Source: Infirmifilum sp. (GTDB lineage: Archaea; Thermoproteota; Thermoprotei; Thermofilales; Thermofilaceae). From it: 64,000 nucleotides of DNA. This document shows, piece after piece, positions 1-64,000 of this stretch; position 1 is the stretch's first letter; every line of letters starts with the position of its first letter. Below the pieces are notes generated by a model. It saw nothing but the letters and a program-made list of their open reading frames with translations, did no database searches and was not told the DNA's origin. The translations under genes were made by a program, and so were the position numbers. The stretch lies in assembly GCA_041287245.1 (NCBI GenBank), contig JBEULP010000003.1, positions 96,001-160,000 of the forward strand, given 5' to 3'.

Positions 1-649
1 CAAACGCGTGGGCGAACACGCGAACAAGAGCTTATTACCTATAAAGGACGAGCTCAAAGGTATAATCATCGGTGGGCCAGGGCTTTCAAAAAACGAGTTC
101 GCAGAAGGTGATTATCTACACTACGAGTTGAAGAAAAAAGTTATCGGCATATTTGACGTTGGATATGGCGGCGCTGCAGGGGTATATGAACTCCTTGAAA
201 GGGCGAAGGACTTAATAAAAGATGTCCAATTTATGCGGGAACGTGAAGCTGTAAACGAGTTTCTCTATAACCTAGCACGAGACACAGGCTTGATCACCTA
301 TGGAGAAGAGGAAGTCCGAGAGGCATTAAGAGCCAATGCAGTGGAAAAACTGTTAGTTTCAGAGGCGCTTAACAAGATTCGGGTTCACGCGGTATGCAAA
401 GTCTGTAAACACGAGTTTACTACCACTGTACACGGCGAGGAACAGTTACAACTCTTAAAATGTCCCAAGTGCGGGGGAGAAGTAGAGATTTTAGAGCAAA
501 AAGATATCGTGGAAGAACTTGCAGAGCTCGCAGAGCAGGGGGGAGCAGAGGTTATCTTAATTTCAGACCAGTCCAGCGAGGGGAAAGAGTTTCTACGAAC
601 ATTCGGCGGGATCGGTGCTATCCTGCGTTATAAATACAAGAAACAGTAG
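1..649 (+). CDS. prf1: peptide chain release factor aRF1, C-terminal part (5' end outside window)
   Basis: IIIGGPGLSKNEF, YGEEEV, CxxC/CPKCG zinc-ribbon insert and C-terminal FGGIGAILRY typical of eRF1/aRF1. Confidence 0.93.
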   Translation, partial: KRVGEHANKSLLPIKDELKGIIIGGPGLSKNEFAEGDYLHYELKKKVIGIFDVGYGGAAGVYELLERAKDLIKDVQFMREREAVNEFLYNLARDTGLITYGEEEVREALRANAVEKLLVSEALNKIRVHAVCKVCKHEFTTTVHGEEQLQLLKCPKCGGEVEILEQKDIVEELAELAEQGGAEVILISDQSSEGKEFLRTFGGIGAILRYKYKKQ

Positions 650-715
650 AGTGGTTTTGTAGGGGAAGCCGAGACGCATGGGCGAGGCATTCTAAAACGC
701 GAACTGGAAAAAACC

Positions 716-1321
716 TTGAACTCTATTCCTCCCCCTCCACACCCTCGTGTGGAGCTTGAGCAGTATGCTACCCCTTCAGCTCTAGCCTCAACTCTTCTCT
801 GGCTTGCCGAACACCACTACCAGGATATTTATTCTAAGCGCGTCGTTGATCTAGGCGCCGGAACGGGGCGTCTGGGAATCGGCGCTGCACTCCTCGGCGC
901 TTCTCAAATCATGCTTGTTGATGTCGACACCGACGCTCTCAGGGTAGCTTGGGACTCACTGAAGAGAATGAATCTGACAGAGCGTTTTGATCTGATCGCT
1001 GCTGATATTCAATTTATTCCAATAAGAGACGACTTTACGTTTGACACTGCAATCCAGAACCCTCCGTTTGGCGTCCACCGGAGAGGTTATGATTTCTTAT
1101 TCGTCGAGAAAGCTTTGAGCCTAGCCCGTGTCGTGTATTCCATTCACAAGGAACGGAGCTCCGACTATATTGTTAGACGGGTTGAAGAGTTGGGCTTTAA
1201 TGCAGGAATTATTTATCGCGAGAGAATATGCATCCCGCACATGTTCGAGTGGCACCGCAAGCCTAGACACTGCTTCACCGTCGCTGTAATAAGGATCATA
1301 TACAAACGCGAAAAAGTCTAA
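716..1321 (+). CDS. METTL5-family RNA N6-adenine methyltransferase (true start probably further upstream)
   Basis: ELEQYATP, SAM motif DLGAGTG, NPPFG, C-terminal FEWHRK. Confidence 0.88.
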   Translation: MNSIPPPPHPRVELEQYATPSALASTLLWLAEHHYQDIYSKRVVDLGAGTGRLGIGAALLGASQIMLVDVDTDALRVAWDSLKRMNLTERFDLIAADIQFIPIRDDFTFDTAIQNPPFGVHRRGYDFLFVEKALSLARVVYSIHKERSSDYIVRRVEELGFNAGIIYRERICIPHMFEWHRKPRHCFTVAVIRIIYKREKV

Positions 1322-1346
1322 TATTTCGTAGGGGGCTTGCTAGAGT

Positions 1347-1925
1347 ATGAGCAATATTGAGGTTAAAGATTCGGATGTTAAAGTCCCGGGGGATGTTCTC
1401 GGCGTTGAAGAAGAGTATCTTCCTGGGGGCGGAGTCTTCGTGGAGCAGGGTTATCTTAAGGCTAAGGTTTTAGGCAGGCCCTATGTTGATCCTATTCATC
1501 ATATCCTAGAAGTTAAGGCGGTTAAGGCTACTGTCTTGCCGCTGTCACCTCGGGATGTCGTATATGCCAGTGTCGAGTTTATACGCGATCCCGTTGTCCA
1601 TGTTAAGATTTTCTATGTTGAAAACAAAAACGTTGTTTTGGGACAGCCGGTATCTGGAGTGTTGACTTCATCAAACATTTCCACCTCACGTGTAAAAAAT
1701 CTTTATGAGGTCGTAGGATACGGCGATGTTCTTCGAGCATACGTCGCTGAGCCAGGAGGCCCGCCATACCTGTTAGCAATTAAGGGCAGGGATTTTGGGG
1801 TTATACTGGCACGGTGCCCCAAGTGTCTTAGCCCTATGCGGCTGCGTGGTTTAAGGCTTGTCTGCCCGGCGTGTGGCAGTAAAAGCAAGAGGAAGATCAG
1901 CAGCAGATATCTTTTAAGGCGGTAG
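1347..1925 (+). CDS. csl4: exosome RNA-binding subunit Csl4
   Basis: VPGDVLGVEEEY N-domain, S1 domain GDVLRAYV, C-terminal CPKC/CPAC zinc ribbon, RKISSRY. Confidence 0.9.
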   Translation: MSNIEVKDSDVKVPGDVLGVEEEYLPGGGVFVEQGYLKAKVLGRPYVDPIHHILEVKAVKATVLPLSPRDVVYASVEFIRDPVVHVKIFYVENKNVVLGQPVSGVLTSSNISTSRVKNLYEVVGYGDVLRAYVAEPGGPPYLLAIKGRDFGVILARCPKCLSPMRLRGLRLVCPACGSKSKRKISSRYLLRR

Positions 1926-1928
1926 CAC

Positions 1929-2522
1929 GTGCGTGGGAGAACCCTAACTTTGGTTTTTTCTTCGGCTGAGGAGGCGTTGAACTTTCTTAAAAAACTTGAA
2001 CGATTTCTCCCAGGTAAGAGCTTTCTAGGCGAGTTAAAGGTTAACAAGGTAAAGATTTTTATTCCTGAATCGGACAACGCTGAGCAAGTACTCGGTAAGA
2101 TTAGAGAGCTGTATAATCAACAGAAACAGCTTCACACCTACAACGCTCCCCGAGACTACGACATCCCTACACTCTTCTCGCTTTCAAAGCTCGAGGTACC
2201 AATCCCTCTTGCCGTCGTTGTGGATTCTCTAAGGGTACAGGGCTTCAAAGCCGAAGTTTTTGGTGAAAAACTCCGTACTAATGCTCCTCTAAACGTGATC
2301 ACAAAGAACATCGAGTCAATATCTATTATTTACCGTGAGCTACTGGAGTTTAAGATGACCGCCCAGGCCCGTCGCCTCATAGCCTTGTTTTCCCATGTTA
2401 ACAACATCCCCTCTGAAGACGCCATAAAACAGCTTTCGACTTTAGGTCTTATAGTCGATAGGGGTGGAGTCATATCCTTAAAGGTCAATTACGAGGTGGC
2501 CGTCAAGACACTTTTCTCTTAA
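1929..2522 (+). CDS. DUF2067-like conserved crenarchaeal protein
   Basis: 197-aa ORF 3 nt after csl4; resembles the DUF2067 gene often found near csl4. Confidence 0.55.
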   Translation: MRGRTLTLVFSSAEEALNFLKKLERFLPGKSFLGELKVNKVKIFIPESDNAEQVLGKIRELYNQQKQLHTYNAPRDYDIPTLFSLSKLEVPIPLAVVVDSLRVQGFKAEVFGEKLRTNAPLNVITKNIESISIIYRELLEFKMTAQARRLIALFSHVNNIPSEDAIKQLSTLGLIVDRGGVISLKVNYEVAVKTLFS

Positions 2523-2609
2523 ACCAAGTAGAGTTCCCTGACTTCCAAGAACGCGGGTTATAGGAATTTTTTCACGATAATTATTTCCGCCCCTGAAGCT
2601 GGTGCGCCC

Positions 2610-3449
2610 CTATACTATTTGGGAGAGCCCGCGATCTAGTAGCCTCTGCCTAAGACGATCATTAAGTCTTCGCATGTATTCCTGAACAGCAACTAGTTTT
2701 AAAATCTGCTCCGAGGGGGTTAGCCTGACACTACTTGAATACTCTAGGCTGAAGGCGCTCTGTCCATCAACCACCATCATCGCTGGCCACGTCATTACCT
2801 GCAACTCTATTTTACGCGAATAGACAATTATCGGTTTTATAAGAGGGGAAAGGGCTCCTGCAAAGACAACTTCCAAAAGGGGAATATCCTGCGATAGAAT
2901 TATTGGCGAGCCATAGGAAAGGGCATGTGCAGTACTACCTGCTGGGGTTGCGACGATCACGCCATCTGCTCTTGCATGATACAGCTTTTCCCCGTCTACC
3001 GTAACCTCGAATTCGATGAGTCTACCCGTGTGTGCCCAGATTGAGACTTCGTTGAGAAAAACTCCATGTTGGTTTCCAATGGCGTACTCTCCAAGCCTCA
3101 ACTCGTTGAGCATGTATCTTCCAACTAAAACGTTTTCTAGGACATTCCGGTAGTCGGCTACCTGGTGAAGTAGAAAGTATCCGACACTATTAGAGGTAAA
3201 TCCCACGATAGGGGGTAGTCTTCCGTTGCTCTTCTGAACTGACCTTAGAAGAGTCCCATCTCCTCCGACCACGACAGCTAGATCCGCGTTATACGCCTCT
3301 GACTCCGATAAAACATCTCTCTTTAAGACATGCCCTAAAACAGGATCGACCAAAACCTCAACGTTATTATTAACCAGAAACTCGTCGATCCTTTTAATCC
3401 ACTGTAGCATTCCAGAGTCAGTGCTACGTGACTTAAGCCAAACCTTCAT
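2610..3449 (-). CDS. nadK: NAD(+) kinase
   Basis: GGDGT, NE, DGVIVATPAGSTAHALSYG motifs. Confidence 0.93.
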   Translation of the reverse strand: MKVWLKSRSTDSGMLQWIKRIDEFLVNNNVEVLVDPVLGHVLKRDVLSESEAYNADLAVVVGGDGTLLRSVQKSNGRLPPIVGFTSNSVGYFLLHQVADYRNVLENVLVGRYMLNELRLGEYAIGNQHGVFLNEVSIWAHTGRLIEFEVTVDGEKLYHARADGVIVATPAGSTAHALSYGSPIILSQDIPLLEVVFAGALSPLIKPIIVYSRKIELQVMTWPAMMVVDGQSAFSLEYSSSVRLTPSEQILKLVAVQEYMRRLNDRLRQRLLDRGLSQIV

Positions 3450-3503
3450 ATGCCCTTTGAATAAGTTATCTTATCAAGTTTAAAAGTCTTGATAAGTCTC
3501 TCG

Positions 3504-4598
3504 CTAGGCGCGTGTGCGTAGACGTTTAAGGTAGTCGCTGAGTGGTTCTCGTATTACTATTCCCTTCCCACTTACAATATCAAAGATGTACTTGCTGGGT
3601 TTAACGGGGGCCCACCTAGCTTTCCTGATGTACATTATTCGCTCTACATTTCCATAGATTTCCTCGATTCCCAGGACAATTATTCCTGAGGCGAGAAACT
3701 CCTCCACACCAAACCTGCTCAGCTTTGTACTCCCTGTAGGTATTTCACTAGTCATGATTGTTGTAAGCTCGCCTGTTTTCTCAATTGCAAATACCATTTC
3801 TCTGAGAAACTCACGCGCGTAGAGTACATCTTCCTCCTTTCCTCCATATACCAGTGGAGCTATAGGATCTATAACAAGCCTTTTCGCCCCCTGCTTCTTA
3901 GCCGCGTTTAAGATCTGCTCTATTATATAGCGAGGCTCTATGTGTTTTCTCTCGTCGCGAAGATAAATCTTGCTGAAATGAGTCCTCATGTCGAGAAACA
4001 TTAGCCTTCGGGAAGCTATGAGGTCGCCAAGATCCCACCCGAAAAGCCTAAGCCCTCTCAAAAGCTGGTTTGTAGGCTCATCAATAGCGATATATAAGCC
4101 TGGTTCGCCGTGTAGTGCGCCGTGTATTAGAAACTGGATCGAGAATATGGTTTTTCCACAGCCAGCCTCACCCGCAACGAGATACGTTTTTCCCCTCAGA
4201 AATCCTCCAGCGAGAATATCATCTAAACCAGGGACACCCGTAGGTGCAAGAAGATCAAGCCGACGCATCGACAACCCTGTATTATATGAGTCTTCCTCGG
4301 TAGCATAAGCTGCATAGCTTGCGGGGTCAGCATAGCTTTCCTCTGGCTGCTCAACCGGGGGAGAATAAACCTCTTGGTTGACAGGAGATTCTACAGCGGG
4401 GGCAACAGCTTGGGCCGAGACGCTTCCTGCCACTGCTGGGCGAGCAACGGGAACCTGCACGGCCTGTGGCTCTCCAAACCTACAGGGTGGGTTAAGAGGA
4501 TCTTGAACAGATGTTTTAAGCTTTAGACAGTAGGATCTTGAAGCGATATACAGGGGACAGTTTAAACATGAATTAGGCTTGCGCAGACCGTTCGCCAC
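3504..4598 (-). CDS. KaiC/RAD55-family single-domain ATPase with N-terminal 4-Cys domain and Pro/Ala-rich linker
   Basis: TGVPGLDDILAGG, Walker A GEAGCGKT, RLVIDP, SRFGVEEFLASGII. Confidence 0.88.
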   Translation of the reverse strand: MANGLRKPNSCLNCPLYIASRSYCLKLKTSVQDPLNPPCRFGEPQAVQVPVARPAVAGSVSAQAVAPAVESPVNQEVYSPPVEQPEESYADPASYAAYATEEDSYNTGLSMRRLDLLAPTGVPGLDDILAGGFLRGKTYLVAGEAGCGKTIFSIQFLIHGALHGEPGLYIAIDEPTNQLLRGLRLFGWDLGDLIASRRLMFLDMRTHFSKIYLRDERKHIEPRYIIEQILNAAKKQGAKRLVIDPIAPLVYGGKEEDVLYAREFLREMVFAIEKTGELTTIMTSEIPTGSTKLSRFGVEEFLASGIIVLGIEEIYGNVERIMYIRKARWAPVKPSKYIFDIVSGKGIVIREPLSDYLKRLRTRA

Positions 4599-4650
4599 AT
4601 CACATCACTATTCTGAATTTTAGAAAAACTAGAATATATATCTGTGTTTT

Positions 4651-4902
4651 TTAATTTATTATCGCGACTTCGACAATCATCGATAGTAGTCGCAAAACAG
4701 TGTTAAAAGCCGCTCTAAATGAAGCGAGATCCCCACTATCAATGCATATTCGAAGGGCCCCCTCTCTTCTCTCGATAGAAACCTTGGACCTATAACTTTT
4801 TCCTCCCCCGCTCTCGGGGTATAGAGCCTTAAACAACACTTCACACTCATTACCACAATTCACCTCTACACAACCCTTATATCGAGGATGCAGATCCTTC
4901 AA
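4651..4902 (-). CDS. pcc1: KEOPS complex Pcc1-family subunit
   Basis: RSKVSI...DLASFRAAFNTVLRLL; lies downstream of the Brix gene. Confidence 0.8.
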   Translation of the reverse strand: MKDLHPRYKGCVEVNCGNECEVLFKALYPESGGGKSYRSKVSIERREGALRICIDSGDLASFRAAFNTVLRLLSMIVEVAIIN

Positions 4903-4940
4903 GCCACACCACCCATGCGATATCCCCCGGGCGCGGGAAA

Positions 4941-5486
4941 CTATACATAGCCTTGTAGAGTTTTAACTAGTAGTCTAGGCCCTAGGGGCTCTCCCCTCTC
5001 TAGAAACTTTAGTACCAACCCTTTTCTATTTATCGGCTCGATGGCTATAACACGTGAATAGGATTTAAAGTTTCTTAGCTCTTCCAGGGAATATCTACCA
5101 AGATACAAAGCGTCAAATCCTAGTGCAATCCTCTCAGCAACGTCGTCCGTTACGCCAAGCGAAACAATCGGCAAGCGGTACGCTGGCAAGGGGGGCTTAT
5201 TCCTCATCCCTGAAAAGACAACGCCCCTAAGATGCAAGAACAATATCTTCTTCATTTCAACCTCTCCTGACACACCCAGGAATAATAGTCTACCAGGGTT
5301 CCCGTACAACCCCCGTCCAATAATAATAATCCTTGAGGCGTTAACCCTCCTTGCAAGCAAAAGTAATTCATCTAGGCTCATTCTCCCTCTATTCACCTTC
5401 CTAGCAAACCCCAAACTCCAGGCGATCTCTCTTGCGAGGCGCCGCACGGGCGGTGTAGCATGCCTCGTAGTTGTAACGAGGATCAC
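4941..5486 (-). CDS. Brix/Imp4-domain ribosome biogenesis protein
   Basis: MILVTTTR...NRGRMSLDEL...GNPG, C-terminal GPRL. Confidence 0.85.
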   Translation of the reverse strand: MILVTTTRHATPPVRRLAREIAWSLGFARKVNRGRMSLDELLLLARRVNASRIIIIGRGLYGNPGRLLFLGVSGEVEMKKILFLHLRGVVFSGMRNKPPLPAYRLPIVSLGVTDDVAERIALGFDALYLGRYSLEELRNFKSYSRVIAIEPINRKGLVLKFLERGEPLGPRLLVKTLQGYV

Positions 5487-5554
5487 ATCTTATCCCTATA
5501 GACAGCACCTATACTCAGAAAAATTTATCAGTCTCTACTCCTAGGCTTCACAAG

Positions 5555-5665
5555 GGGCCCGTAGCGCAGGCAGGAAGCGCGGCGGCCACGCATCGTTTGC
5601 GCCGCAGTTCTAGGACCAGGCTCGAGGAGAGCCGCAGGTCCCGGGTTCAAATCCCGGCGGGCCCG
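5555..5665 (+). tRNA. tRNA-Arg(UCU) with two introns (32/33 at 5588-5607; 37/38 at 5613-5629)
   Basis: GGGCCCG/CGGGCCC acceptor stem, G73, GCGGC/GCCGC anticodon stem, GTTCAAATC T-loop; removing both BHB-flanked introns gives loop CT-TCT-AA. Confidence 0.92.
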
Positions 5666-5689
5666 CTTATCTTAACCCTGTTTGTTATG

Positions 5690-5705
5690 CCCTGACTTCC
5701 TCCCC
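5690..5705 (+). mobile_element. IS200/IS605-like end remnant (CCCTGACTTCCTCCCC)
   Basis: 14-nt CTGACTTCCTCCCC identical at 22148-22161; partial copy at 2536-2546; resembles crenarchaeal IS200/IS605 subterminal sequence as recalled. Confidence 0.4.
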
Positions 5706-5714
5706 TGCGCGCGT

Positions 5715-5861
5715 TTAGTCGTGGCTTATAATACTGTGAAAAGTGTTTGTTTTGCAAGCCGTGCAATAAATGTATATTTTTTTAAACTCGTATAGGTTAA
5801 AGCCCACGTCTAGGATTTTCTCATTACCACAGGTATCACACTTTAACACCCAACGTGTCAT
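5715..5861 (-). CDS. small zinc-ribbon protein, 48 aa (below ORF-track cutoff)
   Basis: Manual translation MTRWVLKCDTCGNEKILDVGFNLYEFKKIYIYCTACKTNTFHSIISHD; two CxxC; GAGGGAGG Shine-Dalgarno upstream. Confidence 0.8.
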   Translation of the reverse strand: MTRWVLKCDTCGNEKILDVGFNLYEFKKIYIYCTACKTNTFHSIISHD

Positions 5862-5889
5862 AGCCCTCCCTCACGCATGTATGTTGACG

Positions 5890-5944
5890 TGTCAGTGGCT
5901 GCTCGCTTGCTCATGATTCGCATGTTAACAGTCGTCATCATCCT
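5890..5944 (-). ncRNA. box C/D methylation guide sRNA
   Basis: Minus strand ATGATGA (C)-CGACTGTTAACAT-GCGA (D')-ATCATGA (C')-GCAAGCGAGCAGCCA-CTGA (D); TATA-like TTTATATTTTTAAA upstream. Confidence 0.8.
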
Positions 5945-5984
5945 GTTTTATCCTCCTGGTTTAAAAATATAAATCTAGCTACCT

Positions 5985-8393
5985 TCAGTCGAGCTTGATA
6001 ATATTTATCTGTCCTATTTTTCCTGGGAGATCCTCTGCCTGGGTTGTTAACACTACCTGTGCGATATCCCTGTTCTTCGCCAGCGTTTCGAGAAACGCCA
6101 GCTTAATCCTATTATCAACGTTAGGGAGAGGTTCGTCGAGTATTATAAAGTCAGCCTTATGCCGCAACTGGGAGTACATGGCAAGTAAAAGTGCAAGCAG
6201 TACTATTGTCTTTTGCCCGTCGCTTAGCAACTCATTGAACCTATATTTTCCAGCTTTAGTCGCGACGTAGATGTCGTAATAGCTAACCGGGGGGATCCCG
6301 CCACTTTTAGGCTTCTCAGTTATTACAAGTTCCACGGCTTCAACAGCCTCAGATTGATAAATACTTCTCAGTATCTCGTTTGCCTGTTTGTTCAGAGCCT
6401 GGATCTTCTCACGGCGCTGTCTCGTCAAAATCGTCCTAGTGGCATATTTAATCTTTCTAAGCTGTTCTGAGAGTTTTTCCAGTTTCGAAACCCTACTTTC
6501 TAACTCCTCTATTTCTCTCTGTATCGACTCTATGTAATTCTTAAGGTAGGTCTGTTCGTGAGCCTTCAGCTCAGTTTCAAGCTGTGACAGCTGTAACTTT
6601 AATTTGGTCTCTTCTTCCTTCAATCGCTGATACTCGGCATATAGAGGCGCGACCTTTTTTCTAGCTTCTTCAAGCTCTTTAATTTTAGCCTGAATAGCAA
6701 TAGTCTCGAGGCTTAAAGTGTACTCACCTAACTTCCTTTTTAATTCGCCCAGTTTATCGTCTAATCGAATTAGGCGGCTTTCTATCTCTTTATACTCACG
6801 CTGTTTCTCCTGGACTAGAAGATCATCCTCCCTAATTTCCTCGTTAAGACTCTCCTTTCTTTCCAGGTACTCCTTATATTTCTCATAGTTTAATTCATGG
6901 TTTACCAGTATAACCTTTAAATTACGAAGATCCTCGATCACATCACGCAAACCTCTAAGCTTTTTATCAAGTTCCTGTAGTTTCCTCTCGTGCTCAATTA
7001 TATTTTTAGTAATCTGGCTTAATTCACCCCGCATGTCTAGAGCGGCCGAGGCTTCCAACTGAGAGCCGCAAACAGGACATTCAACTTTCTCCACACGTGC
7101 AGCCTGCTCCAACAAACTCTGCCTTAACTGTTGAATACACCTGTACTGTTGAAGTCTCCTGGTTATTTCATGTATTTCCTGCTCAAGTGTTTTCACTTCC
7201 TTTTCAAGCTGCTCCTGCGTCCCATACTTGCTCTGAATCTCCAGGATTTTCTCCTCAGCCTCCTCGTATTCCGTAACACTCGGCTCTAGCTCGACAAGGA
7301 TTTTTTCAAGCGCACGGAGATCAGCCTTTTTTTGCTCAAGCTCAGTAATAGATTCTTGGACATTTTCCCATTCCCTGTCATATCTACTCCAGACATCATT
7401 CAATATTTTCTCAAGTTTTGAAAGAGATTCTTCCAGATTCTCGGGGGAGATATTTATTGCCTCCAGCCTCGCTACAAGATCCTGTGGCACGACAAGCCTT
7501 TCTAGAACACTCCTCAGCTCCTGTTTTAACTCTACCATTTCCTCATTCAGAGCATATATGTCAAGCTCAGAGGCGGGATGCTTGATCTTTTCTTTTATTC
7601 TAGCCAGGTAGTTCTTCTCATTTTCAATTTTACTAGATATGTTCTCATAATTCTCTCGCGCTTCTTCAAGATCCTTCATCCTGGAGGATAGTTCTTCGAG
7701 CCTACCACGTATTCTGGCTATTTCACTCTCAAGGGACCTCCTCTTCTCCTCTAGTTGTTTAAGAGATTCGACGGCTGCATTATATTCCCCCTTCAGCCTC
7801 TCCAGCTGGCCATTCAATTCAGCAAGTCTGCCTTCAACTCGCTTTATAGCCAGGGCGTCATGAAAAGCCCTTATAGAGTTGATCCCCAGTAGAATATCCA
7901 TAGCCTTGCTCCGAGCAACCCTGCTCCCATATGCAAGCATATATAATAGAATATAACTAAGCGAGACTGACCGTATAAACTCCTGGAAGTCAAGCCCCAG
8001 CAGTTCTTCGATCATCCCTTCAACCTTTAAAGGATCATTAAACACGTCACCGTGAGGCGTGCGCAGCGCTACGCTTTCACGAATCCTCCCCTCTCTTTTC
8101 TCAAGGCTCCTCTCAATGCTATAAACCCCCTCCTCTGGGACTTCAAACGTAAGGATTACCGTCGCCTTATCACAGCCGACGTTGATAAGATTCTCGCGTG
8201 GGTAAAATTTCATCGACACATTAAAATCTAAACCGTAAAGAGCAAACTGAATAGCAGAGAGAATACTTGACTTTCCAGAGCCCACAGGACCGATGATCAC
8301 GGTGAGCCCATCCGGGAACTCAAAAACTCTGTGATCCCGTAGCCCTCGATAACACTCTACTTCAAGCCTCCGCAGCCTCGCCTTCAACATCAC
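5985..8393 (-). CDS. SMC/Rad50-like ATPase, arcadin-4 (Arcade operon)
   Basis: Walker A GPVGSGKS, long coiled coil, central CPVC zinc hook, LSDGQ signature, ILDEP Walker B; last gene of the crenactin operon. Confidence 0.85.
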   Translation of the reverse strand: MMLKARLRRLEVECYRGLRDHRVFEFPDGLTVIIGPVGSGKSSILSAIQFALYGLDFNVSMKFYPRENLINVGCDKATVILTFEVPEEGVYSIERSLEKREGRIRESVALRTPHGDVFNDPLKVEGMIEELLGLDFQEFIRSVSLSYILLYMLAYGSRVARSKAMDILLGINSIRAFHDALAIKRVEGRLAELNGQLERLKGEYNAAVESLKQLEEKRRSLESEIARIRGRLEELSSRMKDLEEARENYENISSKIENEKNYLARIKEKIKHPASELDIYALNEEMVELKQELRSVLERLVVPQDLVARLEAINISPENLEESLSKLEKILNDVWSRYDREWENVQESITELEQKKADLRALEKILVELEPSVTEYEEAEEKILEIQSKYGTQEQLEKEVKTLEQEIHEITRRLQQYRCIQQLRQSLLEQAARVEKVECPVCGSQLEASAALDMRGELSQITKNIIEHERKLQELDKKLRGLRDVIEDLRNLKVILVNHELNYEKYKEYLERKESLNEEIREDDLLVQEKQREYKEIESRLIRLDDKLGELKRKLGEYTLSLETIAIQAKIKELEEARKKVAPLYAEYQRLKEEETKLKLQLSQLETELKAHEQTYLKNYIESIQREIEELESRVSKLEKLSEQLRKIKYATRTILTRQRREKIQALNKQANEILRSIYQSEAVEAVELVITEKPKSGGIPPVSYYDIYVATKAGKYRFNELLSDGQKTIVLLALLLAMYSQLRHKADFIILDEPLPNVDNRIKLAFLETLAKNRDIAQVVLTTQAEDLPGKIGQINIIKLD

Positions 8394-8580
8394 CCGCCTC
8401 TACAAGCATGTTTAGAAATTTTCTAACACCCTTTGGTCCCTTATGCACAAACTCGTCAAGAAGCCGGAGACTCAAAGCTAGAGCCTCAGGATCCTCACTT
8501 AATGCCTCCCGCAGCTCTTCACGCAACGCCTCCTCCACCCCCCTTCCTATATACCTGGTAGACACCGCCCTACCCACCAC
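8362..8580 (-). CDS. small helical protein, arcadin-3 candidate
   Basis: 72 aa, overlaps both neighbours, position between arcadin-2 and the SMC-like gene. Confidence 0.65.
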   Translation of the reverse strand: MVGRAVSTRYIGRGVEEALREELREALSEDPEALALSLRLLDEFVHKGPKGVRKFLNMLVEAGDVEGEAAEA

Positions 8581-9199
8581 CCTTCCTTCTCCTACCTAAA
8601 ACATTGAGCCAGGGATTACCCTTTATAAAGTCTGGAACGTCGCCTTCTGCGATGCCCTCCTCAGCCTCCACAACCCTCCCACCCGGCTCTTCATCTCGAC
8701 TCTCCACAGTTTCAGAGGCTCCGTATACAACGATAGGCGTAGGAGGCTGGAGCCTCTGTGCCGCCTCCATTGGACGGTTAGGCTGGGGCGCCGTGAGAAC
8801 ACGCTTCCCCGGAGGAATCACCTCCACTATTTCACCTCCACTAGATATTTCAAGAAGCCCTACCTGCTTCTCCAAGAGAATCTCCCTGGTTCGTTTTGAA
8901 ACATATATAAGTTTTTTAGAGGGAACGGCTATATAGACATAATCTGCATTAACGGCTTCGCACTCATGCGCCTCGTGCGTAATTTCCGTGTTTACATCTC
9001 TAATTGGAACTCTCGACCCTATAAGTTTCACGACAAGGTGTGATCCACCAGCGTCGACGGCAAGTATTTCGGTCGACGTTCCATGGGACACCACGGACTC
9101 CACACGCCCCTTCCTGGAATTTGTTATAAACTTTTTAACATAATCAATATACATGTAATCCTCGCGGGTAACCCTTGAAGCACTAAACTCGCTCGCCAT
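8570..9199 (-). CDS. arcadin-2 (crenactin-binding protein)
   Basis: Directly downstream of crenactin; disordered linker then C-terminal amphipathic helix FIKGNPWLNVLGRRR; likely start ATG 9199 (MASEF). Confidence 0.72.
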   Translation of the reverse strand: MASEFSASRVTREDYMYIDYVKKFITNSRKGRVESVVSHGTSTEILAVDAGGSHLVVKLIGSRVPIRDVNTEITHEAHECEAVNADYVYIAVPSKKLIYVSKRTREILLEKQVGLLEISSGGEIVEVIPPGKRVLTAPQPNRPMEAAQRLQPPTPIVVYGASETVESRDEEPGGRVVEAEEGIAEGDVPDFIKGNPWLNVLGRRRKGGG

Positions 9200-9310
9200 A
9201 ACCACTACAAGATGAAGGATAAGAAACCACCTAAAAGGGTTTCGGACATACCCGGAGGCGACGCTGATAACCTTATAGACAACCGTCAAAAACCGTGCCG
9301 GTAGGCATAT

Positions 9311-10591
9311 CTAAAAATGCGTTCCCCTCTTAAACCAACCCTCCCTAGTCCTCCAGTCCCACTCTATATCCTCCGGTAAGGCTATGCTATATACAATCGC
9401 CCCCTTCCAGACAGAATACAGGGGGTCGGCAACCAGGTGAACCCTAGATTCAATACCTAGCTCTGCAAGGCCAAGCCTTATTTTCTCGGCACTATCCACA
9501 GCGACGTCTTCAAGCCCCTTGGGGACTTTCCACGAGAAGTTGCCTCCACTTAAAATTATGTCACCGTAGAGCTTTGGCAAAAGCTCTATAGAGACCCTAC
9601 TCAAAGCCTCTTGAATAGCCTTGACAAGAGGTAAGGTCCCGGGCACAATTAATTCGCCCACCACGGTATCTCGAGGCCTAGGCATGCCCCTCTTGTAATA
9701 GCTCTCAAAAATTTCGTGTTCGGGGTTGAAGATAACCTCTCCTATTAAAAACCTCATCCAACCATTCTTCTCTAAGTTAACCTCGATAGTAGTTCCGGGT
9801 ATTTTAAAAACCGCCGTAAACCTTTCAGGGTTACTCTTAGCCGCCCTTATTGCCGCGTCAAGATTCCTTGGTATTAATCCTACAGCCTCCTTAAACATCC
9901 TGACAAACTTCTCTTCGCGAACACGGTCCCCGAAGCCTATGTCCTTCAGAATTTCAGCAGCTATAGAGTCAGCTTCAGCTCCACCCCTATTTAAGGCTAG
10001 AATCGCGTTCCTAATAGGGTAAGCGGAGATAGGCGTAATCTGTGTATTACCGTGTCCACTCTCAACGACTACGCAGGTAACGGACTTCTCAGCTATAGCT
10101 ACAGCCAAAGGCTGGGGAATAACCGTCACAGCTTTGACGACCCGCTCCTCCTTGTCGATCCTTGCGTGTATATCAAACAGCCTCTCGTACATGTAATCCG
10201 GAGCTATCACACTTAGAGCTGCCGTCACATAGAAACCCTCAAAGTCCTTTGACTGCGGCTTCGAAACAACCAAACCATATCTTGTCAGCTCTTCAATAAT
10301 CCTCCACGACCTCTGGTCATTCTTATCTATGAGGCCGTCACGCATTGGGTAAATCAGGTGCCTCGACAGGTCGTCGATACTACCCAGGTATTTAATAACG
10401 TCGGGACCGACAACGACCTCCTTTTCGATTCCATATATCTTCAGAAGCGTCCTCGACTCGCCGATGAAAAGCCCGCGATTCTCAACCACCATCGGCTTCT
10501 CAGCTAGAGGACCAAACTTAAAGTGACTGGTGCCATAGTCCTCCCCATACGAGTACCTCTGTTTATACGCACCCAGCGACACCTCAACCAC
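9311..10591 (-). CDS. crenactin (archaeal actin)
   Basis: Actin-fold motifs DYGTSHFKFG, PQPLAVA, VESGHGNTQITPI, ILSGG, YSVWKG; 426 aa. Confidence 0.93.
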   Translation of the reverse strand: MVEVSLGAYKQRYSYGEDYGTSHFKFGPLAEKPMVVENRGLFIGESRTLLKIYGIEKEVVVGPDVIKYLGSIDDLSRHLIYPMRDGLIDKNDQRSWRIIEELTRYGLVVSKPQSKDFEGFYVTAALSVIAPDYMYERLFDIHARIDKEERVVKAVTVIPQPLAVAIAEKSVTCVVVESGHGNTQITPISAYPIRNAILALNRGGAEADSIAAEILKDIGFGDRVREEKFVRMFKEAVGLIPRNLDAAIRAAKSNPERFTAVFKIPGTTIEVNLEKNGWMRFLIGEVIFNPEHEIFESYYKRGMPRPRDTVVGELIVPGTLPLVKAIQEALSRVSIELLPKLYGDIILSGGNFSWKVPKGLEDVAVDSAEKIRLGLAELGIESRVHLVADPLYSVWKGAIVYSIALPEDIEWDWRTREGWFKRGTHF

Positions 10592-10644
10592 CCCAACCTA
10601 ACCCTAGCAGAACCCTTAAATAAATTCGCATATCTCAAAACCCC

Positions 10645-11043
10645 GTGAGTGAGGTATTGGAGATAGAGTTTAAAAGATTCGGAACCCCCCTCGCCAAAGG
10701 CGAGATACGAAGAGACTTAGCTCCAATGAACTTCGAGGCCCTAAGGAAGCTTGAAAAGACAGTGACCTCGATTATTCGCCGAGAAGACCTAATACTAATA
10801 AACGTGCCCTTAAAGATGGTGAACGAGGGGAGCGTCTACACAGACTTCAAACCAGGCGACATACTCCTAGCCCCCGCCGCAAGCTCCCTTGCAATCGTCA
10901 CAACTCACTTATCATCCGAGCCGCGGTTCCGCTTCTACAAGGCGGGCGAGATAACAAGTGGACTTGAAGCCCTCTCACAACTTAAGAACAACGAAATCCT
11001 AACAGTAACGATTAAGCCTCAAAAAGGCGATACAGATGTCTGA
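10645..11043 (+). CDS. cyclophilin-like fold protein
   Basis: APMNFEAL...KPGDILLAP pattern of archaeal cyclophilin-like domains. Confidence 0.6.
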   Translation: MSEVLEIEFKRFGTPLAKGEIRRDLAPMNFEALRKLEKTVTSIIRREDLILINVPLKMVNEGSVYTDFKPGDILLAPAASSLAIVTTHLSSEPRFRFYKAGEITSGLEALSQLKNNEILTVTIKPQKGDTDV

Positions 11044-11407
11044 TACGCAAATCGACGCGATAATACCTGTGAAGCTAACATCCCTAAACGACATCGCCAG
11101 GCTAGCCAGCAGCACCAGCGCCTTAGGCCACGTGACTTATATCCTCCACTTCGCCCGGGGCGGTAAGCATTACTATGGGATACTTGTTGTATTCCGAGAC
11201 TACTACAAGTTCTACGGACTGCCAATGTTCTACTACATTGTCAGTGACAAAGAGCTACCCGGAAATTATATTCTCTTCAAAGCAGAAGAGACCGGCGAGA
11301 TAGTAGAGGTAGCAAAGGGAACAAAGCCAGGTTTCATCACACTCCCAATAGTAAACATCGAACCTGACTCTCAACTCCTTAGAAAAATCATAACGCAGCT
11401 AGACTAG
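11036..11407 (+). CDS. conserved crenarchaeal hypothetical protein
   Basis: LNDIARLA...DYYKFYGLPMFYY...LPIVNI; overlaps upstream stop. Confidence 0.65.
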   Translation: MSDTQIDAIIPVKLTSLNDIARLASSTSALGHVTYILHFARGGKHYYGILVVFRDYYKFYGLPMFYYIVSDKELPGNYILFKAEETGEIVEVAKGTKPGFITLPIVNIEPDSQLLRKIITQLD

Positions 11408-11453
11408 CAATAGCTAATAAAACCGCCTTATAAGTTTCTTAGAGTAAAAACTG

Positions 11454-11885
11454 ATGAAGCCAACTTACTCTGTGAGATCGTCTTCTGAAAACCTGATTTT
11501 CACTTATCACCTTTTCAATAATATTTCAAAGGCGCTCTTGACAAGCCTGGAGCTCCTAAAAACAGACTCCTCGTCAACTTCTGACTCAGTAACTCTCAGC
11601 ATACTACTTTTATTCGCACTACGAATAAGCCTTGGTTTGCTACGTAATAACCTAAGAGATTCTAGCAACCTAGGTAGAGAAGAGGTTAACCGAATAGTTT
11701 ACGGTTACATCGCCCGGGCAGCCGATCTAGCCAAACACCTAAAGGATTTTCAGGAGGTCCCGCGGGGTCCCCACAAGCCCACCTTCTCTCAAAGCTTACA
11801 TGTAATCCTTGAAGAAGCTTTAAGGCTTGAGAATGAACTAGAGAGGTTTGATAAACTAATAGACGATCTCCTCGAAAAACCTTAA
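11454..11885 (+). CDS. hypothetical helical protein
   Basis: 143-aa ORF with TTATAA ~25 nt upstream; fills the gap. Confidence 0.55.
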   Translation: MKPTYSVRSSSENLIFTYHLFNNISKALLTSLELLKTDSSSTSDSVTLSILLLFALRISLGLLRNNLRDSSNLGREEVNRIVYGYIARAADLAKHLKDFQEVPRGPHKPTFSQSLHVILEEALRLENELERFDKLIDDLLEKP

Positions 11886-11910
11886 AGAAAACCAGAGTAG
11901 GTATAGCTCC

Positions 11911-12189
11911 TTATTTCCTAGCTAGGACAATCTCGATTGTCGAGATTGTGCGCTTCTTGTCGGCTTCGCCTACCTGCTCGCTGCCAATTTTGATTGTCTC
12001 GACGTCTACCTCGTCCTTGAGGAATCTACTCTTAACGATTTCGGCTACATCGACAGCGCGTGAAATAGCGCGCCCTCGCGCCTTTATAGAGACCCTCTTA
12101 GCACCCTGGTTAAATTGTATCACAGTGGCGAGGACATAGTTCATGACGTTTTTATTCCCTATTAGTACGCTTCCTTCTGTTGTGCTCAT
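11911..12189 (-). CDS. albA: chromatin protein Alba
   Basis: [39 protein letters not shown] 12189. Confidence 0.96.
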
Positions 12190-12398
12190 TTGCTTCACCG
12201 TTCGCAAAACCCTTTACCCAGCTTGATTAATAAAGGTTACGCTTTTCTGAGGTTTTAAGGAAGCCCGAGAAGGCCGGGTCGTAGAACCTAGTCCGCGCCC
12301 GCATAGCCTCCTCTTGCTTTAGGATTCTAGCACCAATCTCCATCCTGTGAAACAGTTAGAAAAAAGAAAAGCATGCTTAGCAAGCCATACTCCTCCAT

Positions 12399-13988
12399 TT
12401 AAAAAGCTGGCTTTAGCTCTAGTCCATAACCGTAACGTCTGACTATACGTTCCAGCTTTCTACGGGGCTTCCCGGTTAGGTAATTGTAGTAGTCAGCCGA
12501 AACCTGAATTATCACGAGGGACGAGCCTGAATCGACGGTCACCTGGAACCCATCATCACCAAGCATTTTGTTCAGAGTCCTCTCGAGCGCCGCCTTCATC
12601 TTGTACTCTTCCACGCTAACCCTACCTCCTGACCTCTTAATTGGGACCACAAAGGTTCTTTCCCCAAACACATAGAGCTCATACTCAGGATCCCCAGACA
12701 TAAAGTCCCTCACCACTACCACAGGCCTAGCCAGGTCCTCCTCCTTCAGGCCGTGGGGTATCTTCACGGTTGTTTCAACGGAGTATACCTTCTCAACCTG
12801 TCCATTTTTAATGTAGATAACTGTATCCACGATCGAGGGTATCATCCCGAGCTCGACCCTACCGATAAACCTCTGTATAGCATCAATCGGGCTTGTAGCG
12901 TGCACTACCCCCACCATCCCAACACCTGCCAGCCGCAGGTCAGCGTAGATCTGAAAGTCGCGCGTGTCCCTCATTTCGTCATAGAAGGTGTAGTCCGGGC
13001 GGGACAATAGAAGGACGTCGTGTATCTCCTCTGAAGTGGCGTGAGTCTTAGAGTACTGCGTTATCTCCACCGGCAAATGCATGTCGCGCGGGGACTCAAT
13101 AGTCTTCACGACTTTCCCCTTTCTATGGTAATACTCTGCAAGCGCCTGTGCAAATGTCGTTTTACCCATCCCAGGCGCGCCGGCGATCAAAATCCCCTCT
13201 GCTTGCTTCTCAAGCCTGTCCACCAGCTTCTTCGGCAAGTTATAGTCTTCAAGCCTAAGCTTGGCAACCGGTCGAACGGCGGTGATCTCAATACCATCTG
13301 AGAATGGAGGCTTGGTTATGACTATACGGTAACTATCCAGCTGGATTATAACGACACCGACCCCCTCATACTCGATAAAGGCTGACTGGCTTTCATTCCT
13401 AACCCTCTCGAAGATCTGGCGAATATAGTCCTCGAGTTCTTCACGTGTCAAAGGCTCCTCGCGAAGCTCGACAAAACTCCACTTCCCCGGGACGCCCTTC
13501 TTAGCATAGGGGCGCGCACCCTCCTTGAGGTGCACAGACATTACGTCGCTATCAAACAGCCTCTCGAGAATAAACTTCTCCTTGCCCCCCACAGGAATCA
13601 ATAAAACCTCAATGCCCATAGCCCTCGCAGCCTTGGCTGAAACGTCATCACATGTTACCAGAACGCCTCCATGCTCGTACGCGACGAGCCGCGCCACCAT
13701 GTCCGGGTTCAGGTCCCGGATGCCACGGGCACCCTGAGGAAGCTCATACATGTATTCGACCTCGACAACCTCAGGCATCGTCTCGACAGCCTCCCTCAAC
13801 AAGGCAAGCTCCTTCAAACCCGAGAGCCCGCTACTGGCGCCCTTCCTTGCAAGCTCTTCAAAATAGTTTACGAGGGCAACATGAAGAATTATACGCCCAG
13901 CTACCTTGCCCTCCAAAAGGGCTGAACGCAGAACCCCGCTGATTATAGCCGATGTATCCGGTATGTACACTCCTTCTTCTAAACTCAT
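12399..13988 (-). CDS. PINA-type PIN-domain/ATPase protein
   Basis: N-terminal PIN (IPDTSAII), Walker A GAPGMGKT, RPDYTFYDEMR, GVVHATSPIDAIQRF. Confidence 0.88.
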   Translation of the reverse strand: MSLEEGVYIPDTSAIISGVLRSALLEGKVAGRIILHVALVNYFEELARKGASSGLSGLKELALLREAVETMPEVVEVEYMYELPQGARGIRDLNPDMVARLVAYEHGGVLVTCDDVSAKAARAMGIEVLLIPVGGKEKFILERLFDSDVMSVHLKEGARPYAKKGVPGKWSFVELREEPLTREELEDYIRQIFERVRNESQSAFIEYEGVGVVIIQLDSYRIVITKPPFSDGIEITAVRPVAKLRLEDYNLPKKLVDRLEKQAEGILIAGAPGMGKTTFAQALAEYYHRKGKVVKTIESPRDMHLPVEITQYSKTHATSEEIHDVLLLSRPDYTFYDEMRDTRDFQIYADLRLAGVGMVGVVHATSPIDAIQRFIGRVELGMIPSIVDTVIYIKNGQVEKVYSVETTVKIPHGLKEEDLARPVVVVRDFMSGDPEYELYVFGERTFVVPIKRSGGRVSVEEYKMKAALERTLNKMLGDDGFQVTVDSGSSLVIIQVSADYYNYLTGKPRRKLERIVRRYGYGLELKPAF

Positions 13989-14078
13989 TACCAGATTCGA
14001 TATCGACTAGGACCTACCATTTTTAAATGTTTCGCACAGCTTGAAAAACTCGGGAGTCTATCGTAGAAGGAGGAAGTA

Positions 14079-14287
14079 GACCCCTAAATTTCAACTGGAA
14101 ATCTCCTAAGTTAAGCTCTGAGTTACAGTTAGTATTAAGTAGTATAACACGGGTTTTATCTCCAGTTGTTCCATAAGAAATGAAGGGGTCTGAGAAGATT
14201 ATACAAGGTTAGGGGATCTTATACGGTTATACTGTCTAATTGTTGTAAGGAGCTTGAGGTTTAAATAACCCCTTGATTTCCACTGGA
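14079..14287. promoter_or_regulatory. candidate replication origin (oriC) with three ORB elements
   Basis: ORB-like TTCCAGTTGAAATTTAGGGGTC (-, 14079-14100), GTTCCATAAGAAATGAAGGGGTC (+, 14168-14190), TCCAGTGGAAATCAAGGGGTT (-, 14267-14287) in a ~470-bp AT-rich intergenic region. Confidence 0.8.
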
Positions 14288-14481
14288 GCCGGTGGAAAAG
14301 AGTGATTAGTCTCTTTATTCACGTTATAACCTAAAATAAATCTCTTTTTTAGAATGCAAATGTAATTTTAGATAGAAATAAAAGACAGAAATAAGTTAGC
14401 GTTTATACAGCTACCAAGTCGTAGTATAAAATAAGAGTTTTTCATAAATACCCCTTGATTGGCTATAAATCTCAGAAGCTT

Positions 14482-14877
14482 ATGGCGCCTAAGATCAAGA
14501 TTGAGGATACCCTGCCTTCAGGCGAGAAAGTGTCTCTCTCAATAGAAGGCGGGGACCTTGATGAGGAAAAAGTCCTGCGGCTTCTTGCTACCCTGAAAAG
14601 CCTAAAAGATTCTAGCAAGACGATGCCCCTAGAACCGCAGGAGGAGGAGACCACTAAGGAGAAAATCTGGCGCGTCATAGTTGAAAACTTTGCTGACGGG
14701 ACCTGGTTCTCGCTAAAAGATGTGTTCAACCTAGCCGTAAAACAGGAGCCTTCTCTGAAAATTACCGCCGTCTCAACTTATGTCACGCGTCTCGTCTCTG
14801 AAGGCCGGCTTGTGAAGCGTGGGACCAAGCCCAACACTCGCTACCGGATTAGAAGCATCGTTGTAGAGAGAGTTTAA
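14482..14877 (+). CDS. origin-adjacent winged-helix DNA-binding protein
   Basis: C-terminal wHTH (WFSLKDV...TAVSTYVTRLVSEGRLVKRG...RYRI); ATG 14482 preferred over TTG 14455. Confidence 0.72.
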   Translation: MAPKIKIEDTLPSGEKVSLSIEGGDLDEEKVLRLLATLKSLKDSSKTMPLEPQEEETTKEKIWRVIVENFADGTWFSLKDVFNLAVKQEPSLKITAVSTYVTRLVSEGRLVKRGTKPNTRYRIRSIVVERV

Positions 14878-14902
14878 GGCCGAGGTTTTGTGATCCCGTG
14901 CC

Positions 14903-15484
14903 CTAAGGCCGCTTTGTATATTCGGGTATGAGGAGCTTTGCTATATCACTTTTAGTTATTATCCCAACAATCCTCATGCTTTGTTCGACGAGTACGGCTG
15001 GAACGCCTTTTGAGAGCATGCGTGCAATTACCCTGACCTTAGTGTTGCAGGAGACGATGGGAAGCGGGTCCGACATGATGTCGGCAACTGTTAGCTGCGA
15101 GGCGCGCTCGTTTTCACGCATAAAAGCGGCAAGTATATCATCATCGAAGACTGTCCCAACATTCTCGTGTGAATCGACGCTAAGCACTGGCAACTGGCTA
15201 AACCCCTTCTCCCACATAATTCTCGCAGCGTCGACTAGTTTAGTCCCAGTTGTCACATAGATTACAGGGGAGGACATGACATCACAGGAGCACAGCTCAT
15301 CCTCCAGGATGTTCTTCAAAGCATCGTATATTCGGATGAGAGTAGAGACCCGTGGGTTCACTTTTCCAGCCTCTATCCTAGCTATAAGGCTTTGGCTAAC
15401 CCCTGCCCGTCGAGCCACCTCGCTCTGTGTCAGGCCAGCCTTAACCCGTAGTATTCTCAGCTCTTCAGGCGATGGTATTGGCAT
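14903..15484 (-). CDS. XRE-HTH/CBS-domain transcriptional regulator
   Basis: LTQSEVARRAGVSQSLIARIE HTH plus CBS pair (FSQLPV, GIITKSDI); likely start MPIP. Confidence 0.9.
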   Translation of the reverse strand: MPIPSPEELRILRVKAGLTQSEVARRAGVSQSLIARIEAGKVNPRVSTLIRIYDALKNILEDELCSCDVMSSPVIYVTTGTKLVDAARIMWEKGFSQLPVLSVDSHENVGTVFDDDILAAFMRENERASQLTVADIMSDPLPIVSCNTKVRVIARMLSKGVPAVLVEQSMRIVGIITKSDIAKLLIPEYTKRP

Positions 15485-15665
15485 ACATAGAAAAAAGTCG
15501 TGATTACTGATATGCATTACGCTCATTTAAAATCTTGAATTCCCAAGTAAACAGGTTCCGCGCCTGAGTACACTTTTCCCCAACTCCTAAAAAATAATGG
15601 TATCCTTGAAACGATGGCATTCCTCTAAAGTAAAGTTTAAGAATAATCATTCTAGAAAAACCTTA

Positions 15666-15772
15666 GGGCCGGTAGCTCAGCCAGGTAGAGCACCCGGCTC
15701 ATAACCGGGAGCGAACCGCGCATGGCGCGCGGGCGTCGGGATGGGTCCCGGGTTCAAGTCCCGGCCGGCCCA
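15666..15772 (+). tRNA. tRNA(CAU), likely Ile2, with ~33-nt intron at the variable loop (~15710-15744)
   Basis: GGGCCGG acceptor, CCCGG-CTCATAA-CCGGG arm, GTTCAAGTC; Ile versus elongator Met inferred from acceptor stem. Confidence 0.85.
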
Positions 15773-15916
15773 CTCCTCCTACCTTTCTTTTTATCTTCAG
15801 GGGGCTAACAGGGCGGAGGTAGACTGAGCGTGAAAGCCTCTTAGATAGGTGAAGTCTAAACCAGGGTGCGCGAACGCGCGCGAAAAATAAGGGTGGAGTC
15901 AAGTACAACCTTTGTT

Positions 15917-17245
15917 TTACTTGCGTGCGCGTTTTATGGAGTCGTAGAGGATTTCTAGTCCTATATCCATCTCTTCCTGGGTGATTATTAGAGGAGGTGC
16001 TATTCTAATCGTGCTGAGGCCAGAGCCTATGACTAGTAGGCCTGACTTGAAGGCTATCTCTAATGTGTTTTTCAGGAGCTCGGGGTTAGGCGAGCCGTCC
16101 TTCTTCACCAGCTCTACCCCGATCATAAGGCCTTTGCCTCGCACATCCCCTATTTCCGGTAGTTCTTCTTTCATCTCGTTGAGCCTCTTCATGGCGTGTT
16201 CACCGACGCGCCGTGCGTTTTCTAATAGGTGCTCCTCCTCTATGACTTCTAGTGTCGCTATCGCAGCTGCACAGCTGACAGGGTTTCCGCCAAACGTGCT
16301 TGCGTGGCTACCGGGAGGTAGGTCCATAATTTCACGTCGCCCGACTATCGCTCCCAGTGGGAGTCCTGAGGCGATGCCCTTGGCTATGGCTATAATGTCC
16401 GGCTCTATCCCCCAGTGTTCGATGGCGAACCACTTGCCTGTTCGGCCGATGCCGGCTTGAACCTCGTCGTCTATAAGTAGTATCCCATACTTATCCGCGA
16501 GCTCCTTAAGCCTCTTGAAAAAGTCGGGGGGCGGGACGATGTATCCGCCCTCGCCGGCAATAGGTTCGAATATTATTGCAGCTGTTTCCTCTGGTGGGAC
16601 GTACTTCTTTAAAACCCACTCTTCGATAAAGTCCACGCACCATAGGTTGCAGCTTCCGTATTTCTGTTTGAAGGGGCACCTGAAGCAGTAGGGATAGGGG
16701 ACGTGGACTACGTTAGGGACTAGGGGGCTGAATCCCTTCCTCTGTACTGGCTTGCTGGCGGTTAGAGATAGGGCGCCCATCGTTCTTCCGTGGAAAGAGC
16801 CTGAGAAGGCTATAATGTAAGGTCTTTGTCCTTTGAAGTGGCCCCTAGCTACTTTTATAGCGGCCTCGATAGACTCGGCGCCGCTGTTAGTGTAGAAGAC
16901 CTTCTTCGCGAAGGATCCTGGAGTTATTTTGACTAGTTTTTCAGCTAGCTTTACAGGGGTCTCGTAAAGAAAATCGGTGAGAGAGTAGTGTAAAAGTTTC
17001 TCGGCCTGTTCTTTGATAGCACTTATAACCTTCGGATGAGAGTGCCCTATATTCGTAACGCCGATTCCCGAGTTGAAGTCTAGGTACTTGTTACCGTCGA
17101 GGTCTTCGAGCCAAACGCCGTAGCCTCGTTTGGCGACGAAGGGGTACCATCGGGCGAAGCTTTGCATTATCAACTCATTATCCTTTTCGATTATCTCCTT
17201 GGACTTTGGACCTGGAGGAGGGATTTTAATTTCTGGCCGTGTCAC
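15917..17245 (-). CDS. class III PLP aminotransferase (acetylornithine/4-aminobutyrate family)
   Basis: NSGAESIEAA, FHGRT, EPIAGEGG, DEVQAGIGRTG, AKGIASG, STFGGN. Confidence 0.93.
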   Translation of the reverse strand: MTRPEIKIPPPGPKSKEIIEKDNELIMQSFARWYPFVAKRGYGVWLEDLDGNKYLDFNSGIGVTNIGHSHPKVISAIKEQAEKLLHYSLTDFLYETPVKLAEKLVKITPGSFAKKVFYTNSGAESIEAAIKVARGHFKGQRPYIIAFSGSFHGRTMGALSLTASKPVQRKGFSPLVPNVVHVPYPYCFRCPFKQKYGSCNLWCVDFIEEWVLKKYVPPEETAAIIFEPIAGEGGYIVPPPDFFKRLKELADKYGILLIDDEVQAGIGRTGKWFAIEHWGIEPDIIAIAKGIASGLPLGAIVGRREIMDLPPGSHASTFGGNPVSCAAAIATLEVIEEEHLLENARRVGEHAMKRLNEMKEELPEIGDVRGKGLMIGVELVKKDGSPNPELLKNTLEIAFKSGLLVIGSGLSTIRIAPPLIITQEEMDIGLEILYDSIKRARK

Positions 17246-17307
17246 ATCTTTTAAACTTACGTAGTAAAATATAAACCTTCGTTCAGAATTAAATTAAATG
17301 ATGTGAA

Positions 17308-17859
17308 ATGGATGTTTCAACAGACGTGGTATGGTTAGGGCGGGGGGGTCAGGGGGCTGTGACCGCCGCGATGCTTCTAGCCCAAGCCGCTGTTAGCAAG
17401 GGATTTTACGCGCTGGCGATACCCTTCTTCGGTGCTGAGAGGAGGGGGGCTCCAGTCTTCGCATATAACAAGATATCAAATAGGGTAATATATTCTAGGT
17501 CCCGTGTGGAGCAGGGTGATATAGTGGCGGTTATGGACCCGTCTCTACTCAATATATACAGTCCTGAGAAGCTTGTAAAGCCTGGGGGCACTGTTGTCGT
17601 GAATACAACTGAATGTACGGGTGGACTCGGCGGTTTAAAAACATACGTGGTTGACGCTGTGGGTATAGCGGAAAGCCTAGGCCTGAAAGTGGCGGGGTTC
17701 GCGCTTGTAAACATGCCTATGATAGGTGCTGTTGCAAGAGTAAGTGGCTTGGTCGGTGAAGAGGAGGTGCTTGCGGCCGTTAAACAGATTATAAAGGCAC
17801 ACGTTGAAAAGAATGTTGAGGCTGTTAAGAGGGGATGGGAGAGTGTCAGGGCGTGTTGA
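17308..17859 (+). CDS. porC: 2-oxoacid:ferredoxin oxidoreductase gamma subunit
   Basis: GRGGQGAVT, FGAERRGAP, NMPMIGA. Confidence 0.9.
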   Translation: MDVSTDVVWLGRGGQGAVTAAMLLAQAAVSKGFYALAIPFFGAERRGAPVFAYNKISNRVIYSRSRVEQGDIVAVMDPSLLNIYSPEKLVKPGGTVVVNTTECTGGLGGLKTYVVDAVGIAESLGLKVAGFALVNMPMIGAVARVSGLVGEEEVLAAVKQIIKAHVEKNVEAVKRGWESVRAC

Positions 17860-18097
17860 GATAATTCTTAGCAGGCCAGTCCCTGGGGCGGTTCCAGCCG
17901 GAACCTGGAGGACTGAGAGGCCGGTTGTGGACCAGTCAAAGTGCACAAAGTGTGGGATATGCTGGCTTTACTGTCCTGACGGGGTCATCGAGATAACTGA
18001 GAGTGGCGCGGTGATCGACTACGAGTACTGCAAGGGATGCGGCATATGTGCTGCGGAGTGTCCTTTTAAGGCTATTAGAATGGTGAGAGAGGGATGA
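17843..18097 (+). CDS. porD: 2-oxoacid:ferredoxin oxidoreductase delta subunit (2x4Fe-4S)
   Basis: WRTERP, CTKCGICWLYCP, CKGCGICAAECP; GTG 17843. Confidence 0.9.
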   Translation: MSGRVEIILSRPVPGAVPAGTWRTERPVVDQSKCTKCGICWLYCPDGVIEITESGAVIDYEYCKGCGICAAECPFKAIRMVREG

Positions 18098-19245
18098 GTA
18101 CGCTTCTCTTAACTGGAAACTATGCCGCGGCTTACGCTGTTCGGGATGCAGAGCCCGACGTTATATCTGCTTATCCTATCACACCGCAGACGCCGGTTAT
18201 TGAGAAGATCGCCGAGTTTATAGACTCGGGGGAGCTTAGCGCGAGGTTTGTGAGAGTCGAGTCTGAGCATAGCGCTATGGCTGCGCTGATCGGGGCTGCG
18301 GGGGTAGGCGCGAGGACGTATACAGCCACGTCGTCTCAGGGGCTCTTCTACATGTATGAGGTTTTATGGTGGGCGGCTGGGGCTCGTTTGCCGATAGTTA
18401 TGGGTATAGTGATGCGCGCATTAGGACCGCCCTGGAGCATTTGGACTGAGCACTCGGATTTCTACGCGTTAAGGGATAGTGGTTGGAACCTCTTCATGGC
18501 GTCTTCGGCCCAGGAAGTTTACGACCTATCCTTGGTTGCCTTCAAAGTGGCTGAGGACCCTGAGGTGCTTCTCCCTACAGCTGTTGGCTGGGACGCATTT
18601 GAGGTCTCACACACCTACGAGCCTGTATCAATGCTTAGCAAGGACCAGGTTAGGAGGGTTCTTCCGCCTAAGGGGTCATGGAAGGCGCCTTTAGCCGCGG
18701 ATGACCCGGCAAGTTTAGGCAACCTAGCCTATCCCGAAGAGTATATACGGATACGTTATGAGATGAAAAGGGCGAGTGATAGGGCTAGGAGCGTCATTAA
18801 AAAGGTTCTAGACGAGTACTCGAAAATCTCTGGTAGAAACTACTCCTTCTTCGAGTGTAAGTATTGCGAGGACGCCGATACTGTTTTCGTAGTACAGGGT
18901 TCAATTTATGGGGAGACGTTAAAGGCTGTAGAGAAACTCAGGGGCTCTGGCGAGAAGGTTGGAGTATTGAAACTCTGGCTTTATAGGCCCTTCCCATATA
19001 TAGAGGTATCCAAGGCGCTGGAGGGTGCGAAGAGGGTTGTAGCACTACCGAGGGCCTCAACATTCGGTGGGGTAAGCGCCATCGGGGCAGACTTGTCATT
19101 CACTGTTAATCTAAACCAGGGGCGGCAACAGGTCTTTGATGTCTCGGTTGGCGTCGGAGGTGTTGATGTGACAGCCCGGGATGTAGAGGCTATATATAAG
19201 AGTATACTTACAGGCAGTGAGAGGGTTTTTTGGAGGGTGGTGTAA
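18094..19245 (+). CDS. porA: 2-oxoacid:ferredoxin oxidoreductase alpha subunit
   Basis: YPITPQT, VESEHSA, ATSSQGL, YRPFP. Confidence 0.92.
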   Translation: MSTLLLTGNYAAAYAVRDAEPDVISAYPITPQTPVIEKIAEFIDSGELSARFVRVESEHSAMAALIGAAGVGARTYTATSSQGLFYMYEVLWWAAGARLPIVMGIVMRALGPPWSIWTEHSDFYALRDSGWNLFMASSAQEVYDLSLVAFKVAEDPEVLLPTAVGWDAFEVSHTYEPVSMLSKDQVRRVLPPKGSWKAPLAADDPASLGNLAYPEEYIRIRYEMKRASDRARSVIKKVLDEYSKISGRNYSFFECKYCEDADTVFVVQGSIYGETLKAVEKLRGSGEKVGVLKLWLYRPFPYIEVSKALEGAKRVVALPRASTFGGVSAIGADLSFTVNLNQGRQQVFDVSVGVGGVDVTARDVEAIYKSILTGSERVFWRVV

Positions 19246-19247
19246 GT

Positions 19248-20147
19248 ATGTCTCATAAGGTTTTTCCACGAGAGGAGTATATCCTGAAGGGTCATGCCGC
19301 GTGTCCTGGCTGTGGAGCTACTCTTCTACTACGCCATGTTTTGAAAGCCCTCGGTCCCAATACCTACCTGGTTATACCGGCATGCTGTACCTCTGTGATC
19401 GCCGGACCACACCCGAAGAGCGCATTTAATGTGCCTGTTTTACACATAGCCTTTGCAGCCAGCGCGGCTGCCGCGTCGGGAATGTCCGAGGCTCTTGAGA
19501 AGCTTAGAAAAGAGGCAAACGTCGTAGTATGGGCTGGAGATGGCGGGACCGTTGACATCGGGTTGCAGGCGCTGAGCGGTGCTGCAGAGCGTGGAAACAA
19601 TATTATCTACATATGCTATGACAACGAGGCCTACATGAACACGGGGATCCAGAAGTCAGGCTCTACTCCCTATAAGGCGTGGACGACCACAACGCCAACA
19701 GGTAATCCCGGGATGAAGAAGGATGTCCCGGGAATTATGGTTGCCCACAGGGTTCCTTATGTTGCCACGATAAACCCAGCCTACCCTAACGATATATATA
19801 ATAAGCTAAGGAAGGCTGCGAGTATTCGCGGGGGGCTGAAATATATTCATGCTTTGTCACCCTGCCCTCCTGGCTGGAGGTATGATCCTGCGTTAACCGT
19901 TAAGATAGCTAGGCTTGCCGTTGAGACTGGTGTTTGGGTTCTCTATGAGGTTGAAAACGGTGTTTTCAGGCTTACGGGTCCCAGCGTCAAGCTTGTAGAT
20001 AAAAAGTATAGGAAGCCAGTTGCTGAATATCTCAAGTTGCAAGGAAGGTTTGCCCATCTCACGGCAGATGACGTAGAACGCATTCAGGCGTGGGTAGACG
20101 AGCAGTGGGAGAATATTGCTAGGATGGTAAACGAGAAGAAAGAATAG
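19248..20147 (+). CDS. porB: 2-oxoacid:ferredoxin oxidoreductase beta subunit
   Basis: ACPGCG, TPP motif GDGG...DNEAYMNTG, SPCPPGW. Confidence 0.92.
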   Translation: MSHKVFPREEYILKGHAACPGCGATLLLRHVLKALGPNTYLVIPACCTSVIAGPHPKSAFNVPVLHIAFAASAAAASGMSEALEKLRKEANVVVWAGDGGTVDIGLQALSGAAERGNNIIYICYDNEAYMNTGIQKSGSTPYKAWTTTTPTGNPGMKKDVPGIMVAHRVPYVATINPAYPNDIYNKLRKAASIRGGLKYIHALSPCPPGWRYDPALTVKIARLAVETGVWVLYEVENGVFRLTGPSVKLVDKKYRKPVAEYLKLQGRFAHLTADDVERIQAWVDEQWENIARMVNEKKE

Positions 20148-20200
20148 GGTTCAAGGGAAGATCTGAAACTTTATTAACTTCTCCTTTTTCAAATCAAAGT

Positions 20201-20359
20201 ATGAGTACTGAGGAAAAGATTTACAGGTGTATGCAGTGCGGTAAAGAATTCAGCCTAAAAGAGATCATAGCGCTCCCAGGCTTCAGATGTCCTTACTGTG
20301 GCTTCAGAATAGTGGAGAAGACTCGCCCGGTTATACCTAAACGCGTCCGTGCCGTCTAA
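20201..20359 (+). CDS. rpoP: RNA polymerase subunit P (Rpo12), not in ORF track
   Basis: Manual translation MSTEEKIYRCMQCGKEF...RCPYCGFRIVEKTRPVIPKRVRAV. Confidence 0.93.
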   Translation: MSTEEKIYRCMQCGKEFSLKEIIALPGFRCPYCGFRIVEKTRPVIPKRVRAV

Positions 20360-20456
20360 AATCACGCGCGTCCTTGCTTTGAGCATAACGTGTTTAGAAG
20401 CAAACGTAAAAAATAAAAGAGAGTTGACGAGGTTTATAGTTGCACACAGGGTTGAA

Positions 20457-20744
20457 ATGAGCGCGGAAATACTAGATAATATATTAAAGTCGGTCTTCAA
20501 GGAGCAGCAAGTAATCAAAATACGAGTTGAAAAGCGTAAGGGCCACAGAGACGTTACAGTAATCACTGGGCTAGACACTAAGGATCCAGAGTTACATAAA
20601 ATGGTTTCTGAGTTAAAGTCAAAGCTTGCCTGTGGCGGGACGATAAAGGACGATCATGTTGAGCTTCAGGGCGATCATAGATACAGAGTCAAAGAGTACC
20701 TTATAGCCCGCGGCTTCTCAGAGAGCAATATTCTGGTAGAGTGA
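20457..20744 (+). CDS. sui1: translation initiation factor SUI1/aIF1
   Basis: ELKSKLACGGT, VELQGDHR; ATG 20457. Confidence 0.93.
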   Translation: MSAEILDNILKSVFKEQQVIKIRVEKRKGHRDVTVITGLDTKDPELHKMVSELKSKLACGGTIKDDHVELQGDHRYRVKEYLIARGFSESNILVE

Positions 20745-20846
20745 ATAAAAGCATTATTTAATTTTTCTCGTGTTTTTACATTTTCAATTTTTCTCAGGCT
20801 TAAATATGCGAGGCTTTTTTATACTTGGTTTACGAATTTTTAAATT

Positions 20847-21302
20847 ATGAGTGAGCCGGCGCGTGTGGCTGAAGAGCTAGCAGAAGCCATGGCTAAAATA
20901 CAGAAAGAGCTTAACGAGACCCTCCGCAATATATGGGCGAAGTATTCTGCTCTCTATCCAGACAAGCTAAGGGTCTATGACCCCCTCTTTGACATTGAGG
21001 ACAGAGGTGACAGTATTGTAGTTTACGTCGACGTCCCCGGCTTCAAGAGAAATGAGATTCGCATTCGAGTTACGGAGGACTCATTAGAGATCATCGCTGA
21101 AAAATCGGAGGAGAAGATAAGGGAGGAAAGCGATAGAAAATACCTTCAGAGACAGCGGCTCTACAGGCAGATCTACAAGAAGATAGAGCTACCGGTGAAG
21201 GTGAGGCCTGAACAGGCGCGGGCTAGACTGGAAGAGGGAGTACTGATGGTTATGCTCCCTAAGAGCGGGGCTGAACGTGAAGTTCAGTTAAACGTAGAGT
21301 AA
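20847..21302 (+). CDS. small heat-shock protein Hsp20
   Basis: Alpha-crystallin domain DVPG...ARLEEGVLMVMLPK. Confidence 0.9.
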   Translation: MSEPARVAEELAEAMAKIQKELNETLRNIWAKYSALYPDKLRVYDPLFDIEDRGDSIVVYVDVPGFKRNEIRIRVTEDSLEIIAEKSEEKIREESDRKYLQRQRLYRQIYKKIELPVKVRPEQARARLEEGVLMVMLPKSGAEREVQLNVE

Positions 21303-21413
21303 AAAATTGTGGATGTTTTTAACTTTCCAGCTGAGAATAGCTCTGATATTTTCAGGCACGCCCGTCGGCTTATCACGCGAGGCTGGTTTGTCGGTGTTTA
21401 AAGCCTGAAGAGT

Positions 21414-22151
21414 GTGTTTATGGATAGGAGGATGACGGTCACGGGTGCTTTGAAGTTTGAGGTTCCGGTTTTTATTTTTAAATTGTATGCTTTCGGCGGG
21501 ACAGGTCTTATTCTGGTGGAGCAGGGACATCTCCGTTTCATTGCTCTGAATCCCGAGAAAACGGGGTTGATGGAGGCTAGGTTTAAGACAGGCTACTTTG
21601 AAAAGTGGGAAGGGGAAGCACCTGGGAAGTATTTAGCCTTTGCCGCGGGGCTAGACGAGATTGTTTCCAACGTGGAGGTTGAGCTTAAGGATGGAGAGGT
21701 TATGATTAAGGGAATAAAACCTTATACAATGAATGCCCCGGATCCACCTGTTGTGCAAGTGCCTTTACGAAAGGTTGATTTTAAGCCGCCATTTTTCGAG
21801 CCTGCAGGGGAAATAACCTATGCCGGGTTCTTCGAGAACAGTTATAGCGAGCTCAGGAAATTAAAGGGTCTGGGTAATACTTATCTGATTGTTAAAGTTC
21901 AGGGTGAAACCTTGACGGTGTCCCCGCCTCTCAGAAGGTTTAAACTAGACAGTCCCGCGGAAATGGAGTTTGAGGTAAAGGTTCTAGCTCGGGATTTCGT
22001 AAGGGTGATTGACGTGGCGCGAGGCTTGTTCAGCACGAGGCACATGTTGCCTGTTGACAGTGTTTTTCCAACGGGTCCTCAGGGTCAGCATTTAGGGCTG
22101 AGATTCCATGCGCCTGGAGACATATATGCGGTTCTAGCAGGACAACTCTGA
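21414..22151 (+). CDS. hypothetical protein, possible divergent PCNA-like sliding-clamp fold
   Basis: 245 aa; GHLRFIALNPEKTGLMEARF...YFEKWE and C-terminal LGLRF...IYAVLA echo PCNA. Confidence 0.5.
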   Translation: MFMDRRMTVTGALKFEVPVFIFKLYAFGGTGLILVEQGHLRFIALNPEKTGLMEARFKTGYFEKWEGEAPGKYLAFAAGLDEIVSNVEVELKDGEVMIKGIKPYTMNAPDPPVVQVPLRKVDFKPPFFEPAGEITYAGFFENSYSELRKLKGLGNTYLIVKVQGETLTVSPPLRRFKLDSPAEMEFEVKVLARDFVRVIDVARGLFSTRHMLPVDSVFPTGPQGQHLGLRFHAPGDIYAVLAGQL

Positions 22152-22242
22152 CTTCCTCCCCGCGCGCTAGGACACTGTAGCGCGTGCTCTGAGATGCAAA
22201 AGTTTTTAAAACCTGGGTTTCTGAAAGAATAGGGAACTAAGT

Positions 22243-22542
22243 ATGCCGAAGGTCTTTGATGTAGGGAGAGTATGTGTTAAAACTGCTGGCCGCGAGGCTG
22301 GGGCAAAGTGCGTTGTTGTGGACATTGTAGACGAGAAGTTTGTTGTGATTACTGGTCCCAAGACCCTGACAGGCGTCAAGAGGCGGCGGGTCAATGTAAG
22401 GCACCTCGAGCCGCTCCAACATAAGGTTACGATAAATAAGGGGGCAAGCGACGAAGAGGTAATAGCCGCGTTGGAGAAGGCGGGCCTTCTTGACTTTATG
22501 CGGGAAAGGGTTCAGCCCCTCATGGCTCCAGGCGTTGCTTAG
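22243..22542 (+). CDS. rpl14e: 50S ribosomal protein L14e
   Basis: [23 protein letters not shown]. Confidence 0.95.
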
Positions 22543-22592
22543 TCATCACTATTTATATTTTAAAGGTCATCAAAGATAGAGGCTAGATTAGC

Positions 22593-23612
22593 TTGCAGCC
22601 TGCGCTTAGCAAGTATCTGGGTAAGCCCAGCCCCCGGGAGATCCTCATTAGGAGTGAAGCCGAAACCGACCCGAGCTATGGCTTCCAACCTTACAGGCGC
22701 CCCGTCGAGGAGTTGCTTAAATATGCAGTCATCAACTTGGATAAACCAGTTGGTCCCAGTAGCCATGAGGTTGTCGCTTGGCTTAGGCGGCTTCTAGGGA
22801 TTGAGCGTTTAGCGCATGCGGGAACTTTGGATCCCAAGGTTTCAGGCGTCCTGCCGATAACGGTGAACAACTCGTTAAGGATACTTCCTGTGCTACTTCA
22901 CGAGGACAAGGAGTATGTCTGCGTTATGAGGCTTCATGGGGACGTGAGCAGAGAGAGGCTTGAAAACGTAGTCTCTATGTTCAAGGGGGCTATCTACCAG
23001 CGGCCTCCACTCCGTTCTGCTGTGAAGAGAAACTTGAGGGTCAGGAAGATATTCGATATAAGGCTGCTTGAAGTGGACGGGAGGAATGTTTTGCTACAGG
23101 TCTGGTGTGAGGCTGGGACGTACATGAGGAAACTGTGCCACGACATAGGTGAGGTCCTCGGCGTCGGCGCCCACATGCAGGAGCTTAGACGTATAAGATC
23201 CGGGTCGCTCACCGAGGAGAAGCGGTTGGCGACGATCCACGACGTTGTAGACGCGTACATCCTGTGGAAGTCACACGGGATAGAGGAGTATCTTAGACAG
23301 GTTTTTCTACCGGTAGAGGAGGCTGTGCAACACATACCTAAAGTCTGGATACGTGATACAGCGGTGGACGCAGTATGCCATGGCGCCCCGGTAGCTGTCC
23401 CAGGAATAGTGAAGCTTGAGAGCAATATACGTACAGGAGACATTGTTGGCGTATACACGTTGAAGGATGAGCTTGTAGCTCTAGGCATCGCGAAGTTTAA
23501 CAGCGGGAAAATGATGTCCGCGAAAAGCGGGATAGCAGTAAAGGTTAATCATGTCGTAATGGAGCCGGGAGTTTATCCTAGGGCGTGGAAGTCTAAAGAG
23601 GAGAGCCACTAA
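22593..23612 (+). CDS. cbf5: H/ACA RNP pseudouridine synthase Cbf5
   Basis: DKPVGPSSHEV, HAGTLDPKVSG, C-terminal PUA domain. Confidence 0.95.
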   Translation: MQPALSKYLGKPSPREILIRSEAETDPSYGFQPYRRPVEELLKYAVINLDKPVGPSSHEVVAWLRRLLGIERLAHAGTLDPKVSGVLPITVNNSLRILPVLLHEDKEYVCVMRLHGDVSRERLENVVSMFKGAIYQRPPLRSAVKRNLRVRKIFDIRLLEVDGRNVLLQVWCEAGTYMRKLCHDIGEVLGVGAHMQELRRIRSGSLTEEKRLATIHDVVDAYILWKSHGIEEYLRQVFLPVEEAVQHIPKVWIRDTAVDAVCHGAPVAVPGIVKLESNIRTGDIVGVYTLKDELVALGIAKFNSGKMMSAKSGIAVKVNHVVMEPGVYPRAWKSKEESH

Positions 23613-23644
23613 ATAGGACGCTGATGACCTAGAATCGCGCGAAG

Positions 23645-24157
23645 TCAGGCTAACCTGTCCAGCTTGATGTTGACTATAGCGATGGTCACATCCGGTGGTT
23701 TAGGTTTCGACGTAGCCCTAATCCTCACGCCTCGAGCCGGGCTCATAGGAGGAGTAGTCAACGGGAGGAAAAATGAAAGGCTTGCTTTAACAGCCGGGAC
23801 GACCTGCTCAAGCAGAGGCCCGTTGTTTTCCACGATGAAGTCAGCCTCTAACTTAGGGCTTTGAGGCTTCTCTAAGAGGATGCCGTCATGAACCTTTATT
23901 TGTCTCTCAGACCGACCCATGTTACGCTCAATCTTCTTCAGAATACCTAATAGGGATATCTCATCAACGTGTACATGCTTTAAACGGTCGCCGTAGAAGG
24001 TGGCGATCTTCATGGTATCTGAAAAGTAGAATTGAAGAATAACGTCTTTTCGAATTCCATGGGAAAGATAGAAGGATGAAGAGATTATCCGGGCCAGTAA
24101 AGGCTTCTCAGATTTCAGGAACTCTAAAGTAGCCTCGACGATAAATTTACGCCTCAA
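23645..24157 (-). CDS. TrmY-like SPOUT protein, apparently degenerate
   Basis: ARIISSSFYLSHGIRKDV matches TrmY N-terminus; adjacent to srp54. Confidence 0.65.
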   Translation of the reverse strand: MRRKFIVEATLEFLKSEKPLLARIISSSFYLSHGIRKDVILQFYFSDTMKIATFYGDRLKHVHVDEISLLGILKKIERNMGRSERQIKVHDGILLEKPQSPKLEADFIVENNGPLLEQVVPAVKASLSFFLPLTTPPMSPARGVRIRATSKPKPPDVTIAIVNIKLDRLA

Positions 24158-25464
24158 AAGGATAGCCCCGGCACACGTCGTCTAGAGCGGTAAAGTTGCC
24201 TCATAAGCTTCTTCATCTGGGCGTGAGCCTCAAGAAGTTTTTTTACGTCCCGTACAGTAGTCCCCGACCCCCTCGCTATTCTCATCATGCGGGACCTATC
24301 TATAATCTCGGGTTTTAAAAGCTCCTCGGCTGTCATCGAGTTCATAATGGCAATCCACCTGTCAACCTTCCTTTCACTGTTCTCAACAGAGCCTTTAATA
24401 GGAATAGGGGATCCGCCGAACATCTCAAGAACCTTTGAAAGGGGCCCCATCTTCCGAACCTCTAGGAGTTGCTCTTTTAGGTCTAAGAGGGTTATTTTTC
24501 CAGAGGCAATCAGTCTGGCTCTCTCTTTCTCGGTTTCTTCGAAGGCCTGGAATCTCTTAAGCAATGCATCAAGGTCAGGCATTCCTAAGAGGCGGGCAAC
24601 AAACCTCTGCGGGACAAAAGCCTCAAGGTTTTCCAATTTTTCTCCTGTGCCAACGAAAACAATGCTAGCACCTGTTGACGCCACCGCCGACAAAGCCCCT
24701 CCGCCGCGGGCCGAGCCGTCGAGCTTCGTTACTATTACATGACCCAGGGGCACACGCTCATGGAACGCCTTTGCCTGCCTCGCAACCTCTTTTCCAAGTG
24801 TCGCGTCAACAACGAGAATCACGTCGTCGGGTTTTAGCTTCTCATATATCTCTGAGACCTCACGCATGAGGGCTTCCTCGTCTTTATGCCTGCCTGCAGT
24901 GTCAATTATGAACACCTGGACCTTCTTTTCTTGGAGGCTCCGAATTCCCTCCTCTACTAGTCTAATAGGGTCCTTCAAGCCAGGGTTGCCGTAGAAGTCC
25001 ACATCTATTAAGGCTGCAAGTTGTTTTAGCTGCTCATGAGCCCCGGGCCTATAGGTATCCGCTGCGATTAATCCTACACGGTAACCCGACTCCTTCAGGT
25101 ATTTCGCGAGCTTTGCTGCTGTTGTGGTTTTTCCCGACCCCTCAATTCCGACAAGCATTATCTTGTATGGGGTCTTTGGTATAGTGAACTCCTTGGAGGC
25201 TTCGCCGCCTAATAGCGATACGAGCTCGTCATACAGTATTTTTATCAGGAGCTCTCGCTTGGAGAACCCCGGAGGAATCTCTTGAGAAAAGAACTTCTTC
25301 TTTATCCTCTCAGAGAGGTCGAATACCAGTTTAACGTCAACGTCAGCCTTTAGAAGTACCCGCTGGAGGTCACGTATGATCGTGTCTACCTCCTTAGTGT
25401 CTAAAAGCACCGAGTTCTTAATTTTCTCTACAACACCAAGTAGACTCGTCCTAAGGCTCTCCAT
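24154..25464 (-). CDS. srp54: signal recognition particle protein SRP54
   Basis: GSGKTTT, DTAGRH, TKLDGSARGGG, M-domain RIARGSG. Confidence 0.96.
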   Translation of the reverse strand: MESLRTSLLGVVEKIKNSVLLDTKEVDTIIRDLQRVLLKADVDVKLVFDLSERIKKKFFSQEIPPGFSKRELLIKILYDELVSLLGGEASKEFTIPKTPYKIMLVGIEGSGKTTTAAKLAKYLKESGYRVGLIAADTYRPGAHEQLKQLAALIDVDFYGNPGLKDPIRLVEEGIRSLQEKKVQVFIIDTAGRHKDEEALMREVSEIYEKLKPDDVILVVDATLGKEVARQAKAFHERVPLGHVIVTKLDGSARGGGALSAVASTGASIVFVGTGEKLENLEAFVPQRFVARLLGMPDLDALLKRFQAFEETEKERARLIASGKITLLDLKEQLLEVRKMGPLSKVLEMFGGSPIPIKGSVENSERKVDRWIAIMNSMTAEELLKPEIIDRSRMMRIARGSGTTVRDVKKLLEAHAQMKKLMRQLYRSRRRVPGLSF

Positions 25465-25494
25465 CAGTCTTCTGAAAGAATAATAGAAAACTCG

Positions 25495-26688
25495 TTATAT
25501 AATTAATTGTTCCAGTTTCTGCGAGACTCGCTCTAGGACCTCGTTGTTCGCTAACCCCTCCCACTCCACTGCCTCGACACTCATGAAGCCAAACCCTTTA
25601 AGCTTCTCGACAATCTTCTTACCGGCAATCCCCGACCAAGCATACGGCGCCAGAACCAAGAACCGAAGGTCCCTCCTGTAAGACAGTTTTTCTCCGATGA
25701 TATCCACAAGAAACCTAATCAACGGCTGCACATCAGCCTCATACGTAGCAGCGCCAAGAACCACTAGCCTCGAGTCAGTCATGCTTGCCAAGGCGTCTGA
25801 GACGTTCGCCCTGGAAGAATCCGTAAACGCGTAAACCTCAACAGGTATTGATCGTGCCTTTAAAACTTCTCCTACATGGCTAGCTACAGCCTCCACATTC
25901 CCATACATAGAAACATATATTATTGTCGCCTTGTTCACCGACTTCCCCTCTGCCAGATTAGAATAAAAGTTCAAAACATCCTTTATATGCGAACGCAAAA
26001 TCGTCCCGTGCCCCGGGGCTATGACGCGGGGGGTTATTGCAGCTTCCTCCAGCTTCCTGATAGCTTTCGACACATTGGGAGCATAATGGCCTATCACGGT
26101 CACGAAATACTTCCTGATTTCTCGCTCAAGCTCAACGAGATCCACCTCATCGTCGAAGAGAGGCTGTAGAGAGTAGCTGCCGAAGGCATCGCACGTGAGC
26201 AGTACACCATATTCCTGTAGGTAGGTTATTGAAGTCTCTGGCCAGTGCAGCCAGGGCGTGTGGATAAACTTCGCGGGAGTCCCAATGTCAATGGTTGCAC
26301 CGTCGGGTAAAGGCTTGAACCGTGATACTCCGTAGAAGCTCTTGAGCATTTTTCCAGCGAGGGGGTGCCCGTAAAAGACCGCTTTGCTGTTTACTTGTGC
26401 GAGTTTTTTAATGCTGCCGCTGTGGTCGGGCTCCAAATGATGTACAATAACTTCGGTGATATCCCTAGGGTCGGCAACGCTTTTCAACGTCTCGAGAAAT
26501 AAATCTGCATACCGCTCCTTCCACCCATCGAATAGAACTACGTGATCTCCTTTGACGAGTAAATAGGCGTTATAACTTATGCGCTCGGGAATCTCCCAGA
26601 GAGCCTCGAAAAAAACTGTATGAACGTCGTCGACTCGTAGAACATAGAGATCATCGGCCACTTTACCGAGATAAACTTTTTCAACCAT
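25495..26688 (-). CDS. fprA: flavodiiron protein (FprA family)
   Basis: HLEPDH, HWPE, CDAFG, PGHG, flavodoxin SMYGN. Confidence 0.92.
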   Translation of the reverse strand: MVEKVYLGKVADDLYVLRVDDVHTVFFEALWEIPERISYNAYLLVKGDHVVLFDGWKERYADLFLETLKSVADPRDITEVIVHHLEPDHSGSIKKLAQVNSKAVFYGHPLAGKMLKSFYGVSRFKPLPDGATIDIGTPAKFIHTPWLHWPETSITYLQEYGVLLTCDAFGSYSLQPLFDDEVDLVELEREIRKYFVTVIGHYAPNVSKAIRKLEEAAITPRVIAPGHGTILRSHIKDVLNFYSNLAEGKSVNKATIIYVSMYGNVEAVASHVGEVLKARSIPVEVYAFTDSSRANVSDALASMTDSRLVVLGAATYEADVQPLIRFLVDIIGEKLSYRRDLRFLVLAPYAWSGIAGKKIVEKLKGFGFMSVEAVEWEGLANNEVLERVSQKLEQLII

Positions 26689-26775
26689 TACGTTTTAAAC
26701 AGAAATACAAATTATTTAATTGTATCGGCGCATAAACATTATAACGAGGTGTGAGTCAGCTTCAAGGTGAGGAGC

Positions 26776-27039
26776 ATGGCACAGGAAATTAAGCCTCAAA
26801 TCAGAAACGCGATTGAAATTTTGAAGCAAATCGCTGATGATAGAGGCGTACCTAGAAACATACGTAGAGTCGCCACCGAAGCCATAGAGATTCTAATGGA
26901 CAACAAGATGTCTACGGGGCTGAGAGCCGCCACAGTTATTTCGAAGCTGGATGAAATATCCACCGACCCGAACATGCCGCTCTTCGCGCGTACAAAGATA
27001 TGGCAAGTAACCTCTCTACTAGAACAGGTCAAGGATTAA
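26776..27039 (+). CDS. UPF0147 protein
   Basis: VPRNIRR, DPNMP, RTKIWQVTSLLE. Confidence 0.9.
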   Translation: MAQEIKPQIRNAIEILKQIADDRGVPRNIRRVATEAIEILMDNKMSTGLRAATVISKLDEISTDPNMPLFARTKIWQVTSLLEQVKD

Positions 27040-28061
27040 TGAGTGTGCGAAGGTTACCAACGGGTAGCGTCGTATACGGGAGGCTTCCGCAAGGATGCCG
27101 GCTGTGTCAAGAAGGGCTTAAAACTGTTATTTTTCTCACGGGCTTGTGCCCGCTTTCCTGTTTCTATTGCCCGCTGAGTTCGGAGAGGAAAAACCGTGAC
27201 AGGATCTTCATAAACGAATTTGAAAGCAATGAGAGGGATCTAGCTAGGAGAACAGTATTCGAGGTGCTGAGATCCGCCGCCAAAGGTGCAAGCCTGACAG
27301 GTGGGGAGCCCCTGGTAAAGATGGATCGGGCTTTAAGAATCATACAACACCTCAAAGAAGTCTTCGGCGAGGACTTTCACATTCACCTCTACACCAGCGG
27401 GGTTCTCCTAACCCAGGTTGGGCTTGAAAAGCTTGTAGACGCGGGGCTAGATGAGCTACGGATACATGCTCCTCTAAAAATATTAGAGGAGAAAATAAGA
27501 CTCGCAGCCGAGTTCAGAGACAAGCTGTCGATAGGCCTTGAATACCCCGCGCTCCCAGGCGGCGAGGCTACGCTTATAGAAATTGCCGAGCTTGCAGAAA
27601 AATATGAGCTAAGCTTCATAAATCTAAATGAGCTTGAATTCACGGAGACAAACAACTCTTCGCTTCTACTCCGCGGCTATAAGATGAACAGCGATTATAG
27701 GAGCGCGTACGGCAGCCGCGGCACCGCCCTGAAGGTTATACGGTACGCCCGGGCTAAGAACCTTAACCTAACCGTACACTTCTGCCCAGTCGCTGTTAAG
27801 GATTATCAACAGACAGGACTACGCTACTTCCGCACGGGGAACATGATAGCACGCCCCTACCAGTTTCTCACGGACGACGGGACAACACTCGAGATCGTAT
27901 ATCAAGAATTGACGCAGGAAGCCCAGGAGAAAGCAGCAATATACCCCCGGGGACTCCTACATCCCCTCCTATTAGACTATGTTAAAAAGGGTAGATTGGT
28001 CGAGCGGAGCCCCCTTCTAAACTGGCTCAGTATAGAAGAAACACCCGTAGGACAAGAATAG
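27039..28061 (+). CDS. radical SAM protein (COG2108-like)
   Basis: GCRLCQEG, CPLSCFYC, TGGEP, NLNELEF. Confidence 0.87.
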   Translation: MSVRRLPTGSVVYGRLPQGCRLCQEGLKTVIFLTGLCPLSCFYCPLSSERKNRDRIFINEFESNERDLARRTVFEVLRSAAKGASLTGGEPLVKMDRALRIIQHLKEVFGEDFHIHLYTSGVLLTQVGLEKLVDAGLDELRIHAPLKILEEKIRLAAEFRDKLSIGLEYPALPGGEATLIEIAELAEKYELSFINLNELEFTETNNSSLLLRGYKMNSDYRSAYGSRGTALKVIRYARAKNLNLTVHFCPVAVKDYQQTGLRYFRTGNMIARPYQFLTDDGTTLEIVYQELTQEAQEKAAIYPRGLLHPLLLDYVKKGRLVERSPLLNWLSIEETPVGQE

Positions 28062-28149
28062 AACCATGGAGCTTTCTCTCGCCAAGCTCTATACATGCTC
28101 GCAAACAAAAGGGGTATTAAAAACGGCTGAAGGGGCTTGATAAAACTAG

Positions 28150-28282
28150 TGCCGGGGCCGGGGTTTGAACCCGGGACCTGTCCCGACGCAGGTAGACATC
28201 TACCTATGCGTCTCGGTCTTCAGCCGAGCGCTCTCCATAGCCCGCTCATACCGAGTGAGGCGCCAAGCTGAGCTACCCCGGC
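28150..28282 (-). tRNA. tRNA-Phe(GAA) with two non-canonical introns (D-loop ~27 nt; variable loop ~32 nt)
   Basis: GCCGGGG/CCCCGGC acceptor, CTCGG-CTGAAGA-CCGAG arm, GTTCAAAC; 133 nt versus ~74 mature. Confidence 0.88.
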
Positions 28283-28444
28283 GCACTAGTGTATAGAAAC
28301 ACTTTGGGGGTTATAAACCTTTAGTGGAGAAACCAGGAAGCGCCCAAGACTTTCGCGTCTAAAAATAACTATGGTTGCACACCGCGCGCGGCGCGCGGGT
28401 ATAAGATTTTATGGAGCGCATGAGAATTGTAAAAATTTTTGTTA

Positions 28445-28518
28445 TAGCCCGGCGGGGATTCGAACCCCGGATCTGCGGGGCCAGAGCCCGCCATGCTTGA
28501 CCGCTACACCACCGGGCT
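28445..28518 (-). tRNA. tRNA-Gln(CUG)
   Basis: AGCCCGG/CCGGGCT acceptor, GCGGG-CTCTGGC-CCCGC arm, no intron. Confidence 0.93.
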
Positions 28519-28615
28519 TCGAGATTTTAATAGGGGTGTGAAATTTAAATTTAGCTCTATTAGCAGCCGGAAGCCGTCGTTTTTCTGTTTTCTAAGCGAA
28601 GAGCTTATTTAGCTG

Positions 28616-29065
28616 GTGCAGCTTCGCACTTGGGGGATGTTTTTGCGGATGCGTGCCTTGAAGAGTATAGGAGCTTTCTATGTGAACAAGGATTCAGAGG
28701 TTTTTTGGCTTGATTTGAGCGTTTTAGGTTTCAAGAGGATCAAGGGCGGGGAGAGATTTTTAGAGTATTTTGACAGGGTTTTGGAGTGGGCCAAGGAGTA
28801 TGGCCTAGACCCCGAAGATTACGTGGTGTCAAACTGGGTCATGCGGGTTCAACTGCCTGAAGAGCCTCCGAGGAACGCATTGGTTCTCGTCATAACTTTC
28901 TCGCTAGATAAACGCGTGATATATACTGTTCTAGCCTCCTTTACCCCAGGTGTTTTAACGTATATCAATAATAGAATCAAGAGCGCGGGCTGGAGGAGGG
29001 AATTCTTATTTGATATGACTTTTGAGCGAATAACCGGATACAGCCCTTCTAGCGAAAAAAACTGA
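28616..29065 (+). CDS. hypothetical protein between tRNA genes
   Basis: 149-aa ORF, no recognised motif; start uncertain. Confidence 0.6.
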   Translation: MQLRTWGMFLRMRALKSIGAFYVNKDSEVFWLDLSVLGFKRIKGGERFLEYFDRVLEWAKEYGLDPEDYVVSNWVMRVQLPEEPPRNALVLVITFSLDKRVIYTVLASFTPGVLTYINNRIKSAGWRREFLFDMTFERITGYSPSSEKN

Positions 29066-29146
29066 AAGACTTTTTCACAAGTTTTTACCTTTTGGTTTAC
29101 AATATCTTTTCTTAACGTAAGCGAGCACTCAGAACCTCTAGGCTAG

Positions 29147-29250
29147 TGCGGGGGCCGGGATTCGAACCCGGGTAGGCCGACGCCAGCGGATCTTGAGTCT
29201 GGGCTTCCTCTAAGGAACCGCCCCCTTTGACCTAGCTCGGGCACCCCCGC
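29147..29250 (-). tRNA. tRNA-Leu(CAA) with 19-nt intron at 30/31 (29199-29217)
   Basis: GCGGGGG acceptor, long variable arm, GCGG[intron]A-CTCAAGA-TCCGC. Confidence 0.92.
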
Positions 29251-29294
29251 TCTAATATGAAGAGGTTTTACCTGTTTAAAAGCTCTTCGCGCGC

Positions 29295-30059
29295 CTAGAG
29301 TTTTCTCGCTGTTATAATGTAGCCTGTGTGAAGAACTCCAAGGGTCTGTGGGCGGAGCTCACCAGGGATTGGTTGATACTCCCTCATTATGAGTTCAGAG
29401 ACGTTTAACATTTTAAAACCTGCTTTTTTCACGGAATGTAGCGTTTTCTCGACCTGGGACGTAGTTGGGACGAAGACCGTGAAAGAACCTCCATTGGCGA
29501 GCTTTGAATAGGCTTCTTCGACGACCTCCCATGGAGAGGGGAGGTCTATCAGTACAGCGTCAACATCTTCCTCGTCAATGCCTTTCCTTATATCTTTATT
29601 TTTTGCTGTGACGTAAGGCAGTATCCCAAGCATTTCAAAGTTTTTTAGGGCCCGGTCATAGAAATCCTTGCGAATCTCATACGTGTACACGCGACCGCTT
29701 GGTCTAACATACCAGGCTAATATAGCTGTGAGGAATCCAGTCCCCGTACCGGCTTCTACCACAATGCTTCCAGGGCCTATTCCAGCCTCAATCAACATGT
29801 AGCCGAGGTCCTTTGGATAGATAACCTGCGTTGTACGCTGTATCTTCCAGAGTCGGTCGATGAAACTAGCCCTTGAGACCAAGATTTCTTCTCCCACGTT
29901 TGTCTTTACGACGCTTCCATAGGGCAGTCCGATTAGAGATGAAAGATCTATAGAGCCGTGAGTTGTGTGAAAAACCCTGCCCGGCTCTACCCGTACTGTA
30001 TAGCTTTTCTTCTCGTTGTAATAGAGTATAACCCAGTCTCCCTCTCTTATTATAGACAT
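29295..30059 (-). CDS. trmI: tRNA (adenine-N1)-methyltransferase TrmI
   Basis: TQVIYPKD, EAGTGTG, DLPSPW, HTGY; start MSII. Confidence 0.93.
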   Translation of the reverse strand: MSIIREGDWVILYYNEKKSYTVRVEPGRVFHTTHGSIDLSSLIGLPYGSVVKTNVGEEILVSRASFIDRLWKIQRTTQVIYPKDLGYMLIEAGIGPGSIVVEAGTGTGFLTAILAWYVRPSGRVYTYEIRKDFYDRALKNFEMLGILPYVTAKNKDIRKGIDEEDVDAVLIDLPSPWEVVEEAYSKLANGGSFTVFVPTTSQVEKTLHSVKKAGFKMLNVSELIMREYQPIPGELRPQTLGVLHTGYIITARKL

Positions 30060-30129
30060 GAAACACCAAATCCTTCCGAGCAAAGATAATTTTATAAGTT
30101 GTGCTGTGTGGGAATTGCAGGTGAAGTTA

Positions 30130-30588
30130 TTGGTAAATGCGAAGTATATACCCCCAAACATGCTGGTTGAAGAGCTGGCAAAGTATCTGAAGGAGAATGT
30201 GAAGGAGATACGGCCGCCAGAGTGGGCTTATTATGCAAAGACGGGGCCCACGAGGGAACGTGTACCCAGCGACCCCGAGTGGTGGTATAAAAGGTGTGCC
30301 GCGCTTCTGAGAAAGGTGTATATTTATGGGCCTGTGGGCATTGAGAGGCTGCGCACGGCGTACGGGGGAAGAACAAAGAATACAGTGAAGCGTAAACACT
30401 TCAGAAAGAGCGGAGGCGCAGCGATTAGAAAGGCGCTCCAGCAACTTGAAGCCGCAGGGCTAGTCACTAAGACCCCGAAGGGGAGGGTTTTGACCGATCG
30501 GGGCAGAGCGATCGTAGACAAAGTGGTCATCTCCGCGTTCAAGAGAATGGCTGAGGAAAGACCAGAGCTTAAAAAATACATAGAATAA
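30130..30588 (+). CDS. rps19e: 30S ribosomal protein S19e
   Basis: PEWA..KTG, WWYKRCAALLRKVY, ALQQLE; TTG start after GGTGA. Confidence 0.95.
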   Translation: MVNAKYIPPNMLVEELAKYLKENVKEIRPPEWAYYAKTGPTRERVPSDPEWWYKRCAALLRKVYIYGPVGIERLRTAYGGRTKNTVKRKHFRKSGGAAIRKALQQLEAAGLVTKTPKGRVLTDRGRAIVDKVVISAFKRMAEERPELKKYIE

Positions 30589-30637
30589 ACGAGCTGTTTT
30601 TATTAGCGTTCTGTGAAGATTATAGTAGGGTGATACT

Positions 30638-30985
30638 TTGAGTTACAGTGAAAATCCTGATGAGCTTGAGGAGATTAAACGGAGAAAACTTCTAGAGTAT
30701 CAAAGGCGACTAGAAGAATCTCAGAACGTCGAGGCACAGCGGGCTGCAGAGGAGGCAAAGCGGCAGGAAATATTGCGGAAAATACTAACGCCTGAGGCCC
30801 GTGCTAGGCTAGCAAATCTGAAGCTGGTTAAGCCCGAGCTGGTGGAGTCTCTAGAGCTACAGCTCATTCAGCTTGCCTCGACGGGGTCTATCCGGCTACC
30901 TATAGATGACGAGGTGCTTAAACAACTGCTGGCTAGACTATCTTCATCCCGCCGCGACATAAAGGTGCGGGTGAACTTCGGCTAA
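30638..30985 (+). CDS. PDCD5-like DNA-binding protein
   Basis: ILTPEARARL, VKPE, LIQLA; usual position after rps19e. Confidence 0.92.
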   Translation: MSYSENPDELEEIKRRKLLEYQRRLEESQNVEAQRAAEEAKRQEILRKILTPEARARLANLKLVKPELVESLELQLIQLASTGSIRLPIDDEVLKQLLARLSSSRRDIKVRVNFG

Positions 30986-31048
30986 CCTACTCCCTGCGCG
31001 CAAAGTTTTTTTAAGCTGGACAAGTTGAGCTGAAAAGGGGAGTTGAGC

Positions 31049-31201
31049 ATGGCGCATAACAAACCTTTCGGGAAAAAGGTGAGGTTGGTCGCGGCTGTGA
31101 GAGAGAACCAGCAAGTACCTATTTGGGTTATTTCGAAGACCCTTGGTAAGATGCGTAGAAAGCCCAGACGCAACTGGCGTCGGAGCCGCATGCAGCTGTA
31201 G
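31049..31201 (+). CDS. rpl39e: 50S ribosomal protein L39e (not in ORF track)
   Basis: Manual translation MAHNKPFGKKVRL...VPIWV...RRNWRRSRMQL. Confidence 0.95.
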   Translation: MAHNKPFGKKVRLVAAVRENQQVPIWVISKTLGKMRRKPRRNWRRSRMQL

Positions 31202-31211
31202 GTGAGCCGTT

Positions 31212-31508
31212 ATGCCGAAGCTCCAGGAGGGGGAGAACGTCTTCAACATTGTTATACCTCTACGAGACGCCTATAGGGCTCCGCGGAAAAAGAGGGCTAA
31301 AGTTGCGGTACGTCTAGTGAGAGAGTGGGTGGCCCGGCACTTTCACATCACTGGGAGAATCAAGATTGGAAACAAACTTAACGAACTAATATGGAACAGG
31401 AGCATTGAGGCCCCTCCAAAGAGAGTGGCTGTTACCGTCAAGGTAAGCGTCGAGGAGGGTGAGCCCGTAGAAGCCGAGGTAGACCTTGCCTCCAAAGAGG
31501 AACAGTAA
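31212..31508 (+). CDS. rpl31e: 50S ribosomal protein L31e
   Basis: IPLR..PRKKRA, LNELIW, PPKRV. Confidence 0.94.
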   Translation: MPKLQEGENVFNIVIPLRDAYRAPRKKRAKVAVRLVREWVARHFHITGRIKIGNKLNELIWNRSIEAPPKRVAVTVKVSVEEGEPVEAEVDLASKEEQ

Positions 31509-31518
31509 GGGCTTTTAT

Positions 31519-32190
31519 ATGTCTACTGTTGAACTAGCAGAAATCTACGGCACATCCCAAGTTGGAGTTTTTATTTTTACAAACGACGAATATGCGTTGA
31601 TCCCAGTTGACGTTCCATCTAAGCTTGAAGACAAGATTATGGAGACGTTAAAAGTCGAGGTTCATAAGACTACGATGGTCGGTTCAAGGCTCCTGGGCGT
31701 GTTGATCGCCGGAAACAATAGTGGTGTTGTACTACCCTACAGCGCCTTGGAGGGTGAGATTCAATTAATCAAAAGCCTAGGGCTTAACGTCGCCGTGCTA
31801 GACGATGTTAAGTTAACGGGCCTCGGCAACCTGATATTAGCTAATGATAAGGGATGCCTGGTGAGCCCGCTCCTACCTCAAAACGCTGTTAATACTATAT
31901 CCGAGGTACTAAACGTTGAGTGTATTGTCGGGGGGGTCGGGGGGAGCCCATTCGCGGGGTCACTCGGTGTCGTGACTAATAGGGGCCTTGCTCTCCCTCC
32001 CTTTGTCTCGGATGATGATATGAAAGACCTCGAGTCGCTGTTTAAAGTCCAAGCCGGGCTTCTAACGGTGAACAAGGGGCGGATGTTCTTAAGATCGGGT
32101 CTGGTTGCAAACAGCAAAGGCGCGATCGCAGGGGTTGACACGACAGGCTACGAGTTGATGCAGATCCAGAGAATCCTCTTTCCCACTTAA
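31519..32190 (+). CDS. eif6: translation initiation factor aIF6
   Basis: GNLILANDKG, TVNKG, GLVANSKG, TTGYEL. Confidence 0.94.
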   Translation: MSTVELAEIYGTSQVGVFIFTNDEYALIPVDVPSKLEDKIMETLKVEVHKTTMVGSRLLGVLIAGNNSGVVLPYSALEGEIQLIKSLGLNVAVLDDVKLTGLGNLILANDKGCLVSPLLPQNAVNTISEVLNVECIVGGVGGSPFAGSLGVVTNRGLALPPFVSDDDMKDLESLFKVQAGLLTVNKGRMFLRSGLVANSKGAIAGVDTTGYELMQIQRILFPT

Positions 32191-33890
32191 GGACGATGAT
32201 AATTTTTTGCTTCTAGAGAAAACCGTCTTTTAATATAATACTGCACGTTGGGGGGAAGCTCTTCAAACCTATTTTCTCTAATCTTCTCGAGGTACTCCCT
32301 AGCGTGGCTACCGAAGAGCTTAATAAATGCTTCGGGATTGTCCTGTGAAAGCGGAAATACTACTCCAAGGAGGCTCCTAGCCTTGTGGCCGTAGATAACG
32401 CAGTCTACTCTACTCCCAATTCTTCCATAATTCAAGAATACGGTTACCGGGTAGCTTCCCGTTGGGCGGGCGGCATATTTTCCCTCTGCTGTGCTCTCAA
32501 CGTAGCAGCGTCTCACAACAGTCCCCGGCGGAAACACTCTCCTCATCATTTTGACGTCAAAGTTCTCGCGAACCCACTTTTTGAAGCCCGTAATATATTT
32601 CGAGTGTTTTCGGGCTATCTTATCCCCAACTTCCCACATAGGCGTCCCAGGGAGAGGTAGAACTTCCCTGATGTTAACCCTCCTGATCAGCAAGTTCGAC
32701 TGTAGTATCTCTTGGAGGAACTCTTTATTCAACATGAACGTCTTCGCGGTTTCACCCTTCAAGCCGAGCACAAAATTAATCCCGGGGAGAAGCTCTGGCA
32801 AGCCGTTCCAACCGCGTCGAGCTCCAACCATGTTGATTATCCTAATAGCCTTCATAACATCCTCAGGGGTGTTTCCAAGATTATTAGCGCGGGCAACCTG
32901 GGGATCGACGCTTTCAACGCCGAGTGCCGCGACGTCTCCCGGTGTGTGATACTTGATTATCACTTTTAGGGCTTTGATGGCTTTTTCCTCATGCAAGGCT
33001 ATGCTCATGGGGTTTACGTTGTCTATGTGTAGTGTCTCGACGCTGGGAGCCGCGCCTCTGATCAGCGAAAACAGCTTTTCAAGTTCCTCAGGGCTGGGCT
33101 CTGGAAATTCTACCTCGTTTAACCCTTTACTCTTGTAGACTAGAAGGTCGCTTTGTCTTCCAATCCTAAAAGCCCTAACTCCAAGCTCGTAGAGAGCCTT
33201 AACCTCTCTAGCCACAGCCTCTTGCTCGCGCCAGTAGACTCTGCCTAGACGGGGCTCGATGCAAAAGGAGCAGCCGCCTGTAAGCCATCGGGAGCACCCG
33301 CGGAATGTCTCGAGCTCAACCGTTAAGTTGAACCCGTAGTTGGGGTGTTGCGTTATAATATGTGCTCCTATAACGGCGAACTTGTCGATAAGGGAATAGT
33401 CTGTGGAGGGCTTGAAACGGTTGACTTTCTCGACGCTCTTTTCAACCATTAGATCATGGATGATGAGCGCGGGGTCCCCCCTTATGACGAGGTCATACGC
33501 GTCTTCTAGGAGTTGTGGCGTTATTGCCCTTTTGCCCCCCTTTATTGCTGTACCGAAGCGCGCGATAGGGCCGGCTAGAATCTTTAAGGGGTGTTCGTAT
33601 TTTCTGGGAATATTGAGGATCTCCTCGGGGGTTATAGGCTTGCCTACGAGGTATCTGCCTGGGACAACGATGCCGCCGACAATTATTAGTATGTCTGACT
33701 TCGCGACTAAGCTTGAGATTTTTTCCTCGTTTATTCTATACTTGTCCACTGTAAAATAATAAATTTTTGCTGTTTTCTCGGCATACCAGATTGCGCCGGC
33801 GATGTAGCGTGGATAAACATCGATATAGGGTGGCACTCCGAGACCAGCCGGCTCGTCGGTGTAGCCATCAATTATGGTTACAGTGGTCAC
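32187..33890 (-). CDS. radical SAM protein (COG1031-like)
   Basis: IIDGYTDEPAGLGVPPY, RGC...CSFC, LHIDNVNP, RRVNIREV. Confidence 0.85.
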   Translation of the reverse strand: MTTVTIIDGYTDEPAGLGVPPYIDVYPRYIAGAIWYAEKTAKIYYFTVDKYRINEEKISSLVAKSDILIIVGGIVVPGRYLVGKPITPEEILNIPRKYEHPLKILAGPIARFGTAIKGGKRAITPQLLEDAYDLVIRGDPALIIHDLMVEKSVEKVNRFKPSTDYSLIDKFAVIGAHIITQHPNYGFNLTVELETFRGCSRWLTGGCSFCIEPRLGRVYWREQEAVAREVKALYELGVRAFRIGRQSDLLVYKSKGLNEVEFPEPSPEELEKLFSLIRGAAPSVETLHIDNVNPMSIALHEEKAIKALKVIIKYHTPGDVAALGVESVDPQVARANNLGNTPEDVMKAIRIINMVGARRGWNGLPELLPGINFVLGLKGETAKTFMLNKEFLQEILQSNLLIRRVNIREVLPLPGTPMWEVGDKIARKHSKYITGFKKWVRENFDVKMMRRVFPPGTVVRRCYVESTAEGKYAARPTGSYPVTVFLNYGRIGSRVDCVIYGHKARSLLGVVFPLSQDNPEAFIKLFGSHAREYLEKIRENRFEELPPNVQYYIKRRFSLEAKNYHRP

Positions 33891-33942
33891 GCTTGACAGC
33901 CGTGATTTTTACTGGGAGCTTTAAAGCTTTTTCGCGCGCGGG

Positions 33943-34902
33943 TTAAAGTGGAGGGTTCCATCCCCAGCCGCTTATCCAGCCACTCCTTTTTACTGCGCCG
34001 TATCCTTTGAGGTAGACGCCTTCTCCCTCTCTAATCTTGCCCAGAATAGTTGCGCTGAGCTGGCTAATTATCCATTCATGCTCGGGGGGGACGGTGAAGA
34101 TAAAGTTGTACTCTTCTCCGCTGAGATAGAGGGCTCGTTCAAGCGCTTCTTTCTCGCTATAATATTCTAGCAATGGCTTATAAACCGGGACTTCATCCAG
34201 CTCTATTCTCACGTTGGAGCTGGTAGCTAGATAATGGAGCTCTAGCGCTAGCCCGTCGCTGTTGTCTATAGAAGAGGTTATAAGGTTTGTATATTCAAGC
34301 CACTTCTCGAGTGGAGGCCACTTTGGCTTTAACCATGTCTTAAGAGCCGCCGGTAAGATTGGGGGGCTAGGAGCTCCATTAATTGTCTCATAGATTACGC
34401 TTGAAGTCCCGAAATCCCCCGTGGCTGCTATAAGATCACCGGGTTTTGCTCCACGCCGTGAAAGTATTTTACCCGCAGGAGCTCCAACGCTTACTACCTC
34501 AGCTCTAAAGACATCGTCTTCTGTAACGTCTGTGTCCCCTCCTAGGTAGGTCGCGTTAAGCTCCTTTGTGGCCGTTAAAACTCCCCTGATAAACTCCTTA
34601 AGGGCTTCTAAGTTGAAGTTCCTGGGTATGCGAAGTGCTATAAGCACTGCTAGAGGCCTAGCGCCTTTTACAATCACATCGCTTATGGATCCATAGCTTG
34701 CCCGTAGACCTGCAGAGTATGCGTCTAGTATGGGAGGCCAGTGTAGCCTGCCGTCGAACGCGTCTACGTTAACTATTATCCTCCTATTATCTGGCAGATC
34801 GATGGCTACAGCGTCACTTGGAAAAATTTGAAGAGTTCGCGTAATCCACTTGACAATAATATCTTCACTAAGCACGAGTCCCCCGTCTTCGCAAGGTTTC
34901 AT
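33943..34902 (-). CDS. thiL: thiamine-monophosphate kinase
   Basis: SDVIVKGA, GGDT, DNSDGL, GEEY. Confidence 0.85.
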   Translation of the reverse strand: MKPCEDGGLVLSEDIIVKWITRTLQIFPSDAVAIDLPDNRRIIVNVDAFDGRLHWPPILDAYSAGLRASYGSISDVIVKGARPLAVLIALRIPRNFNLEALKEFIRGVLTATKELNATYLGGDTDVTEDDVFRAEVVSVGAPAGKILSRRGAKPGDLIAATGDFGTSSVIYETINGAPSPPILPAALKTWLKPKWPPLEKWLEYTNLITSSIDNSDGLALELHYLATSSNVRIELDEVPVYKPLLEYYSEKEALERALYLSGEEYNFIFTVPPEHEWIISQLSATILGKIREGEGVYLKGYGAVKRSGWISGWGWNPPL

Positions 34903-35110
34903 ATATAATGAAAGTAGAGGTTAATAGGAAGAGTAAAAGGATGAGTATTCGCATATACTGAGCGTATGTTTGGGAGGAGCCGGCTTCCCAGTTCATTATG
35001 TAAGCAAAAACCTTATAGGAATAATATGCGCTGGCGACAAGGATTACTATTGTGAGAGCGCCTAGGAACTGGCGAAAGTAACGAATGTATTCTCCGCTCA
35101 AGTTTTTCAC
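34868..35110 (-). CDS. small two-helix membrane protein
   Basis: Two hydrophobic stretches, GAGGT-like SD, overlaps thiL start. Confidence 0.55.
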   Translation of the reverse strand: MKNLSGEYIRYFRQFLGALTIVILVASAYYSYKVFAYIMNWEAGSSQTYAQYMRILILLLFLLTSTFIIYETLRRRGTRA

Positions 35111-35211
35111 CTTTCTCTCTGAACCTCCATAAATATTAAAGGTTTCTATTCTCTAATCTCTCAAGCGCGTTGAAAAACTTTTTTACCACGCATGGCTACC
35201 GCTCACGCAGA

Positions 35212-36978
35212 ATGGAAGATTTGACTGTGCGGATACGAGAGGTTTTTCCCTACGAGAACCCCCGTAAGGGGCAGCTAGAGCTAGCTAGACTGGTTTATGA
35301 GAGTATAATGGAGTCTAAGATACTGCTTGTTAGATACCCGGTGGGTATTGGAAAGACTGCTGCTATACTTGCTGGTAGTTTAGCCTCTGAGGCGCCGCGC
35401 ATAATCTACCTTGCCCACACCAAGAGTCAGTTCCAGGCGCCGTTACGAGAGATCGCTAGGCTTGAAGAAAGAGGCATTGAAGTTCCAGTGGTAACTCTTA
35501 CGAGTAAGAAAGACCTGTGTCTCCTACCCCGTACGTTATTGCGTGAAATGGATCAAAAACGTTTCCTGAGGTTTTGTGCAAGGAAAACCTTGAGTGGAGA
35601 GTGTCCTTTTAAAGTATCAAAATGTAGTTGCAATCTACCAAATGTCTTGACAACGAGCATTCTTCGCAAAATTGGTCGGGAGATGGGCGTGTGTCCATAT
35701 GAGATCGCATGGGAGGCGGTTAGAAGCGCTAAGCTGATAGTTGCCTCTTACGTCTATCTTTTCGACCCACGCCTTTCAGAGTTGCTTGTGAAGCGGGGGG
35801 GAGTGAGTTTCTCAGAGAGTATCGTGATAGTAGACGAGGCACATAATTTGACTAGGTTTATCTCGGAGAGCCTTAGCAGCGAACTTCAGATCGGAGTTAT
35901 AAAAGCAGCTATACGGGAGGTTCAAAGGTATGGTTCGCAGGAGGAGAGTTTCGTAGCAGACGCGTTAACCAGGCTTTCATCATTACTTAAAAAGAAGGCC
36001 TCAGACGATGGAAGTGAGATTCCCGTCGAGCTATTCCTAGAAATTGCTCCGCACTCTTCTACTCTCTCTAGGGTGGCGGCAGTCATAGAAGGTAGAATGG
36101 GGGGCTTCCCGAAGATATGGCAAGTGGCAGACTTTGTTGGTGAAGTTGAAAATATGCCAAGCGACTCCGTCTTGCTTGCGGTTCGCCAGGACGTCGATGC
36201 TGCATTTAAAACCTTCTTCTTTAATGTCCCGCGGATAGCAAGGAGAGTTTTCGAGTCTGTGAAAGCGGCGGTCATGCTTTCAGCAACCCTCCCGCCAAAG
36301 GAATACTACGTTGCTGTTCTAGGGATTAATGAGAAGAGGCTAAAGGAAGCCTCTTATCCTTTCACATGGGGCGAGAATGTTACTCTAATTATACATAAGG
36401 GAATTTCGTCTAGATATGCTGAGAGAACACCCGAGCTTTATAGGCGCTACGCTAAACTCATCGACGAGGTTTTTAGCGATCCGGAAACTGAACATCTAAT
36501 GGTTGTTTTTCCCTCATACAGCTTTATGTTAGAGACGTATCCTTTTGTTTTTTCTAAGCCGAGGTTCCTTGAAAAACACGATACGCAGATCGAAGAGGTT
36601 CTTGAGTTTCTTGCTTCACACGAGAAATGCCTAGTTATGATGACGGCATGGGGGAAGTTTTCAGAGGGAGTTGAATTCAGGGTACTGCGGAGAAACCTTA
36701 TAGATACTATAATCATAGCCGGGCTACCTGTTCCACCGCCTTCGCCTGTCAACCAGAAACTCGTGGAGCGTCTTAAGAGTACTGCGGGAAATAAAGAGTG
36801 GGCGTGGAAACAGATATACCTTTATCCAGCATTAATGAGGGTTCTCCAGATTATAGGGCGTGGTGTAAGGACAGAGTCAGATAGAGTAAGAGTGTATCTG
36901 CTGGATGAGAGAGCCGCGGAGGACGAGTCTTTAAGATTTTTAGAAGACTATGGCCTGAGCTTCTCGATTATAGGCTAG
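35212..36978 (+). CDS. xpd: XPD/Rad3-family Fe-S DNA helicase
   Basis: Q motif RKGQ, PVGIGKT, Fe-S cysteines incl. CPY, DEAH, SAT, QIIGRGVR. Confidence 0.88.
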   Translation: MEDLTVRIREVFPYENPRKGQLELARLVYESIMESKILLVRYPVGIGKTAAILAGSLASEAPRIIYLAHTKSQFQAPLREIARLEERGIEVPVVTLTSKKDLCLLPRTLLREMDQKRFLRFCARKTLSGECPFKVSKCSCNLPNVLTTSILRKIGREMGVCPYEIAWEAVRSAKLIVASYVYLFDPRLSELLVKRGGVSFSESIVIVDEAHNLTRFISESLSSELQIGVIKAAIREVQRYGSQEESFVADALTRLSSLLKKKASDDGSEIPVELFLEIAPHSSTLSRVAAVIEGRMGGFPKIWQVADFVGEVENMPSDSVLLAVRQDVDAAFKTFFFNVPRIARRVFESVKAAVMLSATLPPKEYYVAVLGINEKRLKEASYPFTWGENVTLIIHKGISSRYAERTPELYRRYAKLIDEVFSDPETEHLMVVFPSYSFMLETYPFVFSKPRFLEKHDTQIEEVLEFLASHEKCLVMMTAWGKFSEGVEFRVLRRNLIDTIIIAGLPVPPPSPVNQKLVERLKSTAGNKEWAWKQIYLYPALMRVLQIIGRGVRTESDRVRVYLLDERAAEDESLRFLEDYGLSFSIIG

Positions 36979-36982
36979 CGCG

Positions 36983-37612
36983 CTAGCCGAGACCTTCAAC
37001 GTTTGCGTGTCTCCTCTTAAGATCTTCCTCTGCTATGCCTAAAAGATTCATAAGGGCATAGACGACCCCGTCAAAAAATATCATTGTTGTATCCTCGAAA
37101 AGCGTTCCCAAAGGAGCCAGCGGCTCGTACAGACCCATGACTTGCCGTGCGAAGTAGTCTGTTTCCGTAGCAACCTTAGTTCGTCCAGGTATTTTTACAA
37201 TGAAATCGCTTATCTTGCCTAGGGGGGAGTCTTCAAAAGAGGTAACTGCCACAACTGTAGCTCTAGCTCTCTTGGCCGCAGACGCCACTGAAAGGACAAT
37301 CTGCGTGCTACCAGAGCCAGAAACCGCGATTAACACGTCGTTTTCCTTGACAGAGGGAGTGATAGTTTCTCCTACAACGTAGACGTCGAATCCAAGATGC
37401 ATGAGTCTCATAGCGAAAGCCTTAGCTACAAGGCCGCTGCGGCCAGCCCCAACTACTAGAATCTTGTTCTTATTGGCGAGAGCAGAAGTGAGTATTTTGA
37501 GAAAACGGGTGGTCATGTCGGAATCAATCTGTTTAGACGCCTGGGTGACGAATTCGGCGATACTTTCCATGGCTTTTCTAACGTCTTCACTCACACTTTT
37601 GAAATACGCCAT
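36983..37612 (-). CDS. hxlB: 6-phospho-3-hexuloisomerase
   Basis: GAGRSG, FAMRLMHLG, SGSGST, PLGTLFE, RHANVE. Confidence 0.92.
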   Translation of the reverse strand: MAYFKSVSEDVRKAMESIAEFVTQASKQIDSDMTTRFLKILTSALANKNKILVVGAGRSGLVAKAFAMRLMHLGFDVYVVGETITPSVKENDVLIAVSGSGSTQIVLSVASAAKRARATVVAVTSFEDSPLGKISDFIVKIPGRTKVATETDYFARQVMGLYEPLAPLGTLFEDTTMIFFDGVVYALMNLLGIAEEDLKRRHANVEGLG

Positions 37613-37636
37613 GTAGAAAAAGTTTTTGTTTATCCT

Positions 37637-38107
37637 CTAATCTATCTTGATTTTAGTATCCTCCTTTATAACTCTGAGAACATACATTGTCTTCGTGTTT
37701 TCAACTCCGTCGATACTTCCTATCTCGTCGATCAGTTTTGCAAGCTCTTCCTTATTCCTCACCCTAACCTTTAGTATCGTAGAATACTCGCCAGTAACGT
37801 CAAATATCTCGTACACCTCAGGCATCTTCTCGAGCTGCTTAAGAACCTGGCCGTACTTCTGAGGCACTGCTACAACAGCTATTATGGCTGTAACTTTTTT
37901 CCCAACCTTCTCAGGATCCACGACAGCCTGAAACCTTTTAATGATGCCGGCATTTACAAGCTTCCTAATTCTAAGGTGTACCGTTGCCTCGGAAATCCCA
38001 AGCTGGTTGGCGATTTGTGAATAGGGAGTCTTAGCATTGTCTTGCATTATATCTAAGATTTTTTTGTCGATATGGTCAAGTTTTCCCTCAGGAATCTGTT
38101 CGCTCAT
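37637..38107 (-). CDS. Lrp/AsnC transcriptional regulator
   Basis: LDHIDKKIL...ISEATVHLRIRKL HTH; VTGEY RAM domain. Confidence 0.92.
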   Translation of the reverse strand: MSEQIPEGKLDHIDKKILDIMQDNAKTPYSQIANQLGISEATVHLRIRKLVNAGIIKRFQAVVDPEKVGKKVTAIIAVVAVPQKYGQVLKQLEKMPEVYEIFDVTGEYSTILKVRVRNKEELAKLIDEIGSIDGVENTKTMYVLRVIKEDTKIKID

Positions 38108-38495
38108 AATTTCACCAAAATAATCTCGCATAACTGGTTAAAAAATTTTTACTTGGAATAGCCAACCCCGTTTTTTAGAGAACACTCTCCTTACAAGCGA
38201 ATAAGGTTAAATATATTCACAATAACCTGGGTTCTGGGCTATGCGTGCCCGCTACACATAGCCCTTGGGGTTCGTTAGCCTTCTCCTCTTTCAGGGTGAG
38301 CCCCTTCAAGCCTTCATCAGCTTGTCAAAGAGCTCCGGGATTGGTGAAAGCCCCTCAATCGCGCGCCCACACCACAAAAGAGGAACATAGGGACAGGCTC
38401 TACAAGCTTATAACGGAGCTACATCTCCTGTGGCAGAGCTACAAGAATAAAAACATTTATTTCTCTCACTCGAATTTTTTACGCTAGAAGAAAAG

Positions 38496-38607
<112 letters not shown>

Positions 38608-38614
38608 TTGCATT

Positions 38615-38860
38615 TTATGTTGGTGTGAGAGAGTCGACGTGTTCTAGCAACCGGACGAGTCTCAAGACCTCATTGACTATGCCTTTGACTTCTCCTATCT
38701 TCTTGGGATGAAATACCAGCACGTAGTTTACTGTTTCACCAATTTTTTCTGAGAATATCTTTATGGTTTCTGTGCTGTAGTCGTCGACCTTCAAAGCCTC
38801 GTAGATTGCATCTGAAACTGGTAGTTCAAGTGTTATTTTTATCTGATTTATCATTTGCAT
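38615..38860 (-). CDS. second Pcc1-like KEOPS paralog
   Basis: 81 aa, AIYEALKVDD...VNEVLRLV; conserved position after rps15-DHH. Confidence 0.6.
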   Translation of the reverse strand: MQMINQIKITLELPVSDAIYEALKVDDYSTETIKIFSEKIGETVNYVLVFHPKKIGEVKGIVNEVLRLVRLLEHVDSLTPT

Positions 38861-38865
38861 CTCAC

Positions 38866-40260
38866 CTAGATTCTCTCTAAGAGCTTGTCTATAGTCTTTT
38901 CATCTATTAGGGCTCCTCCGGCAGAAGGGTGGCCACCCCCAATGAACCCTAGTTCGCGAGAGAGTTTCTGCAAAAGGGTTCCAATGTCAACGTTGTCGTC
39001 GATTTTTCTAAAGGATATCTTATATTTACCTTTATCTGTCGGCGATGCTACTCCTATGATCTTCTTTTCAGAGTTCTTTAAGCTAGAGGCGAACTCATTC
39101 GCTATGATTGAGCTTATCGGTCCAGTTAGCTTGGGTAGAGGGTCTTCTAGAAAATAGATAATAGTAAACTTACCATGTCTTGTAATACTCTCTTGGTTTT
39201 CAAAAATACGGGATAACTGTCGAGCTAAGAGCCGTCGATACTCTTTTATGCTGTCCTCGGCTCTCGCGATGTACCTTCCTCTGTGCCCCAGGTTCAAGGA
39301 AATTGCTGTACCATAGTGGTCTAGCCTACCCAATGCGTTGAGGGTAAATGCGTATTCGCGGAGGTTCTTTAGAGGGCTTGACTCAGGTTCGCGAACAATA
39401 TAATAATTGTATCCGAAGATCTTTTCAGCCTCCTTGACATTTACTCCCTGGCTAATCATATACTTTATAAGCTCCGAGGCCAGGTGTTTGATTTCATCGG
39501 AGGTAAGGGTAGCAACTATCCGTGCAGCACTACCTGTCTTCGGTGGGATCCCTATTTTTTCCAGAAATTTTATGCATGCTGAGGGGTTCCCGCTGAGACC
39601 TGGAATAAAAGGTTCCATTGTTGACGCTAAGGCTTCGACTATCGGCCTATTCTTGGTGCCGAAGAGTCTTAAGGAAACTGATTCCTCAATAATTCCAAGC
39701 CTCTTACCTATTTCAAGGACTTCCTTGTTTAAGCCTATGAGTGAGAACCTTTCACCAACGTCAAGCCTGTCTCCGAGGGCACCAGCAATTGCTGCTGGAA
39801 GTAACGCTTTATTTTCACCCATCAGCATCCTGAGAATACTATATGAAAGAGTAGACGAGCTTGTGTGCGTTGAAGCATCTAAACCAATATTATATGGGTT
39901 GATTTCGATCAGATTTTCCCAGACGTTTTGCGTAGGCACATGGTGGTCGACTATAAGCACATTTTTTCCGGAAACGAATTGTCTGAGTATGTCCTTATAA
40001 CCGCTTCCGAGGTCGAGAAACGCTATCGAGTTGTAATCCTCGAAGGGTAGGTCTTCTAGGGTGTCAGGATAAGTTTGCTCAACAAAGACTAGATGAAAAG
40101 GTATTTCAAGCTTAGAGAACAACGATGAAAATATTGATGCTGAGGAGAGACCATCAGCATCGTAGTGAGATATAACAAGCACCGGTTCTTCCTTTTGTCT
40201 TAGGTACTCGAAAAATACCTTAGCCTGAGAGACTAGCTCTTGCAGCGTAACAGTAGTCAT
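38866..40260 (-). CDS. RecJ/Cdc45-like DHH protein (GAN-type)
   Basis: HYDADG, DLG, DHH, GALGD, GGGH; downstream of rps15. Confidence 0.88.
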   Translation of the reverse strand: MTTVTLQELVSQAKVFFEYLRQKEEPVLVISHYDADGLSSASIFSSLFSKLEIPFHLVFVEQTYPDTLEDLPFEDYNSIAFLDLGSGYKDILRQFVSGKNVLIVDHHVPTQNVWENLIEINPYNIGLDASTHTSSSTLSYSILRMLMGENKALLPAAIAGALGDRLDVGERFSLIGLNKEVLEIGKRLGIIEESVSLRLFGTKNRPIVEALASTMEPFIPGLSGNPSACIKFLEKIGIPPKTGSAARIVATLTSDEIKHLASELIKYMISQGVNVKEAEKIFGYNYYIVREPESSPLKNLREYAFTLNALGRLDHYGTAISLNLGHRGRYIARAEDSIKEYRRLLARQLSRIFENQESITRHGKFTIIYFLEDPLPKLTGPISSIIANEFASSLKNSEKKIIGVASPTDKGKYKISFRKIDDNVDIGTLLQKLSRELGFIGGGHPSAGGALIDEKTIDKLLERI

Positions 40261-40271
40261 GAAGCCTTAGC

Positions 40272-40718
40272 CTATGTGTAGAGAGCCATTTTCTCAGGTT
40301 CGTATTTCCACTCGGAGGGCAGCACTCCTTCACGCTTATAGTATTTTACAAGTCTGTGAATCTTGCTCTCGGTTAGCTGAAGGCCTCTCTTTGAGTGATA
40401 ATCCTTCGGGTGTTCTTCAAGGTGTCTTCTAATTCGTATTGCCCTTTTAATTAGGTTACTAAGATCCTCGGGTATTTCCGGTGTAAACCCTCTCTCCCGT
40501 AATATCTGAAGTACACTCTTTCCTGTAACGGCTTTGACTAGAGGAATACCGTACTGGTCACGCAAAATGAGCCCAATCATTGAAGGCGGATACCCCTTCC
40601 TGTACAGCGAGACAACTAGCTCCTCAACTTCTTCAACGCGCATGGTAACCCATTCCGGCTTCTTTAACTCCGGAGGTCGTTTGGAGCCTGAACGGCCTTT
40701 TTCCTTGTTCTTTCGCAT
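40272..40718 (-). CDS. rps15: 30S ribosomal protein S15 (S13e)
   Basis: [32 protein letters not shown]. Confidence 0.96.
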
Positions 40719-40816
40719 AAATACCTCGGATTAGATTTGATAACGCTGTTTAAAAAATTTCGCTTTGCCTAGTATAGTCTTCTATCCTAGGAAAACATAA
40801 GAGAAAAATACCCTTT

Positions 40817-41257
40817 TTATGGAGTGGCTATAGCTTCTGCAACTGCTTTCTCGGGCGGTATCCAATAGCCCTCGTAGTTTTCGACACCCACTCCCCGCAC
40901 AATCTCTAGAACTGTCATCTTCTTCGCCTTCAAACGGTCCTTCAGCATGTCTAAGCCTTTCCAGGGATCCGTGTGTTCGCCGCAGGTGAAAACGTCGATA
41001 GCGGCGTAACCATACTCTGGCCAAGTGTGTATTGAGATGTGGGACTCTGCTATCAAGACGTAGCCGCTAACTCCATGAGGCTTAAAGCGGTAAAAGTCGT
41101 AGCTTACAACAGTACTGTTTGAAGCTACTGCAGCGTCGATTAACGCTGTGCGCACTATGTCTACATTGTCAAGTGCTATGGGGTCGCACTCGTACATCTC
41201 TACTATTAGATGACGTCCTACTCCTCCTCCTCTCACCCCACGACTCTTGCTCACCAT
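40817..41257 (-). CDS. speD: pyruvoyl-dependent S-adenosylmethionine decarboxylase proenzyme (arginine decarboxylase paralog not excluded)
   Basis: AE-SHISIHTWPE cleavage motif, DVFTCG. Confidence 0.88.
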   Translation of the reverse strand: MVSKSRGVRGGGVGRHLIVEMYECDPIALDNVDIVRTALIDAAVASNSTVVSYDFYRFKPHGVSGYVLIAESHISIHTWPEYGYAAIDVFTCGEHTDPWKGLDMLKDRLKAKKMTVLEIVRGVGVENYEGYWIPPEKAVAEAIATP

Positions 41258-41289
41258 TTCCTTATCAAAGACTAGACGAGTTTTTCAAT

Positions 41290-41898
41290 TTAAATAATTC
41301 CCCCTATCTTCCCTAGGAGAAAATAGTATTTTTCGAGCCATTTTACGCGACCAGGATTGCAATCTATCTCATTATGAGAAATAATTCTTGAAATATTTTC
41401 AACAATTTCATCAACGGTTTTTCCCGTAGTGTCAAGTTCACACACCTTATCTTCACCAAACCTCCTAACAGCCATTATCAAAACATAGTCGAGGATTTCT
41501 GCCTCAACATTTTCCTGAATTTTCGTCTCAGAATAGCCTCGGGCCCTAAGTCTTTCACGTAACAACAAGGGATCAACTCTCAGGACAATGACCTTGGATA
41601 TCTTCTCAACTGGAATTGATTCAACGAGATGAGTATCTATAATTTCGTCACACTTAAGCAGCTTTCTCAGGTATTTCAGGGTTCTAGGGATATCAACCAC
41701 GTAGGAGGCAGTTTGTTCGTCATAGCCCTGGTACAGGCTAGCCTGTTCAATTATTTTTCCGAGATTAAGGTATTCCTTGCCGAGTTTTTTGGCAAGTAGC
41801 TGTGCTACGGTTGTCTTACCAGTGCCAGGTGTCCCGGTAATTAAGATGCACACGGAACTCCCCTCGAGACTCAGCGAATGGGTCAGGCGCGAGCACAT
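41290..41898 (-). CDS. adenylate kinase AK6/Fap7 family
   Basis: ITGTPGTGKT, IDTH, RGYSETKIQENVEAE. Confidence 0.9.
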   Translation of the reverse strand: MCSRLTHSLSLEGSSVCILITGTPGTGKTTVAQLLAKKLGKEYLNLGKIIEQASLYQGYDEQTASYVVDIPRTLKYLRKLLKCDEIIDTHLVESIPVEKISKVIVLRVDPLLLRERLRARGYSETKIQENVEAEILDYVLIMAVRRFGEDKVCELDTTGKTVDEIVENISRIISHNEIDCNPGRVKWLEKYYFLLGKIGGII

Positions 41899-41907
41899 GC
41901 GAGTAGC

Positions 41908-43725
41908 TCATAGCCGTGGCATCATTCCAGCTGTGATTTGCGGTGCAATCATCATGGATACGAGGTTTGCCAGTAGGAGGAGAAAGGCGTGCAGGAAACC
42001 CGCGGAAACTCTCTCGGAGCCAATTTTGCCTGCGGCTAGACCCATCATATAACTGTTGATTATTACAGGCGGTAGAAACATGCCTACAAGCTGTTCTACT
42101 GATATGCTTTGACCGGCGAATTTCATCATGGAGCCCATAAAGCTAACCATTATGAGTACTACAATTGTGATTATCAAGGCTCCTACATACGGCATAAGCA
42201 TTAGAGGCCTTAAAGCGGCCCTCTTTTCTTTTTCAACTTGCTCGAGGGTCTCGGCATAGCTTGCTAAGGCCTCAAGCGTTTGTGGGGTTCCTCCTCCTAC
42301 CTCGATGCTCTCAACCAGAAGGAACATTGAGATTAACGCAAACCAATTTTTCATACCCTTTGAGAATCTCTGGAAGATTTTGCTCAGCGATACACCCCAT
42401 CCCACTTGAGACGCGATGTCCTGCAGGTATGGTGTAAATCTGCCGTAGTCGCGGTCCTTAAGGTTAATTATACAACGCTCAGGCGCCATACCCGTTTTTC
42501 TAACTTCGACGAGGTCGCGGAGAAACCGCGTAAGCCCGTATTGTATACCACCGTACTTTAAAGTTGAGATATTATCCGCGATCATGGAAGGAATGAGTCC
42601 TATGCTTAGAGAGAGTATCATGCCAACTCCGCTCTCATATCCCTTCCCCATTCCAAACCCATTAGTGATTAGTTCGACTAGTGTGACGAAGGGACGGAAG
42701 GTGGATCGGAGAGCCGTTGAAAGGGGCGGCGGAACAATAAAAGGTAGTGTTGTGGCTATGAAGAGAAAGATTGTTAGCGGGATTCCGACTGCAAAGAAGA
42801 TTATGTATGGCATGTTATCATAGACCGGATATTTCGGCTGCATTAGGTCTGCCAAGTATATGAAAAGCCCGGAGAGCATGGGCATTACTATATAGGATAC
42901 TAATATGAATTGGAAGGAGCCTCCCTGCATTCCGAGTCCAGCCTGCGCTAAAGCCATGTTAACCACGTAGAGAACATATATAGTCATGGAAGTTAACAAT
43001 ACGATAGCCATGTAAGACTCCATAAGAGCACCTATCCTTTCCCCAACCATTTTTACTTGAGACACCCTTTCACGGAGCATGACTTCGGTTTGCCTTTGAA
43101 GATAGTGTATAACGTCGCCTCCCGCTCTCAATGTAGCTGCATAGCCGAGCATGAGTTGCTTGTAGCCGTTATGTGGAACCCTCTTAGCGCTTTCCTCTAT
43201 AGCTGTAAGCGGGTCGATACCGAGTGATTTGACGCTTATGAAGAAGCGTGTAGCCTCTTTCTTGATTTCCTGGAAAAGAATCTTAGGAGCTTTCGCCAGT
43301 CTTTCGAAGCTCACATATGGTGATATTCCTCCAGTAGCCATGACAGTTATATACACTGAGAGATAGGGAATTTCAAGATCAAAACGTGAAGCCCTCGATG
43401 ACACCTTCATCCTGGGATAGAAAAGGCTTAGAGCGAAAGTCGTGGATGCCAAGAGTACAGGAGCGAGTATTGAGAGAGAAACTATTTGTAGGAGTCCAGC
43501 TCCAAGGCGGCTCATGAGTAATACTAAGGGGGCATCAAATACGAAGCCTAGGACAAGCATAAGCAGTGAAATGAAGATACATCTGGCGGCGTAGGCGGGA
43601 GGATAAACCTTCATGTCTGCAGATGCTATATCGTTTTTGAGGGGCGGGTAAAGTCTGATTAGTGCCTCACCAGCCCAGCCGAACAGCGCATACGCTATGC
43701 CGTCAAAAGAGGACATGGCTTTCAA
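41908..43725 (-). CDS. type IV pilus membrane platform protein (T2SS-F/TadC family)
   Basis: Two T2SSF repeats (LRAGGD; IEVGGG), many TM helices. Confidence 0.88.
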   Translation of the reverse strand: MKAMSSFDGIAYALFGWAGEALIRLYPPLKNDIASADMKVYPPAYAARCIFISLLMLVLGFVFDAPLVLLMSRLGAGLLQIVSLSILAPVLLASTTFALSLFYPRMKVSSRASRFDLEIPYLSVYITVMATGGISPYVSFERLAKAPKILFQEIKKEATRFFISVKSLGIDPLTAIEESAKRVPHNGYKQLMLGYAATLRAGGDVIHYLQRQTEVMLRERVSQVKMVGERIGALMESYMAIVLLTSMTIYVLYVVNMALAQAGLGMQGGSFQFILVSYIVMPMLSGLFIYLADLMQPKYPVYDNMPYIIFFAVGIPLTIFLFIATTLPFIVPPPLSTALRSTFRPFVTLVELITNGFGMGKGYESGVGMILSLSIGLIPSMIADNISTLKYGGIQYGLTRFLRDLVEVRKTGMAPERCIINLKDRDYGRFTPYLQDIASQVGWGVSLSKIFQRFSKGMKNWFALISMFLLVESIEVGGGTPQTLEALASYAETLEQVEKEKRAALRPLMLMPYVGALIITIVVLIMVSFMGSMMKFAGQSISVEQLVGMFLPPVIINSYMMGLAAGKIGSERVSAGFLHAFLLLLANLVSMMIAPQITAGMMPRL

Positions 43726-43873
43726 TTTAAAATAAACTACTTAAAATTAAGTTTTTTCGCGCACCACCGCTTTCCCAGATTGTTCAGGGTTCGCGCGCTT
43801 ATTGAAAGAGGACTCTTCTTTGAACGCGCGAAATATTAAATAACGGTTTTTCCATTTTTATAACAGTTGTTCG

Positions 43874-45868
43874 ATGTCGAAGGTTAAGCCTAAGAAGTTG
43901 AAGAGTAGGGAGAAAAAGAAGGGGAAGGAAGAGGAAAAGGTTGAGGAGACCGTTGTATATTTTCCTGTTAGAGAGGACTACAAGGTTGTCGAGGAATACT
44001 GGGTTGTCGAGCCGTATGCGAAGGTTAAGATCGTGGAAATCCCTGAGGCTGGCAACCAGCGGGCGTACTTTGTCGAGGAGGTTCAGCTGACAGAGGAGGA
44101 GAGGAAGGCTGCGGAGAAACTCATCGATATTCTCAGCGTGGAACTCGAACCCCCCGTATCATTCGATGTGGATTTGAGGCAGCATGTGATAGAGGAGGCT
44201 AGGCGCTTAGCCGAGAAATACAAGAGGTCTCTGCACGGCATAAGTGAGGAAAGCTGGGGGAAGATAATCTACTATATTGAACGGGATCTAGTGGGTTACG
44301 GGCCCATTGAAGTGTTGATGAGAGACTTCAAGCTCGAGGACATCAGCTGTGACGGTGTAGATAGAGCTATTCACGTGTGGCACCGAGAACATGAAAGCAT
44401 TCCTACAAACATAGTTTTTAGGAGCAGGGACTATTTGAGAGAATTTATAGTAAAGCTTGCACACATGTCCGGTAAGCACATCTCCGCTGCTTTCCCGATA
44501 GTTGACGCGATGCTCCCGGGTAGGCACAGGCTTGCTGCAACGTATGGTGAAGAAGTATCGCCTAGAGGAAGCACTTTTACAATTAGGAAGTTCCGTGAGA
44601 AACCGCTTTCAATAGTGGAAATGATAGAGGGAGGAAACCTCGATGATTGGACGGCGGCATACCTCTGGCTATTAATTGAGAACAGAATGACAGCAATGGT
44701 CATAGGAGCAACAGCCGCCGGAAAGACTACTCTTCTAAACGCAATTGCTAACTTCTTCAAGCCCGGCTTTAAGATAGTAACCATCGAGGAGACACCTGAG
44801 TTGAATCTTCCACACGAGAACTGGGTACAGCTGGTAAGCAGGGAAAGCTATGGTCTTGGCGAGAGTAAAGTAGGAGAGATAACGCTCTACGATCTTGTGA
44901 AGGTGTCGCTAAGGTACCGCCCTGACTATATCATTGTCGGAGAGGTTAGAGGCGAAGAAGCATTCGTATTATTCCAGGCTATGAGCACAGGTCACGGAGG
45001 GATGTCGACGATGCACGCTGATTCGCTTGACCGCGCGGTAAAGAGGCTTACGAGCCCGCCTATGAATGTGTCACCCGCATATATACCCTCGCTGAATATC
45101 GCGCTTCTAAGTGAGAGGACAGTGCTTCCCACAGGCGGCTTCGCCAGACGGGTTAAGCACGTATGGGAGGTTGAGGACTATGAGCGATACAGGGAAATCG
45201 TAAGGTGGGATCCTACCAAAGACGTCCACAAAGTATTAGCTGAGAGTTACCATATTAGACAGATAGCTGAGCGAACAGGTAAAACCGTTCAAGATTTGTA
45301 TAAGGAGATCGAGCGGAGAAGAATAATATTAAAGTGGATGCAGGCTAAGGGAATCAAGGAGACCAAGGAGGTGTTTACAATTATCAATAAGTATTACATG
45401 TATCCTGATGATGTTTACGGAACAGCTTACGCGGACTTGAAAGAGATGAATGCGCTTCCACAGCCTGTAAAGATTACGCCGAAGGTTGAGGTTGAAGCAG
45501 CACCTACACCACGACCCATTGTGGCTAAGCCAGCCCTATCTCAGCCTGCCACAGTACCTCCACAGATAGTTTCTACCATAAAACCCCCAGAGGAAAATAA
45601 TAGTCAAGCCACCGTCGAGCCGGTTCCAGCGATTTCTCCTGAGGGAATCAACATTCTTAAAGCTCTTTCAGTACTCGGGGGAGAGGGTGATCACACTTCT
45701 GTATTTTCGCTGACAGCTCTATCCAGGGAGCAATTCAGTAAGGCCATTGGCGAGCTTACTGGAAAGCGTCTAGTTATACCAACTCTAATCTATGTGGAGG
45801 GCAGACCTGCGGTTGGCTACCGGTTGACTAGTGAAGGAGAGTCAGTTGCTAAGAAACTAGGGAAATAA
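43874..45868 (+). CDS. type IV pilus assembly ATPase (VirB11/TadA family) with C-terminal extension
   Basis: EDISCDG, TIRKF, GATAAGKT, RPDYIIVGEVRGEEA, TGH...TMHA. Confidence 0.92.
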   Translation: MSKVKPKKLKSREKKKGKEEEKVEETVVYFPVREDYKVVEEYWVVEPYAKVKIVEIPEAGNQRAYFVEEVQLTEEERKAAEKLIDILSVELEPPVSFDVDLRQHVIEEARRLAEKYKRSLHGISEESWGKIIYYIERDLVGYGPIEVLMRDFKLEDISCDGVDRAIHVWHREHESIPTNIVFRSRDYLREFIVKLAHMSGKHISAAFPIVDAMLPGRHRLAATYGEEVSPRGSTFTIRKFREKPLSIVEMIEGGNLDDWTAAYLWLLIENRMTAMVIGATAAGKTTLLNAIANFFKPGFKIVTIEETPELNLPHENWVQLVSRESYGLGESKVGEITLYDLVKVSLRYRPDYIIVGEVRGEEAFVLFQAMSTGHGGMSTMHADSLDRAVKRLTSPPMNVSPAYIPSLNIALLSERTVLPTGGFARRVKHVWEVEDYERYREIVRWDPTKDVHKVLAESYHIRQIAERTGKTVQDLYKEIERRRIILKWMQAKGIKETKEVFTIINKYYMYPDDVYGTAYADLKEMNALPQPVKITPKVEVEAAPTPRPIVAKPALSQPATVPPQIVSTIKPPEENNSQATVEPVPAISPEGINILKALSVLGGEGDHTSVFSLTALSREQFSKAIGELTGKRLVIPTLIYVEGRPAVGYRLTSEGESVAKKLGK

Positions 45869-45937
45869 TCACGTATGCTTCTCGCGCGCGATTAGGAAAA
45901 ATTTTTTATTACGCTGCAATCATAAGTCGAGTATAAA

Positions 45938-47041
45938 ATGGAAGATATAGTTTCATTTGTAACGGGAATTAGCGGCAGCGGGCGGCTTGTAAAGCTCCAG
46001 GAGGTTCAATCCCTAAACTCTTCTTTAGCTATCATCGACGTCGGATCGAAGATGTACAGGAAATCCGCTGACCTCGGCATTCAAATTCCAGATGGAAAAA
46101 TCCTCGACATGGATCCATTAGCCCTAGATTATCTTAGAGCTGCCACCTTCGAGGATGTTCTGAGGGAGATTGAAGAGATAAGGAGAAGGGGAGGCGTTGC
46201 TGCCGTAAGCACTCATGTCTCTTTTCGCTGGAAAAAACACCTACTCAGCGCATTCAACTTCCACTATGTAAACAGCCTTAACCCCGACGTTTACATTAAC
46301 ATACTGGACAACGCGCACAACATTTATGTGAATCTCCAACACGAGAGAGCCTGGGCAGGCAGGCTTTCCTTGAAGGAGATTCTAATCTGGAGAGACGAGG
46401 AAGCCTTTATCACACGGATGCTTGCGGAGTACCAGAAGAAGCCTTTTTATCTTTTTCCAAGACGCGAAGATCCCGCCATGCTTGAGAGACTCCTATTTAA
46501 AGTTGAGAGAGCAAGAAAACGGGGTGAAAAACCCCTACCCAAAGCATACCTGAGTTATCCAATAACTCACGTAAAAGGGAACCCAGAGGTCATGAATGCT
46601 AAAGACGAGACAAAGCAAAAATTAAAAGATGCAGGCATCGTAGTCTTTGACCCCATCTCAATTGAGGACTCTATTCTAATCGACATGGTTCATGAAGCTC
46701 GCTCAGCCGGCAAAGATAAGGTAGAAGTAGACGTCGACGGTAAACACGGTGAAATCCAGGTTAATGAGATAATGGACGCTGTAGGAGACATCAAAGACCA
46801 GATTGTTGTCCGTGACTACCAACTGATAAACCAGAGTGATATGATCATCGTCTTCTATCCTACGAAAATGTTATCCCCAGGCGTTTTAAGCGAAATAAAG
46901 TACGGCTACACACACAACAAGGAAGTGTACGCTATATTTCCCTTTGAAGAGTCAAGCCCATTTTTCGAGTACTATACAACTAGACTATTCAAGGATATAG
47001 ACAGCCTCCTGGAATATCTAAGAGAGGCCGAGAAAATATGA
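45938..47041 (+). CDS. P-loop kinase-like / nucleoside 2-deoxyribosyltransferase-like fusion
   Basis: TGISGSGR P-loop, STH, WRDEE; C-terminal YLSYPIT...RDYQLI...SPGVLSE. Confidence 0.65.
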   Translation: MEDIVSFVTGISGSGRLVKLQEVQSLNSSLAIIDVGSKMYRKSADLGIQIPDGKILDMDPLALDYLRAATFEDVLREIEEIRRRGGVAAVSTHVSFRWKKHLLSAFNFHYVNSLNPDVYINILDNAHNIYVNLQHERAWAGRLSLKEILIWRDEEAFITRMLAEYQKKPFYLFPRREDPAMLERLLFKVERARKRGEKPLPKAYLSYPITHVKGNPEVMNAKDETKQKLKDAGIVVFDPISIEDSILIDMVHEARSAGKDKVEVDVDGKHGEIQVNEIMDAVGDIKDQIVVRDYQLINQSDMIIVFYPTKMLSPGVLSEIKYGYTHNKEVYAIFPFEESSPFFEYYTTRLFKDIDSLLEYLREAEKI

Positions 47042-48084
47042 ATGTCAGCCTTGATATTCGAGCCGCGGTTCTCCATGTAGAGGAAACGGCGCAGACCCCC
47101 GAAACAATAGAGAAGAAAATAGCCTCGTTCCTCGAGGGACTCGACCGTTTCACCCAGTCCATAGGGCTTAAAGTAATAAGCAAGAGAATAGTGGCTCCGC
47201 CTGTATTTCTCCATAAGCTTCCTGATGTGTTAGATCTTTTGCTTAACATGGCCGAAGCCCATCATATTAATTACCTGGGCATTCCACTACTAAACGTGGA
47301 GGCAAAAAGTATAGCTGAGTCCTTGGAAACATACCCAAAACTCTACTTATCGGTGGAGTACAACCCAAAGGAAATGCCAGAATACATAAAAACTCTTAGG
47401 CTAATTACTGAGAGCTCTCCACTGCAAGCTACGAAGTTTGCCGTGAGCTTCGGCCCCCAGCCGCAAACTCCATATTTTCCGGTGACACAGTCGGTTAAGG
47501 AGGGAGTAACGCTAAGTCTCTTATACACTCAAATGTTTGAGAACTATACTTCTCAGCAAATTCATAAAACAATAGGAGAAATTCAAGGAGTCGCCAGCCT
47601 TAGCTGGAGCAACTTTCTCGGCATTGACTTCTCGCTCTCCCCCTGGATGGACAATAGCGTCGCGAGGATAATCGAAAAACGATCAGGAGTAATGCTCACT
47701 CTACCAGGCACTGTCGCCGCAATCAGAGAGCTAAACCGTGAGATAGAAGAGCTTGCTAAAGTCTTCAAGAGCACAGGCTTCAACGAGGTTATGCTACCCA
47801 TAGCAGAGGATAACAGACTGAAGGAGCTTGTCAAAAACGGGACATTAAAGTTAAGTCATCTCATAAATTACTCAACATATTGTGTAGCCGGGCTCGACAT
47901 GGCTGTTATTCCCGATACCACAGAAGATAATATTTTAGCGGGAATTCTCAACGATCTGTGGCACATCTACCTTTTAAAGAGAAAAACGATAGGCATGCGG
48001 CTAATCCTAGCTCCAGAGGAAGAAGGCGGAGAAATCGACCTCGGAATATTTGGGAAGACGCCGGTTATTTCACCCCTATCATGA
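47038..48084 (+). CDS. DUF711-family protein
   Basis: TPYFP, GIDFSLSPW, GFNEVMLP, CVAGLDM. Confidence 0.8.
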   Translation: MNVSLDIRAAVLHVEETAQTPETIEKKIASFLEGLDRFTQSIGLKVISKRIVAPPVFLHKLPDVLDLLLNMAEAHHINYLGIPLLNVEAKSIAESLETYPKLYLSVEYNPKEMPEYIKTLRLITESSPLQATKFAVSFGPQPQTPYFPVTQSVKEGVTLSLLYTQMFENYTSQQIHKTIGEIQGVASLSWSNFLGIDFSLSPWMDNSVARIIEKRSGVMLTLPGTVAAIRELNREIEELAKVFKSTGFNEVMLPIAEDNRLKELVKNGTLKLSHLINYSTYCVAGLDMAVIPDTTEDNILAGILNDLWHIYLLKRKTIGMRLILAPEEEGGEIDLGIFGKTPVISPLS

Positions 48085-48294
48085 GCGTACACCTGTACTT
48101 GTTAAACACATAATAAGAGTAACCCTTATTGGCCTTCTAGTTCTGCTCTCAAGCGCTTTATCTTCTCTATTAGCTCTTAAAACTTTTCTCTGGATACTCC
48201 ATGCCTGTGGAATGAGCCTTAACCTTAAGGTAAGCGCATGAAGCCTTTTACATCGAAACTAATTTATCTCCCCTAACAAACACACTATATGCAC

Positions 48295-48381
48295 GCCGGG
48301 GTGGCCGAGCGGCCCAAGGCGACGGATTGCTAATCCGTTACCCGAAAGGGTACCCGGGTTCAAATCCCGGCCCCGGCGCCA
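48295..48381 (+). tRNA. tRNA-Ser(GCU), encoded CCA
   Basis: GCCGGGG acceptor, ACGGA-TTGCTAA-TCCGT, long variable arm, G73-CCA. Confidence 0.93.
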
Positions 48382-48462
48382 TTCTATCTTTTTATATCTC
48401 CATAAAGCATGGATGTTATGCGAGCGTCTTTCTCATGAGTTAAGCGAAGAGGTTTAGAAGTA

Positions 48463-48602
48463 CTGCACCCGAGCCTTTTGAACCACCGTTGGAGACTGCA
48501 GCATATTGCTGCAGTTACCTCCGGGTTATGAGCCCGGCGGGATGCCTGGCTTCCCCACCCCGCTCCTGGTAGCGGGGGGTGGACTTTCAGGCCCGGGTGC
48601 AG
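48463..48602 (-). tRNA. circularly permuted initiator tRNA-Met(CAU) precursor with 47/48 intron
   Basis: 3' half (nt 60-73, 48583-48570) precedes 5' half (AGCGGGG..., 48564-48477); 13-bp leader/trailer helix forms a BHB at 59/60; 28-nt BHB intron 48489-48516. Confidence 0.92.
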
Positions 48603-48815
48603 CAAGTAGATATATAGCAAGCCTGATTTAAGCGTTACGCATCGGAATGTTGTTTGGTGCCCCCTCCCATCTGCCTCCTTTCGGAGGTGTTCCGGTCATA
48701 GAGGGCGCTTTTTAGTTTTGTTTTTCACTATTTGAATCTTTTGGAATCATAGATTAATATGGTTTCGTAGGAATGAAAAGTTTTAAACGGGGTAGACCTT
48801 TTTGTTCTGACAAGT

Positions 48816-51290
48816 ATGAGTGACAAGAAGACGAAGTTGATTCTCTGGTTTGAAGAGCTTACTAAAGAGGATGTACCAATCGTCGGTGGTAAGAACGCAA
48901 ACCTGGGCGAGATGCTTAGGGCTGGTATACCAGTTCCGCCTGGCTTTGCTGTCACCGCGTATGCATATAAGCGATTCATAGAGGAAACCGGGATTAGAGA
49001 TAAAATCTATGAGATTCTCCGCAAGCATGTTCCTACAGGCGCCGGTAAGCCTGAGGACTACATGGAGGCTTCTCAGGAGATTAGGAAACTCATAGAAAGT
49101 GTTTCAATGCCTAGGGATATTGAGGAGGAGATTAAGAAGGCTTACCGCGAGCTTAGTAGGCGCGTGGGTAAGAATGAGGAATTTGTAGCTGTCCGCAGTA
49201 GTGCCACCGCCGAAGATCTTCCTGATGCTAGCTTTGCGGGGCAGCAGGAAACCTACCTGAACGTGAAAGGTGAGGCTGATGTTATCGAGAAGGTGAGGAA
49301 GTGTTGGTCCAGTCTCTTTACTCCGCGTGCTATCTTCTATAGGGAGAGCAAAGGGTTTGAGCATGAAAAGGTCTTGATTAGCGTAGCCGTCCAGAAAATG
49401 GTTAATTCTAGGAGCGCTGGCGTCATGTTTACTCTTCACCCCGTGACGGGGGATAGGGACAAGATTGTCATAGAGGGGCATTGGGGTCTCGGCGAGGCTG
49501 TGGTCAGTGGAAAGGTTACACCCGACGAATGGGTTGTGGACAAGAAGACTATGCAAATAATAGAGAGGAATATTGTTGAGAAGACTGTTGAGCTCATAAG
49601 AGACCCGAAGACGGGTAGGACAATAGAGCATGAGATAGAGCCTGAAAGGCGTACCAAACCCTCGCTTACCGACGAGGAGGTTCTCAGGCTTGCCGAATTA
49701 GCCATTAAGATCGAACAGCATTACGGTAGGCCTATGGATATTGAGTGGGCTGTTGATCGCGACCTCAAGTTCCCTGAAAGTGTTTTTATAGTCCAGGCTA
49801 GGCCTGAGACCGTTTGGAGTACTAGGAAAGAGGGAGGTGGTGAATCTGTGTCTGTAAAAAGCGTATCAGAGGCTAAAGCTGTTGTAAAGGGATTAGCAGC
49901 TAGTCCGGGCGTTGCATATGGAAGAGCTAAGATTTGCCTGTCGCTCGAGGACGCGAAGACCAAAATGCAGCAGGGGGACATTTTAGTGACGAAAATGACC
50001 GATCCGGACTGGGTTCCTTACATGAAGATGGCAGCAGCCATAGTGACTGACGAGGGTGGCATGACTGCCCATGCCGCCATTGTAAGCCGTGAGCTGGGCA
50101 TACCGGCAATCGTTGGAACCAGGGAGGCGACGAAGGTCATGGTTGATGGCAAGGACTATACTGTAGATGCCAGGACAGGCGTGGTCTACGAGGGCAAGGT
50201 TGAGGAATTACTGGGTGGGAAGAAGGAGGAGAAGGCTGCCGCGGCCGCTCCGATAGAGATAATTTGGAAGCCTATTACCGGCACTAAAATCTATATGAAC
50301 CTGGGAGTGCCCGAGAAAATAAAGGAGTATAAGGATCTTCCATTTGACGGCATCGGGCTTATGCGTGTTGAGTTTATCATGGCCAGCTATGTAGGGGAAC
50401 ACCCGCTTTACCTGCTTGAGAGCGGTAGGGGAGATGTACTTGTCAACAAGATGGCTGAGGGTATAGCACTCGTTGCGCGTGAAATCTACCCGCGCCCCGT
50501 CGTCGTACGTTTTTCTGATTTCAAGACAAATGAGTACAGGCAGCTTAAAGGCGGCGAGAAATACGAGCCACAAGAGGACAACCCAATGCTAGGTTGGAGG
50601 GGCGTTAGCAGGTACATTAGTCCTCAATACGAGAAGGCCTTCAGACTGGAGGTCAAGGCAATAAAGAAGGTAAGAGAGGAGATGGGTCTCGGCAACGTCT
50701 GGGTAATGGCGCCGTTTGTTAGGACGCTTTGGGAAGCTGAAAAGTTTATCAAACTACTGGCTGAAGAGGGGTTAGAGAGTAGCAAGGACTTTAAGATATG
50801 GGCAATGGCTGAGGTACCGAGCATTATATTTCTCGCTGAAGAGTTTGCACGCTACTTTGACGGGTACTCTATTGGAAGCAACGACCTGACACAGCTAACC
50901 CTTGGAACAGACAGGGACTCGGCTATACTGCCTAAGATTGACCCGAGATATTTCGATGAGAGAGACCCCGCGGTGCGCACCGCAATAGCCATGCTCATTG
51001 AAAAAGCCCACAACTCCCCATACGGCTACAGAACGGTATCAATCTGCGGACAGGCTCCGAGCGTTTATCCAGAGTTTTCGGAGTTCCTCGTAAGGCAAGG
51101 TATAGATAGTATCAGCGTTAACCCCGACGTAGTTGTTCGAACCAGGGAACTTGTCGCACAGATTGAACACAAAATACTCCTGGAAAAGGCGCTCGGAATC
51201 GAGAAGATTGAAGAGGACCTAGGCTGGCCTATGCGGCGTGAAAGAAGAGGACTCCCGAGAATTGCTAGGCGTGTAGACGAGATAGAATAA
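48816..51290 (+). CDS. ppsA: phosphoenolpyruvate synthase
   Basis: VGGKNANLGE, RSSATAEDLPDASFAGQQET, TAHAAIVSRE, EDNPMLGWRG. Confidence 0.96.
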   Translation: MSDKKTKLILWFEELTKEDVPIVGGKNANLGEMLRAGIPVPPGFAVTAYAYKRFIEETGIRDKIYEILRKHVPTGAGKPEDYMEASQEIRKLIESVSMPRDIEEEIKKAYRELSRRVGKNEEFVAVRSSATAEDLPDASFAGQQETYLNVKGEADVIEKVRKCWSSLFTPRAIFYRESKGFEHEKVLISVAVQKMVNSRSAGVMFTLHPVTGDRDKIVIEGHWGLGEAVVSGKVTPDEWVVDKKTMQIIERNIVEKTVELIRDPKTGRTIEHEIEPERRTKPSLTDEEVLRLAELAIKIEQHYGRPMDIEWAVDRDLKFPESVFIVQARPETVWSTRKEGGGESVSVKSVSEAKAVVKGLAASPGVAYGRAKICLSLEDAKTKMQQGDILVTKMTDPDWVPYMKMAAAIVTDEGGMTAHAAIVSRELGIPAIVGTREATKVMVDGKDYTVDARTGVVYEGKVEELLGGKKEEKAAAAAPIEIIWKPITGTKIYMNLGVPEKIKEYKDLPFDGIGLMRVEFIMASYVGEHPLYLLESGRGDVLVNKMAEGIALVAREIYPRPVVVRFSDFKTNEYRQLKGGEKYEPQEDNPMLGWRGVSRYISPQYEKAFRLEVKAIKKVREEMGLGNVWVMAPFVRTLWEAEKFIKLLAEEGLESSKDFKIWAMAEVPSIIFLAEEFARYFDGYSIGSNDLTQLTLGTDRDSAILPKIDPRYFDERDPAVRTAIAMLIEKAHNSPYGYRTVSICGQAPSVYPEFSEFLVRQGIDSISVNPDVVVRTRELVAQIEHKILLEKALGIEKIEEDLGWPMRRERRGLPRIARRVDEIE

Positions 51291-51322
51291 ATCTAACAGC
51301 CAACTTTTTCTATAATACCACT

Positions 51323-52357
51323 CTAAAGGTAGCGTGGAGTTCCTATTATTTTTCCGTCTACTGTAGCGCATTTTCCTTCTACTAGCTTGAAGAAAGGTTC
51401 TCGTCTAGAATTAACTTCTCTGATAGCTTGCGAAAGCAGCTCGAGTTTCGTCTCTCTACTTGCAGCAGCGTTCCTTAAAATACCCTTTATATCTACTAGA
51501 TTATCGTTCCTGTTTAAACATGGTTTTAGCTTCCCGTCGTGTGTCAGGCGGATTCTCGTACACTTGAGGCAGAATGAGGGGTTGCAGTAATTTGCAATAA
51601 CCTCCACCCTTGTCCCATTGGATAGGAAAAATACTGGGCGATTGTGCAGGTCTCTATGCTCCACCTTCTCAGCTCTTTCAGCTAATATAGGCAGGACTTT
51701 CTCAACCGGGAAATACAGCTTGTCAAAATATTCTCTCCCAAGTCCCATCGGAATAAGTTCTATTAAGTTCAGGTTAAACTCCATTCTTGAAGCATAATCA
51801 AGCACCTTCGGTAGTTCGCCATAGTTCACTGAAGTCAATACGAAGTTTAGTTTGACGGGAAGACCATAGTCCTTAGCGGCTGCAAGCCCCTTAAGGACCT
51901 TTCCAAGTCCTTTCGCCGCAGTAACGGACAAGTATTTTTGCTGGTCAATGGCGTGTAAACTAACGTTTATCCTGTCCAGCCCCGCCTCAGTGAGCCTACC
52001 AGCATACTCGCTGAGAAAATACCCGTTGCTAGTCATGGATACTTCAACATCTCTACCGAGGTTTTTAATACGGGACACTATCTCGGCAATGTCTTGTCTG
52101 AGAAGGGGTTCTCCTCCTGTGAGTTTAAAAGAGTTTATACCTTGCGAGTAGGCTGCTTGTGAGACAATCTCTATATCATCAACGCTTAGAAAATCAGGTG
52201 TTAAATCTTCTCCTTCTCTATGGCAAAATACACAGTTATAGTTGCATTTCGCCGTTACAGATACTCTAAGGTTAGTCAGGGGACGGCCAAACCTGTCTAC
52301 AAGCAAGCGAACACCATTTAAGCATGTTCTAGCAAAGGATATAAGCGTTATCTCCAC
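51323..52357 (-). CDS. moaA: GTP 3',8-cyclase MoaA (true start probably ~50 nt into the ORF)
   Basis: DRFGRP, CNYNCVFCH, TGGEPLLR, C-terminal FCLKCTRIRLT...KPC. Confidence 0.93.
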   Translation of the reverse strand: MEITLISFARTCLNGVRLLVDRFGRPLTNLRVSVTAKCNYNCVFCHREGEDLTPDFLSVDDIEIVSQAAYSQGINSFKLTGGEPLLRQDIAEIVSRIKNLGRDVEVSMTSNGYFLSEYAGRLTEAGLDRINVSLHAIDQQKYLSVTAAKGLGKVLKGLAAAKDYGLPVKLNFVLTSVNYGELPKVLDYASRMEFNLNLIELIPMGLGREYFDKLYFPVEKVLPILAERAEKVEHRDLHNRPVFFLSNGTRVEVIANYCNPSFCLKCTRIRLTHDGKLKPCLNRNDNLVDIKGILRNAAASRETKLELLSQAIREVNSRREPFFKLVEGKCATVDGKIIGTPRYL

Positions 52358-52493
52358 GTAAAAATATCGCTCGTTGAATCACTTGTTTTAAATTCTACGG
52401 AAAAGCATTTTAATTATTGCTTAGGAGAGAATTTTTCTAATACGACAATTATATCACCATCCTTAAAAATACGGTTCTTCAAAGAACCTCCCG

Positions 52494-53321
52494 ATGTATA
52501 ATAGCGTTTTAAATGCACAGAATGAACATGCGGAAGACAATATCTTTAAGGTACATGTGAAGCCAGAGGCTCTACTTTCCACTATAAATCTTTCGAAAAG
52601 GTTCGGGGGAGTAGTGGCTCTAAACAAGGTAAATATTTACGTTTATCCTGAAACGTTGACTCTCCTTATCGGACCTAACGGCAGCGGAAAAACCACTTTG
52701 ATTAATGTTATAGACGGCTTGTTACGGGCAGATGAGGGTCAAATATATTTTGCTGGAAGAGAGATCAGCAAGCTTCCGCCGCACGAAAGATTCCGTTTAG
52801 GCCTTGCAAGAACATTCCAGGTTCCGCAGTTGTTTAGCAGTCTCAGCGTGCTTGAGAACATACTAGTTCCTGAGAGGAGTTTTTATGAGGAGAGGGTATT
52901 AGAACTACTGTTAGGTAGCGCTTGGAAGGTAAAGGAAAAGGAGTACATTGAAAGGGCTTTTAACATTCTTCGTCTTCTAAATCTTGAACACATGTGGGAT
53001 TCTCCTGCGTCACAGCTGAGCGGAGGGCAGATGAAACTGTTAGAATTAGCCCGAGTGCTTATGAGTGAACCGAAGCTAGTGATTCTCGACGAGCCCTTGG
53101 CCGGCGTGAACCCTACCTTAGCAAATGAAATAATGGGGTATTTGACAAGGCTTAGGGCGGAGCTGGGAGTATCGTTTCTTATAATAGAGCACAGACTTGA
53201 CATTGCTCTCAAATTTGTAGACTATGTCTTTGCCATGCATCAAGGAGAGGTTATCGCGCAGGGGCTGCCGGACGAGGTTATAAAACACCCTGCTGTCGTG
53301 GAAGCCTATCTGGGTGGCTGA
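52494..53321 (+). CDS. livG: branched-chain amino acid ABC transporter ATPase
   Basis: FGGVVAL, GPNGSGKT, ARTFQ, LSGGQ, VVEAYLG. Confidence 0.88.
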   Translation: MYNSVLNAQNEHAEDNIFKVHVKPEALLSTINLSKRFGGVVALNKVNIYVYPETLTLLIGPNGSGKTTLINVIDGLLRADEGQIYFAGREISKLPPHERFRLGLARTFQVPQLFSSLSVLENILVPERSFYEERVLELLLGSAWKVKEKEYIERAFNILRLLNLEHMWDSPASQLSGGQMKLLELARVLMSEPKLVILDEPLAGVNPTLANEIMGYLTRLRAELGVSFLIIEHRLDIALKFVDYVFAMHQGEVIAQGLPDEVIKHPAVVEAYLGG

Positions 53322-54033
53322 GTTGGTAGTGTTGAAGGCTGAGAGTCTCTCCGTTGGTTACGGTAACATGGAGATAGTGTCTAATGTGAGCTTAGATGTT
53401 GAAAAGGAGGAGCTTTTCGTCATAGTAGGTCCTAACGGTAGCGGAAAAAGCACGCTTCTAAAGGGGCTTTTTGGCCTCGCGAGAGTGTTCAGCGGCAGAG
53501 TGTTCCTAGGTGACCGGGAGATCACGCGTTTACCGCCCTATAAGCGTTCACTGCTAGGGTTAAGCTACCTACCACAGCTGGGCAACACATTCGAAAGTTT
53601 AACTGTTTTTGAAAACCTTGTTCTCGCGGGACACGATCTGCCTTCAGATGAGTTTCAGAGAAGACTGGAGAAGGTACTTGACATTTTTCCCGTTGTTAAA
53701 GGATTTATGAGTAGAAAGGTTAAAACTCTCAGCGGCGGTGAGAGACAGGCTCTAGCGTTAGCAATGAGTCTTCTCAGGAGCCCCTCCTTACTCATGATGG
53801 ACGAGCCTACAGCAGCCTTATCACCTAAGCTTTCGGCTCAAGTGTTCCAACAGGTTCAAATGCTTCGGGACGAGTACGGTCTTTCAATACTACTAGTAGA
53901 GCAGAACGCTATGAAAGCACTGGAAATCGGGGATAAGGCTCTCCTACTCGTCTCAGGGACCCCCAGATTTTTGGGGTCTCCAGCTGAGCTACTAGGCAAT
54001 AAGGAGCTTGCCAGGCTTTATCTCGGGGTGTAG
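53314..54033 (+). CDS. livF: branched-chain amino acid ABC transporter ATPase
   Basis: GPNGSGKS, LSGGERQ, VEQNA, LYLG. Confidence 0.88.
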   Translation: MAELVVLKAESLSVGYGNMEIVSNVSLDVEKEELFVIVGPNGSGKSTLLKGLFGLARVFSGRVFLGDREITRLPPYKRSLLGLSYLPQLGNTFESLTVFENLVLAGHDLPSDEFQRRLEKVLDIFPVVKGFMSRKVKTLSGGERQALALAMSLLRSPSLLMMDEPTAALSPKLSAQVFQQVQMLRDEYGLSILLVEQNAMKALEIGDKALLLVSGTPRFLGSPAELLGNKELARLYLGV

Positions 54034-54037
54034 GTTT

Positions 54038-54937
54038 ATGCTTGAGGAGATATTTTTAAACGGATTAATTTACAGCAACCTGTTAGCCCTGCTATCCATA
54101 GGTCTAACTCTGACGATACTCACATCGAAGGTCTCCAGTTTTGCTCATGGTGATTTCGCCGTCATCGGAATCTATACAGCATATACTCTTAGTGTGATTA
54201 CGCGACTTACACCTTATTTTGAAATCCCTGCGGCCTTCCTTGCCGGAGCCGGTATTGCGGCTCTGGTGTACCTAACGGTCTTTGACAAGCTAAGAAGCAA
54301 AACCAACTTGGTGACGCTGATGATTGTCTCCATGGCTGTGGATATAATTATTAGGGGGTCACTGCAGCTTTACGCGGATTTTATTCAAGCCTATCTGCAA
54401 GTTTTCGGAAGAGGTTTTATCTTCACCGACGTTTCACTCGATATAGCCGGGACAAGAATAAACGGGGTTTTCGTTTTTTCCATGTTAACAACAGTGATCC
54501 TCCTTGTTTCACTATACATACTACTCTTCAAGACTAAAATGGGCATTGCAATGAGAGCAGCAATCGAGAATCCCTCACTAGCTGAAACCCTAGGCATAAA
54601 CGTGAAAAAAACCTTCACTGTAAGCTGGGCCCTAGCAGGCGGACTAGCAGCGGTCGCAGGGGTCTTCTTGCCATTTAGAATGCCAGTAACCCCTGACACG
54701 GGGTTCGCACTTTTACTATCCATATTCGCCGCCGCTACCGTGGGGGGTCTTACAAGCCTGTCAGGGAGTGTTCTCGGTGCATACATTATCGGTTTTTCGG
54801 AAACCCTTTTCACCTTCTGGCTTTCCAGCGTGGGGCTTAGCACCGCCTACCGGCCGGCGCTGTCTTTCGCAGCTATTATACTCACGCTTCTCACTACGCC
54901 AGAGGGAATTTCCTCGATATGGAACCCTAAGAGGTGA
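54038..54937 (+). CDS. livH: branched-chain amino acid ABC permease
   Basis: FAHGDF, TKMGIAMRA, AETLGIN. Confidence 0.87.
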   Translation: MLEEIFLNGLIYSNLLALLSIGLTLTILTSKVSSFAHGDFAVIGIYTAYTLSVITRLTPYFEIPAAFLAGAGIAALVYLTVFDKLRSKTNLVTLMIVSMAVDIIIRGSLQLYADFIQAYLQVFGRGFIFTDVSLDIAGTRINGVFVFSMLTTVILLVSLYILLFKTKMGIAMRAAIENPSLAETLGINVKKTFTVSWALAGGLAAVAGVFLPFRMPVTPDTGFALLLSIFAAATVGGLTSLSGSVLGAYIIGFSETLFTFWLSSVGLSTAYRPALSFAAIILTLLTTPEGISSIWNPKR

Positions 54938-55947
54938 TATCCATGGATATACTCTTATTCGCCATAAATCTCGGCGTTCTTTATAGCATATACTCTATTC
55001 TCGCCATCTCTGTTGAGCTCGAGTACGGAGAGCTTGGAATACCAAACTTCGCCAAGTCAGCGATATTCGCTAGTGGGGCGTTCTCCGTAGGCGCGCTAGC
55101 CACAAGACTGGGTGTTTGGCTAATAGGTATACCGTGGCAGGGTGAGTTCAGGAACACTAGCTGGATATACGCAACGACGGTTTCTGCGAAGATCGCGGAG
55201 AATCCACTTCTAGGCGTGATAATTTTTCTCATACCCCTTCTCGTTGCTCTACCCGTTGCAGCCCTACTTGGACTAGCTGCCTCTTACCCGGCTCTTAGGC
55301 TACGCGAGGACTACCTAGGCATAACCCTCATAGCCTTCAGCGAGCTTGTACGGGTATTTGCAAGAAACTATGAGCCTCTCCTAGGTGGTACCTTCGGCGC
55401 CGGCGTTCCGAATTTTCTCGCCTTTATGCCCGTAGAGCTTCGGAACATGGTTTTCTTACTAATATCCTTGGGTTTTCTATTTATGATCTGGGCGGCGTAT
55501 TATAGGCTGACGACGTCGCCCTTTGGAAGAGTTATAAGGGCGATTCGTGATAATGAGGTAGCAGCCCAGAGCCTTGGTAGAGACATAGTCAAGATAAGGG
55601 CCATCGTCCTAGTCTTAGGTTCCATATTGGCGGCGATTGCAGGAGTCCTTTATGCCTTCTACGTCGGCTCCGTAAATCCAGATGACTTTACGGTTATGAA
55701 GACCTTTATCGTTGTCCTCATGGTCGTCGTGGGCGGTAAGGGTAATCCTTTTGGACCCCTAGTAGGCGCGGGGGTTTATATCATGATAGACAGGATGATT
55801 ACGTTTGCGAAACAGATGGTGAGCCTACCTTTTGACATTAACTATTTTTCGTACATCGTTCTCGGGCTGCTACTAATAATAGTTATTATGCAACGTCCTA
55901 GCGGCATTGTCCCAGAAAAACCTCCAGTGACGGTTAAAAAAGCATAG
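54934..55947 (+). CDS. livM: branched-chain amino acid ABC permease
   Basis: LRLREDYL, SPFGRVIRAIRDNEVAA, RPSG. Confidence 0.87.
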   Translation: MISMDILLFAINLGVLYSIYSILAISVELEYGELGIPNFAKSAIFASGAFSVGALATRLGVWLIGIPWQGEFRNTSWIYATTVSAKIAENPLLGVIIFLIPLLVALPVAALLGLAASYPALRLREDYLGITLIAFSELVRVFARNYEPLLGGTFGAGVPNFLAFMPVELRNMVFLLISLGFLFMIWAAYYRLTTSPFGRVIRAIRDNEVAAQSLGRDIVKIRAIVLVLGSILAAIAGVLYAFYVGSVNPDDFTVMKTFIVVLMVVVGGKGNPFGPLVGAGVYIMIDRMITFAKQMVSLPFDINYFSYIVLGLLLIIVIMQRPSGIVPEKPPVTVKKA

Positions 55948-56059
55948 CTTCTTTGTTTCGACAATCGTTGAATTCTTATTAGAAGGATGTTAATATAATA
56001 CAAACTATGATTAGAATAAGGGTTTAAATAGAGAGGCATGTATAAAACGGTGGTAATAT

Positions 56060-58183
56060 TTGCCCCGAAATCCGCTGGATACGTTGCTGAGACCCACCTC
56101 TGTCGCCGTGATTGGAGCCTCCCGTAGCCCCGAAAAAATAGGGTACCAGGTTGTAAGGAACCTTCTGGAGGCCGGTTTTCCACGGGAAAAAATTTACCCC
56201 GTTAACCCCAACGCAGATGAGATTCTAGGATTGAAGTGCTACCGATCGATCTCTGAGATTCCTTTTGTCGTCGACTTAGCCGTCATTGTTGTTCCCGCTC
56301 CCGTCGTTCCAGCTGTGCTAGAAGAGGCAGGACAAAAAGGAGTAAAAGCCGTAGCTGTTATCACAAGCGGCTTCAAGGAGATTGGAAATGTCGAGTTAGA
56401 GCGTAAGCTTGTTGAGATAGCACGTAAGTACGGGATAAGACTACTGGGTCCAAACATTGTAGGCATTTGTGATACAGTTAAAAACGTGAATGCAAGCTTC
56501 TGCCAGGGACTCCCCAAGCCCGGAGAAATTGCATTTATAACCCAGAGTGGGGCTCTCGGCATAGCCCTTGTCGGGTGGACAAAGCTTAAAGGGATAGGTT
56601 TATCCGACCTTGTAAGCCTAGGCAACAAGGCCGATATAAATGAGGTTGACCTGTTAGAGTTTTTTGGAGAAGACAGTCATACAAACGTGATAACTGCCTA
56701 TCTCGAGGGCATTGAGGATGGGCGTCGTTTCATGGAGTCGGCGCGACGCGTGGCAAGGAAAAAACCGATAATTATACTTAAGGCGGGACGTGCCGCAAGA
56801 ACCGCTGGCGCGATAAAGTCGCATACGGGTTCATTGGCGGGGAGTTTTGCGGCATACGAGGCTGCTTTCAAACAAAGCGGAGTTTTGCTGGCGGACAGTT
56901 TTATAGACCTCTTCGACTGGGCCATAGCACTGGCTAAGAGCCACCTACCGACAGGTCCTAATGTGGTTGTTCTCACAAACGGTGGGGGTGCAGGCATTAT
57001 GGCTACAGACGCGGCTGAGAGGTGGGGCATCAAGCTAATGGATATCCCTGAGGATCTCGCGGGCAAGCTGAGGAGACATATGCCTCCGTTTGGAAGCGTT
57101 TATAACCCAATAGACTTGACAGGCATGGCTGATGCGGAGCAATATTTAGGCGCTATGAAGGACTTGCTGTTAGACTCTCGCGTAGACTCCATAGCCGTTC
57201 TATACTGTCACACTGCGATAACCAACCCGCAAGAGATAGCTGAGGCCATAATTCGATCAGTAAAAGAGACCGGCGTTAAAAAGACAATAATAGCCTCTTT
57301 CATAGGCGGGGAAGAAGTGAGTAGAGCCTGCACCATGCTAACAGAGAATAACATCCCATGTTATGAGTCACCAGAGAAGGCTGTTGCGGGGCTCGGCATT
57401 CTCTACAAATACGCGAGGATCCGCGAACAGCTGGAGAGGAAGACCTACATCAAGGTGGAAGCAAACCTTGAAAAAGCCAGGGAGATTGTTAATGGCGTCT
57501 TAAAGGAGGGGAGATATGTTCTTACGCCCGCTGAAGCCGCGAGACTTGTATCACTCTATAACATACCTGTTCTACAAAAGATTCTTGTGAAATCCCCAGA
57601 GGAGGCAGTAGCTACAGCTAAAACACTTGGCTACCCCCTCGTAATGGAGGTGGAATCTCCAGATATTCTACACAAAAGCGACATTGGTGGTATAGTACTA
57701 AACATAGATAGCGATGAGGCTGTAATAGAGGCTTACACCAGAATCATGGATAATGTTGCTAAGAAAGCTCCTGGAGCCAGAGTATACGGCGTTATCGTTA
57801 GAAAAATGGCTGAGAAGGGAAAAGAGGTTGTAATAGGAATGCACCGGGACCCTGTGTTCGGGCCGCTCATAATGGTCGGCAGTGGAGGCGTCCTCGTTGA
57901 ACTCATGAAAGACGTCAGTTTTCGCGTTGCACCACTAGCCGTTGAGGATGCAAGCGAGATGCTCGAGGAAACAAAAATCTATACGGTGTTAAAGGGCTAT
58001 CGCGGCGAAGCCCCATCCGACGTTGAAGCTGTAATCGATGCCCTGGTAAAGATTTCCCAACTAGCATTAGACATACCAGAGATAGAAGACATAGACATAA
58101 ACCCATTTTTCGTCTACGAAAAGGGGCGAGGAGCGCTGGCAGTAGACGTAAAAGTCACACTTCTCAAAAAACAAAAAAATTAA
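56060..58183 (+). CDS. ADP-forming acyl-CoA synthetase, fused alpha/beta
   Basis: [18 protein letters not shown] phospho-His, NPIDL, ATP-grasp HKSDIGG, DPVFGP. Confidence 0.92.
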
Positions 58184-58191
58184 GGACGAAA

Positions 58192-58605
58192 TTATTCGCC
58201 TAAAACTTCCACGATTACCTTCCGGTTTTCCCGAGGGCCATCCATTTCTACAAAGAAGATGTCCTGCCAGGTTCCCCTTACCAGCTGTCCATTCATTATA
58301 GGAAGTACAAAGCTAGCACCTATGATTGTGCTCGCAACATGCGCGTGTGCGTTATCGTCTATTCTGTTGTGAAGCCAGGGTTTCTCAGGTGGAAAGAGGG
58401 TCTGAATATGCTCTAATATATCCTGTATCAAACCGCTCTCGTTTTCATTAGCTATAATGGCAGCTGTGGCGTGCGGCGCGGCGATCAGGCAGAGTCCGTT
58501 TGCGACGTTGCTTTCCCTAACGATTTTTTCTACCTGGCTCGTGATATTGATTAGCTGGAATTTTTCTTTTGTAGAGAAATTTAGCACTTTAGTTACGATT
58601 TTCAC
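58192..58605 (-). CDS. YjbQ/UPF0047 protein
   Basis: HATA...NENE, NAHAH, GTWQ, EMDGPR. Confidence 0.92.
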   Translation of the reverse strand: MKIVTKVLNFSTKEKFQLINITSQVEKIVRESNVANGLCLIAAPHATAAIIANENESGLIQDILEHIQTLFPPEKPWLHNRIDDNAHAHVASTIIGASFVLPIMNGQLVRGTWQDIFFVEMDGPRENRKVIVEVLGE

Positions 58606-58643
58606 ATGAGTTTAGAGCACACCCGCCTTTAATATTTGGCGCG

Positions 58644-59411
58644 TTAGCCCGAATAGACTCTTGTGTACGGCGCCTCTAAACCGAGCATCATTTCTTCTAG
58701 GTATTGTAAGCCTCCTATAGATACTTTTATTCCTTTTTCAGCGGCTGAGAACGCGCATTCAAGCTTGTGTCGTAGACCCCCAGTCACGTCCCATCCGCTT
58801 TCATCTACCTGAAACATGTTGCCTGGTCTTATCTCGGTTAACAGTTTAGCCTGAGGATTACCCGGTGGCTTGTCATATACTCCTCCAGAGCCCATTACGA
58901 ATATGAGGGAGTCTGCTTGAAGGGTAATAGCTAGGTGGGCGGCCACGTCATCCCCAGATAGTATAGCTACTCCGCGCGCTGTGTCAATAACCGCGTCGCC
59001 GTATAGAACTGGCACCGTTAGCCTCTCTATAAGCATTTCCACAAGGCTTGTGTCTAGCGTCTTTATAACACCGTTTTCGGTCAAGGCAACAGCAGAGGTT
59101 TGGAGACCTACGGCGGGAACCCCAGCGCTTAAAAGCTTTTCAATCACCCTCAGATTGAGATAACTCATCCAAAACCGGGTTTCGGCGAACCCGAAAGCCT
59201 TCTCGAGTGATATGCCTCCAGAGGAGAGGTCATACTTAGCTGCTGTAGGGTGCCCAAAGGATCCTCCCCCATGAACAAGCACTAGTTTTACTCCTTTTTT
59301 TAAAGCACTTGATACTTTTTGAGATAAGAGATCGAGATTGTTTTCACGGAGTGTATAGGGCTTGCTTTTATCGGTTATTACAGACCCCCCGATTTTGACT
59401 ACAGAGAACAT
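58644..59411 (-). CDS. ipk: isopentenyl phosphate kinase
   Basis: KIGGSVITDK, HGGGSFGH, SGDD, DVTGG; next to prenyltransferase. Confidence 0.9.
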   Translation of the reverse strand: MFSVVKIGGSVITDKSKPYTLRENNLDLLSQKVSSALKKGVKLVLVHGGGSFGHPTAAKYDLSSGGISLEKAFGFAETRFWMSYLNLRVIEKLLSAGVPAVGLQTSAVALTENGVIKTLDTSLVEMLIERLTVPVLYGDAVIDTARGVAILSGDDVAAHLAITLQADSLIFVMGSGGVYDKPPGNPQAKLLTEIRPGNMFQVDESGWDVTGGLRHKLECAFSAAEKGIKVSIGGLQYLEEMMLGLEAPYTRVYSG

Positions 59412-59433
59412 GTAAGACGCCCGGGTTAGGGTG

Positions 59434-60447
59434 TTAGAACTCTCTTTTTTCGATGAAAATCGCTAGTTCTTTCAGCATCTCCCGGTACTTACTCTCCGGC
59501 AGTTTTTCAAGGGCTATAAGTGCACGACTAATATATTCTGAGCGTAACTCCTCAGCTTTTCTTAAGGCTTGTGTATTCTTGATCTCTCTTACCGTCTCTT
59601 CAACCTCGCTCCAGCTTACCTCGCTTTTAGAGAGAATTTTATAAAGCGTGCTGTTCTCGCCAAGTTCTTCAAGTGCGAGCAAGACAACTAGGTTTCCCAA
59701 TTTATGTTCCTTAATATCTCCGCCGACCTTCTTACCAGTCTTTGTCTCTTCGCCGAAGATGTCTATAATATCGTCGCTAACTTGGAAAGCTAAGCCAATA
59801 TTTTTCCCGTATGTCTTTAGAGCCTCAAGGTAGTTTTCGTCAACGTTTTCAACAGAGAGTCCGCCGAACAAACATGAGGTTTCTATGAGAACCCCAGTCT
59901 TCTTTTCAATCATTTCTAGATACTGGCCGACTGAAACCCTGCGGTACCTGTTTGCCACTATATAGGGCTCGTCGTCCCGTCCGCTTTGTTCAAACAAGAT
60001 ATCAAGGCGTTCACCGTCTGTTAGGAGTTTTATGGTGCGCGTCATTATCTCGTGGAACAACTTAGGGTCACGAGTATCTAGCAAAGCGTCCGAAATGCTC
60101 TCCCTGTAATGTACAGCCACTAAAATAGCAGTGCTTAAGCCGTACTTTTTCCAAACTGTTGGGAACCCTCTTCTAACCTCGCTGTGATCTATTATATCGT
60201 CTAGAATAAGAGAGTAGTTATGGGCCAGCTCGACAGCAGCGGCTGCCGGGTAGGCATCCTCCTCTTTACCTCCAAGAGCAAGGGCAGAAATAATCGTCAA
60301 GGCAGGCCTAACCCTTTTACCCCCGATTTTAATAGGGTATAATACAGCCTCTGAAAATGAAGGATTAGCGTTTTTCAATAGGTACTTCTCCATGACATGA
60401 TCGATCTTTTTTCCATACTCAACAAGTATACTCACGGGATCGCTCAT
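59434..60447 (-). CDS. polyprenyl (geranylgeranyl) diphosphate synthase
   Basis: GGKRVRP, DDIID...RRG, second FQVSDDIID motif. Confidence 0.92.
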   Translation of the reverse strand: MSDPVSILVEYGKKIDHVMEKYLLKNANPSFSEAVLYPIKIGGKRVRPALTIISALALGGKEEDAYPAAAAVELAHNYSLILDDIIDHSEVRRGFPTVWKKYGLSTAILVAVHYRESISDALLDTRDPKLFHEIMTRTIKLLTDGERLDILFEQSGRDDEPYIVANRYRRVSVGQYLEMIEKKTGVLIETSCLFGGLSVENVDENYLEALKTYGKNIGLAFQVSDDIIDIFGEETKTGKKVGGDIKEHKLGNLVVLLALEELGENSTLYKILSKSEVSWSEVEETVREIKNTQALRKAEELRSEYISRALIALEKLPESKYREMLKELAIFIEKREF

Positions 60448-60605
60448 ATGCGCCCGCTTCTCCCTTCCTCGTCAAACCCTTAAAGATTTTGGTTTCCGCG
60501 CACCTCCCTGGCACATTTGAGGCTTCATCCCCCGGAGCTCTGCAGTCATGCGTGTGACCGAAATTATTTTTTAGCCTTATGTTTACTCATATGCGTGGAT
60601 TACAC

Positions 60606-61511
60606 ATGGATGTCTTTCTACTGGGACATTTAGTGGTGGACATAATAGTCCGAAAAGGGAACGTCAGGCGAAGTCTAGGAGGCACTGTAACGTACGGTGC
60701 CATGGCGGCGTTGAGGCACAGGGCTAGGACGCACATAGTCTCTAAGATAGGCCTGGATTTTCCAGACGAGTATTTCCTATTCTTAACTAGGAGCGGGGTG
60801 GACGTGTCCCACGTGAGTGTCTCGAAGGACCTGCCCACGACTAAATTCAAGCTTGTTTATGAAGATTCAGATAGAACGCTCTACCTTCTCTCGCGCTGTG
60901 AGGATATATTGTCCGGCGATATTCCAGGTGAGAAAATTAAGGGAGGCATTGTGATCATCGGCTCCCTGATAGGAGAGGTTTCTCCAGCCGTGATCCAAGA
61001 GGTCTCCGAGAAGGCCGCGCTGGTAGCAAGTGATCTACAGGGATATTTGAGGCGTGTGGGACCAGATAGAAAGGTATCGTTGGCTGTGACTCGTGAAGCC
61101 GCGCTTATCACTTCTATATCTGATATTGTTCACGCCGAGCTAGTAGAGGCACGAGTCCTCCTAGGAGATGCTCCTCCAGAGGTTCTTGCGAAGAAGCTTG
61201 TCCAGATGGGAGCGGGTATTGCTTTGGTAACGATGGGTGAGAAGGGTGCATATGTTGCCACGGCTGGGAAGACATACTACGTTCCAGCAGCGGAAGCCGC
61301 TCGAGTGGTGGATAGGACCGGGGCTGGCGATGTTTTCACAACGGTTTTTACTATAGAGTATCAGCGTTCAGGAGACATTAAGGAGGCTAGCAGTTACGCT
61401 GCAGCCGCGACGTCTTTTCTTGTGGAAAAACCTGGGATCGAAGGGTTGAGAAACAGGTGGGAGCTTCAAAACAGAGCAGAAAAGGTTCTGAACAACATCA
61501 AAGAAGTATAA
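60606..61511 (+). CDS. PfkB-family sugar/nucleoside kinase
   Basis: GG motif, DRTGAGDVF. Confidence 0.88.
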   Translation: MDVFLLGHLVVDIIVRKGNVRRSLGGTVTYGAMAALRHRARTHIVSKIGLDFPDEYFLFLTRSGVDVSHVSVSKDLPTTKFKLVYEDSDRTLYLLSRCEDILSGDIPGEKIKGGIVIIGSLIGEVSPAVIQEVSEKAALVASDLQGYLRRVGPDRKVSLAVTREAALITSISDIVHAELVEARVLLGDAPPEVLAKKLVQMGAGIALVTMGEKGAYVATAGKTYYVPAAEAARVVDRTGAGDVFTTVFTIEYQRSGDIKEASSYAAAATSFLVEKPGIEGLRNRWELQNRAEKVLNNIKEV

Positions 61512-61555
61512 ATATATCCGAAAATATTTTTATTATCGCAGCTTAATTTTTTATC

Positions 61556-62776
61556 GTGACTCAAATAATAGAAGACGTGAACCTAAGGATAAGAGAAGCG
61601 TACGAGATTCTCATCCCCGTCGTTCACCATACTCCCTTAACCCCCTTCAAGACGCTTAGCGATATGACGGGCGGTGAGGTTCTCCTGAAGCTTGAGAACT
61701 TCCAGAAAACAGGCGCGTTTAAGGTTCGAGGAGCCTACTATAAGCTTAGCAAGCTTAAGACGCGAGAGAACATTTCACGTGTAGTAGCCGCAAGTTCAGG
61801 AAACCACGCCCAGGGTGTAGCCTACTCCGCGGCGCAGCTTGGAATAGAGGCGACCATATTTATGCCGCGCTATACGCCCTTCTACAAGGTCAATGCTACG
61901 AGAAGTTACAGTGCAAAAGTTGTACTCTACGGCGACACCTACGATGATGCGTATAGGAAGGCTATTGAGGTTTCAGAGAGTGAAAAAATTCCTTTTATCC
62001 ACCCTTTCGAAGACCTTGACATAATCGCTGGACAGGGAACCATCGGACTCGAGATCTTTAAAGATGCACCTAACATCGACATCGTACTTGTTCCGGTGGG
62101 CGGAGGAGGTCTAATTTCAGGTATAGCTGTGGCTCTGAAAAAGCTAAACGAGAAAATTAAGGTGATAGGGGTGCAACCCTCTGGAGCCCCAGCCATGTAC
62201 CTTTCATACAAACAGGGACGAGTGACTGAGACACACGACGTTTACAGCATCGCGGATGGAGTCATAGTGAAGAAGCCTGGCGAGCTCACGCTCAAAATAA
62301 TGAGCGAGGTGGTTGATGACATGGTTCTAGTGGATGATAGGGATATTGCTAGGGCTGTCTTCCTACTCTTGGAAAGAGCAAAAACCGTGGCGGAGCCTGC
62401 CGGGGCTCTCTCAGTGGCGGCTCTCTTATCAGGCAATGTTAACGTGAAGGGCAAGAGGACTGTTGCCGTCGTGTCAGGCGGCAATGTTGAGCCCTCGTTG
62501 CTTGCTAGGATAATAAACCAAACGTTATTCATCGAAGGAAGACAGGTGAAGATCAAGGGGCAGCTCCCAGACAGGCCAGGCCAGCTAAAGAAAGTTATCG
62601 ATGTGGTTGCCGAGCTAGGCTTAAACATAATATCCATTGAGCATGAGAGAATAAACCCGCTTGTAGCGCCTGGGCTTGCGGAGGTGATAATCGGCTTGGA
62701 AGTTCCAAACCGTGATACTATAAACTTGCTCACACAAAGGTTAAAAGAGCTGGGGCTTGATTTTAAAGTGATATAG
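61556..62776 (+). CDS. ilvA: threonine ammonia-lyase with ACT domain
   Basis: [24 protein letters not shown]-terminal DRPG. Confidence 0.93.
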
Positions 62777-62777
62777 C

Positions 62778-63158
62778 ATGAAAAGGATAGTTTTTACGGA
62801 AAAAGCCCCGAGACCAATAGGTCCCTATAGCCAAGCCGTAGAGGCTGGCGGTTTATTGTTCGTAGCAGGTCAGATTCCAATAAATCCTGAGACTGGAGAG
62901 CTCGTCCAGGGCAGTATAAGGGAACAAACAAAACAGGTGTTAGAAAATATTAAAGCCATTATTGAAGCGGCTGGCCTCAGTTTAAGGCATGTAGTCTACA
63001 CGACCGTTTACCTAAAAGATCTAAAGATGTTCAACGAGTTCAACGAGGTTTATTCAACCTATTTTCCCGAAGATCCTCCAGCAAGAGTCACCGTGCAAGT
63101 AGCCGACCTCCCACGAGGGGCTTTAATAGAAATTTCCGTTATCGCAGCCCATGGCTGA
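62778..63158 (+). CDS. ridA: RidA enamine/imine deaminase
   Basis: GPYSQA, PPAR, LP...IEI. Confidence 0.93.
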
Positions 63159-63193
63159 CCCCCTCTCTGCGCGCGAAAAATGAGAGTATATAA

Positions 63194-63297
63194 TGCGGGG
63201 GCCGGGATTCGAACCCGGGCAGGCCGACGCCAGCGGAGCCTGAGTCTGGGCTTCCTCTAAGGAACCGCCCCCTTTGACCTAGCTCGGGCACCCCCGC
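63194..63297 (-). tRNA. tRNA-Leu(CAG) with 19-nt intron at 30/31 (63246-63264)
   Basis: Nearly identical to the 29147-29250 gene; spliced loop CTCAGGC. Confidence 0.92.
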
Positions 63298-63398
63298 GCT
63301 GATGTAAAAGTGTGGGAACCCTTATAAAATATTTTTCTGGTCGCACACGCGAAGAAAAACATATAAATTGTTTTTTCTTTTACCCTGAGAGGGTTGGA

Positions 63399-63980
63399 AT
63401 GGTAAAGGTATTCCAAGTTGAAGAGATAGTGGAGGTTCCTAAGGACGTAAAAATACGCGTTGACGGGAAAAAGGTTGTCGTAGAGGGTCCCCTAGGCAAA
63501 GTGGAGAGAGACTTCAGTTTTGCGAAAAAGATCGATATTATGCATGAAGACAGCCAGGTGAGAGTTGTAGCTTATCTAGCTAACAAGCGAGAATATTCGC
63601 TTGTGAAGACCATTGCGTCACACATTACCAACATGATAACGGGGGTAACGAAGGGGTTCCGGTATAAGATGAAGATTGTATACGCACACTTTCCTATGAA
63701 TATCAAGATCGACAAAAACAAGGTTGTTATCGAAAACTTCCTTGGAGAAAGGGGCAAGAGATATGCAGATATTCTCCCAGGTGTTAAAGTCAGAGTTGAG
63801 AAGGAGGACGTGATCATCGAGGGTGTAGACAAGGAGGCTGTAGGTCAGACAGCGGCAAATATCCACCTAGCCACACAGCTAAGAGGCGACAACAGGCCGA
63901 GCCCTCATGGACGAGAAGGCACTGGTCCTGGGGTTCTCGACGGAATATACCTATATGCTATCGAGCATTTGAAGGCTTAA
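63399..63980 (+). CDS. rpl6: 50S ribosomal protein L6
   Basis: NMITGVTKGF, YAHFPM, ENFLGE, VGQTAANI, DGIY; ATG 63399. Confidence 0.95.
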   Translation: MVKVFQVEEIVEVPKDVKIRVDGKKVVVEGPLGKVERDFSFAKKIDIMHEDSQVRVVAYLANKREYSLVKTIASHITNMITGVTKGFRYKMKIVYAHFPMNIKIDKNKVVIENFLGERGKRYADILPGVKVRVEKEDVIIEGVDKEAVGQTAANIHLATQLRGDNRPSPHGREGTGPGVLDGIYLYAIEHLKA

Positions 63981-64000
63981 GGCATGGATGTTCATATAGG

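Follow-up and report, generated by a model that had tools for sequence, protein, structure and literature searches.

One of the closest described systems to the locus studied here is oriC1 of Sulfolobus/Saccharolobus. A Sulfolobaceae oriC1, which we located by a published primer, reads ORB(-), AT-rich spacer, ORB(+), ORB(+), cdc6, where ORB stands for the recognition box of Orc1-1. According to the available text of PMC12141716, firing of oriC1 also needs ucm, an 11-bp consensus element (ATTATACAAAC) that is bound by the protein UBP (SiRe_1573 / Saci_0847, PDB 9EFD), and UBP contacts MCM at its N-terminal domains. The same report ends, in the part accessible to us, by asking about analogous origin proteins in more divergent archaea. 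A winged-helix protein, WhiP, is associated with oriC3 of Sulfolobales and Desulfurococcales: its gene lies by the origin, and the protein binds repeats near its own gene. WhiP has 246 aa and tandem winged helices, and is the initiator of an ORB-less origin independent of Orc1. ORB origins without an adjacent initiator gene are already known as well; that of Hyperthermus butylicus and the Ori-Finder-Arch type III are described in the sections available as having an ORB(-)/DUE/ORB(+) arrangement, at least three ORBs and no neighbouring cdc6. A predicted Thermofilum pendens origin is held in DoriC, as far as the accessible portion of bioRxiv 10.1101/2021.04.30.439615 goes.

We analysed a window of 64,000 nucleotides (contig C49, positions 96001-160000) from the genome of a Thermofilaceae archaeon (G000; 1.81 Mb in 119 contigs, all of which was searched). 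A preliminary description of the window had proposed a replication origin paired with a winged-helix (wHTH) gene rather than with cdc6. The three ORBs on which it relied are present: ORB1 (14080..14100, minus strand), ORB2 (14169..14189, plus strand) and ORB3 (14268..14288, minus strand). They lie in an AT-rich gap (65% AT) of 493 bp to the ATG of the wHTH gene, or 466 bp to an upstream TTG. With a position weight matrix (PWM) trained on 55 Thermofilaceae boxes, ORB1-3 among them, the predicted boxes score 28.5, 25.6 and 33.6, ORB3 being the best box of the genome; the next-best site in the whole genome is isolated and scores 20.2. ORB1-3 are likewise the top three consensus matches genome-wide (at most two mismatches; 1.81 Mb). 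The G-strings of ORB1 and ORB2 point outward, to the left and to the right, respectively, and those of ORB2 and ORB3 converge across 78 bp when the boxes are taken as 21-mers or 76 bp when they are taken as 22-mers. The cumulative GC-skew minimum of the 196-kb contig falls at window position 14051, 29 bp from ORB1, and the share of long ORFs on the plus strand, measured on this one 196-kb contig only, climbs from 0.36-0.38 to 0.58-0.59 across the site. The uniqueness of the boxes in the genome, the skew minimum, the strand-bias flip and the conservation described below all support the candidate origin. Taken alone, the statement that the locus is a replication origin leaves us with little doubt, and the gap is very likely the main Orc1-1-dependent origin of this archaeon. 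The origin itself and the missing adjacent cdc6 are ordinary.

No Orc1/Cdc6 gene occurs in the window, as had been noticed, since the three Cdc6_C matches of the genome are all outside it. An Orc1-1-type gene with AAA+, lid and winged-helix domains is found on the same contig about 57 kb away (C49:51706-52893), and orc1-1 is about 28-101 kb from the origin in six near-complete relatives. For none of the three cdc6 winged-helix matches in this genome did the PWM give an ORB-like site above 6.5 at a distance of up to about 1.5 kb. The locus resembles Sulfolobus/Saccharolobus oriC1 in having three full ORBs with G-strings, an outward inverted pair, similar spacing and the ucm core word, and in the presence of an Orc1-1 orthologue (50% identical) in the genome. 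It differs from oriC1 in four respects: orc1-1 is 57 kb away; the third ORB is on the other side and points away from the small wHTH gene; the ucm-like word is present six times, mostly outside the inverted pair, whereas Sulfolobus has it once, in the middle of the DUE; and UBP was not found in this genome. Compared with the initiator-less ORB origins, as far as the accessible texts describe them, it adds a constant partner gene and an array of ucm-like repeats.

Between ORB3 and the wHTH gene lies a leader of 193 bp (14289..14481, plus strand), the AT-richest part of the gap (70% AT), with short conserved stretches and a candidate TATA box around 14444-14450. No Rfam family was matched within the gap, and a sigma-70 promoter scan of the gap, with a model unsuited to archaea, remained at chance level. 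The leader also holds the half-site that the preliminary description took as a sign of regulation by Orc1. The half-site, ACCCCTTGATT, does occur exactly twice in the genome, in ORB3 and at 14450..14460 (minus strand), but a second copy is seen in only one of 19 Thermofilaceae, this one: it scores 17.2 here and the next best scores 6.2. Being private to this genome among the 19, it is probably a chance look-alike and was not retained as an indication of Orc1 control. Orc1 may act on the gene through ORB3 itself, given the position of this box 142-244 bp before the gene start in 93 loci.

The unwinding element had been placed between the facing boxes ORB2 and ORB3. This assignment is disfavoured because mapped Sulfolobus-type origins have outward G-strings, which here are those of ORB1/ORB2, and because several relatives hold whole genes between ORB2 and ORB3. 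The order of elements in that Sulfolobaceae oriC1 indicates an unwinding pair with outward G-strings, as do the f29 loci in general, and the Ori-Finder-Arch preprint, in its accessible part, gives ORB(-)/DUE/ORB(+) as the minimal pattern. The distance between ORB2 and ORB3 reaches 0.4-2.2 kb in families f4, f10, f12, f19, f43, f44, f47 and f48, with ORFs between the two boxes in at least f4, f10, f12 and f44; in these expanded families ORB1 and ORB2 are mostly together and ORB3 remains with the wHTH gene, about 200 bp upstream of it. We regard ORB1(-)/ORB2(+) as the likely, although not certain, unwinding pair, with ORB1 as its left member. From this geometry, the spacer between them (14101..14168; 68 bp, 65% AT) would be the duplex-unwinding and MCM-loading element. 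Its length is kept (67-84 bp in 19 Thermofilaceae loci) and no conserved sequence was seen in it; among the 20 Thermofilaceae loci, 18 have ORB1 itself between -396 and -435 relative to the ATG. The start-to-start distance of ORB1 and ORB2 is 89 bp here versus 87-139 bp in those Sulfolobaceae (f29) loci where both boxes were seen. The assignment is not certain because the ORB2-ORB3 spacer is likewise conserved in length (75-79 bp in 17 of 19 Thermofilaceae) and, in this genome, equally AT-rich.

Looking at the gap outside the boxes, we observed the word TTATAC six times, against 0.47 in shuffled sequence, and none of 20,000 shuffles reached this number; the cluster is the densest of the genome. 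TTATACA is the core of the Sulfolobus ucm, and the word that starts 9 bp after ORB2 (14198..14208, plus strand) is identical to ucm at 9 of 11 positions. Two further TTATAC words on the plus strand, at 14219 and 14227 (14219..14232), also lie between ORB2 and ORB3, two are in the leader (14403, plus strand; 14424, minus strand) and one, whose position is not conserved, is in the ORB1-ORB2 spacer (14142..14147, minus strand). A TT(A/C)TAC-type word is found 8-10 bp after ORB2 in 17 of the 20 Thermofilaceae loci, so that the conserved word is outside the ORB1/ORB2 pair and the spacer of this pair is devoid of one. When the ORBs were masked and the origins compared with dinucleotide shuffles, the word TTATAC was counted 53 times versus 5.8 in Thermofilaceae (f1), TTCACA 101 times versus 8.5 in f22 and TTAACA 87 times versus 3.6 in f14; these enriched words are single 6-7-mers and their counts, being pooled over relatives, are not independent. 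ACA/TGT is common to all variants of the origin word. The repeats gave z>2 in 64 of 104 origins of genomes positive for the wHTH family, and the 40 others include 11 of 19 Thermofilaceae under the pooled pattern. Where the wHTH gene has moved off, the words remained at the origin (z 1.3-8.1 for six such cases), and few of them are seen upstream of the relocated gene. Among the matches listed, 19 of 36 Methanomicrobia-type loci without an ORB have the word enriched over the 350 bp that precede the gene, and 4 of 35 have it enriched downstream; the upstream enrichment fits plain autoregulation equally well.

The wHTH gene (14482..14877, plus strand) encodes a protein of 131 aa that belongs to an unnamed origin-linked family. 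In the predicted architecture, residues 4-46 form a beta-beta-alpha domain at the N terminus and residues 55-128 a Fur/BlaI-like winged helix at the C terminus, with a loose linker between them; the AlphaFold2 model, computed from an 82-sequence alignment, has a mean pLDDT of 85.8, with 96-97 over residues 61-120. The structures that match it best are of a generic kind, Fur (Z 11.6, rmsd 2.0 over 69) and MecI (Z 9.2, rmsd 4.1 over 71). A wide structure search with the protein returned only generic winged helices and hardly probed the N-terminal domain; a look-up of residues 1-50 in the Atlas gave no usable match and Foldseek gave none at E<=0.001. The protein has no Pfam or NCBIfam match, and a PDB sequence search with it gave none below E 0.03, MecI being a weak match at E 0.054. 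Named homologues come from Infirmifilum (68-76% identity) and Thermofilum (about 61-63%). Two candidate identities were rejected, WhiP (hhalign 3.6%, BLASTP E 3.2; 131 aa and one winged helix in the window protein) and UBP (hhalign probability 0.4%; a predicted winged helix versus a beta-hairpin saddle). A single WhiP query gave no match in this genome.

The BlaI/MecI/CopY family (PF03965) regulators bind a palindromic operator, TACANNTGTA. The window protein shares with them the winged-helix fold, a Thr/Arg pattern in the recognition helix and the ACA/TGT core of its putative site. In contrast to theirs, its domain order is reversed (the winged helix is C-terminal here) and it has no BlaI dimerisation domain; its putative sites are scattered repeats, and the protein is archaeal, single-copy and origin-linked. 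PF03965 is matched weakly by 22 of 82 family members (best E 1.5e-5) and not by the window protein. In the weak alignment with MecI, T99 and R103 of the recognition helix correspond to T47 and R51; the T99 position is T in 118 of 130 sequences and the R103 position is R in 127 of 130. The first helix threonine (MecI T44) is A96 here and T in 84 of the 130. In BlaI of B. licheniformis, T43, T46 and R50 contact T, G and T of the TACA/TGTA motif, according to the part of PMC1935004 available. The resemblance of the Thr/Arg pair to the TGT-reading residues of BlaI, deduced from sequence, is suggestive only. Comparing helix residues with word types by eye, Thermofilales have IT[TAS]VS versus LSTVS elsewhere, but we claim no helix-word code because f27 uses TTAAC without obvious helix change. 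Thr and Arg at these helix positions are frequent in winged-helix proteins.

We then studied the distribution of the family. Profile searching recovered 105 representatives of the family (50% clustering). The 82-sequence profile matches 277 of 401 Thermoproteota genomes, 259 strongly (E<=2.1e-17) and 18 weakly (E 1e-6 to 8e-4), and 37 of 41 Thermofilales; in the 401 genomes a strong member is nearly always single copy. Named records (best 80 of 562 matches) extend the family to Hel-, Heimdall- and Baldrarchaeota and to many Methanomicrobia. The names we give to numbered families are deduced: f1 as Thermofilaceae; f29 as Sulfolobaceae, from the match of published S. islandicus primers; f22 and its kin as Bathyarchaeia, from the same cassette in named records; f14/f55/f57 as ammonia oxidisers; and f7/f8 as Thermoproteales, which fits the Orc1-1 loss reported in the accessible text of PMC3914693.

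The wHTH gene is present in 20 of 23 Thermofilaceae genomes, and in 18 of these 20 loci it directly follows the full ORB triad. Another locus shows two boxes where its contig ends, and G016 has its triad 3.1 kb from the gene, with inserted genes in between. More broadly, 121 loci were collected as best-scoring matches or by family, hence a non-random set, in which one gene is counted twice and G338 contributes two loci. An ORB lies within 1.3 kb in 102 of the 116 loci that have at least 330 bp upstream; these come from 30 of 34 families, and 59 have cdc6 in the locus and 43 do not. A minus-strand ORB is located 142-244 bp before the wHTH start in 93 loci. The pairing with the wHTH gene rather than with cdc6, as first proposed, is therefore borne out by synteny. 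The widespread layout is cdc6 <- ORB(-) ORB(+) ORB(-) -> wHTH, and in Bathyarchaeia-type and ammonia-oxidiser-type genomes the wHTH gene flanks the origin opposite cdc6. Among the matches listed, the cassette with cdc6 and ORBs is found in 19 of 20 named Bathyarchaeia records (the twentieth ends early) and in a Baldrarchaeota record, and an ORB is within 1 kb in 3 of 7 Asgard and 16 of 52 other named records. The association of the wHTH gene with the origin is ancient.

In the protein tree, all families that have the origin and the gene without an adjacent cdc6 group together as a single clade (98% SH-aLRT), so that a single departure of cdc6 is probable. This tree is a quick IQ-TREE run over 139 columns and 77 of the 130 sequences, with no more than three from any family. 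The wHTH gene itself left the origin in f21/f26/f36, which form one clade with f40 (99%) and where it is about 20 kb off in G038 and G112; it also left in G400, and is 2.6 kb away in G319. Each gain or loss amounts to about one event, and the phyletic evidence to few independent events. As for the immediate neighbours, the gene on the left, for a PINA/PRK13764-type ATPase (12399..13988, minus strand), is not a constant part of the cassette because the left neighbour varies among relatives; that on the right, for a convergent HTH-CBS protein (14903..15526, minus strand), recurs by the wHTH gene in several distant families. We found no description of the wHTH family or of its origin link in the literature outside subscription papers, and the accessible text of the origin literature, including PMC4010727, PMC5333045, PMC4164010, PMC3984812 and PMC3607249, does not describe the family. 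In practice, the gene can serve as an oriC marker in Thermoproteota genomes where cdc6 has moved away.

UBP reads ucm in Sulfolobus, and its distribution was compared with that of the wHTH family. UBP, located by published residues and confirmed as PDB 9EFD, is present in 75 of the 401 Thermoproteota genomes. One of these is a chance match, and none of the other 74 has a strong wHTH-family member, nine having weak matches only. A 28-sequence UBP profile found no UBP in 41 Thermofilales; UBP-like matches in G300 (E 0.003, internal stop) and G048 (E 5e-4, 46 residues) were set aside as chance. In G442, a member of the class that contains the UBP genomes, UBP is absent and the wHTH gene lies by the ORBs, with GTTAAC repeats. 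Family-less origins of the Sulfolobales class still carry the words (z>2 in 2/17 f29, 2/4 f23, 2/2 f16 and 1/2 f32), and the word-carrying genomes without the wHTH family are the UBP genomes. No repeats are seen at the origins of five genomes that have Orc1-1 and lack both proteins (0/5; z -1.2 to 1.5). The family was not strongly found where Orc1-1 is missing: among the 401 genomes, the 36 of f7/f8 have no Orc1-1, no UBP and no strong family member. In at least 11 Orc1-1 genomes (f9, f11, f13 and f15; also the f35 and f59 rows) these searches found neither of the two proteins, meaning that an ORB origin can do without both readers. The UBP genomes and the f7/f8 loss each represent a single lineage.

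The putative origin-binding accessory-factor role suggested in the preliminary description gains independent support from the ucm-like repeats and the mutual exclusion with UBP. The reading we prefer, to which we would give an even chance, is that of an Orc1-1 origin whose ucm-like words would be bound by the wHTH protein, acting as accessory factor and autoregulator. Orc1-1, encoded 57 kb away, would bind ORB1-3, as expected from established ORB biology, and MCM would be loaded on the 68-bp spacer between ORB1(-) and ORB2(+), as the Sulfolobus geometry suggests. The 131-aa protein, possibly oligomerised via its putative N-terminal beta-beta-alpha domain, would read the ACA/TGT core with the Thr99/Arg103 face of its recognition helix, as BlaI/MecI would suggest. 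Bound beside ORB2 and along the ORB3 leader, it would, as UBP suggests by analogy, assist in organising or releasing the Orc1-MCM complex, and it would probably control its own promoter too, jointly with Orc1 at ORB3. UBP, which is unrelated, would at a later time have assumed the role in Sulfolobales and Desulfurococcales. Like UBP, as presented in the available text of PMC12141716, the wHTH protein is small and would, in this proposal, read the same word at origins of the Orc1-1 type. UBP is not described there as origin-encoded, whereas the wHTH gene adjoins the origin; and ucm binding and MCM contact, which that text shows for UBP, would apply to the wHTH protein by analogy. The job of the wHTH protein may differ from that of UBP because the single ucm of Sulfolobus is in the middle of the DUE and the conserved words here are outside ORB1/ORB2.

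Other explanations have to be weighed against this one. The origin could be real and the protein an Orc1-controlled, autoregulated transcription factor or nucleoid protein, with ORB3 and the words as its promoter control region, coupled to the cell cycle and without a direct part in firing; we hold this to be possible but doubtful. Such a regulator would suit the predicted Fur/BlaI-regulator fold and the position of ORB3, which in 93 loci lies 142-244 bp ahead of the start, also where intervening genes split it from ORB1/ORB2, as well as two observations among the matches listed, namely the single ORBs 270-770 bp upstream in Methanosarcinia records and the upstream enrichment of the word without an ORB (19/36). 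It accounts less well for the loci with a relocated gene, where the words were left at the origin and few lie upstream of the gene, and for the best-conserved word, which adjoins ORB2, about 280 bp from the gene. Moreover, the word is the core of ucm, needed for Sulfolobus firing according to the accessible part of PMC12141716, and mutual exclusion with UBP is unexpected for an ordinary regulator. Linkage to the origin is not unique to the wHTH gene, because two other HTH genes and the HTH-CBS gene also recur by these origins; the gene could then be an old origin neighbour held by synteny and expression timing, another protein reading the words. The small number of evolutionary events and the ucm-type words of genomes without the wHTH family are compatible with such a neighbour, but these genomes are the UBP genomes, two origins (f15, f35) that kept the neighbouring HTH genes and not the wHTH gene have no repeats, and in this genome the words are present although six single queries found none of the other neighbour genes. 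We thus find the neighbour explanation unlikely.

Binding of the words might also serve origin positioning or segregation, by a bridging or tethering like that of centromere-binding proteins, rather than initiation. A small domain flexibly linked to a winged helix would be apt to bridge several short sites, the repeats are numerous and their spacing varies, and a cluster of actin (crenactin) and SMC-like genes lies 3-8 kb away in the window. However, that neighbourhood is outside the conserved cassette, no ParA-type partner was seen in the cassette, and the word matches the element that the available text of PMC12141716 reports as needed for firing, which makes tethering rather improbable. As to whether replication starts elsewhere, the boxes being only Orc1 operator sites or the origin dormant, we did not find an experimental origin mapping for this lineage in the literature as far as it was accessible, Ori-Finder predicted four candidates in T. 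adornatum according to the accessible text, and other origins could be missing because the assembly is in 119 contigs. Against this stand the skew minimum within 30 bp of ORB1 and the strand-bias flip, the canonical ORB(-)/spacer/ORB(+) geometry, the same cassette by cdc6 in relatives and the fact that none of the three cdc6 winged-helix matches has an ORB-like site above 6.5 at a distance of up to 1.5 kb, and we consider a start elsewhere very improbable indeed.

The preferred reading of an accessory factor and autoregulator can be extended, although only tentatively, to a view that we would not ourselves bet on. The wHTH family would be the ancestral ucm reader, an origin-encoded Orc1-1 co-factor needed for firing, whose target word would have drifted by lineage (TTCACA, TTAACA, TTATACA). 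It would predate the split of TACK, Asgard and Methanomicrobia and have been displaced by UBP in Sulfolobales and Desulfurococcales, the Sulfolobus ucm being the last remnant of the array. As for the archaeal origin in general, the locus itself suggests a two-protein device that predates Sulfolobales, which bears on the history of initiation from Asgard to eukaryotes. For the question raised at the end of the UBP report, the locus offers a candidate protein, a predicted site and residues, in lineages that include cultured members (Thermofilum, ammonia oxidisers and Methanosarcinales). If the view of an ancestral reader were true, there could be a further role for the protein in ammonia oxidisers, where the strong ORBs seen at the origin are all on the same strand and face the leader of the wHTH gene: it could provide the second side of helicase loading.

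The third Orc1-1 recognition box of the likely origin (ORB3, 14268-14288, minus strand) is surrounded by short blocks conserved in Thermofilaceae. The first one, a G-run plus TTTAAATA, lies just before the box in window coordinates (positions 14256 to 14267), and three others, TCTCTTT, TG(C/G)AAA and AAAGAG, are found in the leader (positions 14289 to 14481) at about +52, +70 and +95 after ORB3, respectively. These blocks are possibly promoter elements or the sites of another protein.

Other genes also recur at origins. In the window, an HTH-CBS gene (14903-15526) is convergent to the wHTH gene, and the two genes repeatedly adjoin each other elsewhere (families f4, f10, f12, f18, f20, f24 and f25). 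In family f62 (locus L261), which possesses UBP, the ucm-binding protein of Sulfolobus-type origins, the HTH-CBS gene lies directly at the ORBs, and the wHTH gene is absent at that locus. Two further HTH genes, one small (about 100-120 aa) and the other combining a coiled coil with an HTH, recur at origins (L336, L337, L346, L079, L100), even without the wHTH gene. Neither was found by six single queries of G000, the genome of the window.

The origins of some relatives are laid out differently. In f14, f55 and f57, inferred ammonia oxidisers (L062-L073, L074, L172, L173), two to three strong ORBs all lie on the same strand, any opposite-strand ORB is weak at most, and GTTAAC repeats are densely packed. 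At f23 and f32 origins (L265, L267, L268, L271), in genomes without the wHTH family, a GTTAAC-N-GGGGA-GTTAAC motif abuts the ORB G-string; this motif is distinct from ucm, the essential Sulfolobus oriC1 word. Distances also vary: in G171 (f44, L101), ORB2 and ORB3 are 2.2 kb apart and enclose a gene for 513 aa, and in G016 (L031, positions 2200 to 5934) the stretch that separates the origin from the wHTH gene holds a coiled-coil repeat gene together with a PIN-type toxin-antitoxin-like pair, labels assigned by reading the translations and not by family search. Genome G338 carries two similar cdc6-origin-wHTH cassettes on separate contigs (L109, L110), which probably reflects a mixed bin.

In Methanosarcinia and Methanocellales records (L192, L205, L213, L221, L222, L231, L237, L243, L249, L255, L257, L260, L211, L226), a single strong minus-strand ORB is located 270-770 bp 5' of the wHTH-family gene, and cdc6 is absent within 3 kb. 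This lone ORB may mark an origin without cdc6, or may be an Orc1 operator.

At a distance of 2-8 kb from the origin, the window also encodes a Rad50/arcadin-4-like SMC protein (5985-8393), crenactin (9311-10591, scoring above the NCBIfam cut-off) and Alba (11911-12207), accompanied by small ORFs without annotation. A tRNA gene (15666-15772), missed by ARAGORN though matched by Rfam (60 bits), probably contains an intron, given its length of 107 nt.

Follow-up and report, generated by a model that had tools for sequence, protein, structure and literature searches.

A circularly permuted initiator tRNA-Met gene with a 47/48 intron in Infirmifilum and its relatives in Thermofilales

A circularly permuted gene for initiator tRNA-Met (iMet, anticodon CAT) was identified at positions 48463-48602, minus strand, in a window of 64,000 nucleotides from the hot-spring archaeon Infirmifilum sp. 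(the window being the whole stretch of DNA analysed). The order of the tRNA is reversed in the gene, the last 17 bases preceding the first 60 on the same strand, with the permutation junction at 59/60 and a 28-nt intron at 47/48. The locus is almost certainly a functional permuted iMet gene, and the best explanation of the whole, which we consider probable, is that one transcript would be spliced twice through a circle. The 47/48 splice site is only 12 nt from the permutation junction, and a permuted tRNA gene would in this way tolerate a second splice site close to the first.

Structure of the permuted gene and its two BHB motifs

An earlier note on this DNA had laid out the pieces of the gene on the minus strand, and each of its boundaries was borne out base for base (Table 1). 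Two elements were refined: the linker CCAGG does start with CCA, and was resolved into an encoded CCA (nt 74-76) and a 2-nt spacer; the leader and trailer do pair, and their outer helix proved longer than described, with 15 pairs between 48604-48590 and 48475-48461. The spacer ranged from 2 to 25 nt in orthologues, and the exact 14-mer of the nt 60-73 piece occurred once in the genome.

Table 1. Features of the permuted iMet gene and its surroundings (window positions unless a contig is given)
Feature	Position	Strand	Remarks
Predicted archaeal promoter, BRE + TATA	48626-48639	-	At -75 relative to mature nt 1; precedes the 3' piece
Leader, 5'	48604-48584	-	Outer-helix arm 48604-48590 (15 nt), TGAA strand 48589-48586, two bulge bases
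3' piece, nt 60-73	48583-48570	-	3' strands of T stem and acceptor stem, discriminator A73
Encoded CCA, nt 74-76	48569-48567	-	Read from the sequence
Spacer, 2 nt	48566-48565	-	Between CCA and mature nt 1; read from the sequence
5' piece, exon 1, nt 1-47	48564-48517	-	A1, D arm, anticodon arm, variable region to nt 47
CAT anticodon	48530-48528	-	Anticodon stem with three G-C pairs
Intron at 47/48, 28 nt	48516-48489	-	9-bp hairpin and CTCC strand of the central helix
5' piece, exon 2, nt 48-59	48488-48477	-	5' strand of T stem, T loop up to nt 59
Trailer, 3'	48476-48461	-	One bulge base and 15-nt arm pairing with the leader
tRNA-Ser(GCT) gene	48295-48381	+	Convergent neighbour
PEP synthase gene	48816-51290	+	Divergent neighbour
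GC-rich hairpin	48657-48709	-	About 50 nt; candidate small RNA
Linear tRNA-Tyr(GTA) gene	G000:C105:12325-12457		Same genome; Tyr loci compared, L191-L207

At the 59/60 junction, TTCA of the T loop paired with TGAA of the leader (4/4 pairs, two 3-nt bulges), and this central helix was located between the T stem and the 15-bp leader/trailer helix. At the 47/48 junction, GGAG (nt 42-45) paired with CTCC of the intron, again in 4/4 pairs with two 3-nt bulges, and was flanked by the 9-bp intron hairpin and 2 outer pairs. Both motifs had been proposed from these TGAA/TTCA and GGAG/CTCC strands, and both were found complete. Eight intron registers were tried, and the full 4/4 central helix with flanking helices was obtained only at 47/48, as proposed; the 4-bp helix between two 3-nt bulges, together with the conserved tRNA that excision restores, is that of an archaeal BHB intron. 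In several permuted orthologous loci the central helix was imperfect, so relaxed BHB motifs are apparently tolerated.

In the free fold of the precursor at 37 °C both central helices were absent, and the intron appeared as a hairpin in the place of a long variable arm, the cloverleaf being intact. Forcing both helices cost 2.5 kcal/mol at 37 °C and 0.9 kcal/mol at 80 °C, and the 47/48 helix arose unforced at 80 °C. The 37 °C fold would suit a different fate of the RNA, in which the permutation is processed and the 28-nt insert is retained as a long variable arm or is cut at register 46/47, the latter yielding a variable region that is also seen in some relatives. Such a fate is very improbable. 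Register 46/47 gave 3/4 central pairs and no flanking helix, compared with 4/4 pairs and flanking helices of 2 and 9 pairs at 47/48, and initiator tRNAs have short variable loops. Moreover, the one other genome found to have a 47/48 intron, the distant relative G022, keeps the geometry through a compensatory change. In G022 the exon strand is CGAG and the intron strand CTCG, and because both sides of the central helix are changed, the comparison provided good evidence that the 47/48 motif is under selection; the ends common to the two introns are partly forced by the BHB itself. Excision at 47/48 remains the preferred reading.

The 44 linear tRNA genes of the same genome served to train a matrix, under which the predicted promoter scored 9.3 bits; this score is reached by 0.05% of genome 14-mers, and no better site was present within 200 nt. 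The linear genes had their promoters at -25 to -60, compared with -75 for the permuted gene, and a BRE + TATA motif was likewise present upstream of the orthologue in G003. A scan for sigma-70 promoters and intrinsic terminators, with models not applicable to archaeal signals, found nothing, and no clear T-rich terminator was seen at the gene.

The gene is flanked by a convergent tRNA-Ser(GCT) gene and a divergent PEP synthase gene (Table 1), and the latter neighbour was also kept in G005, G006 and G007. The nearby hairpin is rich in GC and capped by a GNRA loop; tandem GA motifs resembling a kink-turn were seen in it by eye. It is a candidate small RNA for which no significant Rfam match was found. 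A sequence resembling it adjoins the iMet gene in G005, G007 and G010, and the orientation of the iMet gene relative to the hairpin is inverted in G005 and G007; at E 0.05 it was matched in 4 of the 41 genomes, the match in G019 being marginal and away from the iMet gene of that genome. A 78-aa ORF overlapping the gene (48384-48620) was rejected, since the length of the tRNA part spans all three frames across 13 orthologues. Six more intron-bearing tRNA genes, with first bases at 5555, 15666, 28282, 29250, 38496 and 63297, lie in the window and were overlooked by default ARAGORN.

Identity, function and conservation of the gene

A genome-wide scan for the 59/60 permuted geometry gave one permuted match in the 1.81-Mb assembly, which was this locus, and none in the reversed genome, in agreement with the permutation proposed earlier. 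The 148-nt precursor folded at -90.1 kcal/mol, compared with -57.6 ± 4.1 kcal/mol (best -70.7) in 200 dinucleotide shuffles. When joined in silico, the pieces formed a 77-nt canonical cloverleaf that was called tRNA-Met(cat) by ARAGORN; a single one of the 77 positions differed from the G003 orthologue, which has no intron. Reversed order, junction BHB, canonical cloverleaf and promoter upstream of the 3' piece were all found in silico, which is the description of a type IV (59/60) permuted gene. DNA contigs from 3 public runs spanned the gene with no listed difference inside it, these runs coming from one study that is possibly the source of the assembly and being not independent of it. As had been foreseen, standard scans overlooked the gene: ARAGORN and Rfam at gathering score both missed it, Rfam giving only a sub-threshold partial match (E 0.19), and an essential gene was recovered in this way.

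The anticodon CAT, the A1-U72 pair and the three consecutive G-C pairs closing the anticodon stem, which we take to be features of archaeal initiator tRNA-Met, were all present and upheld the proposed initiator identity. A1-U72 is not diagnostic alone, being present in both tRNA-Gln genes as well. The other two CAT genes of the genome, C49:111666 and C61:12456, start with G1-C72 and look like elongator Met and Ile2, their isotypes having been read by eye. In the assembly, a draft of 119 contigs with 5% contamination, neither a second initiator core nor a linear iMet gene was found; a second iMet gene could sit outside it. The tRNA set comprised 46 genes: 44 were linear with the T arm intact, one (Asn) carried a 59/60 intron, and one was the permuted iMet gene. 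The initiator filled the sole slot otherwise empty (anticodons read by eye). The published number of tRNA genes in Thermofilum pendens is also 46 (PMC3218864). Near-identical introns were common to different tRNA genes of the Infirmifilum genome (three Gly, two Arg and two Leu), as expected from intron transposition.

The leader and trailer of the permuted gene were compared among 27 distinct pairs. The cognate duplexes had a mean of -31.7 kcal/mol, compared with -17.9 ± 6.0 kcal/mol for swapped ones; the own trailer was the best partner in 15 of the 27 loci and ranked 1-4 in all 27, near ties appearing to be close relatives. At 12 loci with an intact central helix, among which kin are not independent, comparison with the Infirmifilum gene gave 110 cells, comprising 59 compensatory, 6 one-sided and 45 unchanged pairs and no broken one. 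The sequence of leader and trailer varied freely among loci and the pairing was retained. These results showed that the leader/trailer stem is under selection.

The locus might instead be a pseudogene or integration scar, the 3' piece being a duplicated attachment site and the working iMet gene lying outside the 119 contigs of the draft; tRNA genes are common integration sites (PMC3218864). This is hardly credible and has been largely refuted already. The permuted layout is shared by 15 of the 41 genomes compared in the order, no pair is broken in the covarying flanking stem, and in the five permuted genomes that are single contigs the 5'-end and 3'-piece patterns were found in at most one gene each. 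In addition, the 5 scanned protein genes within 9 kb were of housekeeping types, with no integrase among them. A functional permuted gene is clearly the better reading.

The intron differed among permuted genes. The 14 whole ones from genomes included 6 without an intron, 4 with an intron at 37/38, 1 at 36/37, 1 at 32/33 and 2 at 47/48, the last two being those of Infirmifilum and G022; among the 24 whole permuted metagenome genes a 47/48 intron was absent from all. The iMet genes of the three nearest relatives on the tree (G005, G006 and G007) have no intron, and the 47/48 intron was therefore most likely acquired recently in the Infirmifilum lineage. No donor was found in the same genome, where the best other match was 13 nt (E 0.36), and therefore transposition from another tRNA gene of this genome is unsupported. 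The 44 linear tRNA genes contained no strict 47/48 intron, and candidate introns at 45/46 or 46/47 were present in about 8 of them. A variable-loop intron of T. pendens tRNA is reportedly the subject, by its title, of one study. In openly readable papers no 47/48 intron in a permuted gene was found.

Proposed processing of the precursor

Given a functional permuted gene, it is quite probable, by analogy with known permuted genes, that circle formation comes first. A single precursor would be transcribed from the predicted upstream promoter, and tRNA splicing endonuclease and RtcB ligase would cut and rejoin it twice, once to take out the 47/48 intron and once to link nt 59 with nt 60, presumably with the intron first as in Cyanidioschyzon merolae. 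The two splicings would leave a 79-nt circle, whose 6-nt acceptor loop would be opened by RNase P at nt 1, after which the 2-nt spacer would be trimmed to the encoded CCA, or the RNA would be cut after nt 73 and CCA re-added. The assembly contained two endonuclease-domain genes, RtcB, RNase P RNA, a CCA-adding enzyme and a full-length RNase Z-like gene, the last with a score of 221 bits, below the curated cut-off of 293. A partial second match to the CCA-adding enzyme, on a small contig (G000:C31:1741-2616), is possibly part of the 5% contamination.

An order without a circle appears unlikely. RNase P and a 3' nuclease would in that case open the acceptor loop first, and the two base-paired pieces would later be joined like split tRNAs. 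The free fold of the precursor already has acceptor, D, anticodon and T stems, which would allow this, but RNase P recognises the tRNA elbow, which an unspliced T loop should disturb. The circle stage of archaeal permuted precursors was described as unclear in a 2014 review, as was the opening of so tight an acceptor loop (PMC3978253), and an ends-first order gains some room from the former. Against it, the introns and junction of C. merolae are processed ahead of the acceptor loop (PMC3978253). Circular intermediates have been detected for algal permuted tRNAs (PMC3978253), and the permuted SRP RNA of Thermoproteus undergoes endonuclease-dependent circularisation (PMC4731332). In the work of Chan et al., bench verification concerned an Aeropyrum split tRNA only, the archaeal permuted genes being computational (PMC3218864), and no bench test of archaeal permuted tRNA processing was found in the openly readable literature.

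It is highly improbable that splicing takes place between molecules, the leader of one precursor pairing with the trailer of another and the mature tRNA being cut out of linear multimers. The 15-bp leader/trailer helix does resemble the 13-14-bp helices that bring split tRNA halves together in trans (PMC3218864), but here both arms belong to one molecule, whose own fold is much more stable than those of shuffles, so folding in cis should win. Two splicings of one transcript, with the circle formed first, remain the preferred account.

Distribution and history in Thermofilales, and comparison with known systems

Among 41 genomes of the order, 15 had a permuted iMet gene, 14 had a linear one and 11 were drafts in which no iMet gene was found; the remaining genome, G034, contained no more than a truncated 5' part and was not counted. 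Introns of the permuted form occupied five positions in these genomes or were lacking. The permuted genes were found by the tRNA-end-then-start pattern in 13 genomes, to which G001 and G020 were added, the gene of G020 being cut by a contig end and its leader being the same as in locus L111. In a sample of the phylum, the permuted pattern matched 9 of the 12 family members and none of the 388 other genomes, a negative that means not found rather than absent, the pattern being sequence-specific. The 28 metagenome matches comprised 24 whole genes, 3 chance matches and 1 cut-off gene. Matches in titled records (8 loci) were assigned to Thermofilum, Thermofilaceae, Thermofilales and one unclassified archaeon with a true gene, with two chance bacterial matches.

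Several permuted genes carried further introns. In G001, a 99% complete genome in a single contig, the sole iMet-like gene (L181, about 1440-1580, reverse strand) is permuted, with a 27-nt intron at 32/33 and C1-G72 instead of A1-U72. With four introns (near 14/15, 32/33, 37/38-38/39 and 45/46), L111 would need five splicing events; L108 and L110 carried two introns each.

On a tree of RpoB and EF-2 from 29 genomes, built by FastTree and a quick IQ-TREE run (G010 was without both markers), the permuted genes fell into three groups: the genus of Infirmifilum, a further clade of the same family, and G031, which belongs to a different family. Relatives with linear genes were sister to the first and third groups with SH support of 100, at least three changes were needed, and a single permuted clade was rejected (AU p 4e-61). 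Over the last 12 bases of the leader, G031 matches G007 in 10 (by eye), which favours one origin followed by transfer or reversal over three inventions, with mis-binned draft contigs as a caveat. The neighbours of the G031 iMet gene had only distant matches in the Infirmifilum genome.

Outside the permuted clades, the iMet gene of G035 (L032, 60-210) is linear and has an intron at 59/60. Models of origin by duplication or through a circle need a linear gene with a junction intron as precursor (PMC3978253), and the G035 gene, as far as its sequence goes, resembles that proposed precursor. A perfect 13-bp inverted repeat was observed flanking the whole G035 gene and bringing its ends together. 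In G016 (L059), part of the 5' half of the linear iMet gene recurs in decayed form just downstream of it, an arrangement like that of the tandem-duplication model.

tRNA-Tyr(GTA) was permuted at 59/60 in 9 members of the family and linear in the clade of the Infirmifilum genome, G005, G006 and G007, and the linear genes differ from the permuted ones in acceptor stem and D arm. The linear clade would represent either a reversal or two gains of the permutation. The permuted genes all encoded CCA (iMet 15 of 15, Tyr 9 of 9), compared with 8 of 13 readable linear iMet genes and 7 of the 44 linear tRNA genes of the Infirmifilum genome; kin are not independent here, and the counts give a hint that the encoded CCA may matter for opening the acceptor loop.

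We offer, tentatively and as a reading with slightly less than even odds, that the iMet permutation is an old state which has moved or reverted across Thermofilales. This would account for the three clades, the nested linear relatives, the living precursor in G035, the gain and loss of introns, and the CCA, which would be kept since the tight acceptor loop of the circle needs it. If true, the origin of permuted tRNA genes, their reversal and their opening could be tested in this family as a natural series. The family also eases tests of the questions raised in the 2014 review, namely the circle stage, the removal of a spacer of 1-2 nt and the descent from linear genes with a junction intron.

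In openly readable literature, no archaeal permuted tRNAs beyond the T. pendens pair and no wider distribution were found, and a term search of a preprint on Asgard tRNA introns gave no mention of permuted genes. The non-canonical BHB introns of Thermoproteales and Thermofilum tRNAs resemble the 47/48 intron in having a short hairpin, the hBHBh' motif and a place in the variable region, and 47/48 is not among the positions named in that source, whose list ends in "etc." (PMC4090602). The type IV (59/60) genes of C. merolae, such as tRNA-Arg(CCU) with a 14/15 intron, likewise combine permutation with a non-canonical intron in two separate BHBs (PMC3218864, Table 1; PMC3978253). However, these genes are eukaryotic and unrelated in sequence, their CCA is not encoded, and the circle has been demonstrated there, whereas it is proposed by analogy in Infirmifilum (PMC3978253).

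The closest system is the permuted tRNA-iMet(CAU) gene of T. pendens, published in 2011 by Chan, Cozen and Lowe (PMC3218864), of which the Infirmifilum gene is the orthologue. Both genes are single-copy and of one isotype; in both, a BHB is present at the 59/60 junction, the 3' piece comprises 17 nt including an encoded CCA, and the 5' piece is interrupted by an intron. The one upstream promoter is at -72 in T. pendens (PMC3218864) and -75 in Infirmifilum. T. pendens has a second permuted gene, tRNA-Tyr(GUA) (PMC3218864), whose counterpart in the Infirmifilum genome is linear. The earlier note was right that a permuted iMet gene had been reported in T. pendens, and left out its 37/38 intron; the novelty it implied was overstated, as that gene already combines 59/60 permutation with an intron (PMC3218864). 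To a tRNA specialist the Infirmifilum gene alone would be of little surprise. The intron is 15 nt at the canonical 37/38 in T. pendens and 28 nt at 47/48 in Infirmifilum, and the spacer is 7 nt in the former and 2 nt in the latter (PMC3218864); by this comparison, only the position of the intron and the length of the spacer set the Infirmifilum gene apart.
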